DNA of 64,000 nt from Microthyrium microscopicum (Eukaryota), in assembly GCA_010405405.1 (NCBI GenBank), contig MU004238.1:1871530-1935529 (forward strand), written 5' to 3'. The translations under genes were made by a program, and so were the position numbers. The notes beneath the pieces were generated by a model that did not search any database, was not told where the DNA came from, and worked only from the letters and a program-made list of their open reading frames with translations. Below, in pieces: positions 1-64,000 of this stretch; the stretch's first letter is position 1; the number at the start of each line of letters is the position of its first letter.

Positions 1-920
1 CACGAAAAGGCATCATGAACGACTGGGTCATGCATCTCGAAGCTGCAAGTGCTCTATTATCCTCAGTGGCGCTTCCTGAATCAGAAAGGATGATCACGGA
101 CTCACCTGCTTCCGTTAATTCTGAAGTAGCAGAAAATGAAATTGCTCGGAGCTTCCCTATCCACCTTCTTTCCGAAGGAGACAAGTCAGCTTTTGAATAC
201 TACTTGAGTCTTTACACCTGGACTTTCATCACTTCAACCGTTAGCCTAGGATTAATGCCAAATTCTGAACAGGCGGTAGCGCGAATCAAATCAATCTTTC
301 ACAAAGATCAATCCAAACTGAGGGGAGTATTAGGATGCGAGGATTGGATTATGACGACACTTTTAGATATTGCTGTGCTGAAAGACTGGAAGCAGAAGAT
401 GCAGAGTGCTGGTACTCTGAGTCTGAGAGAACTCTCTCGAAGAGCAGATATTCTTGATGAGAGGCTCGGTGACGGCATCCGCGCCATGGCCGCCACAGAA
501 TCCAATGCCAGAACTTTCAATGAGAAGCAGCAACGAATAATTAACAATACAATGATCCACGGCTCGTTGCTCTTTCTTAGCGCCGTCACATCTGGCTTTT
601 TCCCAAATCTTCCCGAGATCAGGCAAGGCGTCGCAAATACCTTGGAAGCTTTAGAGTACATGCGAGAAAACTCGTCTATCAACATCCCGTCCTGGCCATA
701 CTGCGTAGCCGGTTGTTTAGCACAAGAATCACAATACTCTAGGATCAGAGCGCTGCTGCCACCGCCCAGGAAAGACACTCACCCTTTGGTCTTAACAAGG
801 TGGACTTTGGATATAATTGAAGAGTGTTGGAGAGTAAGAGCATCACAAGCCGACGGAATGGAAACCTGCGATTGGGTTACAGCAATGGGTCGTCTGGGTA
901 CTAGATTATTGCTAGCCTAA
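1..920 (+). CDS. Fungal-specific transcription factor domain protein (Fungal_trans_2/DUF3468-like), 3' part; 5' end lies outside the window
   Basis: Open frame from the window edge. Motifs DWVMHLEAA, LGCEDWIM, LFLSAVTSGFFPNLPEIR, WPYCVAGCLA and IIEECWR...DWVTAM resemble the C-terminal domain of Zn2Cys6-associated Fungal_trans_2 proteins. Confidence 0.75.
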   Translation, partial: RKGIMNDWVMHLEAASALLSSVALPESERMITDSPASVNSEVAENEIARSFPIHLLSEGDKSAFEYYLSLYTWTFITSTVSLGLMPNSEQAVARIKSIFHKDQSKLRGVLGCEDWIMTTLLDIAVLKDWKQKMQSAGTLSLRELSRRADILDERLGDGIRAMAATESNARTFNEKQQRIINNTMIHGSLLFLSAVTSGFFPNLPEIRQGVANTLEALEYMRENSSINIPSWPYCVAGCLAQESQYSRIRALLPPPRKDTHPLVLTRWTLDIIEECWRVRASQADGMETCDWVTAMGRLGTRLLLA

Positions 921-948
921 GTTCTAACGATGAGGAACAAATAGTGTC

Positions 949-2958
949 TCATTTAGATGCTAAAGCACTTTCAAACAGTTCTGCCAACGCGATCATCTTC
1001 TCTTCCTGAAGTCTACGCCCGACTAGCTGGACTGCAACTGGGGTGCCATTTGATGCCTCAGGATCATCTGCAGATTGATTAGCCATATTCCTCACAGCAG
1101 AATTGTAACGTACATTCTTCCCAAACAATCCTATCGCTATCGTTCAGAGGCGTGTATTCCGTCTCAAACTTGTCGATGGTCGAGTCCGTCGTGGTCACTG
1201 GCACAACTACAGCAGTATAGTCAAGAGTATTGACCCAAGGGGTATACGCTATATTCGTGTCAGCATGAACTGCTCAGGTCAAAGATAAATGACTCAATAA
1301 CACACCAACGATGGCAGATTTGCCGAACTCAAGAGCAGGGAATGGAGCGACGGGTGCCAAAATAGCATCTACGGGCTTTCCTGTCTTCGTCAAGGCCGAT
1401 GTGCTGTTCCAATAATCCATGTATTCCTTTCGGTATGCTGCCACATCAAGGTTGATTCTGTGAAGAGCATCGACAGTCTTGGCGGGAACAGCCTTCTTGC
1501 CATAGAATTCCTCAATTCTGGGCTGAAGCGTCTCTCCAGACAAGCCAATATGGTGATGAATGTCTATTCCGCCATCAGAAGTGAACGCTTCGAACTGGAT
1601 CGAATTAGCAAACATCTTTCGCTATATGTTTCCCATCTTACGGCAAGTTTATATGCTCTGGCATGAGATGGTGGATTCCATTCAATTATTTCGTGGCCCA
1701 TTTCAAGAATCAAAGCCTTCATCTTCTCCATTGCTCTCTTGACTGGCGGCAACGGATTAACGTCGCCATCTGAGGAGTATAGACCAAAGGTGAGCTTTTG
1801 GTCTGTTGATAGCTTCGCAAGTTCTTCCCGCCATGGCATTTCAACTACGGCAGGGTCATGAAGCCATGGCTCTTGGGTCAATGCAGCTTGCATCATCAAC
1901 TTGATGCTTCTAGCGGTAGGAGCTAGAGGCCCACAAACAGAGGGTATTGTGTTCTGGCCAGGCATACTGTTGGCGGCGCCCACATACGGCAAGCGACCGA
2001 ATGATGGTCGAATACCAAAAAGGCCGTTGAATGCTGCAGGAATTCTATAAGAGGGAACTCATCAGCGTTGAAAAGAGAATACATAGGGAAGACTCACCGA
2101 ATACTTCCTCCTATATCAGTCCCGAAACCAATTGGGCTACCTCGCATAGCGATCAAGGCACCTTCACCACCGGAACTACCACCAGTACTCATCAGGCGAT
2201 TATGTGGGTTCAGAGTGGAGCCGACGATATGGTTCCACGTTTCCATGCTCATTACAGTATGCGGAAGACTGGTTTTGCAGAATGGTACTCCGCCCAACAG
2301 TCTGATTTCTCGAACGAGCTCGCTTTCCGTTGTCTTCTCTTTGCCGGTTCCCTTGATGCCTTCGAAGGTGTCAATCCACCCGACATAGCCCATGGTTGTC
2401 TCCACGCCGTGAACATGGAACTGGTCCTTAAAACTAACTGGAAGTCCATACAGAGGTCTAAATGTCTGTCAGTGGGATTAAATAGAGATGGCTGTAGCCA
2501 CTGCATAATGTTATGGAAGTACCTACCCGACTGGGCCCGCTCCAGAGGCGAATTTCTCATCTAAGAGTTTCGCGTCTGCAATCGCTTGATCGAAGAATAT
2601 CTCATGTAAGCAATTCGTCTGGGGGATTCAAGTCAGCCAGATGTAACAATGATCATGACTTTCAACGAACCAATTGATGGGCCAAAGCAGCCCTGTGACA
2701 AAATGCTGTGACTACTTTGGTGACAGTCCAGTTGCCAGAGCTTGTCTGTTCGACAATACGGACTGCATCAGACTCTGTGATTTCAATTTCCCAATCTTCT
2801 AGGTATTGCTGTACATATGCGCCAGTAACATCTTTCTGACTTTTCGCTGTTGGAATAGGTTGAGGAAGTCGCCATTCAAGAGGAATCAACTCCAGAACTG
2901 CCAGCTTCTTGCCCAAGGCTAATTCCTGCCAAGTCAGTTCAACTGGCATGGAACCCAT
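949..2958 (-). CDS. Amidase signature family enzyme (acetamidase/AmdS-like), multi-exon
   Basis: Exon pieces carry HGLPVSFKDQFHV (catalytic Lys), GGSSGGEGALIA and GTDIGGSIR (Ser-cisSer). The C-terminus reads VQLVGRRLQEEKMIALAELF and stops at TGA 949-951. ATG at 2958; several GT-AG introns. Confidence 0.92.
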
Positions 2959-3701
2959 TGTATGATCAAGTAAGATGTATGATTTTGGAAATGAAGAGAC
3001 AAGATTCTTAAAATACCAAAGTCAACGAGGAATACAGCCAACCTTTAATCAAACAGTAAGTTGAGTAAGATTGGCGATAGCATCTCCTCAAGAAAATCTA
3101 GCCATGCTTTCTTCCCGTCTCACAATCTGAAACGTTATCAACCTGATGTGCAATTGATAAGATTACCAGGTATCGCCTTATCTTCGTGGAGTGTCTATAA
3201 AAAGAGGGGTCCACATTTATCCACGATAGCATGTTTATATGAGAGCTCCCCGCTGCTGTTTTTGTCTGCGGAGGCAACGGCGGGATTGATTGCGCCGTTC
3301 ATATCTCCCAACCGCGCAAACCCGTGGAATGATCTCTGAGTATGCAAAGGGCCGTTCTTACCATTGCTAGTTTTATATCTGACATTCTGCGAATGTACGA
3401 AGACAAGCTGCTAAGAAATGGCTGAAGCCAGACGCCGAGCTGTTCTCTAGTCATCGCGGGTAAAGATAAGAAATGAATCTTGTACAGGAGATCACTAACT
3501 TGTATCTTGGAATGCTGTGAATTTAGTTGAAGATGTACAAGTCCTTTTTGTCAGTTCTTATCTTGAACGACATGTTTACAACTTCTATAAATTCAAGGTG
3601 TCGGAACCGCTGATCAGATATTTCGGTACCGGCATCTCAGAATACTTTGATTATCATCCTGTACTCGTCTCTTCTTGTTGCAAATTGTTCGTCTTCTCAC
3701 C
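2959..3701. promoter_or_regulatory. Divergent promoter between amidase and DUR3-like transporter, rich in HGATAR (AreA/NIT2-type) sites
   Basis: HGATAR on either strand at about 3075, 3135, 3155, 3178, 3224, 3464, 3558 and 3651. CGG triplets cluster near 3268-3284. Confidence 0.65.
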
Positions 3702-6056
3702 ATGGGCAAACAAACTTTTGGGGCAGAACTTCAAGTTCTCAGCCCAGGCATTGGTTATGGCATTCTTGCAGGAATCGGAGCTGTATTTACTGTCATTATG
3801 ATATTGTAAGTTGTCCATCTCAATGAACATGAATGCTCCAGTACTGGTTCTTCCAAAAGACAAGTATTGTCTAGACTTTGTGAACCACAACTGACATAGT
3901 TATAGTTCATCAAAGCTTCAGAACAAATACTCAAGTTACTCAACCAAGTCATCCGAAGAATTCAACACTGCTTCAAGGAGCGTCAAACCTGGGCTCATTG
4001 TGGCCGGTATTGTTTCCTCGTGGACATGGTCGGCAACTCTTTTGACAAGTTCGACTTTCGCATACCTCTTTGGCATTTCTGGTCCAATGTGGTACGCAGC
4101 ATTGGGATCCTCTCAAGTCTTGTTATTCTCCATGTTGTCTCTGATGGTCAAGAGAGATTTGCCAGGCGCTCATACATTTCCGGAGATTGTTTTGGCTCGG
4201 CATGGTCCTATTGCTCATGGTATTTATCTCTTCATGGGATGGGCTACCAATTTATGTAAGTGTGCTCCTGAAGTGGACCATTGTTTAACACACTAATCAA
4301 TGTTAATAGTTGTTGGTGCAACTTTGGTCCTTGGTGGAGCAGACGTTGTGGCAGGACTTACAGGTGTAAACATCTATGGCGCTTGTTTTATCGTAAGTAC
4401 TTTTCCTGACACTGGCAGGTACATCATACTGACAACGAAAATATAGATTCCACTTGCCGTTGCAGTATATGTGATTCAGGGAGGTCTGCGCAGTACCTTT
4501 ATCGCCGACTACATTCATACTGTAATTCTTTTCGTGGCGATCTTCACCTTTGCGTTTACCCTCTATACAACGGATGACTTTGTCGGAAGCCCAGGCAAAT
4601 TTTACGACTTGCTGACTGAAGCCGCAAAGGCCACCCCTCTTGCTGGCAATGCTGGTGGCTCATGGCTCACCTTTCGTTCTCACGACGGCTTGATCTTCGC
4701 GGGTCTGATCTTCATGGGCAGCTTCTCAACTGTTTGGCTTGATCAGGCGTACTGGCAACGTGCCATTGCATCCAGGCCGGAGACTAGTGTCAAGGCATAT
4801 TTGCTTGGTGGAGTAAGTTATGAATTCACTGCCACTTGATAGTCAGTACACTGGGCTAATCACTATGACTTTAGTTGGCTTGGTATGGCATCCCATACGG
4901 TTTCGCAACTGCCATGGGCCTAGGCTGTGTGGCATTGACCTCATCGCCAAACTTCCCAACTTACCCCAACCCATTGAATGCCGCTCAAGTCGGCGGCGGT
5001 TTCTCAGCGCCCGCCACAGCCATCGCCTTGATGGGCAAGAACGGAGCAGTCCTAATGCTACTACTGCTCTTCATGGCCATCACCTCCGCTACTTCCGCCG
5101 AGCTCATCGCCGTCTCTTCACTCTGGACTTTCGACGTATACAAGCTCTACATTAACCCCAGCGCATCATCCTCCAAACTCGTAGTCCAATCCCACTGCGC
5201 AATCATTGCCTATTCTTTAATCCTCGCAGCCTTTTGCTGCGGACTGAGTGCTAGTGGCATCGATATTACGTGGATCCTGACCCAAGGCGGCGTCATCATT
5301 GGCGGAGCCGGCATTCCACTGGGCATGATTCTGCTCTGGCCGTCCCGGATGTCGACAGTCGGTGCCATTGGCGCTCCACTGATTGCCATGCCACTTGGAA
5401 TCATGACTTGGCTTGTCACCACTCACTTCAGGTCTGGCGCTATTAGTGTTGCAACGTCGGGTGACTTGACCAACGCCCTTGCGGGCAGCGCAACGACTTG
5501 TGGCGTAGGAGCAGTGTCTGCACTCATTCTGTCGCTTTTGTTTCCTTACAAATACTCTTCCAACGACCCTGCTCATCTGGCTCGAGTGCAGAAGATTCGA
5601 GGCGTCGCCATTGTACAAGGACAAGAGGTCGTTGTTCAAGGGAGCACAGTTACTCATCCAGATGACAAAGAGAAAGTTGCTGGCGATGTCCAAGAATCCG
5701 CAATACCGGAGACTCCTCCTCAGCCCGTAGCAGCTACAGGAAACGATACCGTTGACTTCCTGCTCACCAACCACATTGAGCCGCTGAATTGGGAGCTGTA
5801 TATCAAAGCTCGACGACTAGCTATCACGGCATGTGCAGTGTTTTTCGTGGTCGCCATGGTTGTGTTCCCGTTCAGCTTTTATGGTACTGCATTCATCTTT
5901 ACCAAGGCTGCGTTCACAGGATGGATTGTGATCAGTTTGATTTGGGTCTTCTTCAGCGCGTTTGCGTGTATCATCTGGCCACTTGCTGAGAGCTGGCCGG
6001 AGATGAAAGAGATGACACGCATGCTTTTCAGGGATATGAGACGTCGCAAAGAATAG
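3702..6056 (+). CDS. Urea/polyamine active transporter, DUR3 family (sodium:solute symporter fold), multi-exon
   Basis: ATG 3702 gives MGKQTFGAELQVLSPGIGYG; intron about 3806-3905. Then SEEFNTASRSVKPGLIVAGIVSSWTWSATLL, GGLRSTFIADYIHT, DQAYWQRAIASRP and SAELIAVSSLWTFDVYK, with many hydrophobic segments. Confidence 0.92.
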
Positions 6057-7284
6057 AAGGTAGACAGCAAATTAGCAAGGGGTTGAGATTAGAGTAATAG
6101 TGGTAGAATGGAATTGTTTACAGGTCCCAAATATGATCTTCAAGAGATCCCGGAAAATAGGGGTAAAGTAAAGAATGGTCATTCAGGCAGATTCTGGCCA
6201 TTGTACTTGTCCTACAGCTGATGAAAAGCCTTGGAATTCGTTCCTCACGCAATCAAGAGGGAAACCGATGCTTCTGGAGATGGAGTGTAGTTGGGAAGTG
6301 CCATGCGATGGTTCCGTCTTGTGGCAAGGCGTGGTAACACAAAGGAGGAAGGAACCCAACATGTCGACCCCTGTTGCATTTTTCTTCGGAGATATTTCAA
6401 CCACACGATCGAGGAGAATTTCTTAGCGATTGGCGCCGGGGTCTGTGAGGCCAATTAAACACCTGAAAAAGCCCAAAAAGCCAGAAAGCCGTAAAGAGAA
6501 GAAGATGAAGACGTGCGATGCACCTTGACGCCGTAGAAAACGACCTCCCCAAAGCGGCTTCTTTCTAGCCAATCAGAACCAAGCCTAAAAACGAAGGTGA
6601 TTTCTTTGCAACTTCTTTCGATGTCCATTTCTGGGACCTTGCATCAACTTCGCATACTGCATATGCACCCTTTCTGCACTCGTAGCCTTCTTCACCGTTC
6701 GACCCCCAAGCCTGCATATTCCGCTCCATTAACTGTTCAAGCTGCTTATTCGTCTGCTCTCAATTCTCTGGCCAGCGATTCGCTACCTTTTAAGCTCTGC
6801 CATTCTTGTGACGCGTGCGCTTTCCGCCATGGCCGGATGGTTCTCTATATCGCGTTTTCCAGTTTGCATTCACTGGTGCGACACTTCTTCTAGACGTCAC
6901 CAAGGCTCGTAGACGACGCTGGCTCTAGGGGGTGGACTGGTTCAAGGCGTTCAGATGGTTCCCGAACCAAGGGCGCGACGCGGTAGGATCATGTTGCTCA
7001 GAAACTGCGGCTTTCTTCAAGCTGGTTGGTAAATACTCGACTTTACTGTTATATCGACATGTCCTTTGCTCTTCTTTGTTGCGTTTCGTACTCGTCGTTA
7101 ATATTACTCTCGTTTTTGCTTTCCTAGCCTATCATTCTAGTCATTCGTTTACTTCTATTCTTGGTAATATCGTCTTTTTTAATATATATACTACTTTTAC
7201 AGTCTTTACGCTAACTATATCAAACACACTCGTTTCGTTCCTACTACTCTATGATTTACAGATTTCCAGCAATTCTTATACCTA

Positions 7285-9198
7285 ATGTTCAATCAACCGG
7301 TTGAAGAAGTAGTCCAACTCCTTCCTTGCGTTATCTGCTCAGCACCGTTCGATCCGTCTACGCTTCCTTCTCACGTTTACGATCCATATCAAACATTCCT
7401 TTTATTCACCCATCACTCGTCGATTTGTCCATCATGCTTTGCGGAAGAATTGGCTAAACGTACACAACCTCATCCAACATCGGGACAGAGTTCACGTCCA
7501 ATGAAAATGAATTACGAATCACCAATTTATGATCATGACATGATGGCTCGAAATGATTCAACGACAACTTTTGTTTCCGAGCACGCAAGTATGCACAGAA
7601 AAGCAAGTTCAATTTCCACGATACCAAGAAGTGCTTCAACACCAATTGGATCCGAGACAAGAAGCGTCCACAGGAAAGCAAGTTCAGTGACTACCTTCTC
7701 CCGACCAGGCTCTCAGCGAGAATATAAAAGCGCCGATCCACTTCGACGCCAACCGTCTATAAACCACTCTCGCAAGAGCCAAGAGACCTACCGGGCTCGC
7801 CCTTCAACATCCACAGGGTACAACTCCACATCTAGCCAAAAGAACTCCCCTGAGCTGCTTCAACGCAGCCAAAGCCAACGTGCCTCTCCGGACCTATCTG
7901 TTCCCAACCAACTCGACAGACCAGCCAGCCGAGCCACCAGCGCTCTAGAACCCCCTCGCAAGAGTGGCGACAATGTCCGTCGTAAAGTGTCCTTTCGACA
8001 CAATACGCCAACGGCAATCTACAACCCTCTCTCACCACTTCGTCCGCCAACGCCTACCGTGCCTCCATTGCCTGAACAGCTCATGGTTATGCCCAGGACA
8101 CCAGATGTACCACCGCCATCATCTGCCTCTGGAGCTCCGGCGCCACCAGCTATCAGGTTATCACCTGAGCCACGACCACGAGCATCGAACCGCCGCCAAG
8201 AATCACCGCCCTCATCAACGATAAGCTGGACGTCCTGGCGCACACGAAGACAGCAAGAGAAAGATGCTCGCGAACAGCGCTGGCAGCTACGCAAAGAGAA
8301 ACAGCGTCAGCGTAAAGAACGTGAAGATGCGGATAAAGGCATCGGTCTCTATCTCTTCTGCCCCGAATGCCGCGTCGTTGTAAAGACCACACCGAAATGG
8401 AAGAATGGTAGCTGTTGCTTGTAAGTCCGCCCTCCTTCTCTCCCCATTAGCTCCTGGCTAAGTACAACAAGTCTCTACTCAACCTGCCTCTTCCTCTGCA
8501 CCGGCCCCCTCTCCCTCAGTCTGCTACTCCCCTGCGCATCAACCCAGATCCGCGATGTCCACAGCCACTGCCCAAACTGCTCCACCACCCTATCAACCTG
8601 GTCACGCCGCAAGAACCAACTCACAGTCCTCACCTGGGCCGGCGCGCCACCTACCATGCCGCCATCAGGACAAGCACACACAGGACCAGCACATCCACGA
8701 CCAACAACCACCCCCATTCGCTTGCCATCTTCCCACCTCCCTTCATCAACAAGCAATTCACGCCCACGAACCGCCATCCCACCACGAACCAGCAGCGCCC
8801 GAAGCCACCGCACCCACCCCCAACCCATCACCAACCACACCACCCACCCCCAAGCTCTCCCCCCACCCAACCGCGCCCACCACGCCCCAACCCCATCCAA
8901 CGGCACAACCACAACCACCACCGAACGCACATCCGCCAGTTCCCTTCCCAGTTCCCTCCCCCAGTCCACCTCCGCCGCAACCGGAACGACCCAGCGCACA
9001 CGCTCAAGCACACTAGTAGGCAGCAGTTCCGGCACGAGCGGCAACAGTCCACCGCGCGATACACGCTCATTCGGCGGCGGAAGTTCCTTTGAGCGCGAGG
9101 GCGTGCGGGCGACAGATTTTGCGGTTGAGGAGGTGGAGGAGAGGGTGGTGGATTTAGATATAATTGAATTGACGGAGGTGGGGAGGGCGATTGGATGA
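7285..9198 (+). CDS. LITAF/SIMPLE-type zinc-ribbon domain protein, about 620 aa, two exons (7285-8420, 8472-9198)
   Basis: The apparent stop of ORF 7285..8424 lies inside a GTAAGT donor at 8421, followed by a GCTAAG branch site and AAG acceptor at 8471. Splicing gives FCPECRVVVKT...GSCCFLYSTCLFLCTGPLSLSLLLPC...DVHSHCPNCSTTLSTW (CxxC - hydrophobic - HCxxC) and joins in frame with ORF 8656..9198. Confidence 0.8.
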
Positions 9199-9614
9199 TT
9201 TGTGTGGGAATTGGGGAGGTGTTGGATTTATATCTTCTTTGTTTATGGCTTGCCTTTGTCTCCCGCAAGGTTGAGATTGGGTGAGTAGTATTTTTCGAGG
9301 GGATGAGAGGATTGGTGTATTTGAAAAGAAAACTGTGTTAGCAAGGATGATGAGAAAAGGATGGGGAATGCATAATGTTTGGTGTTGGTGTCATGAACGA
9401 CACTATCACGAATAGCAAGGAGTCAAGTATAGAGAATATTATGCACATCCATCAACTTTATTGATTGATCATGTTTCGCTATGAATAAAACCCCTCGTGG
9501 CCAATATGAGGTGCAATGCCTAATCCTACAGTGTCCATAATAATACAATGCCAATAATCCAAACACCACCTAATAATCGTAGAATGCTACCGTTGTGTCC
9601 ATGCCTAATTTGAT

Positions 9615-10718
9615 TTACAAGACCGCATTTTCGTTGCTGTCCACTGGGGTTGCTGTATGCAAATGAGACTGATGTGCTGGTGCATGTTCTGCGCCTGGGC
9701 TTTCCGGTCCCGTAACCTGCCGCTCAAGCTCGCGAATGCGCATCTTGAGCATTTGATTTTCGCGCGTCAGGTTCTGCGTCTCTGCTTGGTAGAAAGCGGA
9801 CTCGTCACGCAGACTATTCGAGCTCATGCTAACGGCTGACGAGGGAAGATTTCCAAATGCCGAGGGATCGTCGCCAACACTGGTATTGAGCGCCATGGGC
9901 GGCACCTGTTGAGCGCGCAGCGATGGCGACGGGCTTTGTGAAGAAGGATTGGCAACAGACGAGTGGCGCGAAGCAGAGATCTGGTGGGGTATGCGTTGCT
10001 GGGCAGGCGTTTGTGAGCGCGAAGTATCAGAGGGCGGATTGCTATCGTCGGCAATCGCGGCAGTAGCAGAAGCGGGTGCATGTGCTTGGAGCGCAACGAT
10101 TTGTGCTTGTTGTTGGCGGATCATGGAGAGGAGACGGTTCTGAAAAGCCTTGTTAGCGCGCGAGGCGGTTAGGTAGATGAGAGGAGTAGAATGACGACGC
10201 ACCACTTGAGCTTCTTGCTCGTTTTCAAGCTCTTGGTGCAGTTCACCTAGACTAGGGGCGCGAGCATGGCGAGTTGGGCTGGGTGAGCCATGGATACCAG
10301 CTTGTTGGCCGTGAAGGGACCAGCTTGGAGCGCGGCCAGATGTTGCTGGGCTCATGGCCATTTCGCCAGGCGCTGGGAGAGCTGGATCGTTGAGAGAGAG
10401 ACTCATTCGGATACTCGATCGTCGTCGCTCATACGTGGGTTGTCCTCGCAAGCTGCCATTAGCTGGATTGCGCTCGTCGTTCTGTAGGCTAGAGTTGAGA
10501 GTAGCTGCGGCAGCGAGAGAGCTGGCTGTTGGAGAGTGTTGATGAGCGGGAGGGGTAGTTGTTCCGCTTCCTCTTCGCAAGGGGTTGCCTGGTGATGTAT
10601 GACGTATGCTATCAGACATTCTGCCTCTTATGGGGAGACCGGGAGAGGACTGGATAGGCTGTTGATGGTTATCTGAAGAGTTTTGTGCAGATGAGAACGA
10701 GTTGATGTCGGGTGGCAT
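9615..10718 (-). CDS. Hypothetical fungal protein, low complexity with two coiled-coil segments; one 63-nt intron (10140-10202)
   Basis: Long ORF. RAPSLGELHQELENEQEAQV|NRLLSMIRQQQ becomes contiguous after removing a GTGCGT...GCTAAC...CAG intron. A second coiled coil reads SAFYQAETQNLTRENQMLKMRIRELERQ. Confidence 0.8.
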   Translation of the reverse strand: MPPDINSFSSAQNSSDNHQQPIQSSPGLPIRGRMSDSIRHTSPGNPLRRGSGTTTPPAHQHSPTASSLAAAATLNSSLQNDERNPANGSLRGQPTYERRRSSIRMSLSLNDPALPAPGEMAMSPATSGRAPSWSLHGQQAGIHGSPSPTRHARAPSLGELHQELENEQEAQVVRRHSTPLIYLTASRANKAFQNRLLSMIRQQQAQIVALQAHAPASATAAIADDSNPPSDTSRSQTPAQQRIPHQISASRHSSVANPSSQSPSPSLRAQQVPPMALNTSVGDDPSAFGNLPSSAVSMSSNSLRDESAFYQAETQNLTRENQMLKMRIRELERQVTGPESPGAEHAPAHQSHLHTATPVDSNENAVL

Positions 10719-11571
10719 GGCAAGCTGTTAGTTTATAAGTATAGCTGTTTAAAGCTTGTGCTTAGTAGTAGGCTAAGGCAGCCTAAAGCTCGGATCGGGA
10801 TGCAGCGAGTGGGGTAAAGACACAATCAGATGGTGTATGAGGATGAATTAATGGGGTGAGGAGAGTATGAGAATGAGGAGACGGCGGAGTATAGGGACAG
10901 ATAAAGGAAAGAAAACAAATTGATGAGAGATTCTTTGTTGGAACAGGTGATGTCAAAGAAATGGAGATAGCGGTAGAGGATCTGGTCTTTTGGTAGTCAC
11001 TGGTCCAGTGCTGTGTGCTGAGTGGCCAACCTGAGTTGGGAACTGGTGGGGCTTGGGGGCATATGAAGTTGCATACAGCAGAGTATCAACTGACTGTGAT
11101 CTGATACAAAACTTATTCATTTTGTTATCAACTCACTGGTTCATTCTATTCCATTTCTTTTATGTTTATCAAATACTTACTTCTCTGGTGCTATCCATGA
11201 GTTTATCACTCCCCAGCTACGCCACAAAGAAGGTCAAGAGCAAGTGACCTCGTCTTTGTCCCCTCCTTTGTCATCAACTATTCCATCAGAGTTTCGGTAC
11301 CCACGCTTTTAGATTGCCAGCACATCTGGGAATTAGCTGACATCGATGTCATAGCCCTTAGAGAGGGCTAGTACTTCTCAGCGTCTTGCGTCGTTAATGA
11401 TAAGTTGCTGCTCAAACCTTCCGGCAGGCACATAGAAACTTCATGCATGAGATCTACTCCAGAGGTTTCAACATCTTCAAGAAGCATACGTTCAGATATC
11501 GTGCATCTGATCGGATTGGAAACAATCATCCCAGCTCAGCAGCTGCAAGCAGATCGATTCTCAAAAGTATA

Positions 11572-11605
11572 CCGTTTTTACCCTTTCAGTTGGGCCACGG
11601 TAGCG
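11572..11605 (+). repeat. Left terminal inverted repeat of the large DNA transposon
   Basis: Reverse complement of 20008-20041, 33 of 34 positions identical. Confidence 0.93.
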
Positions 11606-11689
11606 TGCCTATTTGGGTCGCGGCGCCACTAAATTTAGCGGGCGCTGCCCCTGTTAGTGATTATTTGTCCCTTTTGCACCCCCTGTTAG

Positions 11690-12030
11690 TAGCTACAGCA
11701 TGCCCCTGTAGGGGCTTATTTTAGGGCCCTTCAGTAGAGCACGCTGTAGGGGCACCTGTAGGCCCTCTAGTAGGGCACGCTGTAGGGGCCCCTGTGAAGG
11801 TGCCTGTAAAGGTGCCTGTGAAGGTGCCTATAGCGTGCCCTACAAAAGGGACAGCTGTAGGGCGTAATTAGAAGGGACAGCTGTAGGGCGTAATCAAAAG
11901 GGATAACGGTATGGTACGATTAAAAGGGACAACGATTAGGCGCGATCGAAAGGGACAAATAGTTACTATAGTGGAATATAGGAATAACAGCTATAGGGCA
12001 CGATTAAAAGGGATAACGGTATAGTAGTAG
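11690..12030 (+). repeat. Subterminal tandem repeats of the large transposon
   Basis: Repeated CTGTAGGGGC-like motifs, GTGCCTGTRAAG repeats and several ~27-bp AAAAGGGACAGCTGTAGGGCGTAAT-like units, increasingly RIP-mutated inward. Confidence 0.8.
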
Positions 12031-12132
12031 GGTATATAGAAATAATAGCTTAACTCCTAAGCTAGTTTGTGGTAGAACGTATAGTAGTAGGGGCATATTT
12101 TAGTATTTCGCTATAGCTAATCCCTAAGCTAT

Positions 12133-12346
12133 TGTGATGATTCCTCTTCATAGGCTTGACAGCGGTCTTGCCCTGGAGGGGCTACCCCTACACGGTGACG
12201 TCATAGTCACGTGCAGGTGGTCTGTGCGCGGATCCTGTCTACTACTTCAGCTCGCCTCCATAGCTCTAGATCTCTCTCTTTCCTAGCTTTGCATTCAATA
12301 TACTATCTTGATCTACTACGGCTCCCGTATCTCCAGGATCCTTACA
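12133..12346 (+). repeat. 5' LTR of the mini-retroelement
   Basis: TGTGATGATT...GATCCTTACA; colinear with 12971-13184 without gaps, 24 transition differences. Confidence 0.95.
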
Positions 12347-12970
12347 TAATGCAAAGCTCTTCAAACTCCAATTCCCGCGCTTACCCCGTGGGAGCAACTT
12401 GCCATCGGTTTGAATAGGCTCTTCAGCGCGCGAAGCAAGCGCGCAGCCATTCCAAAAAGCGCAGAAATTCAGCGCGCAAATTCAACACGCGTCCGTGGAC
12501 GCTCGGACCACCAATGGGCCCCTACGCGTTACGCGCATGCCCCACCAACATTCAAAAACGGCTCCCCTACATTCCAAACTCCCCAATACACGTTTATTCC
12601 TTAGAGTACCGACGCTACGAACGGTCCCTAAGAGGATTTTTGGGTAGTCCCTTAGGAGACAAGAAGAACTAGTAGTTAGCAGGATCCTACCAAAATAATA
12701 GGAGCAGAAGGGATAGGAGCGTTGGCAGATTCCCAAAAAATTCAGGAACGAGCGAAGGATTCTCAGCAATTTCAGCATCCTCAGCCAAAAAAACGGCATT
12801 CCACAGCACACGTTCAATAGCTTCAAAACAACAACACAACGAAGAGGTTTTTCACCTATCTACACGGTTCCTACAAGTTTTCCCCTCCACAGGCAATTTT
12901 CAAAAGGATCTTTTTAGCAAAAGCAGGAGCAGATTTCAGTTTAGGAGCACTAATTTTAAAGGGGGGCTCA

Positions 12971-13184
12971 TGTAATGATTCCTCTTCACAAGCTTAACAG
13001 CGGTCTTGCCCTAGAGAGGCTACCCCTACACAGTGACGTCATAGTTACATATAGGTAGTCTATATACGGATCCTATCTACTACTTCAGCTCGCCTCCGTA
13101 GCTCTAGATCTCTCTCTTTCCTAGCTTTGCATTTAATATACTATCTTAATTTACTACGGCTCCTATATCTCTAGGATCCTTACA
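12971..13184 (+). repeat. 3' LTR of the mini-retroelement
   Basis: TGTAATGATT...GATCCTTACA, preceded by the polypurine tract and followed by GCTAT. Confidence 0.95.
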
Positions 13185-13251
13185 GCTATAAAGGCTTACA
13201 CAACTCGTATTTTTAGCCTTTTTAATAAAGAAGGCTCCCTAATATTAGTAA

Positions 13252-13340
13252 TAATATTAGGTATTAGTAGCTAATATTAGCTATTAGTAGCTAATATTAA
13301 CTATTAGTAGCTAATATTATCTATTAGTAGCTAAAATAGC
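13252..13340 (+). repeat. 20-bp tandem repeat, about 4.5 copies, inside the transposon
   Basis: Units CTAATATTAGCTATTAGTAG with single-base variation. Confidence 0.85.
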
Positions 13341-13364
13341 TACTATCTAAAAATGCGTTATTTT

Positions 13365-13750
13365 TAGCTACTATAGGATAATCTAGCTCTTTAAAAATAT
13401 AGAGCGCTAGATTACGTAATCTAGTACGTAATCATTACGTAACATAGTATGTAATCTAAATATTAAGATCTAGTAATTCCTAGATCTTAATATTACATAT
13501 TAAATACTATAGATTTAAATAGCTTAAGTAGCTACTATAGAATAATTTAGCTCTTTAGATGTAAAGCGCTAGATAACGTAATATAGTACGTAATTATACG
13601 TAATAGGACACGTGACGGCACGTAATCTAAATATTATAATTTAGTAATTCCTAGATCTTAATATTGTATATTAAATACTATAGATTTAAATAGCTTAAGT
13701 AGCTACTATAGGATAATCTAGCTTTTTAGATATAAAGAGCTAGATTTAAA
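13365..13750 (+). repeat. ~164-171-bp tandem repeat, about 2.3 copies, inside the transposon
   Basis: TAGCTACTATAG anchors at 13365, 13529 and 13700, with shared downstream sequence. Confidence 0.85.
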
Positions 13751-14654
13751 GCTAGTCCTAGATTAGTCTAGCTCTACGGATTTAAGGCTCTTAAGTCCTA
13801 AGCTACTTTATAGTATTTAGAGTATAAAATTAGAAGCATTTTTATATTTAGCTATAGCTAAGTTACTAGCTAAGTTATTATAAGTATTTTGCTATTTTAG
13901 CTACTTTATAAAAAAGATAAGAATTTAGCTAGGATTCTATAAGATTAGTAATTATACCTACTAATTCTTATAGTAATTCTAGTTAATTCTTAAGTAAATT
14001 CTATTCTAAGCTATAGTTTAGAGATATATTTACTAAGTCTTAAATTTTTAAATATTAGATATATTTCTACTAGATCTAGCATTAGCTAGACTAGTTACTA
14101 TAAACTAGACCTAAGTTTAAGATAGTTTATTATTAAGTTAAATTTTATATATAGCTTATAATTAGTATAATTATAAAGCTTTATATAATAAGTAGATAAG
14201 AATTTACTATCTAGCTAGCCTAATAATATTAGCTACTAGATTACCTCTAAAACCCTTTTAGGGCCTTTAGTAAAGAATATAATATATTTTATAGTTTATT
14301 CTTTCAAGGTAGCTTAGAAATAAATATTTATATCTTTATAAGAAATACTTTTTCTTAAAAGTAATTTTCTTATTAGTTAAGTTTTATTTATTAACTTAAT
14401 ATTATTATTAGGCCTATATTTTATTCTACTTTCTTTATAAAATTACTAGATAATATATTAGACTTTAATAATTAAATCTACCTAAGTAAATAGTAAAACT
14501 ACTTAAGAAAAAAGTAGTTTAGTTCTACTATAAAAGAAAAGTAGTTTAGTTCTATTTATAAATATAATAAAATTTACTCTATATAAGCTATATTTTATTT
14601 ATCTTAAAAGATAAAATAAAATTATAATTTAGTACTTTCTATTTACGTTAAGTT

Positions 14655-15005
14655 TACTTAAATATAAAATATAAAGGTAATATATACTTAGATTTTATAA
14701 AGGTTTATTTTTACTTAGCTTTTAAGTATAAAATATAGAAGTAGCATATACTTAGATTTTATAAAGTTTTATTTTTATTTAGCTTTTAAGTATAAAATAT
14801 AGGAGTAGTATATACTTAGATTTTATAAGGTTTTATTTTTACTTAGCTTTTAAGTATAAAATATAAAGGTAGTATATACTTAGATTTTATAAAGTTTTAT
14901 TTTTACTTAGCTTTTAAATATAAAATATAAAGGTAGTATATACTTAAATTTTATAAGGTTTTATTTTTACTTAGCTTTTAAGTATAAAATATAGGGGTAG
15001 TATAT
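14655..15005 (+). repeat. 64-bp tandem repeat, about 5.5 copies, inside the transposon
   Basis: CTTARATTTT anchors at 14687, 14751, 14815, 14879 and 14943 (period 64). Confidence 0.92.
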
Positions 15006-17299
15006 TCCTTAAAGAAATAAATATTAGTTTATTTTTTTCTTTTTATTATTTAGTTTCTAGATACTTAGTAAATAATTACTAAGGATAAAAGTAGTAGGAA
15101 TTTATTAATTACTAGTATTCTATAATAAATATTATAGACGAAAAGGATTAGTAATAGTACTAATATTAGTAGCCTTAGTTATTAGAAAGGAAAGCTATAA
15201 AAATTACTAGTTTTTACTTATTTATAACGTAAGTTTAAGATAAAAAGAACTATAATATAAGTACTAAAGTTAGTATTTTTAGTAAATTTAGTAGCTATAA
15301 TTCTATATCTATAGCTATATAGCTATAAATACTAGTTTTAGAATATATTTTAATATAATTTAAAATTAGTAGCTACCTTTAGCTTAATTCCTTTAGATAC
15401 TTATAAAATAATAAATAAGATTAGTTTAGTCTTACTTATTATCTTTTTAAGGCTCTTTAAGTATTTAGAAACTACCTACGATACTAGTTTAGTAGTAATA
15501 TAGAATACGTTAATCTAAAAGTAAAACGTAAGTAAAGTAATATACTAAAAAGCTTTATATAGACTTATTATTATATTAATATAAAAAGTTAAAAGTCTAT
15601 ACTTTAATTAGTATTATACTTATAATAAATTTATTAGTCTTTATTAAGTTAATATTAGTTTAAAAGTCTTAGTTTAAAGTATAATTCTTTTATAGATATA
15701 TAATAGTTAAGTAGTCTATACTTTAGTATTATATTTATATTAAGAACTTATATTTATAAATAGAAAGAATTAAGAAAGGCTTTTTATTTAATTTAGATAT
15801 TAGAATATAATTAAATATTTTAAGCTAGTAAATACTTTTTATATTTATAAGTCTATCTAAACGTATATAATATACTAAGTATTTAGATATTATATATTTC
15901 TTAGTAGCTAAACGTTATAATTATAAAACTTAGAATAAGAATATAAATATATATAGTAGTAATTATAAGAACTAGTAGATAGTAGTACTTTATATATTAT
16001 ACTAAGAAGGGCTTCTTTATATTTTATATTATTTTATATAAACTATTACTAAGAATTATAAGCCTATACTAAGGTCTTTAAGAAAGTAAGTAGGAATATT
16101 AGTATTTTATATTATTTATATCCTTAGTAAAAGAGAAAAGATAAAAATAGTAAAATACTAATCTTAATGCTAATAAATATAGAAGTTATTAGATCTTAGT
16201 ACGAACGTTTTATACTAAGGTAGATTTCTAGACTAATTATTAGTTTAAACTTATATAGTTCTTTAGCTTTTCTACTAATTACTAAGTATCTATAATTATA
16301 TAATAGATTTCTTTTAGCTTACTAATTTTAGATACTTTATGTTCTAAACTAGATTTATAATTTATATAAAATATCTTTTAAGATTAGCTTTATAAAATAA
16401 TTCTAAGACTCTCTTTCTCTCTCTTTCTAAGTTTTCTAAGGTACTCTTCCTTAACTCTTTTTAAGACTAATCTTAGCTCTAGATTTATTAATATTTATTA
16501 ATCTCTTTATTATTAGTTCTTTACTAACTTAATTAATAAGAACGTAGATTTAATAGTATTAAATATAAGAAGTAGGTAAGGTAAATATAAAATTATTTAT
16601 AAGTATTCCTAGCTCTTAAAAACTTACGTTAAATTAAATTAGCTAAATATAATTTATAATTATACTCTTTTATATATATTTTATATTAATAATAAATACT
16701 TTTTACTATAGTAAGTAACTACTAATAAGTATATAAAGATTAAATATAGGATTATAATTTATTTAACTAGTTCTATTAATAATAACTATACTATCTACTA
16801 TAGTTAAGTTTAGGAAAGAAATTATTAGTAAATTAAATAAATGCTTAATAACTAGTTATATATATTTCTTAAGATAACTAGTTTAAGCTTTATAAATAAA
16901 ACGAGGTAAGATAATATTCTCTAGGTAACTTATTACCTATAGTATAGTTCTAGTTATTAGTAGGCTATAAATATAATAGAAAGTAATATATTATTAGCTA
17001 GAATTAGAAGCTAACTATTAGTATATAACTCTATAGAGTATAGAGAGATAAGGGTAAAAAAGCTTTTAAAGCTAAAGATAAAGCTATATTTTATTAAGAG
17101 TTAGCTAACTAATAAAGAGGTAGTTAAAGAGGGACTATTAGAGGTATATTTATCTAGAGAGAATCTAGCTAAAGAGAACTAAGCTAAAGAAGAGCTTACT
17201 AAAGAGAACTTAGCTAAAAAGGAGCTTAAAGACTAGTTTAAAATAAAGTAGTAGTATTATTATTAAGAATTATAAAAGGTTAAGATTAGCTACCTCTAA

Positions 17300-19450
17300 A
17301 TATATACGTAGATATTAATTTTTTAGCTCTTTTAGTAACTAGTTTAGAAATAGAATTATTTACTAGTGCCTTATATTTTACTAATGCCTTATATTTAGCT
17401 AGTTATTTCTTCTACTTCTTTGCCTTAATAAAAATAGTTAGACTAAATACCTTAAAATTTCGTTACTAAGTATATTTAGTAATTTCTTTAAATTTAGTAT
17501 TAAGATAGTTTAGCTACTCTAAGAATTCTAGTAATAGATTAGTATTAAGCTTATTTAGGATAGGTTACTAAGTATCTATAGAAGCTAGATCTACTAAGAT
17601 AATATTCTCTTAAGAAATAGTAGTATTAATATTCTTTAAAAGTAATACTTACTAATTTATAAAAAGAATTAGTAATATTAAATCTACTAAAGTACTTTTA
17701 TTATTAAGAGCTACTAGGTTAAAGATATAGGCTTTTTAATTACTATAAAGCATAAAAGCTTCTATCTTAAGTTCTTCTTCTTAGTCTTAATAGAAAGGCA
17801 TAGTTTTCTAATTTAAGAGATTAAGATCTCTAGAAGTAATATTTTTAATACTTAGTTATATAAGATTACTTAAGCTATTAGCTAGAATTAAGATCCTAGT
17901 ATATTTAAAAACTTATATAATTATTTTTTTTTATCTTAATATAACTTATTATTAGCTTATACTATAATATAAGTAATTAAAATATAACGTTCTCTAATAG
18001 GCTAATTAGTAATATTCTTAAAAAGATTATTATAATAGGCTCTTTCTTCTATAAGATTTATAACTTTAGCCTTAAAAGGCTTATTATAGCTAACGTCTAA
18101 GAGTTATAATAGAGAGGTTATACTAAGGGAGATAATATAGATAATAGTCTAGTAATATTTATACTATTACTTAACTCTAGTATCTTTATAAAAAGAAGTA
18201 TAATCTATAACTAAGAGTAAGTCTAGTAAGCTAAAAGATAGAATAAGATATTTATTAATTTTTATAAAGTAGTCTTCTAGTTAAGAGTATTTTTTAGCCT
18301 AAAGGTTATATAAGTTAAATAGACTTTTAAACTTTAGAAAGGCTTTATAAAAAGTATCTTATTATTTAGAAGAATCTCTTACTTTATAGTAGTACTAAAG
18401 TTATTTATAAATATAGGCTTAAATAACTAATAAATATTACTTATTAAGCTATTCTAAGATTAACTTTTTATTTCCCTAGGTAATTAAATTAAACTTAACT
18501 ACTATATCTTTAAAGTATTTTATATCTTTTTACTTAAAAATTAAGCTAATTATATTAGTTAGCTCTCCTTTAAAAATAATTAAGGGCTTAACTTAGGATA
18601 CCTTATTAGCAAAAATATAAAGCAAAACTATAAGTTATTTTTTTTCTTAGCTACTAATAGTAGTACTTTAGTTTACTAATTTAGCTTTTTTATTAGTATA
18701 GACGTAGCTAAAGAAGTACTTATAACTTAAAGGTATTTTATTAATATTATACTTAAGGTAATCTAGTATTAAACCTTTAATTAGAATTTTTTTTAGATTA
18801 GATAGATTTAAATAAACTCCTTAGAAAGTAATAATACTATTTATAACTTATTAAATAAAGTAATAAAAAGATATAACTTGCTAAATCTAATCTATAAGCT
18901 TTTTCTAGGCAATATATATTATTCTTTAGTAAATAATATTATATTAAATAAAGAATTATTAATATTAGTAAGGTAATAATTTTAGCCTAGATTTAAAAAA
19001 GCTTTTATTAATTTAAGTAGCGTAAAGGATAGGCTAGTAGTAGTAAATCTCTTATTTAAACTAGTTAACTAAAACTCTATATTTCTAATTAACTTATTTA
19101 TAAAAAGCCTTATAGACTACTATCTTTAGTATTAGGAAGAATTCTTAGTTTATTTAGTTAATTTGCTTATCTCTACTTAAAACTTAGTTAAAGAGTATTT
19201 ACTAATAAAACTAGCGTTAGATAGTAGACTTACTAAGTTTAAAATACTTTCTAGTTTCTTAAAAGAAGGTAGATTAATAAAGTTTTTAGGTATCTTTATT
19301 TATCTAATAACCTAGAGTTAGTCCTAAATAATTCTAAATAGGTTTATTAGAGGCCTAAATTCTCTAAGCTAATTACTAGCTAAGTATATATATTTATTCT
19401 TTTATACTCTATTAGCTCTCTTTCTTTTCTATTCTTACTATAGGTATAGT
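17300..19450 (-). pseudogene. RIP-destroyed pogo/Tigger-type DDE_1 transposase (ends approximate)
   Basis: Minus frame reads YNINKIP at ~18750 (for NxDETP), FANKVS*VKPLIIFKG at ~18600 (for FADG...KPLIIFKG), LLLVIDYTSFYK at ~18200 (for LVMDxxSFHK) and IISLSITSLL*LLDVSYNKPFK at ~18075-18140 (for IPPGxTSLLQPLDVxxNKPFK). These differences are explainable by C>T/G>A changes. Confidence 0.85.
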
Positions 19451-20007
19451 AGTTTTACTACTAAGTAAATCTATAGTAATATCTATTAGTATTTTTTATG
19501 TCTTAAAATATAGAATACTTAAATATAATTAATAACTAATAGTATTATAAAATACCTCTCTAGCTAGTATTTTTATTAGTAATTAATATTTTTTTAGTTA
19601 TATTTTATAAATATATAAAAGGCTTAATATTTTAATAAGTTATTTAGATCCTAGTAAGAAAGAAAAGATATTATAATTTAAAGATATAATATCTTTCTAT
19701 TCTCTTAATCTTATCCTTTTTTAAAATCTTTTATCTTATATTTTGGTATTTTATAAGTATAAATATTATCTACTTAAAAAATTATAATAGAGACTTTTTG
19801 CTTAATAATTATTAGTTTAAAAGAGGTATATATAGCTTTTAAAAAGCTATACTCTACTATTTTATCCGTGTTTTATAAAGTAGTTTAAAGTAGTAAAGAT
19901 AGTAAGTAATCTATAATTTCTTATATAATATGTCCTTTATACCTCTAGAGAACCCCTTTTGCCCCTATTAAGCCTAGCTAAGATGCAGAAATTACGTTTA
20001 AATCTGG

Positions 20008-20041
20008 CGCTACCGTGGCCCAACTAAAAGGGTAAAAACGG
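20008..20041 (-). repeat. Right terminal inverted repeat of the large DNA transposon
   Basis: CGCTACCGTGGCCCAACTAAAAGGGTAAAAACGG followed by TA. Confidence 0.93.
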
Positions 20042-22353
20042 TAGAGTATCAACTGAAGAGATCTACATGCATGGGTACATGAATGATCTTCTCTTCCCTA
20101 GCTTCTTACCCCAGATGGTCGTTTGGCAGTATACCTTGATAGGACTTTGGTGTATACTACTAAGCAGTAGAGGAACAAGGTCAAGTTTGAAGTACAGATG
20201 CTTCGGAGTGATTCCTTGTCAACCTTGTCGTCTCCACGTCAACTTTCCCGGATTTCAGATCCTCAGCAAACGTGTTCCGGGTTAAAAATCCCTTCATCTG
20301 ATGCACAAAATTTGTTCTGTACGTGGCTTTTTTGTGTAATGCTTGAATGCCTTCTCTTAAACTTTTATAGGATGAAGTCATTTGTACTATTGGTCACTTG
20401 AATTTCACTCATCTCGGAATTGTGGCGATTATTCAACGGCTACACGCACAGTCTGGGAGTACAAAATTGGATCTATAATTTCTATCCGAGGGCTGAGACC
20501 GGGTAACCAGGTCGTAAACTCGAGGGGTTTATCTTTGAATCAACTATTCTCCGTTTAGCTTATCGTATTTGTCGATGGTTGTAGTACAGAGTGTGGATGG
20601 ACCTTCTATGCATTTGCTCTAAATACAACAGGTCGCTATCAAATATCATACAGGTTGATCCCGACAATGTCAACAGTGAGACTGAAATGACTCTAAATGC
20701 ACTGTGAGTATAGCTTATTATCAGAATTGCTAGGCTCCAATAAGTCTAGCCAGGAACAGGATCTCTGTTTAGCTTTAACATACCAACAACACTACTACCT
20801 TAAGTAAAGATTCTTTCGCTCGCTTACAGTAGTATCCAGAAGTTATCGTACAAGTTGTAGTTGTAGTTAAAGTTTAATATGGTACGCTTGGGCTACTAGT
20901 ACTAAACAGTGAAGAGTACGGATGGCTTCCGCATTGTTCTAGAGCTCCCTCAAGGATCAAAAGTTCCAACACTTGCAATTGGTTAGTTTATATCGTGACG
21001 CCTCCTTTTTTTGATTCTTTGGCGTTTTGCACCACATCTCAACCTTGATCTGTGATCTGATCTGAGTTGTTCCAACTCCATGTTGCAAACTTGCAATCTC
21101 ATCACGTTCAGGAGTCTCAAGCAAGACTTTTCCATACACTAAATACGTTGGGCCCCCTGTCACTCACCTTTCACGATCGACGCTTTTCGTGGATCCGGCG
21201 CCACAAGGCGTTGAATGTGGACTTGATTTAGCATGGTCAATGGACCGGCTGCAGAGTGCGGCTGTCCGTGAACGCCGCATGCTTCCATTTCTCCTTGTGT
21301 TTTGAAGGTTGAAACAACGCCATGCCCCTGGTTGCCATTCCCTGTCCCCTTTCTGGCTGTTGGCTTTTCCTTTCCATCTCCCATCACCTCCTTTGTGTCT
21401 TGGTTCAACTTTGCCAGCTTCGCCAGCTTCTCGACAGTCTGCGAGCCTAGCCCAAGCCTTGCTCCACTGCTAAAATTGTCCCTATCCGTCCGTGCAAGGT
21501 GTAAACTTCGTGATGGATCTTGTGGCCCCGACTTACTGTACTGCTTCTACCCTGCGTGATTGTTCATGTTCTCTAGAGGAGTCGTGTTGCCCATATTGAT
21601 CTTGACCACTCATCTTCATTCAAACTACTCTATCCCGGTATCCTGCATTTTGCTTACAGTCGGTCGTTCAAATTCGTCAATTGGTCCCGCGTCATGGGCA
21701 GTCAAGGCAGCGTATAGTAGGATCTTTAGACACTCGACAATTCTACCTACCTCCTGAAACACAAACTCGTCCCCAATGGCTCCATGAGTAGTCCTCGAAC
21801 CCCTTCCACGTCGCGACTGGCCTTCCCTCACCTCTCTCTCTCTTTCCAATCCAACAAACACCCACGTTCGTTTCATACCTCCGACTATGCCATTCTTTTA
21901 ATATCTCCGCATCTAATGCCAGTGCTTAATCCTCCGAGCCTGTAGCATTTCTTATTTTACACCACTCATCAATCAACGCCTTCTTTTGCCTTGTTCAGAG
22001 CACCATCATCCCGTTGTCACACCCGACCTGTCCCCTCTTCTCAAAGGACTCGACGTCGCATTCAATACTATCCTGCGCGTGGTCGCAGTTAGCCTTCTGC
22101 CCGTTTCGTCGTGCTTTGCAGAACAAGACTGGTTTCTGCATACTGTGACTTTCCCTCCTTGGCCTTGGGGTAACTGGTTTCAAAGAGACCAGTCGCATTA
22201 GTTTTGCTGCGACTCACCTTGATGCCTTTTAGTTCCACCGTCGAAAAGTACACAGTCTCGATACCATCGCTGCCGAATACATCCATTTGTATAGGACTCG
22301 ACTTCATCGCCATCTCCATGTCATCTTCATGAGGAGAATCGTCGCTCCCCGCA

Positions 22354-25300
22354 ATGTCCAACGCCAAACAAAATGGATCCGTGTCAAGGGGTCGTCGATT
22401 TGGTCGCAACTTCTTCTCGTCGACACCCAAGGACGATTCGACAGGATCAAGATGGAAAGCTCCACCTCCAAATAGTCTCGTCCCCGAAATGCCATCAAGG
22501 CCAATCACACCCGTCAAATTCCAGCCTAATCGAGCCTCGTCACATTTAGTTCTCGAAAAAGCAACAAGCAGGTCTCCCGAAAAAATAATTCCTACATCTC
22601 CCACCATTACCAAGAAGAAGTCAAGATCCAGTGTGTTTGATCTTTTCAGTAAACCGAAAGTAGAACGCGCGAGAGGTTTCAATGAGGGAGGAGCAAAATT
22701 GGGAATAGTTCCAGAGAGTTCAGAATCGCAGACACCAGCGCAAACTTTAGGACCTCCACAGCCACTACAGATAGTTCAAGAGAGGCTTCAAAGACCACCG
22801 ATTCGGTCAAGGCCACAGTCAACACTTGATTTACAACCACCAGCACTAGCATCACAACAACAAGTCCAAACACAGCGTGAACCACCACCTTTAGCACGGC
22901 CAGCATCGAGGCTCAGTCTTCTCCCACAAAAAGCACCTCCCCAGCAGCCGCCTCTCGCCTTGGTTAGCAAACCAAATGAAAATTGGGATCCACCACCACT
23001 GTTCCAGGCCTTTCCGCAGGCGATCAAACATGCCAAACTCCAAGCAGTGAGTTCCTCTACTGAATCTTTTCTCCGAAGTCAACAGCAAAAACGTCAAAAT
23101 GGACTGGACGGATACGGCGCATACGCTGGCAGTTCCGCTGCTCTGCCTTTTGTCAACGAAGGGCAAGAGCAAACAGACGCCACCCATAATAAACTCAAAC
23201 GGTCCTCCATTATGGGAGAAACGACAGACCTGGTTGCAAAAATATTCGTTCTTGTCACTGCTGGTCGCCTCGTTCAATACTCAGCTTCAGGCAGTTCGGA
23301 GCGCATGCCAGAGAAAATCCTGCAAATAGGTAAAACCTCTGCTGCATTTGCTTGCGATTTAATTCCAGGAAAGCATTGGGTTGTTCAAGTGGTGCAAAGC
23401 GCGAGTGATATCAACCAACCAGTTGTCAAACCATCAAAATCATTGCTCTCAAGATTACGTTCCTCGGGAGCCATGGGAATGACCCGAAGGCAAGCGACAA
23501 GCCTCCTATTGGTTTTTAGCTCAGCAGAAGAGATGGACGAGTGGATCCAGGCAATTCGTGGTGTAATAGAACAACTGGGAGGAAGCAAGCGTAATACTGA
23601 TCCGGAAGTGACGCGAAAGGCTGAAAAGCCTGAAGAAGTACAGAAGCGATTGAGTCAACTGCCGAGCCATCGATATCTAGTTCAGAGGGACCCACAACGA
23701 TTCAACGATACGAGACGAGACAGCATATCTCCTATAATGCCTCCTCAGAAAGCGACTCCATCTCCAAGGGAGTCACGGCGCCTTTCATTGGCACCATCGG
23801 CTAACTCTTCCATCTTGGACGAAACCTTTGCTGCTCCAGTCTCGCCAATAGAGAAGGACGCCATTAGTGTATCTACCACGAGAACACGACGTGTCAGCTC
23901 TGGCGCAGCTACCTCAGCTTCCACCACAACGAGCTTCTCTCCTGATCTACTTCGATTAGAACCGCTCAAGGAGTCCTCCCGCTTCTCCAGCGCCTCAACT
24001 CGGACTTCTAGAACTTCCGATGGCGATGGCACCGCCGCAACATCGCTCTGTTCTTCCTCGCCGCCTTCGCCAGGCCTTCTCGATCCCTCAACCAACAGCC
24101 CCAATCTAGGAATAAACACACGTCGGCGCTCAGCTCAGCAACAAAGTACACCTGCAGTACCAGCCATGCCACAAGGAGCCGGTCGAACGAGCTTTTCTAT
24201 ATTCCCTCAGCAACCACAGGACAAAGCACTTCGTCCTCTGCGAGTTCTCTCTGCTGAATATCAATCTGCTCCACGCTACTGGCCAGATTCACGTCAAGGA
24301 AGCATCAGGACTAATATCAATACGCCACCAATTCCCGAATCTGACGAACGATCAACCAGTCCCAGAAACTCATATGGGAGAAGCACATCGGACACCTCCC
24401 GACCTGTCTCGACTGTTGGCCAGCTACCTACCATTCAAAACAGACGAGAGCGAGTTGTGTCTGATCCACCTCAGAATACCGCGCGGACAAGACCATTCTT
24501 TCGACCTTTGCCGGTCCGCGTCGCTGGTACTCCTGGTGCGGTACCAAATGTTAGACGCATGTCACAGCCAAAGATCGACAAGGTTGAGAGCCAAGAGTCC
24601 ATTGCAAACATGTTCAAGGAGCCAAGTCCAATTACTGCTTTTGTTCCATTGGAGCTATCAGTGCTAGGTATGAGCAAGCAAATGGCGTCGACGACTCAAT
24701 CCGTCGAGACTGTCATTGTCGAACATCAGCTGAAGTCGGAGCAACAGCTGGATGTGCTGCCAGAATCGGAGTCAGAGTCAGAGACGAAATCTGATGCTAC
24801 ATGGAAGCCAGCGCAACAGACCGGGCAAGAATCAAAGCCAGAGAGCATTTCAGATGCTCCCTTGGACGACATTCCAGAGACAACTCAGCAAGAGTCTCGG
24901 CCAGAGTCGCGGACAGCAATCTATGCACAAGATTCTCGACCAGAGTCACGGATAGCATCAAGATCAGAGTCGAGATTGGGCTCAAGACCAGGCTCAAGAC
25001 TAGATGATCGCAGAAATACCATCACCCAGCCGCGAGCCATGAACGAACCTCAACACTATTCTCATGTATCGCCAGTAATAGGAACAACCAGCTCAAGACG
25101 TATATCATCTGCGCCTTTGGCTAATCCTCCTGCGATGCCGCTCCCTGACCCGCCAATGGCCACTCTGCCATCTTTGGCTACTCGTTCGACATCAAGAACA
25201 GCGCCTCCTCCTGTCACTGGCATCCAGCCAGGCCGACGTACTCCAAGCGTTTCTAGTTTCGCCAATATGGCCTTCGACCCATCTTCGACCAGATCATCCA

Positions 25301-26235
25301 GCCCAGCACCAGTTCACTCAAGAGCAAGCTCCAAAACACACTCCACAACTCCCTCAGTATCACACTCAAGAAACTCGAGCATTACTCTAACTACCAATAC
25401 ATCTCCATCGATTGCTCCCACTCAGCCAGTTACCAAACTTCGTCGGCCAACCTCTCTCCAAATCCGAACTGACCACGCGCCCTTCCTCTCCTCCACCCGC
25501 CGCACCAGCAGCGTCAAACAACCTGCTCCAACATCCAACCCCAACTCCACCCTCTTCTCCGGACCCTACGCCTCCCGTGTCCTCTCCACTATCCAACCAC
25601 ATGCAACACCCGCCTCCGTCTTGGAAGTCACCGAGCCCGTCTCCCCAATCCGCGAATTCATGGCCGCCATCCCAAACTACTCCGAGATCCAAATGCACGA
25701 ACACATCGCATCAACAATCGCCTCCACCGCATCCACTGCGCTGACCTCGACCACTTCATCCACCTCTTCCCCATCCTCTCCCCAAACACCCACGCTACCC
25801 GCCCCGCCACCACTAACCCACGCCGCGCTCTCAGCCGCCAACGCAGCACACTCACGCACCACCTCCAACATCTCCGCCTGCAGCGACATGTCATCCAGCG
25901 CAATCCTCGAAATCGGGAATCCCGTTCGTCTATCCCGCGCATCACTCATCATGACCGCGCCAATTCCGCGCTCTCCTTCCCCGCCATTGCCAAGTACGCC
26001 GCCAACCTTCCTCCTCAGCCCAAGTACATTAGGCAGCACAAGTCCACCAGGCAGTCCAACAAGAGCACCGCGAGGCCCACCTCCGATACCGCCAATGAAT
26101 CCGGCGCGCGCGTCGATACTGAGGGGCAAACAGAGTCTGCCAAATATGGGCGTGGGTATGAGTATGGTCGGCTTACCACCGCCGATGCCACCACCTAATT
26201 GTCCATTGCCGGATGTACCGCACGTCAGTGTGTAA
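22354..26235 (+). CDS. Large Ser/Pro-rich protein with a PH-like domain, 1293 aa, single exon
   Basis: Uninterrupted 3.9-kb ORF. The one folded-looking block (KIFVLVTAGRLVQYS...AFACDLIPGKHWVVQV...LLLVFSSAEEMDEWIQAIR) ends in the PH C-terminal helix motif. Proline-rich C-terminus. Confidence 0.85.
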   Translation: MSNAKQNGSVSRGRRFGRNFFSSTPKDDSTGSRWKAPPPNSLVPEMPSRPITPVKFQPNRASSHLVLEKATSRSPEKIIPTSPTITKKKSRSSVFDLFSKPKVERARGFNEGGAKLGIVPESSESQTPAQTLGPPQPLQIVQERLQRPPIRSRPQSTLDLQPPALASQQQVQTQREPPPLARPASRLSLLPQKAPPQQPPLALVSKPNENWDPPPLFQAFPQAIKHAKLQAVSSSTESFLRSQQQKRQNGLDGYGAYAGSSAALPFVNEGQEQTDATHNKLKRSSIMGETTDLVAKIFVLVTAGRLVQYSASGSSERMPEKILQIGKTSAAFACDLIPGKHWVVQVVQSASDINQPVVKPSKSLLSRLRSSGAMGMTRRQATSLLLVFSSAEEMDEWIQAIRGVIEQLGGSKRNTDPEVTRKAEKPEEVQKRLSQLPSHRYLVQRDPQRFNDTRRDSISPIMPPQKATPSPRESRRLSLAPSANSSILDETFAAPVSPIEKDAISVSTTRTRRVSSGAATSASTTTSFSPDLLRLEPLKESSRFSSASTRTSRTSDGDGTAATSLCSSSPPSPGLLDPSTNSPNLGINTRRRSAQQQSTPAVPAMPQGAGRTSFSIFPQQPQDKALRPLRVLSAEYQSAPRYWPDSRQGSIRTNINTPPIPESDERSTSPRNSYGRSTSDTSRPVSTVGQLPTIQNRRERVVSDPPQNTARTRPFFRPLPVRVAGTPGAVPNVRRMSQPKIDKVESQESIANMFKEPSPITAFVPLELSVLGMSKQMASTTQSVETVIVEHQLKSEQQLDVLPESESESETKSDATWKPAQQTGQESKPESISDAPLDDIPETTQQESRPESRTAIYAQDSRPESRIASRSESRLGSRPGSRLDDRRNTITQPRAMNEPQHYSHVSPVIGTTSSRRISSAPLANPPAMPLPDPPMATLPSLATRSTSRTAPPPVTGIQPGRRTPSVSSFANMAFDPSSTRSSSPAPVHSRASSKTHSTTPSVSHSRNSSITLTTNTSPSIAPTQPVTKLRRPTSLQIRTDHAPFLSSTRRTSSVKQPAPTSNPNSTLFSGPYASRVLSTIQPHATPASVLEVTEPVSPIREFMAAIPNYSEIQMHEHIASTIASTASTALTSTTSSTSSPSSPQTPTLPAPPPLTHAALSAANAAHSRTTSNISACSDMSSSAILEIGNPVRLSRASLIMTAPIPRSPSPPLPSTPPTFLLSPSTLGSTSPPGSPTRAPRGPPPIPPMNPARASILRGKQSLPNMGVGMSMVGLPPPMPPPNCPLPDVPHVSV

Positions 26236-26747
26236 ACAAACATCAAGAGGCACCGAGAAGGAGAATGAGAAGAGCGAAAGATGTTATTAGTATGTGTATA
26301 CATGTACCACTATTTACGACCACGGAGTTCTGTTTTGGTTCAAAGGGAGACGGCGAGGCATTTACGGCCAGCAACACTGCAAAGCTATTTCCCTTTTAAA
26401 GGTCATTTTCGCGCCAGGCGTCGTGGCCTGTTGGATTTTTTTTTTACTTTTTCCATTCTTTTGGTGCCGGTTTTATATGCCGAAAATACCCCTTTTTCGT
26501 TGCAAGTTGGATGTTTTTACTTGATATGAGAATATAGGGGTAACAGTACCCTAGAATTGAAGGCACTCTATGTGTAAAAGCAGCACCTGGTTGTATGATA
26601 TATATTTAGCGATGCCATATCTTATAATGGTATCATTACCTGAAGTCATTATACTTGTCAATGCTTTCACTACTGTACCGAAGAGTGGACATCAAAGTTG
26701 AAGGTCGCTCACCACTCCCACTAATGACATCAAAGTAGACAGATGCA

Positions 26748-28093
26748 TCAATTTACAGTGCCGGTATCCTCCTTCTCAAAGCTCTCCATCTGTTGTACTG
26801 CCAACTTCGCGACCACTCTAGCCTCATGGTAGAACTTGTCGTCTTTCGCGATCATAATGTATTGCTCCTTCCAAGTGTTCCAGCGCTCCATACTCCACAT
26901 TTCGCGTGGCTCATTCACCGTCTCTGTCTTCTTGCACATCTTATAAACATAGCTTCCTTTCGTCCGGCCAGAGGATCCACTGTGCTCCAGCAATTGCGTC
27001 ACCCGCCAATCGATTAGGGCCCCCAATCTTGCGTTGCTGCATGTCTGGATAGTCACGACTGGGGGGTAGAATGTCGTCTAAGGCGGAGAGGAAGCCGCAG
27101 TCAAGTAGACCGAGAGTTGTGATGCGAGCAAGCGCGGACTGCCAGTTGCGCCAGCGTACTGCTGTCTCGCTGCCGGGTCTCTCAATGTCAGAGAATGGGT
27201 ACGAGTACTCTGCAATGGTTAGAAGAGCGTGCGACAGCATTTGAATAACGAACCTTGCTTTTGACGCACGAATAATTCGCACAGGCCTTGCCAATTGCCG
27301 CCAAATTCCCACAATTGAATCAAGTTATCTTGCTCGACAACATTGCCATATGCGTCCTCGTCACCGGATGCCGATGTTACTCCGTCCAAAAGCGTGTGCC
27401 CCCGAAGGTCCCGCAAGGCAGTCATAAAGTCGATGATACGATTCTGACCCTCGTGAAAAGGTGGAAACGCGGACATCAGATGAGTCAAAGTGCGGAACGT
27501 CTCTGATATAGCACCGCTGGGGTTCGGTGCGATAGTACGCAGACTAATGCCTTGTGTTTCTTCTTCATCTGAGAGACCACGAGGGTTTGGTCGGGCGATG
27601 TAGGTTGCTAATTGCTCATAGTTTTCTTTGGCAAGCAGAGTGGTCCACTCCTCAGCGACTTTGGCAGGGCTGGTTGTGCCTATAACCTATGGTTCATGAG
27701 CTACCTTGCATCTATCGGGAACGGATTTATCAAACAGTGGTATACAGGCTTGCCAGTGGGTAGACAATATGGCTGGCCCAGTCTATCAACTACAGCGGCT
27801 ATCACCGCCCTTCATGAAGAGAAGATACGGTTCTCCCAATGCAGCGGATGAGTCGTGCACCTCAGTGCGCACTCGATGAGAAACAATGCATCTCCTCTGA
27901 CCAAAAGCGATGATAGCCTGCTTCGAAAAGGGCAGCACATCAATAAACCAGCTAGTGACTTTCAGAGTAGATGCAAATCTCGTAAACATACCAGGTCATG
28001 AAGTCGATTCTTGTAAAGCAGATCTTCGGCATCGTCGTCGGCTTTGAATAGTTGAAGATTCAATGGCTCTCTAGATAACTCAGGAGTTGCCAT
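26748..28093 (-). pseudogene. DUF3632-like protein gene with an apparent +1 frameshift near 26958
   Basis: ATG 28093 (MATPELSRE), intron 27687-27991 and a second short intron near 27210-27253. Motifs WRNWQSALARI, AGAQWIL and WSMERWNTWK...ARVVAKLAVQQM. The frame changes at GAC GAA AGG AAG; removing one A restores DEGSYVYKMCKK. Confidence 0.7.
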
Positions 28094-29042
28094 GATCTCT
28101 TGTCTGCGTATTTGAGCGAGTTTGTATAGGTTTGGAGTACGAATTTCGAAGCAAAGGTTGAGAGTTGGCAATGATAGAGAGAGCAAGGGGTGGAGTGGGC
28201 TGATGAATGATTTCAAGGTTCAATGTTGCGTATCTGACCGCACCATCAGATCGTGCCTTCCAATTGTATCTGGCTCATAATAGCTCTGTATACCTGCTAT
28301 TTTTTCCTCGCCCTTGGCCAGGCTTGTACAGACAGTACGTGTGCCAAAGAAATGGGAGAACAAGAGGGTCTAACTAATCCATTTTAAGCACATTTCATTA
28401 ATTGGGATCCTGCTCCTGTAATCCACACGAAGGCACCCAAATGTTACTACCTACTCCGATTCTTTTTCCAGCGTTGCACTTGAGAGTTGACATAATCAGA
28501 TTGGTCTCTGTTTTTCGTGCTCTGATTTGTTTATTAGTGGAGTACTACTCTTGGAAGGTGATCATAGCTTTAGCCCAATCATTCGCGACTAAAACACTGT
28601 TCTATAAAACCTTTTCTTCTAAAGTCTGTGTTATATGGGTAATTAGAAGTTTGAGGAACTGGTTAAGACAGTAAATCTGAAGCGACTGAACTTGGAAAAT
28701 GCCAACAGACTTGTCCATTGCTTGAGCCACACATCCTGCATTATGTCACGTATCTCTGCTTTGATGGAGTAAATTTCGATCAATATGAAATATATTGCAT
28801 CACAAAGGTATCGCAATGGATTGGAAAAGAACTATCGAAGCAGTTGCACGTACTGCAAGCTCAGCCTTGCCATCAGCCTAACGCACCTGTATTCAGCCAA
28901 TCAGAAAGCCCCACTAAGACCAGCTCACAAGCCACAACCCTACTCCGTAGACCTGCGAACCACATCTCGACCAGCCAACTGAACGAGCGACAGCAACAGA
29001 CAACCTTATGCGCATATAGCCAAATAAGTTGATATCGGCAGC

Positions 29043-30115
29043 ATGGCGAGCAATCGAGGATACGATGTAGTAGTCGACGTTGACACGGAGGTGAGATTTT
29101 AGCCCGCCAAATCTGTCACAACGGACCGCGATCGCTAACAAGCACAGGGCGATCTAGGCCATACCGACCTGCAAGAAGACCTCGAATTCCATAACTCCAG
29201 TATGTCTTCTCTTATTCCATGGCGAACTTAGCTAAAAAGATAGACTTTGATAGCCAGCCACGCGGTGGACCGGGCAAAATCCAACCAGACAGCACCTCCA
29301 GCAATCCCTTTCTATCCTCTGGCCAGAATGCGGCGCCCAAACGACCCATCTTCACACTCTCCTTTTACTCACAATTTTTCGATGTCGATACGGCTGAGGT
29401 GCTGAAGCGGTGCTGGGCGGCGTTGTGGCCGCGCGCATCGTTTCTGGACATTCTAGATGGGAACCCGGATCTGTATGGACCGTTTTGGATTGCGACGACA
29501 GTGGTTTTCATTCTGTTTATGGCGGGAACACTGAATTGGCGAATAACGGGGAATGAGGGACAATATGATTGGGGTTTGATGAGCGGGAGTGCTGGTCTGA
29601 TCTATGGATATACTGGTGAGCTCGAACATGCGGTTTGGAAGGAGGACCAATTACTAACCTTGCGACAGGTATTGTGCCAGTGTTACTCTTCTTTACACTG
29701 CGCTGGTTTGGCAGTGAATCAGCAAATCTGCTGGAGTGCTGGTGTTTATACGGGTATGCCAACCTGATTTGGATTCCTGTGGCACTGATATCATGGTCGA
29801 CATATCCTCGTAAGCTTCAAACCAAATTATTTAACGACCACATTCTGACATATAGCAGTTCTCAACTTCATTTTTGTTGTTATTGGATTTGCCATCTCGA
29901 CGGCGTTCTTAGTACGCAACCTATACCCCGTGCTAAGTGCAACCGACATGCAAACAAGCAAGATACTGTTGATTGTGGTTGTCGTACTGCATGCAGGTCT
30001 ATCGCTTGCCATTAACATCCTTTTCTTCGCACATGGAAATGCGACGCTGAAAGATCCAGTAACAGGAAATCCACCACCATCGGAGGCACCAAAGGAACCT
30101 CCAAGCATGTTCTAA
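29043..30115 (+). CDS. YIP1-domain membrane protein (YIPF1/Yip5-like), multi-exon
   Basis: MASNRGYDVVVDVDTE|GDLGHTDLQEDLEFH, SFYSQFFDVDT, NPDLYGPFWIATTVVF and CWCLYGYANLIWIP; four canonical introns. Confidence 0.92.
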
Positions 30116-30215
30116 CCTTTGCACAAGTGCTTGCTATACTGTATGACTAGGTATTTTGTTCATGAGTTGTCAATGCATTGGGTATCTAGCGCTAAATGAG
30201 AAGCATCGAATCCAC

Positions 30216-32621
30216 CTATCCTGTCTTCTTTTGCAAATGAGCCGTTTCCCACTCACTGATGTAAGTCATTTTATCTCTCCAGTCACCCTGTCTTTCTGCA
30301 TGCCAGGTCTTCCATGCTCGAGAGAACTTGAAGCTGCCTTTAGTACGAGATTTTTTACCCTTGATATCTGCGATGGTGGCTTGATCAGGGTCATCTAGAT
30401 CCATGGGATCTGCTTCCTCCTCATCATCCATAGATTCATCTTCATCTTCATATTCTTCCTCGTCGTTCGGATCATCAGACTCTTCATCGCCATTTTCTTG
30501 AGTGGCATGCGAGCTGTTTTGTGCAGCCATCATATCTTCATGCTGTTTCAAGCGTATTTGAGTGTCTGTTAATCGAACTCTCCGATCCCGAGACCCTTTT
30601 GGCTTGAGCATGTTGGCTAGCATTGTCTCCTCCTCGCGGCTTGCTTCCATATCCTGTTGCTCCAGAATTGTCTCTTCAGCTGCTTCATCATTCAACAAAT
30701 CCATCATGCCTTGCATCTGTTTTCCAAATATTGCTTGCGATGATGTCTTGTAGCTGGAGTCATATGTCGCGCTATACATTTCCATCATTTCCTCGCCCGT
30801 TAAAGCTTCGTTTTCCTCCTCCTGTTCCAAGGCCTCGGCAATTGAAATATCACTTTGTGTATAATGTTCAGATTCTGAGCGGATCTCTTCTGAGTCGACC
30901 TCTTCCGACTCCTTCCCTTCCGACTCTACATCGTCTGACTCAGCCCCATCTGGTGAAGAGCCTTCAACAACCTGTCCTCCAGGTATAATAGCCTCATCAT
31001 CCGTTTCCCCCTCTGCATCCAGCTCAGAGTCTGTATCTGTTGGCTGCCTGCCTGGAAGATCCTTTGCCGGCGGCCTAACTTTTTGTTTGCGCGTCCTCAG
31101 CGCACGCTCTACATCGTCTAGTGGCACGTATCCCGGCTTGACCAAAAGATCTATCTCCTGTGGTCTATATTTTCGAACTTTAACAGCCAGCTGATGCCGT
31201 CGGGGCACACCGACCCAGAAGCTCCACCAGGCGTCGCGCTTGATGCCAAGCATGTCAAATGCAGCATGTACGTCGCGCAAGCTTACGATTGGTTCCTGGC
31301 GATGTTTTTTATCGTAGTCGTCCGCACGAGCATCGGCAAGACGAGTTCGAGTTTCCGTTTGGAAAAGTACTGTACTGATGACGCGGCGCATGAAGCTGAC
31401 CACAAGCGTGTGGATATCGAGTAGCGCGGTATGGCGGATAGTTGGTTCTGTGGTCACCGTATAGACGAGCTCTGGGTCTTCGACCATCTTGTGCATGAAG
31501 AGATTGCGTTGTAGCGATAGCATGTTTGGCAGATGTAGCAAGTTCGCGGACGGAACATGGCCCAACAATGAATCTTCGTCTAGGTCGCCTATTCCCTGAG
31601 GCGCCGGCAACGCACGTGTTGATTTGCCATAATGCCGAAAATATAAGAATCCGTCCATCTCAGTTTCGTCTGCCTCTTTCTCTTGCACTTCATACTCCTC
31701 TGCAATATGCGCAGCCAATTCGGAAGTCAGCAACCAGCTGTCGCCCCACCGCGCATACTCTTCAGCCTCTGCCGCTTTCATATCTGCCTGTTCCAAATTT
31801 GCAGCAGTATTCTCCACGTCCTTACACACAAGTGCACTGATTTCCAATGCCGCCGGCACTGTCCAGGCAGCTTTCTCCCCAGATTTAGGATGCTGAGCTA
31901 GTCTCTCCGCCAGGGCATCGGCCAGCATGCTCACATACTCGTGAACCTGCGGCGCGGTTTTGCCAACTGCGCTCGCAAGTGCCGGTAGGTCGTGGCGCCC
32001 ATACCGAGCCAGCGCGTCAAATAGTAGGCTTAGCTCATCGCGTGTCCAAGTCGAGCAACCGACTTGCTGGACGCGAGGGGCATTGTGGAAGGCATGATTG
32101 GACACTGGGGGTGGCATGCGCTTGTTGGCAGCGGCTTCGATGATCTGATCGTTGAGTACGTCGACATAATCAAGCAGTCGCTCGCGGGGGATGACGTAGC
32201 GCAGCTCCTTATGTTGCGGTTGGGGGAGAAGCTTATTAGCGATGAGCGGATGGGTCAGTGGAAGTTGCAGTTTGCGATATTTCTGGATACGTGTGGGCTT
32301 GGCCTTGAGAACAGCTGGAGTGGGCTGTTTTGCTGGAGGTGCTGTGAGGGGCTGTTGTTGTTGCGCTGGCGACGGTACTGATATCACAGTAGCTGGTGTT
32401 GAACGCAATGGTAAGGTGCCGGATATCGCTGTCGATTGCGCGACTGTTGAGAGTGTCGAAAGAGCGGCCACATTTGACGAGGAATGATGTGGAAGTTGAG
32501 CATCATCTGAATTATTGTGAAGGGGTTGACCTGTATTGCTCACGGAGCTGTCATTTTTGTTGGCATCTAGCTGCTCTGTAGCATTTGCTGGTCGGATGTT
32601 GAACTGGAATGTCCGCTCCAT
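30216..32621 (-). CDS. RRN5: RNA polymerase I upstream activation factor subunit Rrn5-like (SANT/Myb domain)
   Basis: 801-aa ORF. STWTRDELSLLFDALARYGRHDLPALASAVGKTAPQVHEYV is SANT-like and followed by VPAALEIS. Later blocks LLHLPNMLSLQRNLFM and TLVVSFMRRVISTVLFQTETR; acidic C-terminus. Confidence 0.75.
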   Translation of the reverse strand: MERTFQFNIRPANATEQLDANKNDSSVSNTGQPLHNNSDDAQLPHHSSSNVAALSTLSTVAQSTAISGTLPLRSTPATVISVPSPAQQQQPLTAPPAKQPTPAVLKAKPTRIQKYRKLQLPLTHPLIANKLLPQPQHKELRYVIPRERLLDYVDVLNDQIIEAAANKRMPPPVSNHAFHNAPRVQQVGCSTWTRDELSLLFDALARYGRHDLPALASAVGKTAPQVHEYVSMLADALAERLAQHPKSGEKAAWTVPAALEISALVCKDVENTAANLEQADMKAAEAEEYARWGDSWLLTSELAAHIAEEYEVQEKEADETEMDGFLYFRHYGKSTRALPAPQGIGDLDEDSLLGHVPSANLLHLPNMLSLQRNLFMHKMVEDPELVYTVTTEPTIRHTALLDIHTLVVSFMRRVISTVLFQTETRTRLADARADDYDKKHRQEPIVSLRDVHAAFDMLGIKRDAWWSFWVGVPRRHQLAVKVRKYRPQEIDLLVKPGYVPLDDVERALRTRKQKVRPPAKDLPGRQPTDTDSELDAEGETDDEAIIPGGQVVEGSSPDGAESDDVESEGKESEEVDSEEIRSESEHYTQSDISIAEALEQEEENEALTGEEMMEMYSATYDSSYKTSSQAIFGKQMQGMMDLLNDEAAEETILEQQDMEASREEETMLANMLKPKGSRDRRVRLTDTQIRLKQHEDMMAAQNSSHATQENGDEESDDPNDEEEYEDEDESMDDEEEADPMDLDDPDQATIADIKGKKSRTKGSFKFSRAWKTWHAERQGDWRDKMTYISEWETAHLQKKTG

Positions 32622-33119
32622 ATCCAGATAGGCATGATCTTCATGACATCTCCTAGCTCTTATTGGTCTGTGTTATTGGCAAAGTTTTGGTTCCCTCGAA
32701 GTTGAAGAGTCTTGAGGTTTCAAAGTCGTTGGAAGTTGTTGAGATGGATCGACTGCACGTGATTCTGCCCAATCCAGCACCTGGCGAAGCCTATAAGAGA
32801 AGGAAGTCACGAAGGAGCAACACGGGCGATAGAAAGCCTCTATGCCTTTTTAAGTGATTAGAAAGAACATATAGGAAGGAATCTGATGAAAATTGACAAT
32901 TTGAAACAAAATATATGCAAATGCCTAGGTTGCAGAGCAATCCTCCCCAGACGCCCCATTTACGATCAAGTAATCGACAATTGGTAATGAAGCCCACCGA
33001 TTTGGACGCATCCCAAGGGTATATCGCAGAGAAACACAAGTCGAAAGGCAGAAACGTGCGCCCAAAACGATGCTAATGCTCACAGTACAAGTACAACTGC
33101 CATATCTTACAACCAATGC

Positions 33120-33925
33120 TTACGACATCCATGACTCTTCCGATTCCTGGGATTTGCGCTCTCTAGCCGAGTCAATTTCATGGACACCTCGCATCATCAC
33201 CCGCCTCATCTGCTCCACGTCGTCCGAGGTGAAGGAGCATAGGTCGTAATTGATGTCTTGTAAAATACATCGTATCGTGGCATCCAGGTCGGACGATGAG
33301 ACATCTCCAACACTCACTTTCTCGGCCCACCATTTTGGGCTTGATCGTACGTCTTCAAGAAAAGACGCGGATACTTGGAGTGCCGCTAGAGCAATGAGTT
33401 CGGGTTGCCAGTTAAGTACAACGCTGTTTGTGGATCGTCTGGATCGATGGCCTCGAGTAGGAGGTCGAGAGCTTGATGAGGATGGAGGTTGCTGGCTAGC
33501 TTGGGCATCGAGAAGGGCGTTCCGCCAGTTGCGAACAAAGGAGGAACTCAAAGCATCGAGAAGGCAGCCTGCGAGGCATAGGGTCGAGAATGATAGTTGT
33601 GCTCTTGTAAGGTATTCGGCGAGTTTCCCTGGACATAGTCGAGATCGTGATGCTTGTCTAGGAACGAGGTTTGCAATACGTATAGCGGGACCTGTGCAAA
33701 TGATATGTTAGCATGTCCAAGATAGCTCGGGAATAATGTCATCTTACCCAGTACTTCTGGATCTACTTCACCGAAATCGGCCTCTGGAGGAGTTGATGCA
33801 GCGGTAAGCGGCGGAGTCGGTAGGTTTGATAGTGGTTTATAGTTCGCAAAATAGTGTTCGAGATTGTCCTCATCCGACATGGTAGAACGGGCAAAGGAAT
33901 TGTGATTGTCCGTAAAGTAATCCAT
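33120..33925 (-). CDS. Fungal protein with a cyclin-like fold, two exons
   Basis: YFANYKPLSNLPTPP...DPEVL|GPAIRIANLVP...LCLAGCLLDAL...PELIALAALQVSASFLED...WWA...RCILQDINYDL; intron about 33691-33748. Confidence 0.65.
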
Positions 33926-35806
33926 CTTGAAGCCGAAAAAACGACTTTTATACTCGATCTCCTCTTTCACGATGAGCTCCTCTGCAAACGGGCTAGATCC
34001 AGTGGTGTCAGGTTACTGTGTCGAGGGAATGTCTGACTGGGTGTAGTAATGTCTCTGATTGAATTGGCATACACAATGGGTTTGTATGGTGACACCGGGC
34101 ATGGCTTGGACAAACAATTGGCGGCTACTATAGTCTTTATACTCTCACACGGCAAGACACGATGCTCCATGCGGCAAGATGCAAGTTCCACTAGAGGAAG
34201 CAGGGCTGGAACTAGATGCAGAAGCTGGATATCGCGGCTGAGGGATTTGGGTCCGCGCGGAGTGCAACGCGACTTTGCTTTAAAAAATCCCCGAACCCAA
34301 TCAAGGAGTATGAAAGAGCGGGTAACTGTGCATGAACAGTTATCCTGTAGTCGCAGAAGTCGCGGTCACGAAAATTGAATTCTCTAGTAAGCAGTGGAAG
34401 ACCCTGAAGATGCCTTTCTCAGCCTAGCAAACAAGAAATCGCCAAGATGAAGATGACAATGGAGTTTGTGTAAGTCGTAAATGTGAATATTTGAACAAGG
34501 TGGCGCAATTATAGCCCCTGACAGCGCTCTGGACTCCACACTGACAGTCCGTTCTTGGGTGCTGCTTTGGATGGTGTGGGCGTTTGCCTTTTTCTGCTTG
34601 GCTTCTTGGGAGCGATTTCTCTCAAATCAAGCGACTCGGCGTCAGCCAAATTTGAACTTTGTGGTTGCTTGCCCCTGGGCTTACGGTAGCGACCGCTATG
34701 GCGTCAATCTCACCTGGCGCCGTTGAAGAGGCTGAAATTGAAGTGCTGGAAATAGTCTTTACGGTCAGCCCCAAAGCACAAATTCCTGGGGGCGAAATAT
34801 GCGTGTGGTTGATCGTTTTGATACTTCAGGAGCAGTTGAAATGTACTCTAGAGTTGTTCACCGTAAGTTCGGGGGAAGGTGGATATGGAGATCAATTGAA
34901 AATGTCGGACTTCTCTTTCCCCGACACTTCTCATATCGTGGAACGGTTTATATGCATTGCCAGATAAACGCAGCGGGCACTAAAGGCAGCATCCATGAGA
35001 TTATCATAGTATTCCAATGATCAACTGACACGTTGGTAATTGAAAATCAAACCACCCTTCGATGTCGTGCTTTCGTATTTGACCAAGAGATTTCGCCTAA
35101 TGTACATCCCACCGACAAATGCTATGTTTGCGATACCCAAGCTGAACCTGAGTGTTGGAAAGGGCGAACTTAATCCTTGGTTCAATCAATTCAACAGGCG
35201 AGGCTAGAACATAGAACATAGTCTCTCCTGTCGATCAACCATAAATCATCCTTATCACTTGACTTTTAAGAGGTAACAAGCTACGAAACTTTGTCATATA
35301 TCTTTCTTGATTCGCTCTTAGAGAGGCCTTTCAATTTGACGTGCCTTTCGCTTTTATACCTTGTCTCAATTGTCAAGTCTGAAGAATGAAGTCACAATAC
35401 CGATATATGGAGGTTGCTTAGCTTATTAGGGTACCATAATACTCACTCGACGATATTCAGGGTTTGAAGTCTAGAAGTCTTTCAGTTCAAACCACAAATC
35501 CAAAGAGCTCAAAGACGAGAAAATAGGAGTATTCGTATATAAATGATCAATTATAGGGTATACTAGTACACAAGAATAGACTAACTATGAGACCCAGAGT
35601 AGCATCCGATTCAAATGGCATAACACGCCTCCTGATGATGTCGGCCACTCGAACCAATCATTGGTTCTTTCATGAACATATACCGATTCGCCGTGCTTTG
35701 GATCGAGCAGAGGTGTAAATATGGTTACCTTCAAGCTAAAATCTTCAACAGCCCCGAACCACAGGCCTTCAATAACGCTTTCAGTTTGTTTCTACAGTAG
35801 AAATAG

Positions 35807-37393
35807 CTATGTCTCAGCCTCAACTGCCTTGACCTTTTTGGCCTCACTTTCACCCTTTTCACCGTCTTCTTCACGATCGCGCTTCTTGGATGGAGAGTCT
35901 TGCTTATCAGAAGAGTCCTTTTTAGCACCTCCTTCAGCTTGATCAAGGATCTTGTCAACTGCAGCCCTGTTGCTTTTAGGTTAGACATTGCACGAACAAC
36001 AGTGAAAGGGAACCTACTTGTCCTCATCGGTAAGTCCTCCCCGGGCTTTACGGCCATACTCGTCACGACCGCCCTTCTGGAAGTCTTCGCGGCGGCTCTT
36101 CCAGTCGTTGCGATCACGGTGACCATTGCGGTTATCGCGGTCGTCCCGGTTGCCGCCTCGGCCACGGCCTCGACCTCGACCTCCGCGACCACCCCGGTCA
36201 CCCCGGTCATCGCGCCCTCGGAAGTTGCCTCGTCCACGACCGCCCCGATCGTTGTTGTTGAAATTTGGACGATAGTAGTTCCTAGAGCTGAGGTTAGTAT
36301 TGGTAGATATGAGGCGCATGTTGCACATACTTGTAGTTGTTATTGCGCTTGACTTTGCCATCATTGATATCCTTTACTTTCATCTCGCAGTACTCTCGCT
36401 TGCTCATGATCTGAAGCTCCTTGCCTTCGAATTTGGGCTTAGGATCAATTGCAAGGAACTCCTTCTGAAGCTCCTCAGTCTCGAACTCGACGAAAACGCT
36501 GCCCTTGAACAGACGATCTGGGTGGCTGCGTCGTAGACGGACGGAGTTGAGTGGTCCATATGGAGTGAAGAATCCCTCGATATCGAATTGAGTGGTGCGG
36601 CTCTCTTCCGGGAAGCCTTTGGCGTAGATGGCGCGAGGAATTGAAGGATCCTTAAAATCATTCTCGACAATGTCCGGCTTCTTGAGTGGTTCTTTGCGAC
36701 GAATCTCATCTTCTTTCTCGCCAACAAGATCCAAAGTCTTGCTTTCCTTGATTGCGGCCAAGACGGCAGTGTAAGGCTGGAAGCGACGCATGCGCTTGAA
36801 GCTATGGATGACAGCGACAGGAACCGACTCGTTGGCACCATACTTGTCTTCACGGTTGCCAAGCACAAGGGAGCGCATGTGATCATCGTAGAAAAGGTTG
36901 CTATCGGAGAAGTAGAACTCTACTTGTTTGAGGATCTCATCGTGGTCGTCGGTTTCAGGAAGAGCTTCAAAATCCGTTTTGACGTTTTTGCGAGAGTCTC
37001 TGTACTTGCGCAGGTCTTCGCGGGGATCTATCCGAGTTAGCAAATATTTGGCGAAGTGTCGAGTAGTAGCGAACCTTTGCGATTGTGGCGGTCGTCCTTA
37101 TACTTGCGCTTGTTATCGCCTGTGCGCTCAACGGCGGTCTCCTTGTTTTCCTTGTAGTCCTTGTCGCTTTTGTCATCCTCGTCTTCTTTAACCTTCACTT
37201 TCTCCTCGGTGGCCTCGCCGGAATCTGCAGCATCGTTCTTTGCGACAGTGCTGTCCTCAGTTTTGACGCCATCAGTTGTCTCTTGATCCTCTACTTTGGG
37301 AGCAGGCTCTGCAGGCTCAGATTTCACTTCTTCACTATCCTTGATATCTTTGACAGGTGTCTCAGCAACGACCTCTTCTACTTTTTCAGCCAT
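35807..37393 (-). CDS. LHP1: La RNA-binding protein (La motif + RRM + RGG tail), multi-exon
   Basis: EILKQVEFYFSDSNL and VIHSFKRMRRF (La motif); RAIYAKGF and FKGSVFVEF (RRM); RGG-rich exon; three introns; TAG at 35807-35809. Confidence 0.93.
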
Positions 37394-37910
37394 GATTAAG
37401 CTGTCTATTGACTGGGAGTGTGAAACGGTGGATGATCAAGGCGAAATGGTGGGAAGCGCAGCAGTTTTGTGCGGTAAAAAGTGTGACTGGAAGCTCTGAG
37501 TGGGGTGTGTGACTCGATTGTACCGCAAATGGTGAAGGATTTGAAAGTCCGGGATTGAAATCGATCGCGGAAAGCCGTGAGAATTAGGACAGCCTTTTCT
37601 TATTGTGTAATTGACAATTGGAAACTACAATAGAAAAGCAATGGTGAGTGAAGCTTGAGCAGACTGTTGGTGGCCGGCAGCAAAAAAATTGCGGGGTGTA
37701 GGCCAATAAGAGGCAGTCGTAGCCAAAGCAAGCTAGTCGACTGATCCCTGCAAAAATCGAGCTGGACCGAAATCTTGGCCTTCCACAGTCCCGCCCAATC
37801 CGCTCCGCTGCATCGGCCAGCGCCAAGTACGATGATCCTTGAGTCGAGCTTAAGAAAGTTTATGAGAGTTCAAGAAGCTCAAGAGTAAAAGATATCACAT
37901 ACAGCCCGCC

Positions 37911-39466
37911 ATGGCACGAAAACCGCATAACTTCTACAACCTCAAACGGCCGGTAAGCAACTCTATCCTCATCGATTGGCCCAACTAACCTCTCCTGACC
38001 AGAAAATCCGCGCCGCCTGGAGCCCCATTGACATCTACAACATCCTCCGTCTCCGCCGCCAAAACACAAAGTCCCGAACCTTCTACCAGCAGAAATTCAC
38101 AGCTAAACAGACAACACGAGGATACCATGGAGAGCAGATCCGCGAGAAGAAATGGCAACGCATGTTCTCAAAGTACACGCCCGCCGTCGTCGAGATGAAC
38201 GCTATAAATCTTGCGCAGCAAGATGGGCGTGAGCAGGCGGCTGGTCGTGGTATGGGCTTGGACGACGCTGTAGAGGACGAGCAGAAGATTGGTGCAAACC
38301 AGTTTATGCCGTATGCGCAGATGACATATTGGACTGTGGAGAGGCGGTTGGATCAGGCGATTTTTCGATCACTATTGGCGTGTAGTGTGAGGCAGGCAAG
38401 ACAGGCTGTTGTGCATGGACATGTCAAAGTCAATGGGCAGAAGGTGGGTTCTTTTTGTCTGATGAGTTGAAGTGAGGAAATCGCTGATTTATGACAGTTC
38501 ACTCATCCATCGTATCTTCTGAATCCTGGAGACATGTTCTCCGTGGACCCTCAATACGTTATGCATCGGACAGGAACCTTCAGAGACGCACCAAGCCAGG
38601 AAGCCACGCTCGAGGCTCAAAAGGCCGAAGCGCGTCGCAACCGAGCAGACGATGGATTTTTGAAATCTGTAGGAACCTTGGATTTCCAGAAAGAGGTGGA
38701 GGAAGCCGAAAATCAAGGCACGCAGCCTGCTTGGGATGATTTGCCTAGTCTAGAGGAAATGGCAACACAAGCAAAGGAGGATGTAGGAACAGAGAGCACT
38801 GACAAACCCTTTAAACCACGCTACGACCCCGATGTGCAAGAACTATCCATGAAGGAAATCAAGGAACGCCGCAGCACCCTCAAAGGCCTCTTCGATCTAT
38901 CCGCCGAGCTCGAAGACCAACACAAACTATCACCCAAGCAGAAACGCAACCTTCGCGCCTTCCGTAAACGCATTCGCACCTATGTGGCAAAGCCATGGAT
39001 CTTGACGGACGAGGAGATTGAGAAATTGACTGATGACCTGGAAGAAATGATCCAAAAGGCCGAACTCCACACCGCACGGATGAAGGCTGAGCAGAAACAT
39101 AAACCATCTGACGCTGAGGCGGAAGTATTAGAAGCTGAAGAACAAGACGAAGACTCTAAGCTATTGGCTTCCATGGACAACCTCAAGCTCCAACCCGGCG
39201 ACATAAATGTTCCGCCAGAACAATTCGAGCAGATGAATCATCTGGAGCGTATGGCAGTCATTGCCCACACAGCCCGTGGCTGGTCGCCAAAAGACTGGAT
39301 GGCACCGTTTGCATTTGTGCCGCGTTATCTCGAAGTCAACTACACAGTCTGCAGTGCCGTCTATTTACGACATCCTGTGGTGCGAACAAACGTCTCTGAA
39401 GTGCCATCGCCCTTCCCCATAGAAACTGGGCAGTTGGCACACGCGTGGTATCTAAGAAGGCGGTAG
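37911..39466 (+). CDS. NAM9: Mitochondrial small ribosomal subunit protein uS4m, three exons
   Basis: [81 protein letters not shown] (S4 domain) and [12 protein letters not shown]...AVYLRHPV...WYLRRR. Confidence 0.95.
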
Positions 39467-40115
39467 ACGTACTCTATCAGCTGGGGAAAGAGCGAATTGC
39501 ATAGCACGGTCTATAAGCGGAGCGAAGCGATAGAAGTATATATGTTTGAAGACACCTCAAGGCCATATTTGTATTTGTACAGTAGTAGTACTTTGGCTAA
39601 CATACCAATTCTGCAGAAACTCTTGCCAGAAACACGCTGGCATGACGGATCAATTGTAATATATCTCGTCTCTTACAGCATCAAAACAAGTTGTGCACAC
39701 CTGCAAAGAAACATGGAAAATTGGAACACGTTCAAACATGAGAAAAAATCGACAATCGTGTCCGCCCAGAAAATACAGAAGCCATCATCGCTTGCTTGCT
39801 TGCTTGCTAGTACATTATTATCCGCCCCTTTGGTTCCCCCCTAATCCCGTATATGCATCAATCGATGGATATTGTTTCGCCGTCCCTTTATAAAGCCATG
39901 AATAGAAGAAGAAAAACGCCCCCGTAAACCAATGAAGATGTTTCCGTGTAGTTCTCCGAATAATCCAAGACGCCTGGTCATAATAGAAATTGAGACTGAA
40001 AGGAAAATGACATGAAAAAGATATAAAAACATCTATTTGCTCTCTGGGCATTTTAGGTGCAGATGGTGCAAAATTGATTGCTTTTTTGGAGATGCAGAAA
40101 GGATTGCTGATGATC

Positions 40116-42290
40116 TTACAGAAACGTGCGTGTCGTTTCGACTGTTCGCATCGTTTCGCCGCTGGGTCGAGGACTTAGGTCTGGTATGCTGCTCTCGTCG
40201 GAACTTGTCCATGCATCGTGGTCTGAGTCGCCTCCTATGCTGTATTCGTCACTTGTGTCTTCTGATCGGTAGGATGGTGGTTTGGAGCGGTATGATGGCA
40301 GACTTGTTGTGCGGGAGACGGGGGAGAATGGCATGTCGGAGGATGAGGCGGATGAGGGGAAGGTGTGGTCGCCTTGGGTGATTGCTGGGTGGTTTCGGGA
40401 CGGTATATTAATGGGGTGTGGGATGGTTATGCCAGCGTTATATGTGGGTGTTGGGATGGGAGGGTAGGCGTATGGTGAGCGGAGAAATGGGTTGTTGCTG
40501 GCCGCCGCGTAGGGTGGTGCGGCGCCTATGTGTGTGCTGCGTCCTTCTTCGGCTCGAATGAGATCGGTGACGGCGTTGCGTGTTTCTCGAAATTGGCGTA
40601 GCTCATCTTCGATTTTGAGATGCGAGATTTCTACTTGTAGTTGGTCTTCTAGGTATGCCTCGGTTTCAGCTACTCGAGCGCGTTTCTCGTCCATGTCGCC
40701 TGGTCTTCGGCCAGGTTTGCCTCGCTTTCGACCCGACATCCAGTCCCAGAAAGCCTGTTTACGGCCGGCTTTCCGGTATGCCCAGTCTCGTTGGCATTGC
40801 TCACGTCGGGCTGCACGGTCTTGTCGCTTTCTGGGCGTTGAACAGCATCGCCGTAGGAAACCGAATATCAATGCTAAGCCTGTGATGACGAAGAAGAACT
40901 TAAGTACAATCCATAATCTTGACGGCGGAATCTCTGCCGAGAAATCGGAAAGCGGTGTGAAATCATCCTCATCATCCACTACAGCAACAGGCCCACTTGG
41001 TTTCTCTTCCTTGACGAAGCATTTTTCCGGTTGACCGGGTAAAGTGGCTATGCATGTTTTCGTTTTCTCAGTTGGGGCAATCATGGCTGGATGTTGGCTA
41101 TGATCAGAATGAAGGACGAACCCTTCTTTCCCAATGAGGTCTTTGTATGGATTTGGCCGGATCTTTTGGTAAATGGTGTGGGCAGTCTTGTGGACGTGCT
41201 GTAACACAGCCTTGACGACACAAAACACCCCGTCGCAGCTCTCAATGTCCGAGTTAAGGTCTTGAGCAAGCTTTTCAGTGATGAACGCCTTTTTATCCTT
41301 GATGAGTCCTTTAAGAACAGTGAGTTCGGCCTCTAGACGTTGGAGTTCCTTGATATGTTCTTTGATAATAGCTTCCTGTGGTGACTTTTCCTGAGTGGGG
41401 TGGAACCGAAGGGAGGGAGGAGGATTAATCCAGGAGCTGTCGATATTAATTGGTAGTACAGGGGGAGACTCGATCCTTAGGAGTCTTGGTGGGGATATAT
41501 CCTGAAATGAAAGTGTGAATCCAGTGACTGATGAGGATTCGACGCTCTTGCCATCAATGGAAGTAACAGTAATTGTGAGAACTTGAGCCGCGGGGATTCT
41601 CGATGAGGCAGTCGCGTTAATGTCCTGAAGACAAGCACTGTACCAGTCTACGTCCAAACCATGGCCTGAGGCGTTGAGACTGGCGGTTCCACGGGTGAAT
41701 TCAGGCTCAAAAGCCCAGGGAGCGGCGAGATCGAGGGGAACAGCGTTGAGCGAGAGATTTGACGAGCAAGGCTGCGAGCCAGGAACAATAGAGAAGTCGA
41801 AGCTCTAGTGACGCCGAGTGGTTAGGCAACCATATATCCAATGCAAGTATAAATAGCGGGACCCGCCCAGCAGGACAACTTACAAAATCAAGGTCCTTGG
41901 ATAGGGAAGTGTTGACAGTTGAACTCAAGCAGTTTGGACAAGAGACTAGGAGAGAGGCTTGAGCGGTCGAGTGGTCTAATTGATGGGGTATAAGGATCAG
42001 CTGTTACACGTTTCCAGTTGAGTAACATGGGAGGCATGGATGAGCACAGGTGGGAAAGGCGAACCAAACATGCAAGGGCTAAACAGTGACAGACATAAGA
42101 AGAAGCACAGATATCTGAAGCATAAAACTGGGGATAAAAGATGTAAAAATAATGTATTCATACCTATTTGAACACTTCGGATTACGGCAGCTGATGGAGG
42201 AGTTGCAGCAACAGCAGAAGTAGGAGGAGCGTGAGCAACAGCCAGCGATAGCAACAAAGCCCAAGGAGCGAATGACAGGAATAGAAGCAT
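40116..42290 (-). CDS. Hypothetical type I membrane protein (signal peptide, luminal coiled coil, one transmembrane helix, Ser/Pro-rich tail), three exons
   Basis: Signal MLLFLSFAPWALLLSLAVAHA; two GT-AG introns join it in frame to ORF 40116..41657. Transmembrane LWIVLKFFFVITGLALIFGFL followed by basic RRCC; tail with PPY and LPSY motifs. Confidence 0.8.
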
Positions 42291-42722
42291 GAGGACGTTG
42301 AAACGTGACAGAGCCCACCAACGGGATTCAGAGTGTCATACCTCCCACCAACAGTATGGCAAGAAGTCAAGAGGTCAAGAAGGCAGAAGAACAAGTTGAA
42401 GAGAGGCGAGAATGTTGGGACCTAGAAGAGGTTCGTGACAAGCAGAAATGTAGGAAAGAAAGAGGATAGTCTAAGGCACGGAGGGGTACAGATTTGAGGC
42501 CAAAGGCTTGGAGGCCAGAGTGGAGCAGATTTACTGGAGGAATTGCTGGGAATTATTGGATAGAATGGAAAACGCCATGTCTTCAGGCAACAGTTTTTGG
42601 TACTTTACTACTTTCACACTCTGAGTCTCACGGCCGTCGGACTTGACAAGTTGAAATAATGGGGCAGTGTAGAGCTTGGACATTGCTTTTGACTGGTGTC
42701 CTTTTCTGGCTCTCACTCACTA

Positions 42723-45700
42723 CCGTAAGATTCCCACAACATGTCCGCAAGGTAACCAATCGATTCAGCCAAAATAGGGTGTTGAGGAGGATAGCGCGCT
42801 AGGGGGCGTTGAAAATATAGCGCTAGTAATTTAGGTAGTATCTGTTTTTAACGCCCTAATATTAGCGCTAAGTAAGCTATTTTGACTATTTTTAACGTTC
42901 TTAAAGATAAACTAAACTACTTTAAGCAGAATATTATTATTTTAATGATAGAGGTATGTTTATTATAATTAGGCTAAAGCCTTACATAGAACTATATATA
43001 TAGATTTTATAGTAGAATTCTATCTTCTTCTTTAATCTAATTAAAATCCTTAAATATCTATTATCTTAACTTAATCTAATTAAAAAATATTAAAATTAAT
43101 ATCTATAACTATGCTAAAGGTACTAAAAGAGGCACGTCCGTCATAATAAGCGCTATTAGCTAAACTAGACCTAAATATTATAAGGTTAAATTATTTACGT
43201 CCTTTAAGGGCAAAACCATACGCTAAAAAGAGTAAGGGATTTAACCTTTAGAAGGTTATTACTATTATAGCCAAATCTAGGTTATTTAATGCTATTTTAG
43301 TTTAAAAATAAATAAAAGTAATAGCGTGGATGCTATAATAGTGTTATATACTCTTCCTTAGTAAATAGTAATACTTACTACTATAGGGCATATTATAGTA
43401 TAAATATTAAGATATATATTAATAGTAGCATACTAGTATAGCTATTAAAGCTACTTAATACTTCGCGTTAAATAAGAGAATAATATAGTAATAGTAGTAA
43501 TAGCACTTATTATTATAGTTAATTCTATATATAAGCCATTAAGTTAAGCGTCTAGATATATAGAGAGAGCACTTCCCTAGACTTAAAGATGCTATTTATA
43601 TATAGTATTATTAAGAGCAAGATAAGAAGAAGTCTATAGGTACTTATTAATTACTTTAGAAGGCTATAGCGTTATATCCTTATATTTATATTACTAAAAT
43701 TAAGGCTAAAAAGATGCTAGCAATATATTAATTCTTATAGGGCTAGCTTTATAACTATCTAAAGCGCTTTAGGATTGCGTAAAGGAAAGTAACTTACGTA
43801 GCTTAGAAACTACCTAATAAGTAAATACTATAATATAGCAATCTTATTAGATTTATAAAGCTTATAACCTATAGGGCTATAGCGCTAGCTAGAGCTTTTT
43901 AAGTAAATATTAATATAATTTTAGATAAGGAATTAAAAGCAATAATATCTTCCCATTAAATTATTAATATAGATAAGATGCTAATACCTTTTTATAACTT
44001 TAATAATTATACTTTAGCTAATATAGGGTTAAAGATAGTTATAATTTATACTTATAAAGATAGAGATAATAAACGTTAAATAATAGTTATATTAGCAATA
44101 ATGGCTAATAGCATACTTTAAATCTTACTACTAATTATCTTCTATAGCACTACTAATAAAGATAAAGGTTATATCTTAAAGACTAAAGGTATATTCTACA
44201 ACTAAGAGATATTTATTAAATATAATAAGATAGCGTAAAATAATAAGGATATTATATAGTAGTAGTTAGAATATTGTTATCTTAGAGGATTAGATATAGT
44301 AGTAGAGGGGCCTAAAGGGCTTATAGAGAGGTCTAAACGGACTAAAGATGCTCTATCTCCTTCTACCTTAGGTAATTCTTCTCTTATACCTTCCTAAAAT
44401 AGAAATATTTTAGTACTAACTACGGGATCTAGAGCTTAATTTAATAATATCTCTACTAAAATCTAGCCCTACTACGTTAACTTTAACATCTTCTACCTCT
44501 TTAATATCTTCTACTTCTTTAATATCTATAATATACACTTCTAATCCTTCTATTCTTATTATAAACGCCTTCTCTGTACATAAAATGGCTACTATTAAAT
44601 AATAGTATAAAGACTATAATATTGTTATTACTATTATTCCCCCTAGTTATATATCTAAAATTTAACCGCTTAACGTTAGCGTAAATAAGCTATTTAAACA
44701 ACTTATTAAGGACCTTTAGGACCTATAGGCCTCTATATTCTTTTAATAAGAGCACTTTAAGGATATAAATATTAAAGATTTAGACCCCCTTAACTAGAAT
44801 ATATCTTAATATTAAGTATTTATAACGCATATAATAGCGAAGGCCTAGCGATAAATTTACTTTAATAAGGCTTTAATAATTAGACGCTTATTTACTACTA
44901 CGGGATTAAATACTATGCCTAAAAACGTTATTACGAATGAGAAGAACAATATTAGTATTAAAGATTTAATATTACTATTAGACCTCTTAAACTAGTACGT
45001 AGTAAAGCAAGAATCTATTAATATTCTTAGGGCTAGGGTTAATGAACAATAAGAGAAGATAAACGATTCTAATATAGAAGCTAAAGATGTTAGTAATAAA
45101 GATAATATAGAATGTTATAACAAAGAAGAAGCTAACGATTATATTCCTCTACCTATTAATAAAGATAAAGCTGTAGTAAATTTATCCTTTATTAAACTAA
45201 TAGAAGATATATAGTAAAATCTATATATAAACGACCTAATACCTATATTATTGCTAATTATCCTACTATACCCTAATACTTAGCCTAACCCTTAGCCTAA
45301 TTACTAGATTCCCTTACTAAAGGATTTTAAGTAGTATTACTACTATCTTTACTAAAATTAATAGGTAATTAAGCCGTCTAATGCCCTCTCCTAAAATGGA
45401 TTACTTAGTAGACACGAAGAGTTTTATCCTACTAAGATTTAGTATTTAACTACTTCTTTATTACTAATATTAATACTAGCATTCTAGCATCTAGGGCTTT
45501 TTTAATCTAATCCCTATCTTATTAAACGACTTAGCTAAAATATCTATCTTTAGCATCTAATAGTAATATTCTATTATTAATAGGACTACTTAAATTAGTA
45601 GTTAGACGTTAAATTAGGTAGTATTCTTAGCCTATAGCAAATATAGATAAGTAATAAAAATTATAGGTAATATCTACTCTATGTTAGTATTAAAAATACG

Positions 45701-45950
45701 CTTTAAAAGTATTACTTATATATAATACTATATCTTCTTATTCTTGCTATTTTATACTAATAAAGATATTATTATATAGCTTTAATTTTAGGTATTTAGT
45801 ATATTTAAAGATAGGAACGCTATTATAGCTTTTAGCGTTCTAAAAATGGATTACTACAAAATTACTATAGGGGGCATTTCTATAGAAACCGCCCTAAAAA
45901 CGCCTCTCCAGCGCCCTCGACCTTGCGGACATGTTGTCAGCTTTTTACGG
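42723..45950 (+). mobile_element. RIP-inactivated pogo-like (DDE_1) DNA transposon, 3228 bp
   Basis: Imperfect 31-bp TIRs: CCGTAAGATTCCCACAACATGTCCGCAAGGT versus CCGTAAAAAGCTGACAACATGTCCGCAAGGT (26 of 31). TA on both sides; TpA-rich interior. Confidence 0.92.
43000..45200 (+). pseudogene. RIP-destroyed CENP-B HTH + DDE_1 transposase (ends approximate)
   Basis: Plus frame: FPRLKDAIYI*Y (~43575, HTH) and G*LYNYLKRF (~43745). IINIDKMLIPF (~43960, for NMDETP), MANSIL*ILLLIIFY (~44100), SILIINAFSVHK (~44550) and IIPPSYISKI*PLNVSVNKLFK (~44635, for IPPGxTSKIQPLDVSVNKPFK). Confidence 0.88.
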
Positions 45951-46408
45951 TACTGACTGTGAGTCTGTGACTGGGTGCTGGGTCGTGTCTCAACTCTCAA
46001 CCACGCACCCGATTCCTGCTAAATAAGTGCTGACATGCTGGCCCATAGCCGGAGAATACTGGGACTTATCTCCGAGTGAGGCTGAGTATTTTCCAACTTC
46101 ATATCAATCCTTGAGAGCAATATCATACTTGACTTTGAACCGATCTCTAACAACTAGAATAGACAGAATGAAGTAAAATCAAGCTCCATAACACTTGCCT
46201 TTCCATTAAACCGGTTGAACATGGGCAACAGCACGCGCTCCTTGAGTCCTGCAGCTGCAGCCCAGCACCCCATAGCCTCGCCTAACCAATTCCGCTCTAG
46301 CTCAATATCACCCACTAGCTCAACACCAAAGCCCTCAACATCATTCCATCACCAAAAGCACCCCAAAATTCCATCCCACCATTCGCCAATTCATACACCA
46401 GCCACACA

Positions 46409-46889
46409 ATGGTACATACCTTCCCAATCACAACACCCTCGAATCTCTCGCTAATAGCCCACAGCTCCCTCTATCCCTCCTCAACGCCGCCCAAGGCCAC
46501 CCAATGCTCGTCGAGCTAAAAGACGGCGAAACACTCAATGGCCATCTAGTTTCCTGCGATACCTGGATGAATCTCGTGCTCAAGGAAGTTGTGCAGACTA
46601 GTCCTGATGGTGATCGCTTTACTAGGCTGCCGGAGGTTTATGTGCGCGGGAATAATGTAACACTCCCACCACCACTACTATCCTTCCATTCTCCCATCAG
46701 CAATGCTGACGGCAAATATAGATCAAATACCTCCGTGTCCCAGATGAGATCGTAGATCAAGTACGCGAACAGCAACAGCGCGATCACCAGAACCGGAGTA
46801 CACGTGGTGGAGACCGGGGACGGGGAGATCGTGGGGATCGCGGTAGAGGACGTGGACGCGGTAGAGGACGGGGAAGAGGTGGCTCGTAG
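46409..46889 (+). CDS. LSM4: U6 snRNA-associated Sm-like protein LSm4, three exons
   Basis: ATG|intron|[37 protein letters not shown]...[15 protein letters not shown], followed by an RG-repeat tail; TAG at 46887-46889. Confidence 0.96.
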
Positions 46890-47362
46890 GGGAGTGAAAT
46901 ATAAACAGGGATGGCGCGAGATGAATGAAGAAAGAGCAGATGCAATGTTAATGCTAATGGGCTGGGAATAAAAAAGTCAGCGTTAAGATACCCAATTCAA
47001 TTCTCGTACTCCGATGCAAAAATGAGTAGGAATGTGGTAATGCGGTTGCCTGTGGTTGGGTTTGGGCATCAGGACATTCTAAAAGATACTGACTAGAGTT
47101 ACAGCTGTGCTTCGCGCTAAAGCTTTGCGAAGGCGGGATCAGAGATCTGGTTATGGAGAAGCGATACTGCTTTTCGTCTGTGTTGTATATGAGAACTCAC
47201 TGTGCCTGACTTCAGCGTCAAATGTGAAATAGTACATGGAATAGTATTTACACCGTTCTACCGGACTACAAGCGTACTTAGTAGTCAAAACAGTCCCGCT
47301 GTATGATCAGTCGCTGCAAAGTCTAATATACAAAACACCCATCTTCAGCCAAGGTATATGCT

Positions 47363-49756
47363 TCAAGAACTCTTTGCAGATCTATTCTCCTCGATCAAAG
47401 TCATTCTCAACCGATCAATATGCTCCGCCATCACGGACGCCTTCTCCGGCGGATACGGCGTCGGCACGGGTCTCCCAGGCAGCCGCGCAAAAGTGTCATC
47501 CTGCTTGGCACGATTCCTCAAATTCCACTTGTGCCGTGGATGCCCACTAACCTCTACATATAGCGCCATCACCTCATCTTGCCGCGCATGTTTTTGGTGT
47601 CTCATCTCCAGCCACAGTTCCTCTAGTGTCTTCATCATGGGCTTTCTAATAGTGGTGCGCATCTCATCATAAAAATGCAAGATTTGCTCCAGGTCGTGAC
47701 CTCCGCGTAGCAGAGTCCTGATCAGACCGTCGTAGATGACGGCGTCGGGTTGGAGACCCATGATTTGATGCTCAGAAGCAAATTTCATGGCCTGGCGAAT
47801 GTTGCCTTTTTCAATCGTGATGGCGAAGAGGTGGTGGAAGGTTGTTAGGTTGGGGCCTTCACGACAGGCGATGCGGATATCATCGTATATCTCGTAGGCG
47901 ATGTAGTCTGGGTCACTACATTCGATGAGGACGTTAACGGCGGCTATGGGGACACTGTCGCCAATGAACGAGTGTTTGGTTTTGATATGCTCGAACAGCT
48001 TTCTGATAATGTTTTCGTTCGTATATCGGTTGGCCTGGAGGGCGAGATATATAGGGCGGGTGGTGCTGTGGTCCGGAGTAATGCCCGCTCTATGCATTTC
48101 AACTAGCGTGGTCAAAGCTTGTTCGTAGTCTTGGGCGTTTGCATAAGTCTCGACAAGCGATTCCCAGTGCAGGCGATTGAGCCCGCCGTGATACCGCTTG
48201 GCTACTCGGAGAATGTCGTTTGTCCATTCCACATCTCCGTTACGTGCAGCAATGCTGAGTAGTTGCAATGACGTTCCAGCACTGACTGTCATATATTCGG
48301 GCTTTACGCAACGAAGCCATATGTACCGTGAGGGAATATACTGAGCATATTATTAGTCAAAAGATAGCTTTCCAGGCTGATGAGAGCTTACGTGATGCTT
48401 TTCTGCTGCGGAATCCAGCATGTAGGTCCAGAGAGCAGACAAACCTTCTGGACCCAAGTCCTCGAGCCTAAGTCGCATAACTCTCATGGCTTCATCCATC
48501 TCTCCTCCCTCTACCAGTGTTGTAATAGCTAGGCCATAGAGCCATGATGGTATATCTATGTTATTAACCTTCATGGACTGCAGCTCTTCAACTGCTCGCT
48601 CTAATTGCAACTCTCTAAACATCCCGGCGACTACCATACTATAGCCAAACTCTGACAGTCCAAACCAGCGACGTTCCATGTGCTGGAGGATTTCTGTACG
48701 CAGTATATGGTCTGGGTGAACGGCCAAAGCACGCAAGATAGCGTGACACATTGGCTGATCCAGCTCAAGCTTTTCACTGGCCATCTCGCTCACAATACGA
48801 AGTAGCCCATCAACTGAGCCCTCAGGGGCAGCATTTGCAAGAGTCAATGCCAGAAACATGTTGTAGTTGGGCTTTTCGCCTCGTATACGTATTACGCGCT
48901 GTACTAGGTCGTTGGTTTCGCGAAGCAGACTCCGTGTCCCCAGCTCCAGCAGACTATCATTGAGAGCTGTTATCGTCGCGGCTTGGATCTCTCCATCGCT
49001 GAACTCAGGTACACTCCGAACTTCCAACGACTTTTCATCCGGTTTTTGTGGGAAAAGGCTCTGACCTCTATGTCCATGGTCGCGAGCGTATTGGCGTGGT
49101 ATTGCTAATTCGGATTCGTTCTCCCAGAACATCCCATGAAGGTCGAGCGAAGTGGTTTTACTTGCATGAATGGACGACGTGGTATGGGAGGATCCGTCGA
49201 AATCTGGTATTATGCCTGAGATAGGATCATCGCCAAGTCTATCACCTACCGAGGAAGTTGGCGCATTGTCTATTTTCAGGTTTGTGGTATTCTTTGCCCG
49301 GTCGTTTAAGTTGGAAGATGGGGAATGCTCATTGACATCCTTTCTTGGGAATTTGCCGCTAGAGCTGTCATCGTCCAATTGGGAAATTATATCTGCGCCA
49401 AATTCATCGCCGACTGCACTGTCCTCCAAGGTTGTCGGCGCACTGCCTGATCTCGGGGTTGTGTGATTCTCTGTCGGGTTTTTATTGATGTTGGGGAGTC
49501 TGGGGTTTTTGCGGCTAGAGCTCTGATGATGGAAACCGGAACACAAGCTCTGGGTCGTTATGCCCGACTGCAAATTGTACCGGGGATCTCGAACGAGTGG
49601 CTGGATCCTATTCGAGGAAATTGCTCGATAGCAACAGCCATTTGTAAGGCACTCCAGAAACTGCGGGCGACAGGTTTGAACTTGGGGTAACGCGTTTGCT
49701 TTGAGAGTCTTCACAGCACGGCGCAGAGATCTCGTTGTGACGGCAACATGGCGCAT
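47363..49756 (-). CDS. Pentatricopeptide repeat (PPR) protein, probably mitochondrial, two exons (start codon uncertain)
   Basis: PPR-like helices (WESLVETYANAQDYEQALTTLVEMHRAGITPD; QPDAVIYDGLIRTLLRGG; GYSMVVAGMFRELQLERAVEELQSM). Intron about 48341-48391; basic N-terminus MRHVAVTTRSLRRAVK. Confidence 0.85.
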
Positions 49757-51097
49757 TGAAGCTGGAACCGCGGAAGTCGTTACATCGGTATTGGCGAGGG
49801 GAGAAGAGGAAATATTACAGAGAGTCTTGTCGTTGCGCTTGTCGTTGACTCGATCATACACGGAGTGACGAATTGTATGACCAGCGGTTCGATAAATTCC
49901 GTCGAGTGGTACGCATGAACATGATTGGCTGAAGCTAGCAAGTGGCACTATGCCCAAAAGGACGCAACTTTCAAGGTCCGTCCTTCCTTTCTGGTCACAC
50001 CAGCCTTGTCACTTTTATCTCAGCCTTGCTGGATAATCTGGTGTGACGTGGCATATATTCTGGAAGCAGAGGACGATTGAACTGATGTGACATCAAGCTG
50101 CAGAGTTAAGAAACTCTGGGCAATCGTAAGGCTTAGTTCAGCCGCCAAACGTGAAGAGGATGAGGTGAACTGCACAGGCGCGCATTTGAAGATATTTATG
50201 TCCAGTACAATTATTGGAGATAAGCAGACGTTCAACGGGATTACCAGGGTAGAAATTGTGAATGCTTTTGATTCAGTCCGCATTTGCATCATGTACTTGT
50301 ATGTTACCTATCCAAACATGACTCGTGAGCAGTGGGGATTGCGATGCTCGAATTGCTCGATAATCCCAGAATCAAAAACTTAGCTAGAAAACCCCTGGCA
50401 ACAACTCTGCTCGATTGATCATTGAGAGCGGTTGAAAAGAGGGACCGACAAGAATTATGGCCGAGATACAACTCAGCGACCAAAAAGCCGAGCAGCTTTG
50501 CAGATGATCTGCTTTTCTGAACCCTTTCTTCCAACTCCTCCCTGTTACCGAACCTGTACTTTTGGTTTGTTACATCTGACCAATCGTCGCCTTTCTCCAG
50601 AAATTTGCCCTTTACTGGTTAGAAACTCTTTGTGAGGCGAAGAAAACGCTCCGCGAGGGTCTCCCAAGAAGTTCTGCTGGCCTTATTTGCTTTTTGCTGT
50701 TTAGCAACCTCCTTTTCCAAAGGGTACATGGAACGTCGATGACTCGAGCTCATAAGTCAACACCACAAATGTGTACAATTAGAATCTGAAAAGAACAAAG
50801 CAGATGTCCTGGTCACTTTGTTGGTGCTTATGATCGCCATGTATCAGTGGTTCGTTTAAAAACATTTGATCCATACTTAGGTAGGCTGAAATCGCAAACT
50901 GCGCCTCTGTTCTGGCCGCTCGAATACGGCATACACGCGATCTGACTGCTTCTGTTTCAGCAGCCACCGGTGGGATCTGGATTCAGAGAACATGGGCGAA
51001 GACAAAGACTTCATCCTCAATCCTTCTTGACATCTTCTATCGCGTCGGTTCTTGCTTTCTGGTCTCCTGTTTTATTCTTCTTTACAGCTGGCTGCAC

Positions 51098-53292
51098 ATG
51101 GAGCTGTTCGCGCTAGTATTGTTGACGCTGTCAGGCTGCGTGAAAGCCCAGTTCCCAGTTCAGCCTCAAAATGTGCAGACAGTAAACTCTCAGCACTCAC
51201 CTGGAGTTACACTGAGTTATAAGGAGGTCAGTACACCGGCTCCATCTAGAACTATTGAACTTAACTTTCTGCCTCCAGAATGGGATCTGTGAGACTACGA
51301 AGGGAGTCAAGTCGATATCCGGCTATGTACATCTTCCGGCGAACACGTTAGCAGATGTTCAAGAGGATCAGCCAGAGAATATCAACACGTTTTTCTGGTT
51401 TTTTGAAAGCAGGAAAGACCCTGCCAATGCACCATTGAGGTATGATCTGTTTGACTGAAAAAATAATATGCGCTAATCTAGTGATAGCATATGGATGAAT
51501 GGTGTATGTAGAGCTTCAAGTATCTTTGAAGTCTGTTAATATTATATAGGGTCCAGGGAGTTCGTCAATGATTGGCTTACTACAGGAAAATGGGCCGTGT
51601 TCTGTCAACCGTGACTCCAATTCGACAACTCTAAACCCATGGTCCTGGAATCAAGAAGTTAATATGCTATATATAGGTCACTAGCTCATCCGTACTCACT
51701 ACTTGTCGTTGCTAACATCAATCAGATCAACCAGTTCAGACCGGCTTCAGTTATGATTCTTTAATAAACGGCACCCTGGATGTGCTCCAAGAATCCATTG
51801 TTCCATTAACCACCAATCAAGCTGTCTCATCTGGAAATGTCTTTCAAAAGCCTGGAACTTTCCCGTCAAACAAGGCCACTCTCACGTCTAACAGCACGTC
51901 AAATGCCGCGAAGGCGCTCTGGCATTTCACGCAGACGTTCTTTACAGAGTTTCCGGATTATAAACCCAATGACAATCGGATCAGCATCTGGACAGAGTCG
52001 TATGGTGGAAAATATGGCCCAGCTACTGCTGCTTTTTTTCAAGAACAGAATCTCAAAATCAACAATGGGACCCTGAAAAATACCAACAATACCTATGTCA
52101 TTCATTTAGACACTCTAGGGATTATCAATGGCTGCGTTGACTCTCTGACCATGGAACTGTCATACGCTGATTTTGCATTCAACAACACTTACGGCATCCA
52201 AGCAATTGATCAAGAGACTTATCAGGAAGCGGTTACTGCATATTCGGCCCCAGGAGGCTGCAGAGACCAGATACTTGACTGCCGCACTATCGCAGCCCAA
52301 CTGGATCCTGATAATACAGGAGTCAACACACAAGTGAACTCAGTGTGCCGAAAAGCGACGAATGCATGCAAGTAAGTTCATCTGACTTCAGTGCTATGGT
52401 TTACGATCATTAACAACTTGTGTACAGCGCTGACGTAGAGTCTCCCTATCTTCAATCTGAGAAATATAGCTTCTATGATATCGGAAACCCGTCATCTGAT
52501 TCATTTCCACCAAATTATATGATTGGCTACCTTGGCCAACGATGGGTACAAGAAGCTCTAGGTGTCCCCCTAAACTTCACCATGTCCAGCAATGCCGTGT
52601 TTGCCGCGTTCAACGGTGTTGGCGACTATTCGCGAGGAAGCATGCTCGAGGACATTGGCTTCGTACTCGACCAAGGAATCAAAGTTGCCATGGTCTATGG
52701 CGACCGTGACTTTGCCTGTAACTGGATTGGTGGTGAGAACGTCTCACTGAACATTCCTTGGTCCAAGGCCCAAAACTTCAAACAGGCTGGATATACTGAT
52801 CTACAGGTCAACGGGTCATACGTGGGTGGCAAGGTTAGACAATATGGCAATCTCAGTTTTACGCGCGTTTACCAGTCAGGCCATGAAGTCCCCGCTTATC
52901 AGCCACAAACCGCGTGGGAGATCTTCCGAAGGGCTTTGAATAATCTGGACATTGCTACGGGAAAGACTACTATTGCTGGCAAGGAATATGCTACTACCGG
53001 GCCAGCAGATACGTGGAACGTGAAGATGGCTGCTCCACCAGCACATCCTCACGAATGCTACATTCTTGCTCCAGGCACATGTACAGAAGATGAGATTGCG
53101 GCAGTGCAGAATGGAACCGCAAAAGTGGGTGATTACATCTTTGGCGCGGATGCTGCGTCGTTGTCACCAACACCTTCAGGGGCGCCGTCGGGTGGAACGG
53201 CACCAAAGAAGTCTGATGCCAGGAGATCCGCGTCTTTCCTCACGTCTACTTTGATCTCTACACTGGCGTTGGGGGTTATTTTTATCTACTGA
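51098..53292 (+). CDS. Secreted serine carboxypeptidase, family S10 (carboxypeptidase S1-like), with probable GPI signal; multi-exon
   Basis: Signal peptide; [32 protein letters not shown] (Ser), GDRDFACN (Asp) and SGHEVP (His). Ser/Gly/Pro linker then a hydrophobic C-terminus. Confidence 0.94.
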
Positions 53293-54026
53293 GGCATTGA
53301 AGCGTTGACGAAATTATGGATTTACAAGGCACATTGAAGACGCAATGCAGACGTTTACGGACATGAAAGATTACCGCACACTGGCAATCCAGTTTGAATG
53401 AACCACTATCATTAATACCCAGCTATTCGGAACATATATCCAAACATAAATACATACGGAATTACATTAGGGGCGTATAGAGGCGTTAGCCTTAACAAAG
53501 ATACATAACAAGACGCTGCGTGAAAAGTCAAACGCCAGCAGTGTCTAAGGTTGGCCCATAAAAGGTACTCACGAGGAAAAGATACGCTACCAATAAACCA
53601 TTATGACATGACGAATCCTTTTTTGGGGAATGACCACTCTGCCCAGAGTTTTTCGCCAATACGCCTTTTGTGATGAAATAGCTGTACCGCAAATACCAGA
53701 CCTAGTTGATACAATTTCCCCGGTAAAATAAACTCTTGGTAATCCATGTGACTTTTCCCTTTTATCTTTATTGCATGGTCCCGAAATAATTGAAGTCTTT
53801 GGTACTGGTGGCAAGTTCATCGTCGGGTATAGCGCAGTATAGTCATATAAACGTAAGAATTGAAACGAAATGGCCTGGCTGGATGATACCATATACTCCA
53901 ATGATGAAGGAAAATGTTGTGTCTGCTGGAGGCCTCAAAGATGCTCGACATGAAGGATTGAGTTATCGACCCAGAATCTGGCGTTAGTCGAATGGCGGTG
54001 TTTCAATCCAGGCGAATCGACAAGTA

Positions 54027-55745
54027 TTATCGTCGGACAATTGAGATTTTGAGAGGCTTGGATTCTGCGGTCATACGACCCGAGCTGGATGCAGAGGCAG
54101 TGGGAATCTCGCGGCGCTGGGCTGGGTTTGGACCCGCGAGGGGCTGATAGGTTTGGCCATTTGCGAGCGTTCCGTCACTAACGCGGTCGTCCCGATAGTT
54201 ACTTCGACTCGCGGTGCTGTCAGAGCTGAAGCTATAATTGTTTTGCCCATCTCGGCAACTCATGGCAACAGAGGAACTCGCTTGGCTACTGCTACCAATA
54301 CTGCTGGCTTCGCTGGCCGTGGCATCGCAGGACGGCGCTTTGTCATAACTAGACGATGGAAGGGTTGTGTAGCCCGATGTGTTACGTGTGAATTGTATTG
54401 CTGATTCGTGATGAGGAACCAATCTATACGCAAACGGCTTGTCGTTAGTAGCTCCGGCTGAAGTGTAGCCGCCGTTTTGCGCATTGGAGGCTGCAGGTGC
54501 GCACGTGAACACAACTGGGGTTACATGAGAATGCGCATCTTCTGGACTGGAAGCGCTGTGTGAGTAGTTTGTAGCTGTTACACCGCCATTGACGTCTGAA
54601 AAGGAGCGGTCGAAACTGGAGGTGACCACTGGACTCCATGCTACTGGTGCTCGTTGCTCGCAGCCATATGGCGAGCTATATGGCAGAGACGTGGCAATTG
54701 AGTAGCTTCCTGCTCGCTTGGAGATCTCATTCAATTGAGCCGGTACAGAGCCTGGGTGACGCATTGAACTTGGAACGGGTGGAAGTATGCGATCACTCCC
54801 TCCTCGGGCGTAAGACACAACCGGAGAAGGCAGTCCCCACATATTGTTATACGCTGGCACCGGAGCGATGGGAGCATTGGTATTTGCTACGGTGGTCATG
54901 GGGGTTTGATAGCCATCGACGCTGGATTGAACGGATTCAGTCTCAACGTATCCCATCTGAGGATTCGTCCGAATCGGAAGAGTATAGTTAGTTATAGCCC
55001 AAGTTGCGCGTGCCGGTTCGGACATCACAAATGTCTCTCCGGCTGGTGTCGAGGATTGGAAATGGTAAGCGTCCACGGGCGATATTGGGGATTCTGGGGT
55101 AAAGGATTGAGGAGGCCACGATTGACCGGACTCAGCTCGAGCATTTGATGCAAGAGGGGTCTGGTGATATCCAACGCTTCCTCTGGAATAGCCTCCTTGA
55201 GAGTATGATGTTTGAAGTAGAGCTGGACTAGACACGTTGCCGTACAGACCGCTCATGCGAACCAGCGAGTCGTCGTCAAGCTCCTTTGATCCCACCTATT
55301 TTGCTCTTAGTCTCAACCAGCCTCCCATCACCCCAGATCCTACTTACACGATGAAAGCTACATGTTGTGACTCCTGCTGTTTGACAGTGTGTACATCCCC
55401 GACCATCAGGGCTATCGCCACTGCACTTTATCTTTCTCTTGCGACAGCGTCCACACTAATCGATAGTCAGTTCTGCATGTAGAATTATCTAGTACCACGT
55501 ACGGCGACAGCAATTCGTTTTCGGCTCTGTCCTAACGGCTGCTCTGGTTCTGCTTCTGGAATTTGGCCATGTGAGCGATCATAACGAAAGTATCTTCCCA
55601 AGGGATGGCGCTCCGAAGGATAAGACGCCATATGGTGTAAGTGAGTGCTTCGCTCTCCCGCGTAGTAAGGATTGCTAAGGCCGGTCGATTCGGCTACACT
55701 CATGCGTTCACGGACGATGTCTCCAGTCCAGTCCGCTTTCATCAT
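54027..55745 (-). CDS. Zn(II)2Cys6 binuclear cluster transcription factor, three exons (start codon uncertain)
   Basis: A small exon at about 55347-55454 encodes CGRCRKRKIKCSGDSPDGRGCTHCQTAGVTTC, flanked by GT-AG introns. It is preceded by RKRIAVA and followed by a Ser-rich 422-aa exon. Confidence 0.9.
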
Positions 55746-58700
55746 CCTCAAGGACAATCAAGAAACTATCTCAGATATCAAGCTAACAAAACAGACGGAA
55801 AAGGACCGCAAAAGAGCAAGAAAGAAACTGTATGATCGATGTCTGGCTATGGAAAGATGGCGTTATGTCCCAATAACATCGAGAATCTTGATTGAAGTTG
55901 CCACTGCGTTTGCTCCAAAGAAAAGGCGGTCTCTCAGAGGCCTTGATAGACACAAGTTCCTGGGGAGATCCTGGCACTGAAGTGAATTTCAAGCCGTTGG
56001 GCGGTCAAAAAGACGGGAAGCGGCGGATGGTGGAAGAAATGGACAGCGTATAACAGAAAAAAACGAAGAGCAAACGCTGTAAACCTACATGGAATACAAC
56101 AGGAAAGTATTTGTACGTTAATCTGGCCCATAAATTGGTAAGGTACTTAATGTATGTCTATCTACGTTGCTCAAGAATGAGTAGTCGAGAGATGCAACGT
56201 GCTGCTTTTGCCTGCTTTTTGTGCTGCCAGCTTTAGGCGTGACTTATGCTATCCCATGTTGTGGTAACAGCTACCTTAACGATTGCTACTGTGAGCCTCA
56301 TAGGTATCGGCGATTTTCTAGACCCCTGAACATACGGGTAGTAGCAGAATGCTGTGACCTTGGGTCGTAGGCACGAGCTCATAACATGGACGTTTCGGAG
56401 CTGTGGAGATAGCATTGGGCTAACGATTGGCTAATTGTACACTGTGGAACGTTCGACGAAAGTACAGTTGTTCGGGGGGACTATAACGTTCGATCAGGTA
56501 GCTAGCAAACTGTTGAAGCAAGTTCTGAGAGCAGCACCGTATGAAGTGATTTATTGACATTTTCCATTTGGTGCCAAAGCTGCCTCTCAGGCGATTATAT
56601 GATGTGGAGATGCGTATCTCTCTCCATAAGGTTCATTTGAGGCAAATATGAACTGTCGTGGGTCGATCTCCTAAGGTCTTTTCTGGAGATGGCGTTGCAT
56701 CGGATCCATGCAGGGTAAAGTCGTTTGCTCTGTGGCACTGAAGACGGAAACTTTGAAGGTTCGAGCATACTCGCGTGTGACTGAGAGGTAGCGCGACCTT
56801 GTGTCTCCTGTAGCCTATGCATTGCTTCTGTAAACTGGTGCAGCAAACGGTGGGGTGCAATTGAGGTAAATGTGAGTTCGTTGGCAGTGCATTGTATTAG
56901 CTTGAAGCTGATGTGACCTGTCGCAATTCTGACGTCTCATAAACCAGTAGCCAGCGATCGTGAGTATGATCGAGGAAGAAACTGCATCGTAGGACTGCAG
57001 GATTAGTAGAGACTGCATGAAGGCTTTTGAAGCATTCTCGCAGAACATTCAACCTAAAGGCTACCAAGTAAAGTTGTCTATCCTAGACAAACAGGTTCTT
57101 ACGCGTTCCACCAGAAAAGGGGCGAGACCCGCTAAACCTTCAGGAGCCAGTGGAAAGTAGGCCACTCAGTATTACTATCCCAGCGACCTCGCCCGGTTCG
57201 AGCCAATGTCTTGCGTCAAATGTTTGCACCATAACGGCCTGTAATCGGCCGCGTACTGAACAGATCGAGCAAGTTGCCGGCGGTAACCCGCTGACTTGTC
57301 AAATCTAACCCCAGTTCAGAGCACCTGTCAATCACTTGGCAGCTCACCTGTGTAATGGTCAATCCTGATTAGGCTTCTGGCGGCAAGTAATTCTAGAACT
57401 GGTCAGTCACACCTTATAGGTATCAACGGGTTATAGAAAGTACTCTAGAGTATCGCTAGAACTCGTTCATCTCTTCCACTTATCACCAACACATTGAAGA
57501 AATTTGTGGGATATCCTAGCTCAAAAAAGCGTTTGATGCATTGTCTCCGCAGTCTCACAATATGGCAATATCTTAGAGATGTAGGGCACAAATGTAATCT
57601 CTCATCATTGGATATGTGTTGGGGCCAAGGTAACGATACTGTTGGATCTGATGTACCTGTATAGCCCATGCAGCAGAACACAGCTAGCAACCAAGCCCTC
57701 CAATACCGTTATTGGAGACGTACGTTTGGCGAAGCCGGGGTCAAGTAGGTACCTAGGTGGGTACATAAGTACCTAGCAATGATTATGCCTCACTGGATTA
57801 GCCTGGGTCAAAAATTCTTCAGCCGAGATGGAAGAAAAGCAAATTCCTATATCTTGATTGTCTTCTGGTTCGGTTTCCATAAGAGTCTCCACAAAAGCAT
57901 CGCTATATGTCCAACCCGATACTGTAGCCAAGAAGTAGTTGCAGAATCGATGATAAATTTCGTGAGCCCGGCTGAGTCTAGGGGGTCTCGATATTTGCTT
58001 GCACCAAAGAATGCATTCAGCACAAACAGCAAGCTTAACAGCTGATTAACCTAAAAGATGAAGATAAGAGTCGAACGGAATCCCGTGCCAAAAGAGAGCT
58101 AGTCTTGGATCTGTTTGTGAGTAGAAACTGTATCCCATAGGAGAATTAGCAAAACGTGATAACACGAGTATTCCATGGAGCATGTAGCTGACTAGCACCA
58201 CTTGTTGAGCAAACTAGTAAGCTCATTATAGCCAATTAAAGAAAACGCTTTTCCAATTGATGCTAACAGCCGTGTACAGTCACAGGATAAGGCGAGATAC
58301 TCCAGCCCACATCAGAAAATGGATAAAGCACTTCCCATATCTGTATGCACTTGCATTTCAGAGATCGTGTTCTGTGGTTCTCTAATTGGGAGATTCAATA
58401 CAGAAGCGCAGTGGCAGGAAGCCTGAAGCCGCGTAATGAAGCAATCTCGGGTCAACGCCACTACACATTTGATTCCAGTCAGCTGGGAATTATGAATTAT
58501 GATGTGTATCGTTGAAGATCGAAATATTCGCTATAGCAAATATCACCAAATTCAATCGGCCCGTCTTCCTGCATGCAGGGTTTGTTAAATATAACGCGAA
58601 AGTTTGCTGATGGTAGGTACAACTTTCTGTTGATCTGGATTCTCGTGCCAATGTAACCTGTTGATATCAATATGATGTGACCATCAGTTGCTATCACACA

Positions 58701-60265
58701 GTATTGTACACTTGTGCTTCAATATTGCGAGAGGCCACAAAGCATTTGTTCGCTAAAAGAGCATGTCTCCAGGAAACGAAACAGCTCTTCGTTGTCACTG
58801 ATACCTGAACTTACTCTATGCTAATATTTGCCCTGCTTTTTCGATAGAGTGCCACTGGACCATTCGCAGAGCTTCGTTTTATTCCGCATTACTTTGTACA
58901 ACACACAACCGTGACAGAACACGAAATACCGGCATTAAAAATCCTCGAAAATACGATTTGGCATTGAAGCTGTAAAGAAGTGCCCTGGCATGCACAGCGA
59001 TCCAGGCGTGCCAGGGTATAGGCTAAAGGGTCATTCAGTGTGCATACGCGCTTCGGTCAGCGTGATGCATCACTTCAATCCATCGCTTACATGGGCCTCG
59101 AAAAAGAAAGCAAAGTAGCACTCGAAGCCTGTTTCTCTAAGTGTCGCCCAATCTGCGAATCATAACTATCGGTTCGGCGGCTCTGCAGAGCATTTGGCAT
59201 TTGCTGTCCTGCAGATTTCATGATGCACTGCATTAGGAGTACTAGAGTAACACCCAGCGCAAGCATCAAATGACCACTTGAACTTGTAGAGCATACACGT
59301 GGACTGTGTAATTGGGACTCAGATATGCTCAATTGCTCAAACCATTAATGGATGGAAGTTACAACTGTAGACACGGTCTCGAGAACGGTCTCAATCGGGA
59401 CGGCGCGAAAGGCACGGGTACCGAGCCGCTCTAGATCCCGATGCTCGCGGTCATGATCCCTGTCAGCCTGGTGATAGGGCCGCGAACGGCAATTGAAAAG
59501 ATGCATCAATTCACTGTTGTTGTTCTTTTTTATCTTTCGTCCCTGTTGTGGAGGCTTCAGGCTTTTCCAGTAACTACCGATGATCCATTACTATACGAGC
59601 TCTTTATGGTTTTGGAAGCTCGATCTTGCATGAAAAGGGCCTGAAGGCCAAGTTTTACTCAAGGTACCCGCGAAAGCACAGCGCTTGTAGAATGCGTACT
59701 GTCGGGCGGATGGTGCAAAAATCTGCTGCGAAGTTATGAACCATACCAGCCCTGCCAACCCGGCATGAACCTTCGTTTAAGCCGGAGATTTTTCCATGCA
59801 GCCAGTGTCATATAGCTGTGCGGGATCAGTTCATAGACGCCCATCTGCTAGGATGCAAAAGGCGGTATTGGGACCGCAGACCTATTAGATCCCTACCTGG
59901 CCAGCGCATCTGCATGTATCGCTCAATAGTGATATCTTTTGTGAGTGGTCATTGGCCAAGCATATTTGAAGAAAGGCTGTGCCAAAGTGCCGGTAAGATC
60001 GAGATGGAAAAGTTGAGTATACTAAGCAATCAGGTCCCAATGACACCAACATTTCGCTTACCCATGCACTTTGGGTTGATGTTTTTACCTCCGCAAGGTA
60101 GCAGGACGGGCAATCGAATATCAAGAATACTTTGAATTGTAAAGTTTTGTCTGGCTAGAACTCGCTTGTCAAGTACTATGAAATCCTGGAAAAGTCGTCA
60201 AAGAACAATTGAGAATTGCCAACGGTCATATCCTTGCATTACCATAAGGCCATTTCTCGGTGGTA

Positions 60266-61341
60266 TTAAGCAAAATGCTTTTTGAAAAAGTCAATGGCCT
60301 GTTTCTCTGCTGCTTCGGCTTGCTTGATAACCTCTCGTCCCGGATCGGCTCGGATGCAAAAGCCATGGCCAGCTCCGGGATACATGATAATTTCTGTGTC
60401 AACGTTTTCCAAGGTTTTGAAAGTATCTTCAATGACTTTAACTTGCTTAGGACCCAGGTTTATATCAAGGTCACCAAGCGCAATTGACAATGGCTGTTTG
60501 ACTGGTTGGAGCTCAGCCGGGAAGGAGCAGTTGCTTGGGTGCCCAGTGAAGCTGGCGTTAACCAGAGGCTTTCCAGATGAAGACTTCTCGCCATGAGATA
60601 AATATATGGCGTGGCGACCTCCCCAGCAGAAGCCAGCTGCTCCAACAGGAAGTTTAGAGCCTTCATTTTCACTTATCTTTTGGAAGAATGTTTGCACAGT
60701 CGGATATGATATTCCAAACCGATTTCTGACCATGAATGGACCAGCTCCGTAGAGTAGCATGGCAATGGCATATCTGCTAGTTGTTAGTACACACTATAAG
60801 ATGGTAAGGTTCACAAACGGCTTCGTCAACCATGCTGAGAGACTACTTGTGTCAGCGACGCTTTCTACATAAACCAGCAGCCATTCTGGAGCAGCCGATC
60901 CTGATTGCTGTTAGGTCATGGCTTCAAAGAGGATTGTATAAACGCACCTTCCATAAAGTCCGGAAGATAGACCAGGAAGTCGCCAGCCGCGGCATAATGA
61001 TCGGCCAGAATTCTGTTGTTGACAAATTGCCAGCCAAACGCGTCTGGGATGATAATTATAATGCCTTTGGCATCCTTGCCATCCTTTGGCTCGGCGATAT
61101 AAGTATCTAGACCACTGCATTATCGTCAGTCAACGGTTCTATCACTCAAACTCGCCACGAAGCAGTTTGTCATAACATCTGATCCTATCTATCCACTGCG
61201 GTCGCGTGGAGGATAGAGTAGTAGGTACCTAGGAGAAGAGTATGACGATGGCTTCATGCTCGAAACTTACTGGATCTTCTCCTCGCGGCCTTGCGGGTCA
61301 CTTGTGTGTTTATGACCACTGAAACACTCTGGGCAGGACAT
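60266..61341 (-). CDS. Dienelactone hydrolase family alpha/beta hydrolase, multi-exon
   Basis: MSCPECFSGH...GLDTYIAEP...IPDAFGWQFVNNRILAD...VYLPDFM; nucleophile GFCWGG; HPS; YPGAGHGFCIRAD. Confidence 0.92.
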
Positions 61342-61787
61342 AATTGATGACTTTCAGAGTGAGGAATAAGTCAAAATGAGGAATAAGCCGCAAAATAATC
61401 AATTGATTGGTGAAGGAGGTTTTAGAAGAGGAGGCACGGAATGTCAATGGATTCTTCGGAGATATCGGAGGTACTTATCTGCGACGACGCTGGAAGCAAC
61501 GGTGTAACAAAATTAGACCCGGAAATGTACACTCTGACTTCCGGGAATGATCGATTCGATTGCTGTTGAAACTGCCAGTACTTCACATAGTATCATTGAT
61601 GCCACGTCCCGATTGAGGAAACCAGTTGCCCAATGCGGAAGGTGGCCGAAAAGTTGTTTCGATCACGTGACACACCTGCTAGGCTTGCCTTCATGCATAA
61701 CTTATAAGCCTAATGAACCTTGAACGACAACATCGAGACATTTCTTGTACCAGCTACACCAAACACATCCACATCGTTGCGAGCACA

Positions 61788-63192
61788 ATGTCAGTCCTGT
61801 TGGAAACTTCGTTGGGCGATATTGTGATCGATCTGTTGGTTGATAATGCGCCAAAGGCGTGCGAAAAGTAAGCTCCAATCCCCCTTGCGACTGACTCCGC
61901 TGAATTGATCAAACTAAGACCACCCTAGCTTTCTGAAGCTGTGCAAAGTCAAGTACTACAACTACGCCCCCCTTTACAATGTCCAAAAAGGATTCTCATT
62001 CCAAAGTGGTGACCCCATTGGTCCCAACCAACCCGGGAGCGACGGCGGCTCTAGCATCTGGGGACTGCTGAGAGATTCTGCACCGAAAACATTCACGGCC
62101 GAGTTCCATAATAAGTTGAAGCATACAGAGCGTGGGACTGTGAGCATGGCGACCGCGCCTGCGCCGAGTGGTGACCCGGATGAGCGCGTTGCAGGGAGTC
62201 AGTTCATCATCACGCTTGGCAATGACTTGGACTTTCTGGATGGCAAGTCTGCCATCTTTGGCAAAGTCGTCGAGGGATTCGAGGTGTTGGACAAGATCAA
62301 CGATGCGTTCGTTGATGAGAAGGGTTGGCCCTTGAAAGATATCCGCATACGCCATAGCATTGTGCTGGACGACCCATACCCTGATCCAGACGGACTGGAT
62401 GAACCCGAAAAGAGCCCAGTTCCCACAGCCGCCCAACTCGCCACTGTGAGAATTGCTGATGACGAAGAGCTAGAGGAAGAGACAGATCCCGAGGCACTGG
62501 AAAAGATTCGTCGGGAAAGAGAGGCTCGAGCACAAGCATTAACGTTGGAGATGGTCGGCGACTTGCCTTTCGCTGAAGTCAAGCCACCAGAGAACATCCT
62601 TTTTGTCTGCAAACTCAACCCAGTAACCGAGGATGAAGATCTAGAGCTTATTTTTTCTCGTTTCGGCAAGATTCTATCCTGTGAAGTCATTCGCGACAAG
62701 AAAACGAGCGAAAGTCTGCAGTACGCCTTCATCGAATTCGACAATCAAAAGGACTGCGAACAAGCCTATTTCAAAATGCAAGATGTGCTCATTGACGATC
62801 ATCGAATTCATGTCGACTTTTCACAATCGGTCAGCAAACTCAGCGATAATTGGCGAGATGGGGAGAATACAAAGCGGCGAAGGACTGGCGGTGGATGGGG
62901 TGGCGTCGATAACCTCGAGAAGAAAAAACAATATCGTGCGGAGAATACTGAAGTCAAACGTAATGATGGTTACGGACTCTTGGTTGATAGATCTGGACAT
63001 AAGAAAAATCGCGAACGTAGTAGCAGTCCACGAGCGTCCAAGGATCGCGGGTACAACAGAGAGAGAAGCAAGGACCGTAGCAATGGCCGCGATGGGAGAA
63101 GCAGAAGCGATCACCATGACTCAGACAAACGAGATCGAAGAGATGATAGATACCGACATTATGATGATCGAGACAAGCATCGACGACGCTGA
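61788..63192 (+). CDS. PPIL4: Cyclophilin-RRM protein, peptidyl-prolyl cis-trans isomerase-like 4 (PPIL4/Rct1/Cyp6 type), two exons
   Basis: [16 protein letters not shown]...[45 protein letters not shown]...YAFIEF...[13 protein letters not shown]-rich tail. Confidence 0.95.
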
Positions 63193-63450
63193 ACGAACGA
63201 ATCCCACGCCTTGATCTCTGGCCTTGCTGAGATTAAATCATCGTATCCTCCGGCTTATGGGTAATCATGACTGCGTGTCTCGCCAGCCTGGCTTCGGAAT
63301 GAGCACGGTCTCGCCAGATGCCGGTCTTCGATCTTTGATTCTATAGGCGACCCTCCCTTTGGATGTCTGATGTCTGCCGACCACTATATCACCAGTGGTA
63401 AAGCATCCATGATTGCTTGATGTCGGAGAATACTTTGTGGGGGGGTACCG

Positions 63451-63561
63451 TAAGTCGACTGCACAAAGTCCTTGTCTCATGCACCAAGCACAATGAAAAG
63501 CATACTAAGTCGACTGTACAAAGTCCTTGTCTGGTGTACCAAGGACAATGAAAAGCGTACT
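63451..63561 (+). repeat. 55-bp tandem duplication
   Basis: TAAGTCGACTGYACAAAGTCCTTGTCT...ACCAAGSACAATGAAAAGCRTAC at 63451 and 63506. Confidence 0.9.
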
Positions 63562-63802
63562 GCACTAAGGCATTCAAAGGGTATATATTCAGAGGGTGCG
63601 CTGTGAATAAACTGAACAGCCTCATCAGTATACCCAAGTCTTTATATATAGATAATGTCATTGTTCCGTTATACTCTGAGCTGACTATTATTCCACTTAA
63701 TGAGTTCCACGGCCCTCAGCATCTCCTCAACATGTAAGCCTCCTTTATCATTACTTAAACCAATTACCACAGTCCATAGCCATATCACCCTACATATACA
63801 GA

Positions 63803-64000
63803 ATGGACACAATCATGTCGTCTGGAGCTAACCCCCCAGCTAACGCACCAACAGGTCCGCGCATCCTCATCGACGCCAAAGATCGGACCTTCCCATCTCT
63901 TCCACCAACCTCTGCTCTCGTGCCTGAAGGCGCACCCACGCTCAACTATGCCATGAACCTTCTGCGGCGGATGGACTCCTACGCCCCTTTCCACCTCCAG
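63803..64000 (+). CDS. Hypothetical protein, 5' part; runs off the window
   Basis: ATG 63803 opens MDTIMSSGANPPANAPTGPRILIDAKDRTFPSLPP..., with no stop for 66 codons, after a C/A-rich leader. Confidence 0.45.
   Translation, partial: MDTIMSSGANPPANAPTGPRILIDAKDRTFPSLPPTSALVPEGAPTLNYAMNLLRRMDSYAPFHLQ

Follow-up and report, generated by a model that had tools for sequence, protein, structure and literature searches.

Miniature LTR retrotransposons with putative self-priming signals in the genome of Microthyrium microscopicum

Self-priming of reverse transcription has been shown for the retrotransposon Tf1 and is predicted for many full-length fungal chromoviruses. In Tf1 the self-primer is reportedly released by RNase H cleavage, in work by Levin and Lin. 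The priming structure of Tf1 comprises three duplexes arranged as a 'pretzel' (bioRxiv 10.1101/2022.12.06.519325). Self-priming is described as a shared trait of the Tf1/sushi group; one study predicted it for 12% of the plant elements it surveyed (PMC6317226). TRIMs have been annotated in Dothideomycetes, in papers whose main texts contain neither the term 'PBS' nor a primer-site analysis (PMC4112212, PMC4646964). The authors who described biv-TRIM of bivalves cite Tf1-type self-priming as a precedent and could propose no mechanism (PMC6934838), and for sugar beet elements template switching has been proposed to reshuffle LTRs and interiors (PMC13570524). These accounts and the comparisons made below draw on parts of PMC6934838, PMC2864245, PMC4600332, PMC4112212, PMC4717578, PMC13570524, PMC4646964, PMC6317226, PMC3601003 and the bioRxiv report. 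Among the papers listed in searches of a mostly open-access literature, none was found to describe a self-priming TRIM; Repbase entries and supplements could hold cases.

Here we consider an element of about 1 kb in a 64,000-nucleotide stretch of M. microscopicum DNA, hereafter the window. A preliminary description presented it as a TRIM-like parasite retaining only the cis signals of a self-priming Ty3/gypsy element. Comparative evidence supports that proposal, and the element very probably represents a small, non-autonomous family of miniature LTR retrotransposons carrying the cis signals of self-priming (Tf1/sushi-type) Ty3/gypsy elements.

Architecture of the element and its copies

All features lie on the plus strand. 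LTRs of 214 bp, each of the form TG..CA, occupy 12133-12346 and 12971-13184, are flanked by GCTAT at 12128-12132 and 13185-13189, and enclose a non-coding interior of 624 bp (12347-12970). These boundaries agree with the preliminary description. Two placements needed adjustment. The predicted primer-binding site AATGCAAAGCT (12348-12358) had been set immediately after the 5' LTR; the site stands and the adjacency does not, as one spacer base, T (12347), intervenes. The polypurine tract AAAGGGGGG (12958-12966) is present as claimed and ends 4 nt short of the 3' LTR.

The U3 region begins with 38 nt (12133-12170) near-identical to the LTR start of the full-length C16/C6b family. The motif TGACGTCA and a CACGTG follow (12196-12213), an arrangement common to a sister miniature family; in U3 of both miniature families CACGTG occurs 12 nt after TGACGTCA, and the pair is found in none of four full-length LTRs checked. 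The two motifs resemble bZIP and bHLH sites, and the pair may represent a stress-responsive promoter. A search for TATA-like words found none in the window-copy LTR. The predicted self-primer (12285-12295) lies after AGATCT and a pyrimidine tract; it begins 62 nt from the end of the LTR and would be the opening 11 nt of the transcript. An inner U5 stem-loop is predicted at 12305-12339, where 12305-12310 would pair with 12334-12339 and 12317-12321 with 12325-12329. Within the interior there is a predicted hairpin 3' of the primer-binding site (12372-12394), in a region where other copies vary, and a short hairpin-like motif with a GAGCA loop 5' of the purine tract (12941-12953).

A 125-codon minus-strand frame in the element has no Pfam match and no frame of that length recurs in four other copies checked. 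The interior is non-coding, with no frame common to the five copies checked. Ten Rfam matches (E up to 1) are all below the gathering score and none falls inside the element.

The LTRs of the window copy differ at 24 of 214 sites, all by transitions. Twenty-two of these represent G>A or C>T changes in the 3' LTR, the signature of repeat-induced point mutation (RIP). The 3' LTR, the more damaged of the two, borders an AT-rich block of approximately 7 kb. It retains the primer 11-mer intact (13123-13133), as originally noted.

The miniature is hosted by an 8.5-kb RIP-damaged element bounded by 36-bp inverted repeats (35/36; 11570-11605 and 20008-20043). This host element has subterminal repeats, a 64-bp tandem array (14594-15105), many inverted-repeat pairs of about 150 bp that are MITE-like, and longer relatives elsewhere. 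Elsewhere in the window, 44-bp inverted repeats 3.2 kb apart (42710-45963) enclose another AT-rich block that is probably a DNA transposon damaged by RIP, and one protein is 100% identical to the M. microscopicum PPIL4 cyclophilin. The repeated nature of the host element provides empty sites for comparison. Eleven left-flank paralogues, inspected among 20 loci taken from 68 matches, are all empty and carry a single GCTAT. GCTAT is a real target-site duplication that marks the insertion, as had been claimed.

A DNA search of the assembly (37.1 Mb, 58 contigs) returned ten matches, eight of which make up six copies: C9 (the window copy), C11, C10, C8, C3a and C3b. A RIP-tolerant 29-nt LTR pattern gave 12 matches, two for each copy, and none with a reversed control; thus no solo LTR or long element with the LTR of the miniature was detected. 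LTR lengths are 210-214 bp in all six copies, and the four without nested insertions measure 1038-1057 bp. The preliminary description had anticipated several copies of about 1.05 kb with different 5-bp duplications, and six were found, with GCTAT, AAAAC, ACTTC, CCTTT/TCTTT (a single C>T), CTTTT and ATACT.

Within each copy the two LTRs differ by 6 to 24 transitions, with no transversion and no indel in 1274 aligned sites over the six copies; between copies LTRs differ by one to ten transversions or indels. Each copy therefore has a private LTR haplotype common to both its LTRs, and the flanks are unrelated. Because both LTRs are rebuilt from a single template during reverse transcription, a haplotype shared within a copy is the expected signature. 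Segmental duplication would not yield it. Since each copy has its own 5-bp duplication and private haplotype, each was reverse-transcribed as a miniature. The data show six independent insertions by reverse transcription of the miniature itself, in keeping with the earlier proposal that it moved as a miniature unit. LTR divergence was rejected as a means of dating, since every difference within a copy is a transition and RIP inflates that class.

Two copies are longer. C3a carries a 154-bp nested insertion (copy positions 678-831) that has short inverted ends and is flanked by a separate 5-bp duplication; it probably represents a solo LTR from a different family. C3b (3.7 kb) contains a 2674-bp insertion (positions 594-3267) with an 8-bp duplication. 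This is RIP-damaged, has terminal inverted repeats starting TAGTG, and is presumably hAT-like on the basis of its repeat and duplication features; its junction appears as a loose end in the public sequencing run X5. C3b was considered as an autonomous parent and rejected, the extra DNA being an inverted-repeat insertion with 86 to 127 stops per frame.

Relatives in the same genome and the origin of the miniature

The sister miniature family (1.13-1.2 kb) has three two-LTR copies, at C12:569861-570996, C3:2861878-2863009 and C16:396609-397806, and at least one clean solo LTR (C1:~1697693-1697925). There is also a heavily mutated, LTR-like piece at C12:~1326042. An RNase H profile search gave 150 scored matches, three without stops. 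Seven full-length elements of six families were examined: the three that are stop-free, those next in order of score, and one to which an LTR match pointed.

The element C2a (C2:1270097-1277757), a full-length chromovirus, has identical LTRs and a pair of long open frames. It encodes protease, reverse transcriptase, RNase H and integrase, together with a chromodomain just under the Pfam cut-off. It lies in AT-rich DNA, apparently spared by RIP, and its family has a RIP-damaged member at C1:1692165-1700056. C2b is a 9.8-kb Ty3/gypsy element (C2:942586-952356) with identical 140-bp LTRs, a tRNA-Met primer site and a chromodomain; its first frame of 1379 codons has no Pfam match. The C16 family is abundant and RIP-damaged, with at least 40 LTR matches among the scored part of 86 candidates. 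Many of them form pairs separated by about 7.4 kb, and the family includes none of the three stop-free RNase H matches. One LTR-like piece of this family (C2:~940959-941300) has a short inverted-repeat insertion inside and an adjoining 15-bp tandem array.

Throughout its length the miniature LTR shows homology to the LTRs of C16, C6b and C2a (z = 9.7, 9.8 and 7.3) and to that of the sister miniature (z = 5.6). The similarity to full-length C10 is weak (z = 3.1), and there is no homology with C6a, C2b or C5 (z = 1.0, 0.8 and 0.2). The LTR is a mosaic at finer scale. Nucleotides 1-38 (C11 copy) are identical to C16 at 35 of 38 positions and, ungapped, to the sister miniature at 14; the window-copy LTR is 92% identical to the C6 element over 38 nt. 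For nucleotides 39-76 the values are 30 of 38 for the sister and 16 of 38 for C16. At the U5 end C16 (8/12) is no closer than C2a (9/12) or full-length C10 (8/12). The ends of the sister miniature are closest to the full-length C10 family (LTR z = 10.0).

The interior shows no alignment with any of the seven full-length interiors (z ≤ 0.4), and aligns from end to end with that of the sister miniature (z = 8.9). In a stricter test only the last 36 nt, including the motif at 12941-12953 that the sister miniatures also have, are common with the full-length C10 family (z = 12.2). Two isolated alignments of 31 to 43 nt (z = 3.6 and 4.0) were treated as chance because they fall inside coding regions and differed between the two copies tested.

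In addition, a hairpin with a GGAG-containing loop lies 5' of the purine tract in the window copy (12941-12953), C2a, C16, C10 and the sister miniatures, with stem letters that differ between families. It is a candidate packaging or strand-transfer signal. A metagenome scan with the motif gave three matches, all in the same bacterial coding region, and these were dismissed as chance.

Could the copies be internal-deletion derivatives of a full-length element, or one deletion spread by DNA duplication? The 36 interior nucleotides shared with the C10 family and the 38 LTR bases shared with C16 are what such a history might leave, and a heavily RIP-mutated parent could evade searches. Against this, the six duplications, unrelated flanks and private haplotypes are those of separate insertions, and the interior, compared with seven full-length interiors and that of the other miniature family, resembles only the latter. 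The RIP-tolerant LTR pattern matches the 12 known LTRs alone, an interior pattern gave 18 matches, nine in miniatures and nine unrelated, and the 3.7-kb copy owes its length to a nested insertion with an 8-bp duplication. A lone short copy aligning to a full-length element as a single internal deletion had been named as grounds for abandoning the miniature reading, and that is not what is observed. Descent by deletion or DNA duplication is thus already largely refuted and we judge it very improbable.

A miniature that encodes no protein would depend on a helper. The preliminary description looked to a full-length gypsy element sharing the LTR and primer site. None with the whole LTR was found by DNA search or RIP-tolerant pattern, searches that give lower bounds; the closest family, C16/C6b, has the first 38 LTR bases in common and a self-complementary primer pair of other sequence. 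For this reason the helper can be inferred only from those 38 nt, and it is most plausibly the abundant 7.65-kb C16/C6b family.

The primer-binding site and a model for priming

The sequence AATGCAAAGCT is the exact reverse complement of 12285-12295, as first reported, and is the longest interior-to-LTR reverse-complement match. When the window-copy LTR was shuffled 1000 times, no 11-nt match ever began 3 nt or less from the LTR end. The pairing comprises 11 Watson-Crick pairs in four of the six copies (0/1000 shuffles each) and, in miniature copies C10 and C8, 11 pairs including G-U at RIP-type sites. In all six the primer segment starts at the same distance, 62 nt, from the LTR end. RNA corresponding to 12285-12400 has a predicted fold of -31.9 kcal/mol (z = -6.05, 0/200 shuffles as good) that consists of the 11-bp helix, the inner U5 stem and the downstream hairpin.

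Of the three duplexes known in Tf1, the model indicates a clear central one and a plausible inner one, with the third not found in the miniature. The inner stem, which ends 8 nt short of the site, is matched in stability by 7 of 300 shuffles for the window copy and 25 of 300 for C3a; in the sister and full-length families it is not significant (39 to 177 of 300). For the third duplex, sought with the first 14 nt 3' of the site, 74 of 300 shuffles are as stable in the window copy, and 114 to 208 of 300 are as good in five other elements.

Sites complementary to the element's own LTR recur in relatives. The three sister miniatures have complements of 10, 8 and 8 nt at 62, 60 and 61 nt from the LTR end (0, 57 and 8 of 1000 shuffles), and between two of them one pair differs, T-A in one and G-C in the other, with primer and site both changed. 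Among full-length elements the match is 11 nt at 65 nt in C10 (0/1000), 10 nt at 64 nt in C2a (0/1000), 9 nt at 64 nt in C6a (3/1000) and, in C16, 7 nt by strict pairing (33/1000) or 11 nt with G-U at 62 nt. Each of these four families has different primer letters. In C2b and C5, which are TGG-primed, the match is no longer than 7 nt and is placed differently (37 and 74 of 1000). Under the strict Watson-Crick test the RIP-damaged C16 (33) and T2_C3c (57) do no better than these two. The loop between primer and site is 52 to 57 nt in all six elements measured, and AGAT(C/T)(C/T) with a pyrimidine tract lies 5' of the primer in most elements compared.

Eleven bases is a short match and there are 47 exact copies of the word in the genome, so a coincidence in an ordinary non-autonomous LTR element deserves consideration. 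The shuffles fail to reproduce the match, the position is fixed 60 to 65 nt from the LTR end across six families, and the two TGG-primed controls have no match at that position. Shuffle and position tests together refute coincidence, to which we attach almost no probability.

Is the site instead complementary to a tRNA? It had been described as lacking the TGG of a tRNA-type site, and it does. Thirty-three tRNA loci were detected, with 63 of 1518 candidates scored, and 30 were compared with the 25 nt following the LTR. No 3' end among these 30 matches the primer site, the best complement being 7 nt and internal. The test works, since it recovered a 13-nt match between C2b, the positive control, and the 3' end of tRNA-Met. 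None of the 47 genomic 11-mer matches overlaps the 33 listed loci, compared by eye. These results bear out the initial view that the site is not tRNA-type.

A further alternative accepts the miniature family as real and regards the complementarity as an inherited relic or an RNA-packaging structure, with priming by a tRNA fragment or other RNA. It gains something from a transcript start at 12285 that is only predicted, from the missing third duplex and from the coverage of the tRNA comparison. However, a mature tRNA 3' end requires the TGG that the site lacks, the absence of overlap between the 11-mer matches and the listed tRNA loci counts against it, and the two miniature and four full-length families each keep the pairing perfect with letters of their own. 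We regard it as unlikely, and favour self-priming.

The steps of self-priming are inferred by analogy with Tf1. RNA polymerase II would start the transcript at about 12285 and its first 11 nt would fold back and anneal to 12348-12358. The RNase H of a borrowed reverse transcriptase would then cut the primer free, minus-strand synthesis would copy U5-R and the purine tract would prime the plus strand. A borrowed integrase would insert the DNA, making the 5-bp duplication. Gag and Pol would come in trans from a resident self-priming chromovirus, C16/C6b being the most plausible, and RIP would damage the copies afterwards. Weighing against this model are the missing third duplex, the lack of significance of the inner stem in other families, the strict-pairing scores of RIP-damaged elements, the failure to find TATA-like words in the LTR, and the unrelated LTR of C6a, an element that also has a self-complementary site.

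Seven public runs contain part of the element and contigs of four were compared. In run X5, assigned to RNA by guess only, contigs cover 12423-13094 of the window copy with two differences. Another X5 contig, spanning 12303-13038, agrees with C3a at 30 of the 34 variant sites listed, the next best copy agreeing at 17. If X5 is RNA, these contigs fit transcription of at least two copies. The X5 contigs of the miniature family leave 12171-12302 uncovered. The contig beginning at 12303 does so with adapter letters, a contig from X6 (share 0.12, depth 3, DNA by guess) begins at 12291, and one from X7 (share 0.05) spans 12142-12299 and might derive from either LTR. Contigs cannot show a transcript start and their ends are not counted as evidence.

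With primer and site on the same RNA, a parasite would need neither a tRNA nor the primer sequence of its helper, just the geometry of approximately 62 nt. The mosaic LTR, with a C16-like tip here and C10-like ends in the sister family, invites a more speculative idea, that the two miniature families are one long-lived, parentless parasitic lineage that switches helpers by swapping only the U3 tip. We consider this possible, with the balance somewhat against it. If true, the elements would be natural minimal substrates defining recognition by self-priming reverse transcriptases, and such an enzyme would be shown to work in trans.

Comparison with known systems

Multiplication of a gene-less family that has just a self-complementary site implies processing of the priming structure in trans, by the enzyme of another element. 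The loop of 52 to 57 nt, conserved despite different primer sequences, provides a testable rule for enzyme recognition. Annotation tools that require a tRNA primer site would miss or misfile such elements. The impact is limited because both ingredients are known, there are six copies and no host effect is shown. The analysis confirms a real element that is a modest variant of known biology, and in this fungal lineage self-priming is the mode to be expected.

Sugar beet modular or chimeric non-autonomous LTR elements (PMC13570524) similarly form families with regional similarity; in contrast to the miniature they carry tRNA-derived primer sites, and the main text of that paper does not contain 'self-prim'. 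The bivalve biv-TRIM (PMC6934838) is likewise an LTR miniature that lacks a canonical tRNA site. The fungal miniature differs in that its self-complementary site is explicit and conserved in position.

The likeness to TRIMs is extensive. The terminal direct repeats of 210-214 bp are within the range of 100-250 bp, the short interior is non-coding, and there are a purine tract, 5-bp duplications and multiple copies. The element was amplified as a miniature unit, in six copies with private LTR haplotypes. A full-length parent was not found, which in the plant TRIM literature drawn on here is the usual case (PMC4717578, PMC13570524). Unlike TRIMs, the primer site is not complementary to a tRNA, and the length of 1038-1057 bp is marginally over the limit of <1000 bp given in PMC6934838.

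As in the Tf1/sushi group, a site right after the 5' LTR is complementary to an internal LTR segment and not to a tRNA. The miniature also has TG..CA LTRs, a purine tract and a 5-bp duplication, and its LTR is homologous to that of a chromovirus in the same genome (C2a, with its weak chromodomain match). An inner U5 duplex is predicted and plausible. Unlike members of that group it lacks Gag and Pol, and its self-priming is a prediction from sequence; nor was the third 'pretzel' duplex detected. We use the label of a TRIM-like variant because the element departs from TRIMs in its primer and, marginally, in its size, and has no protein by which to place it in a Tf1/sushi phylogeny. The comparison gives good support to the view that the miniature is a TRIM-like, non-autonomous variant that would work like a Tf1/sushi element.
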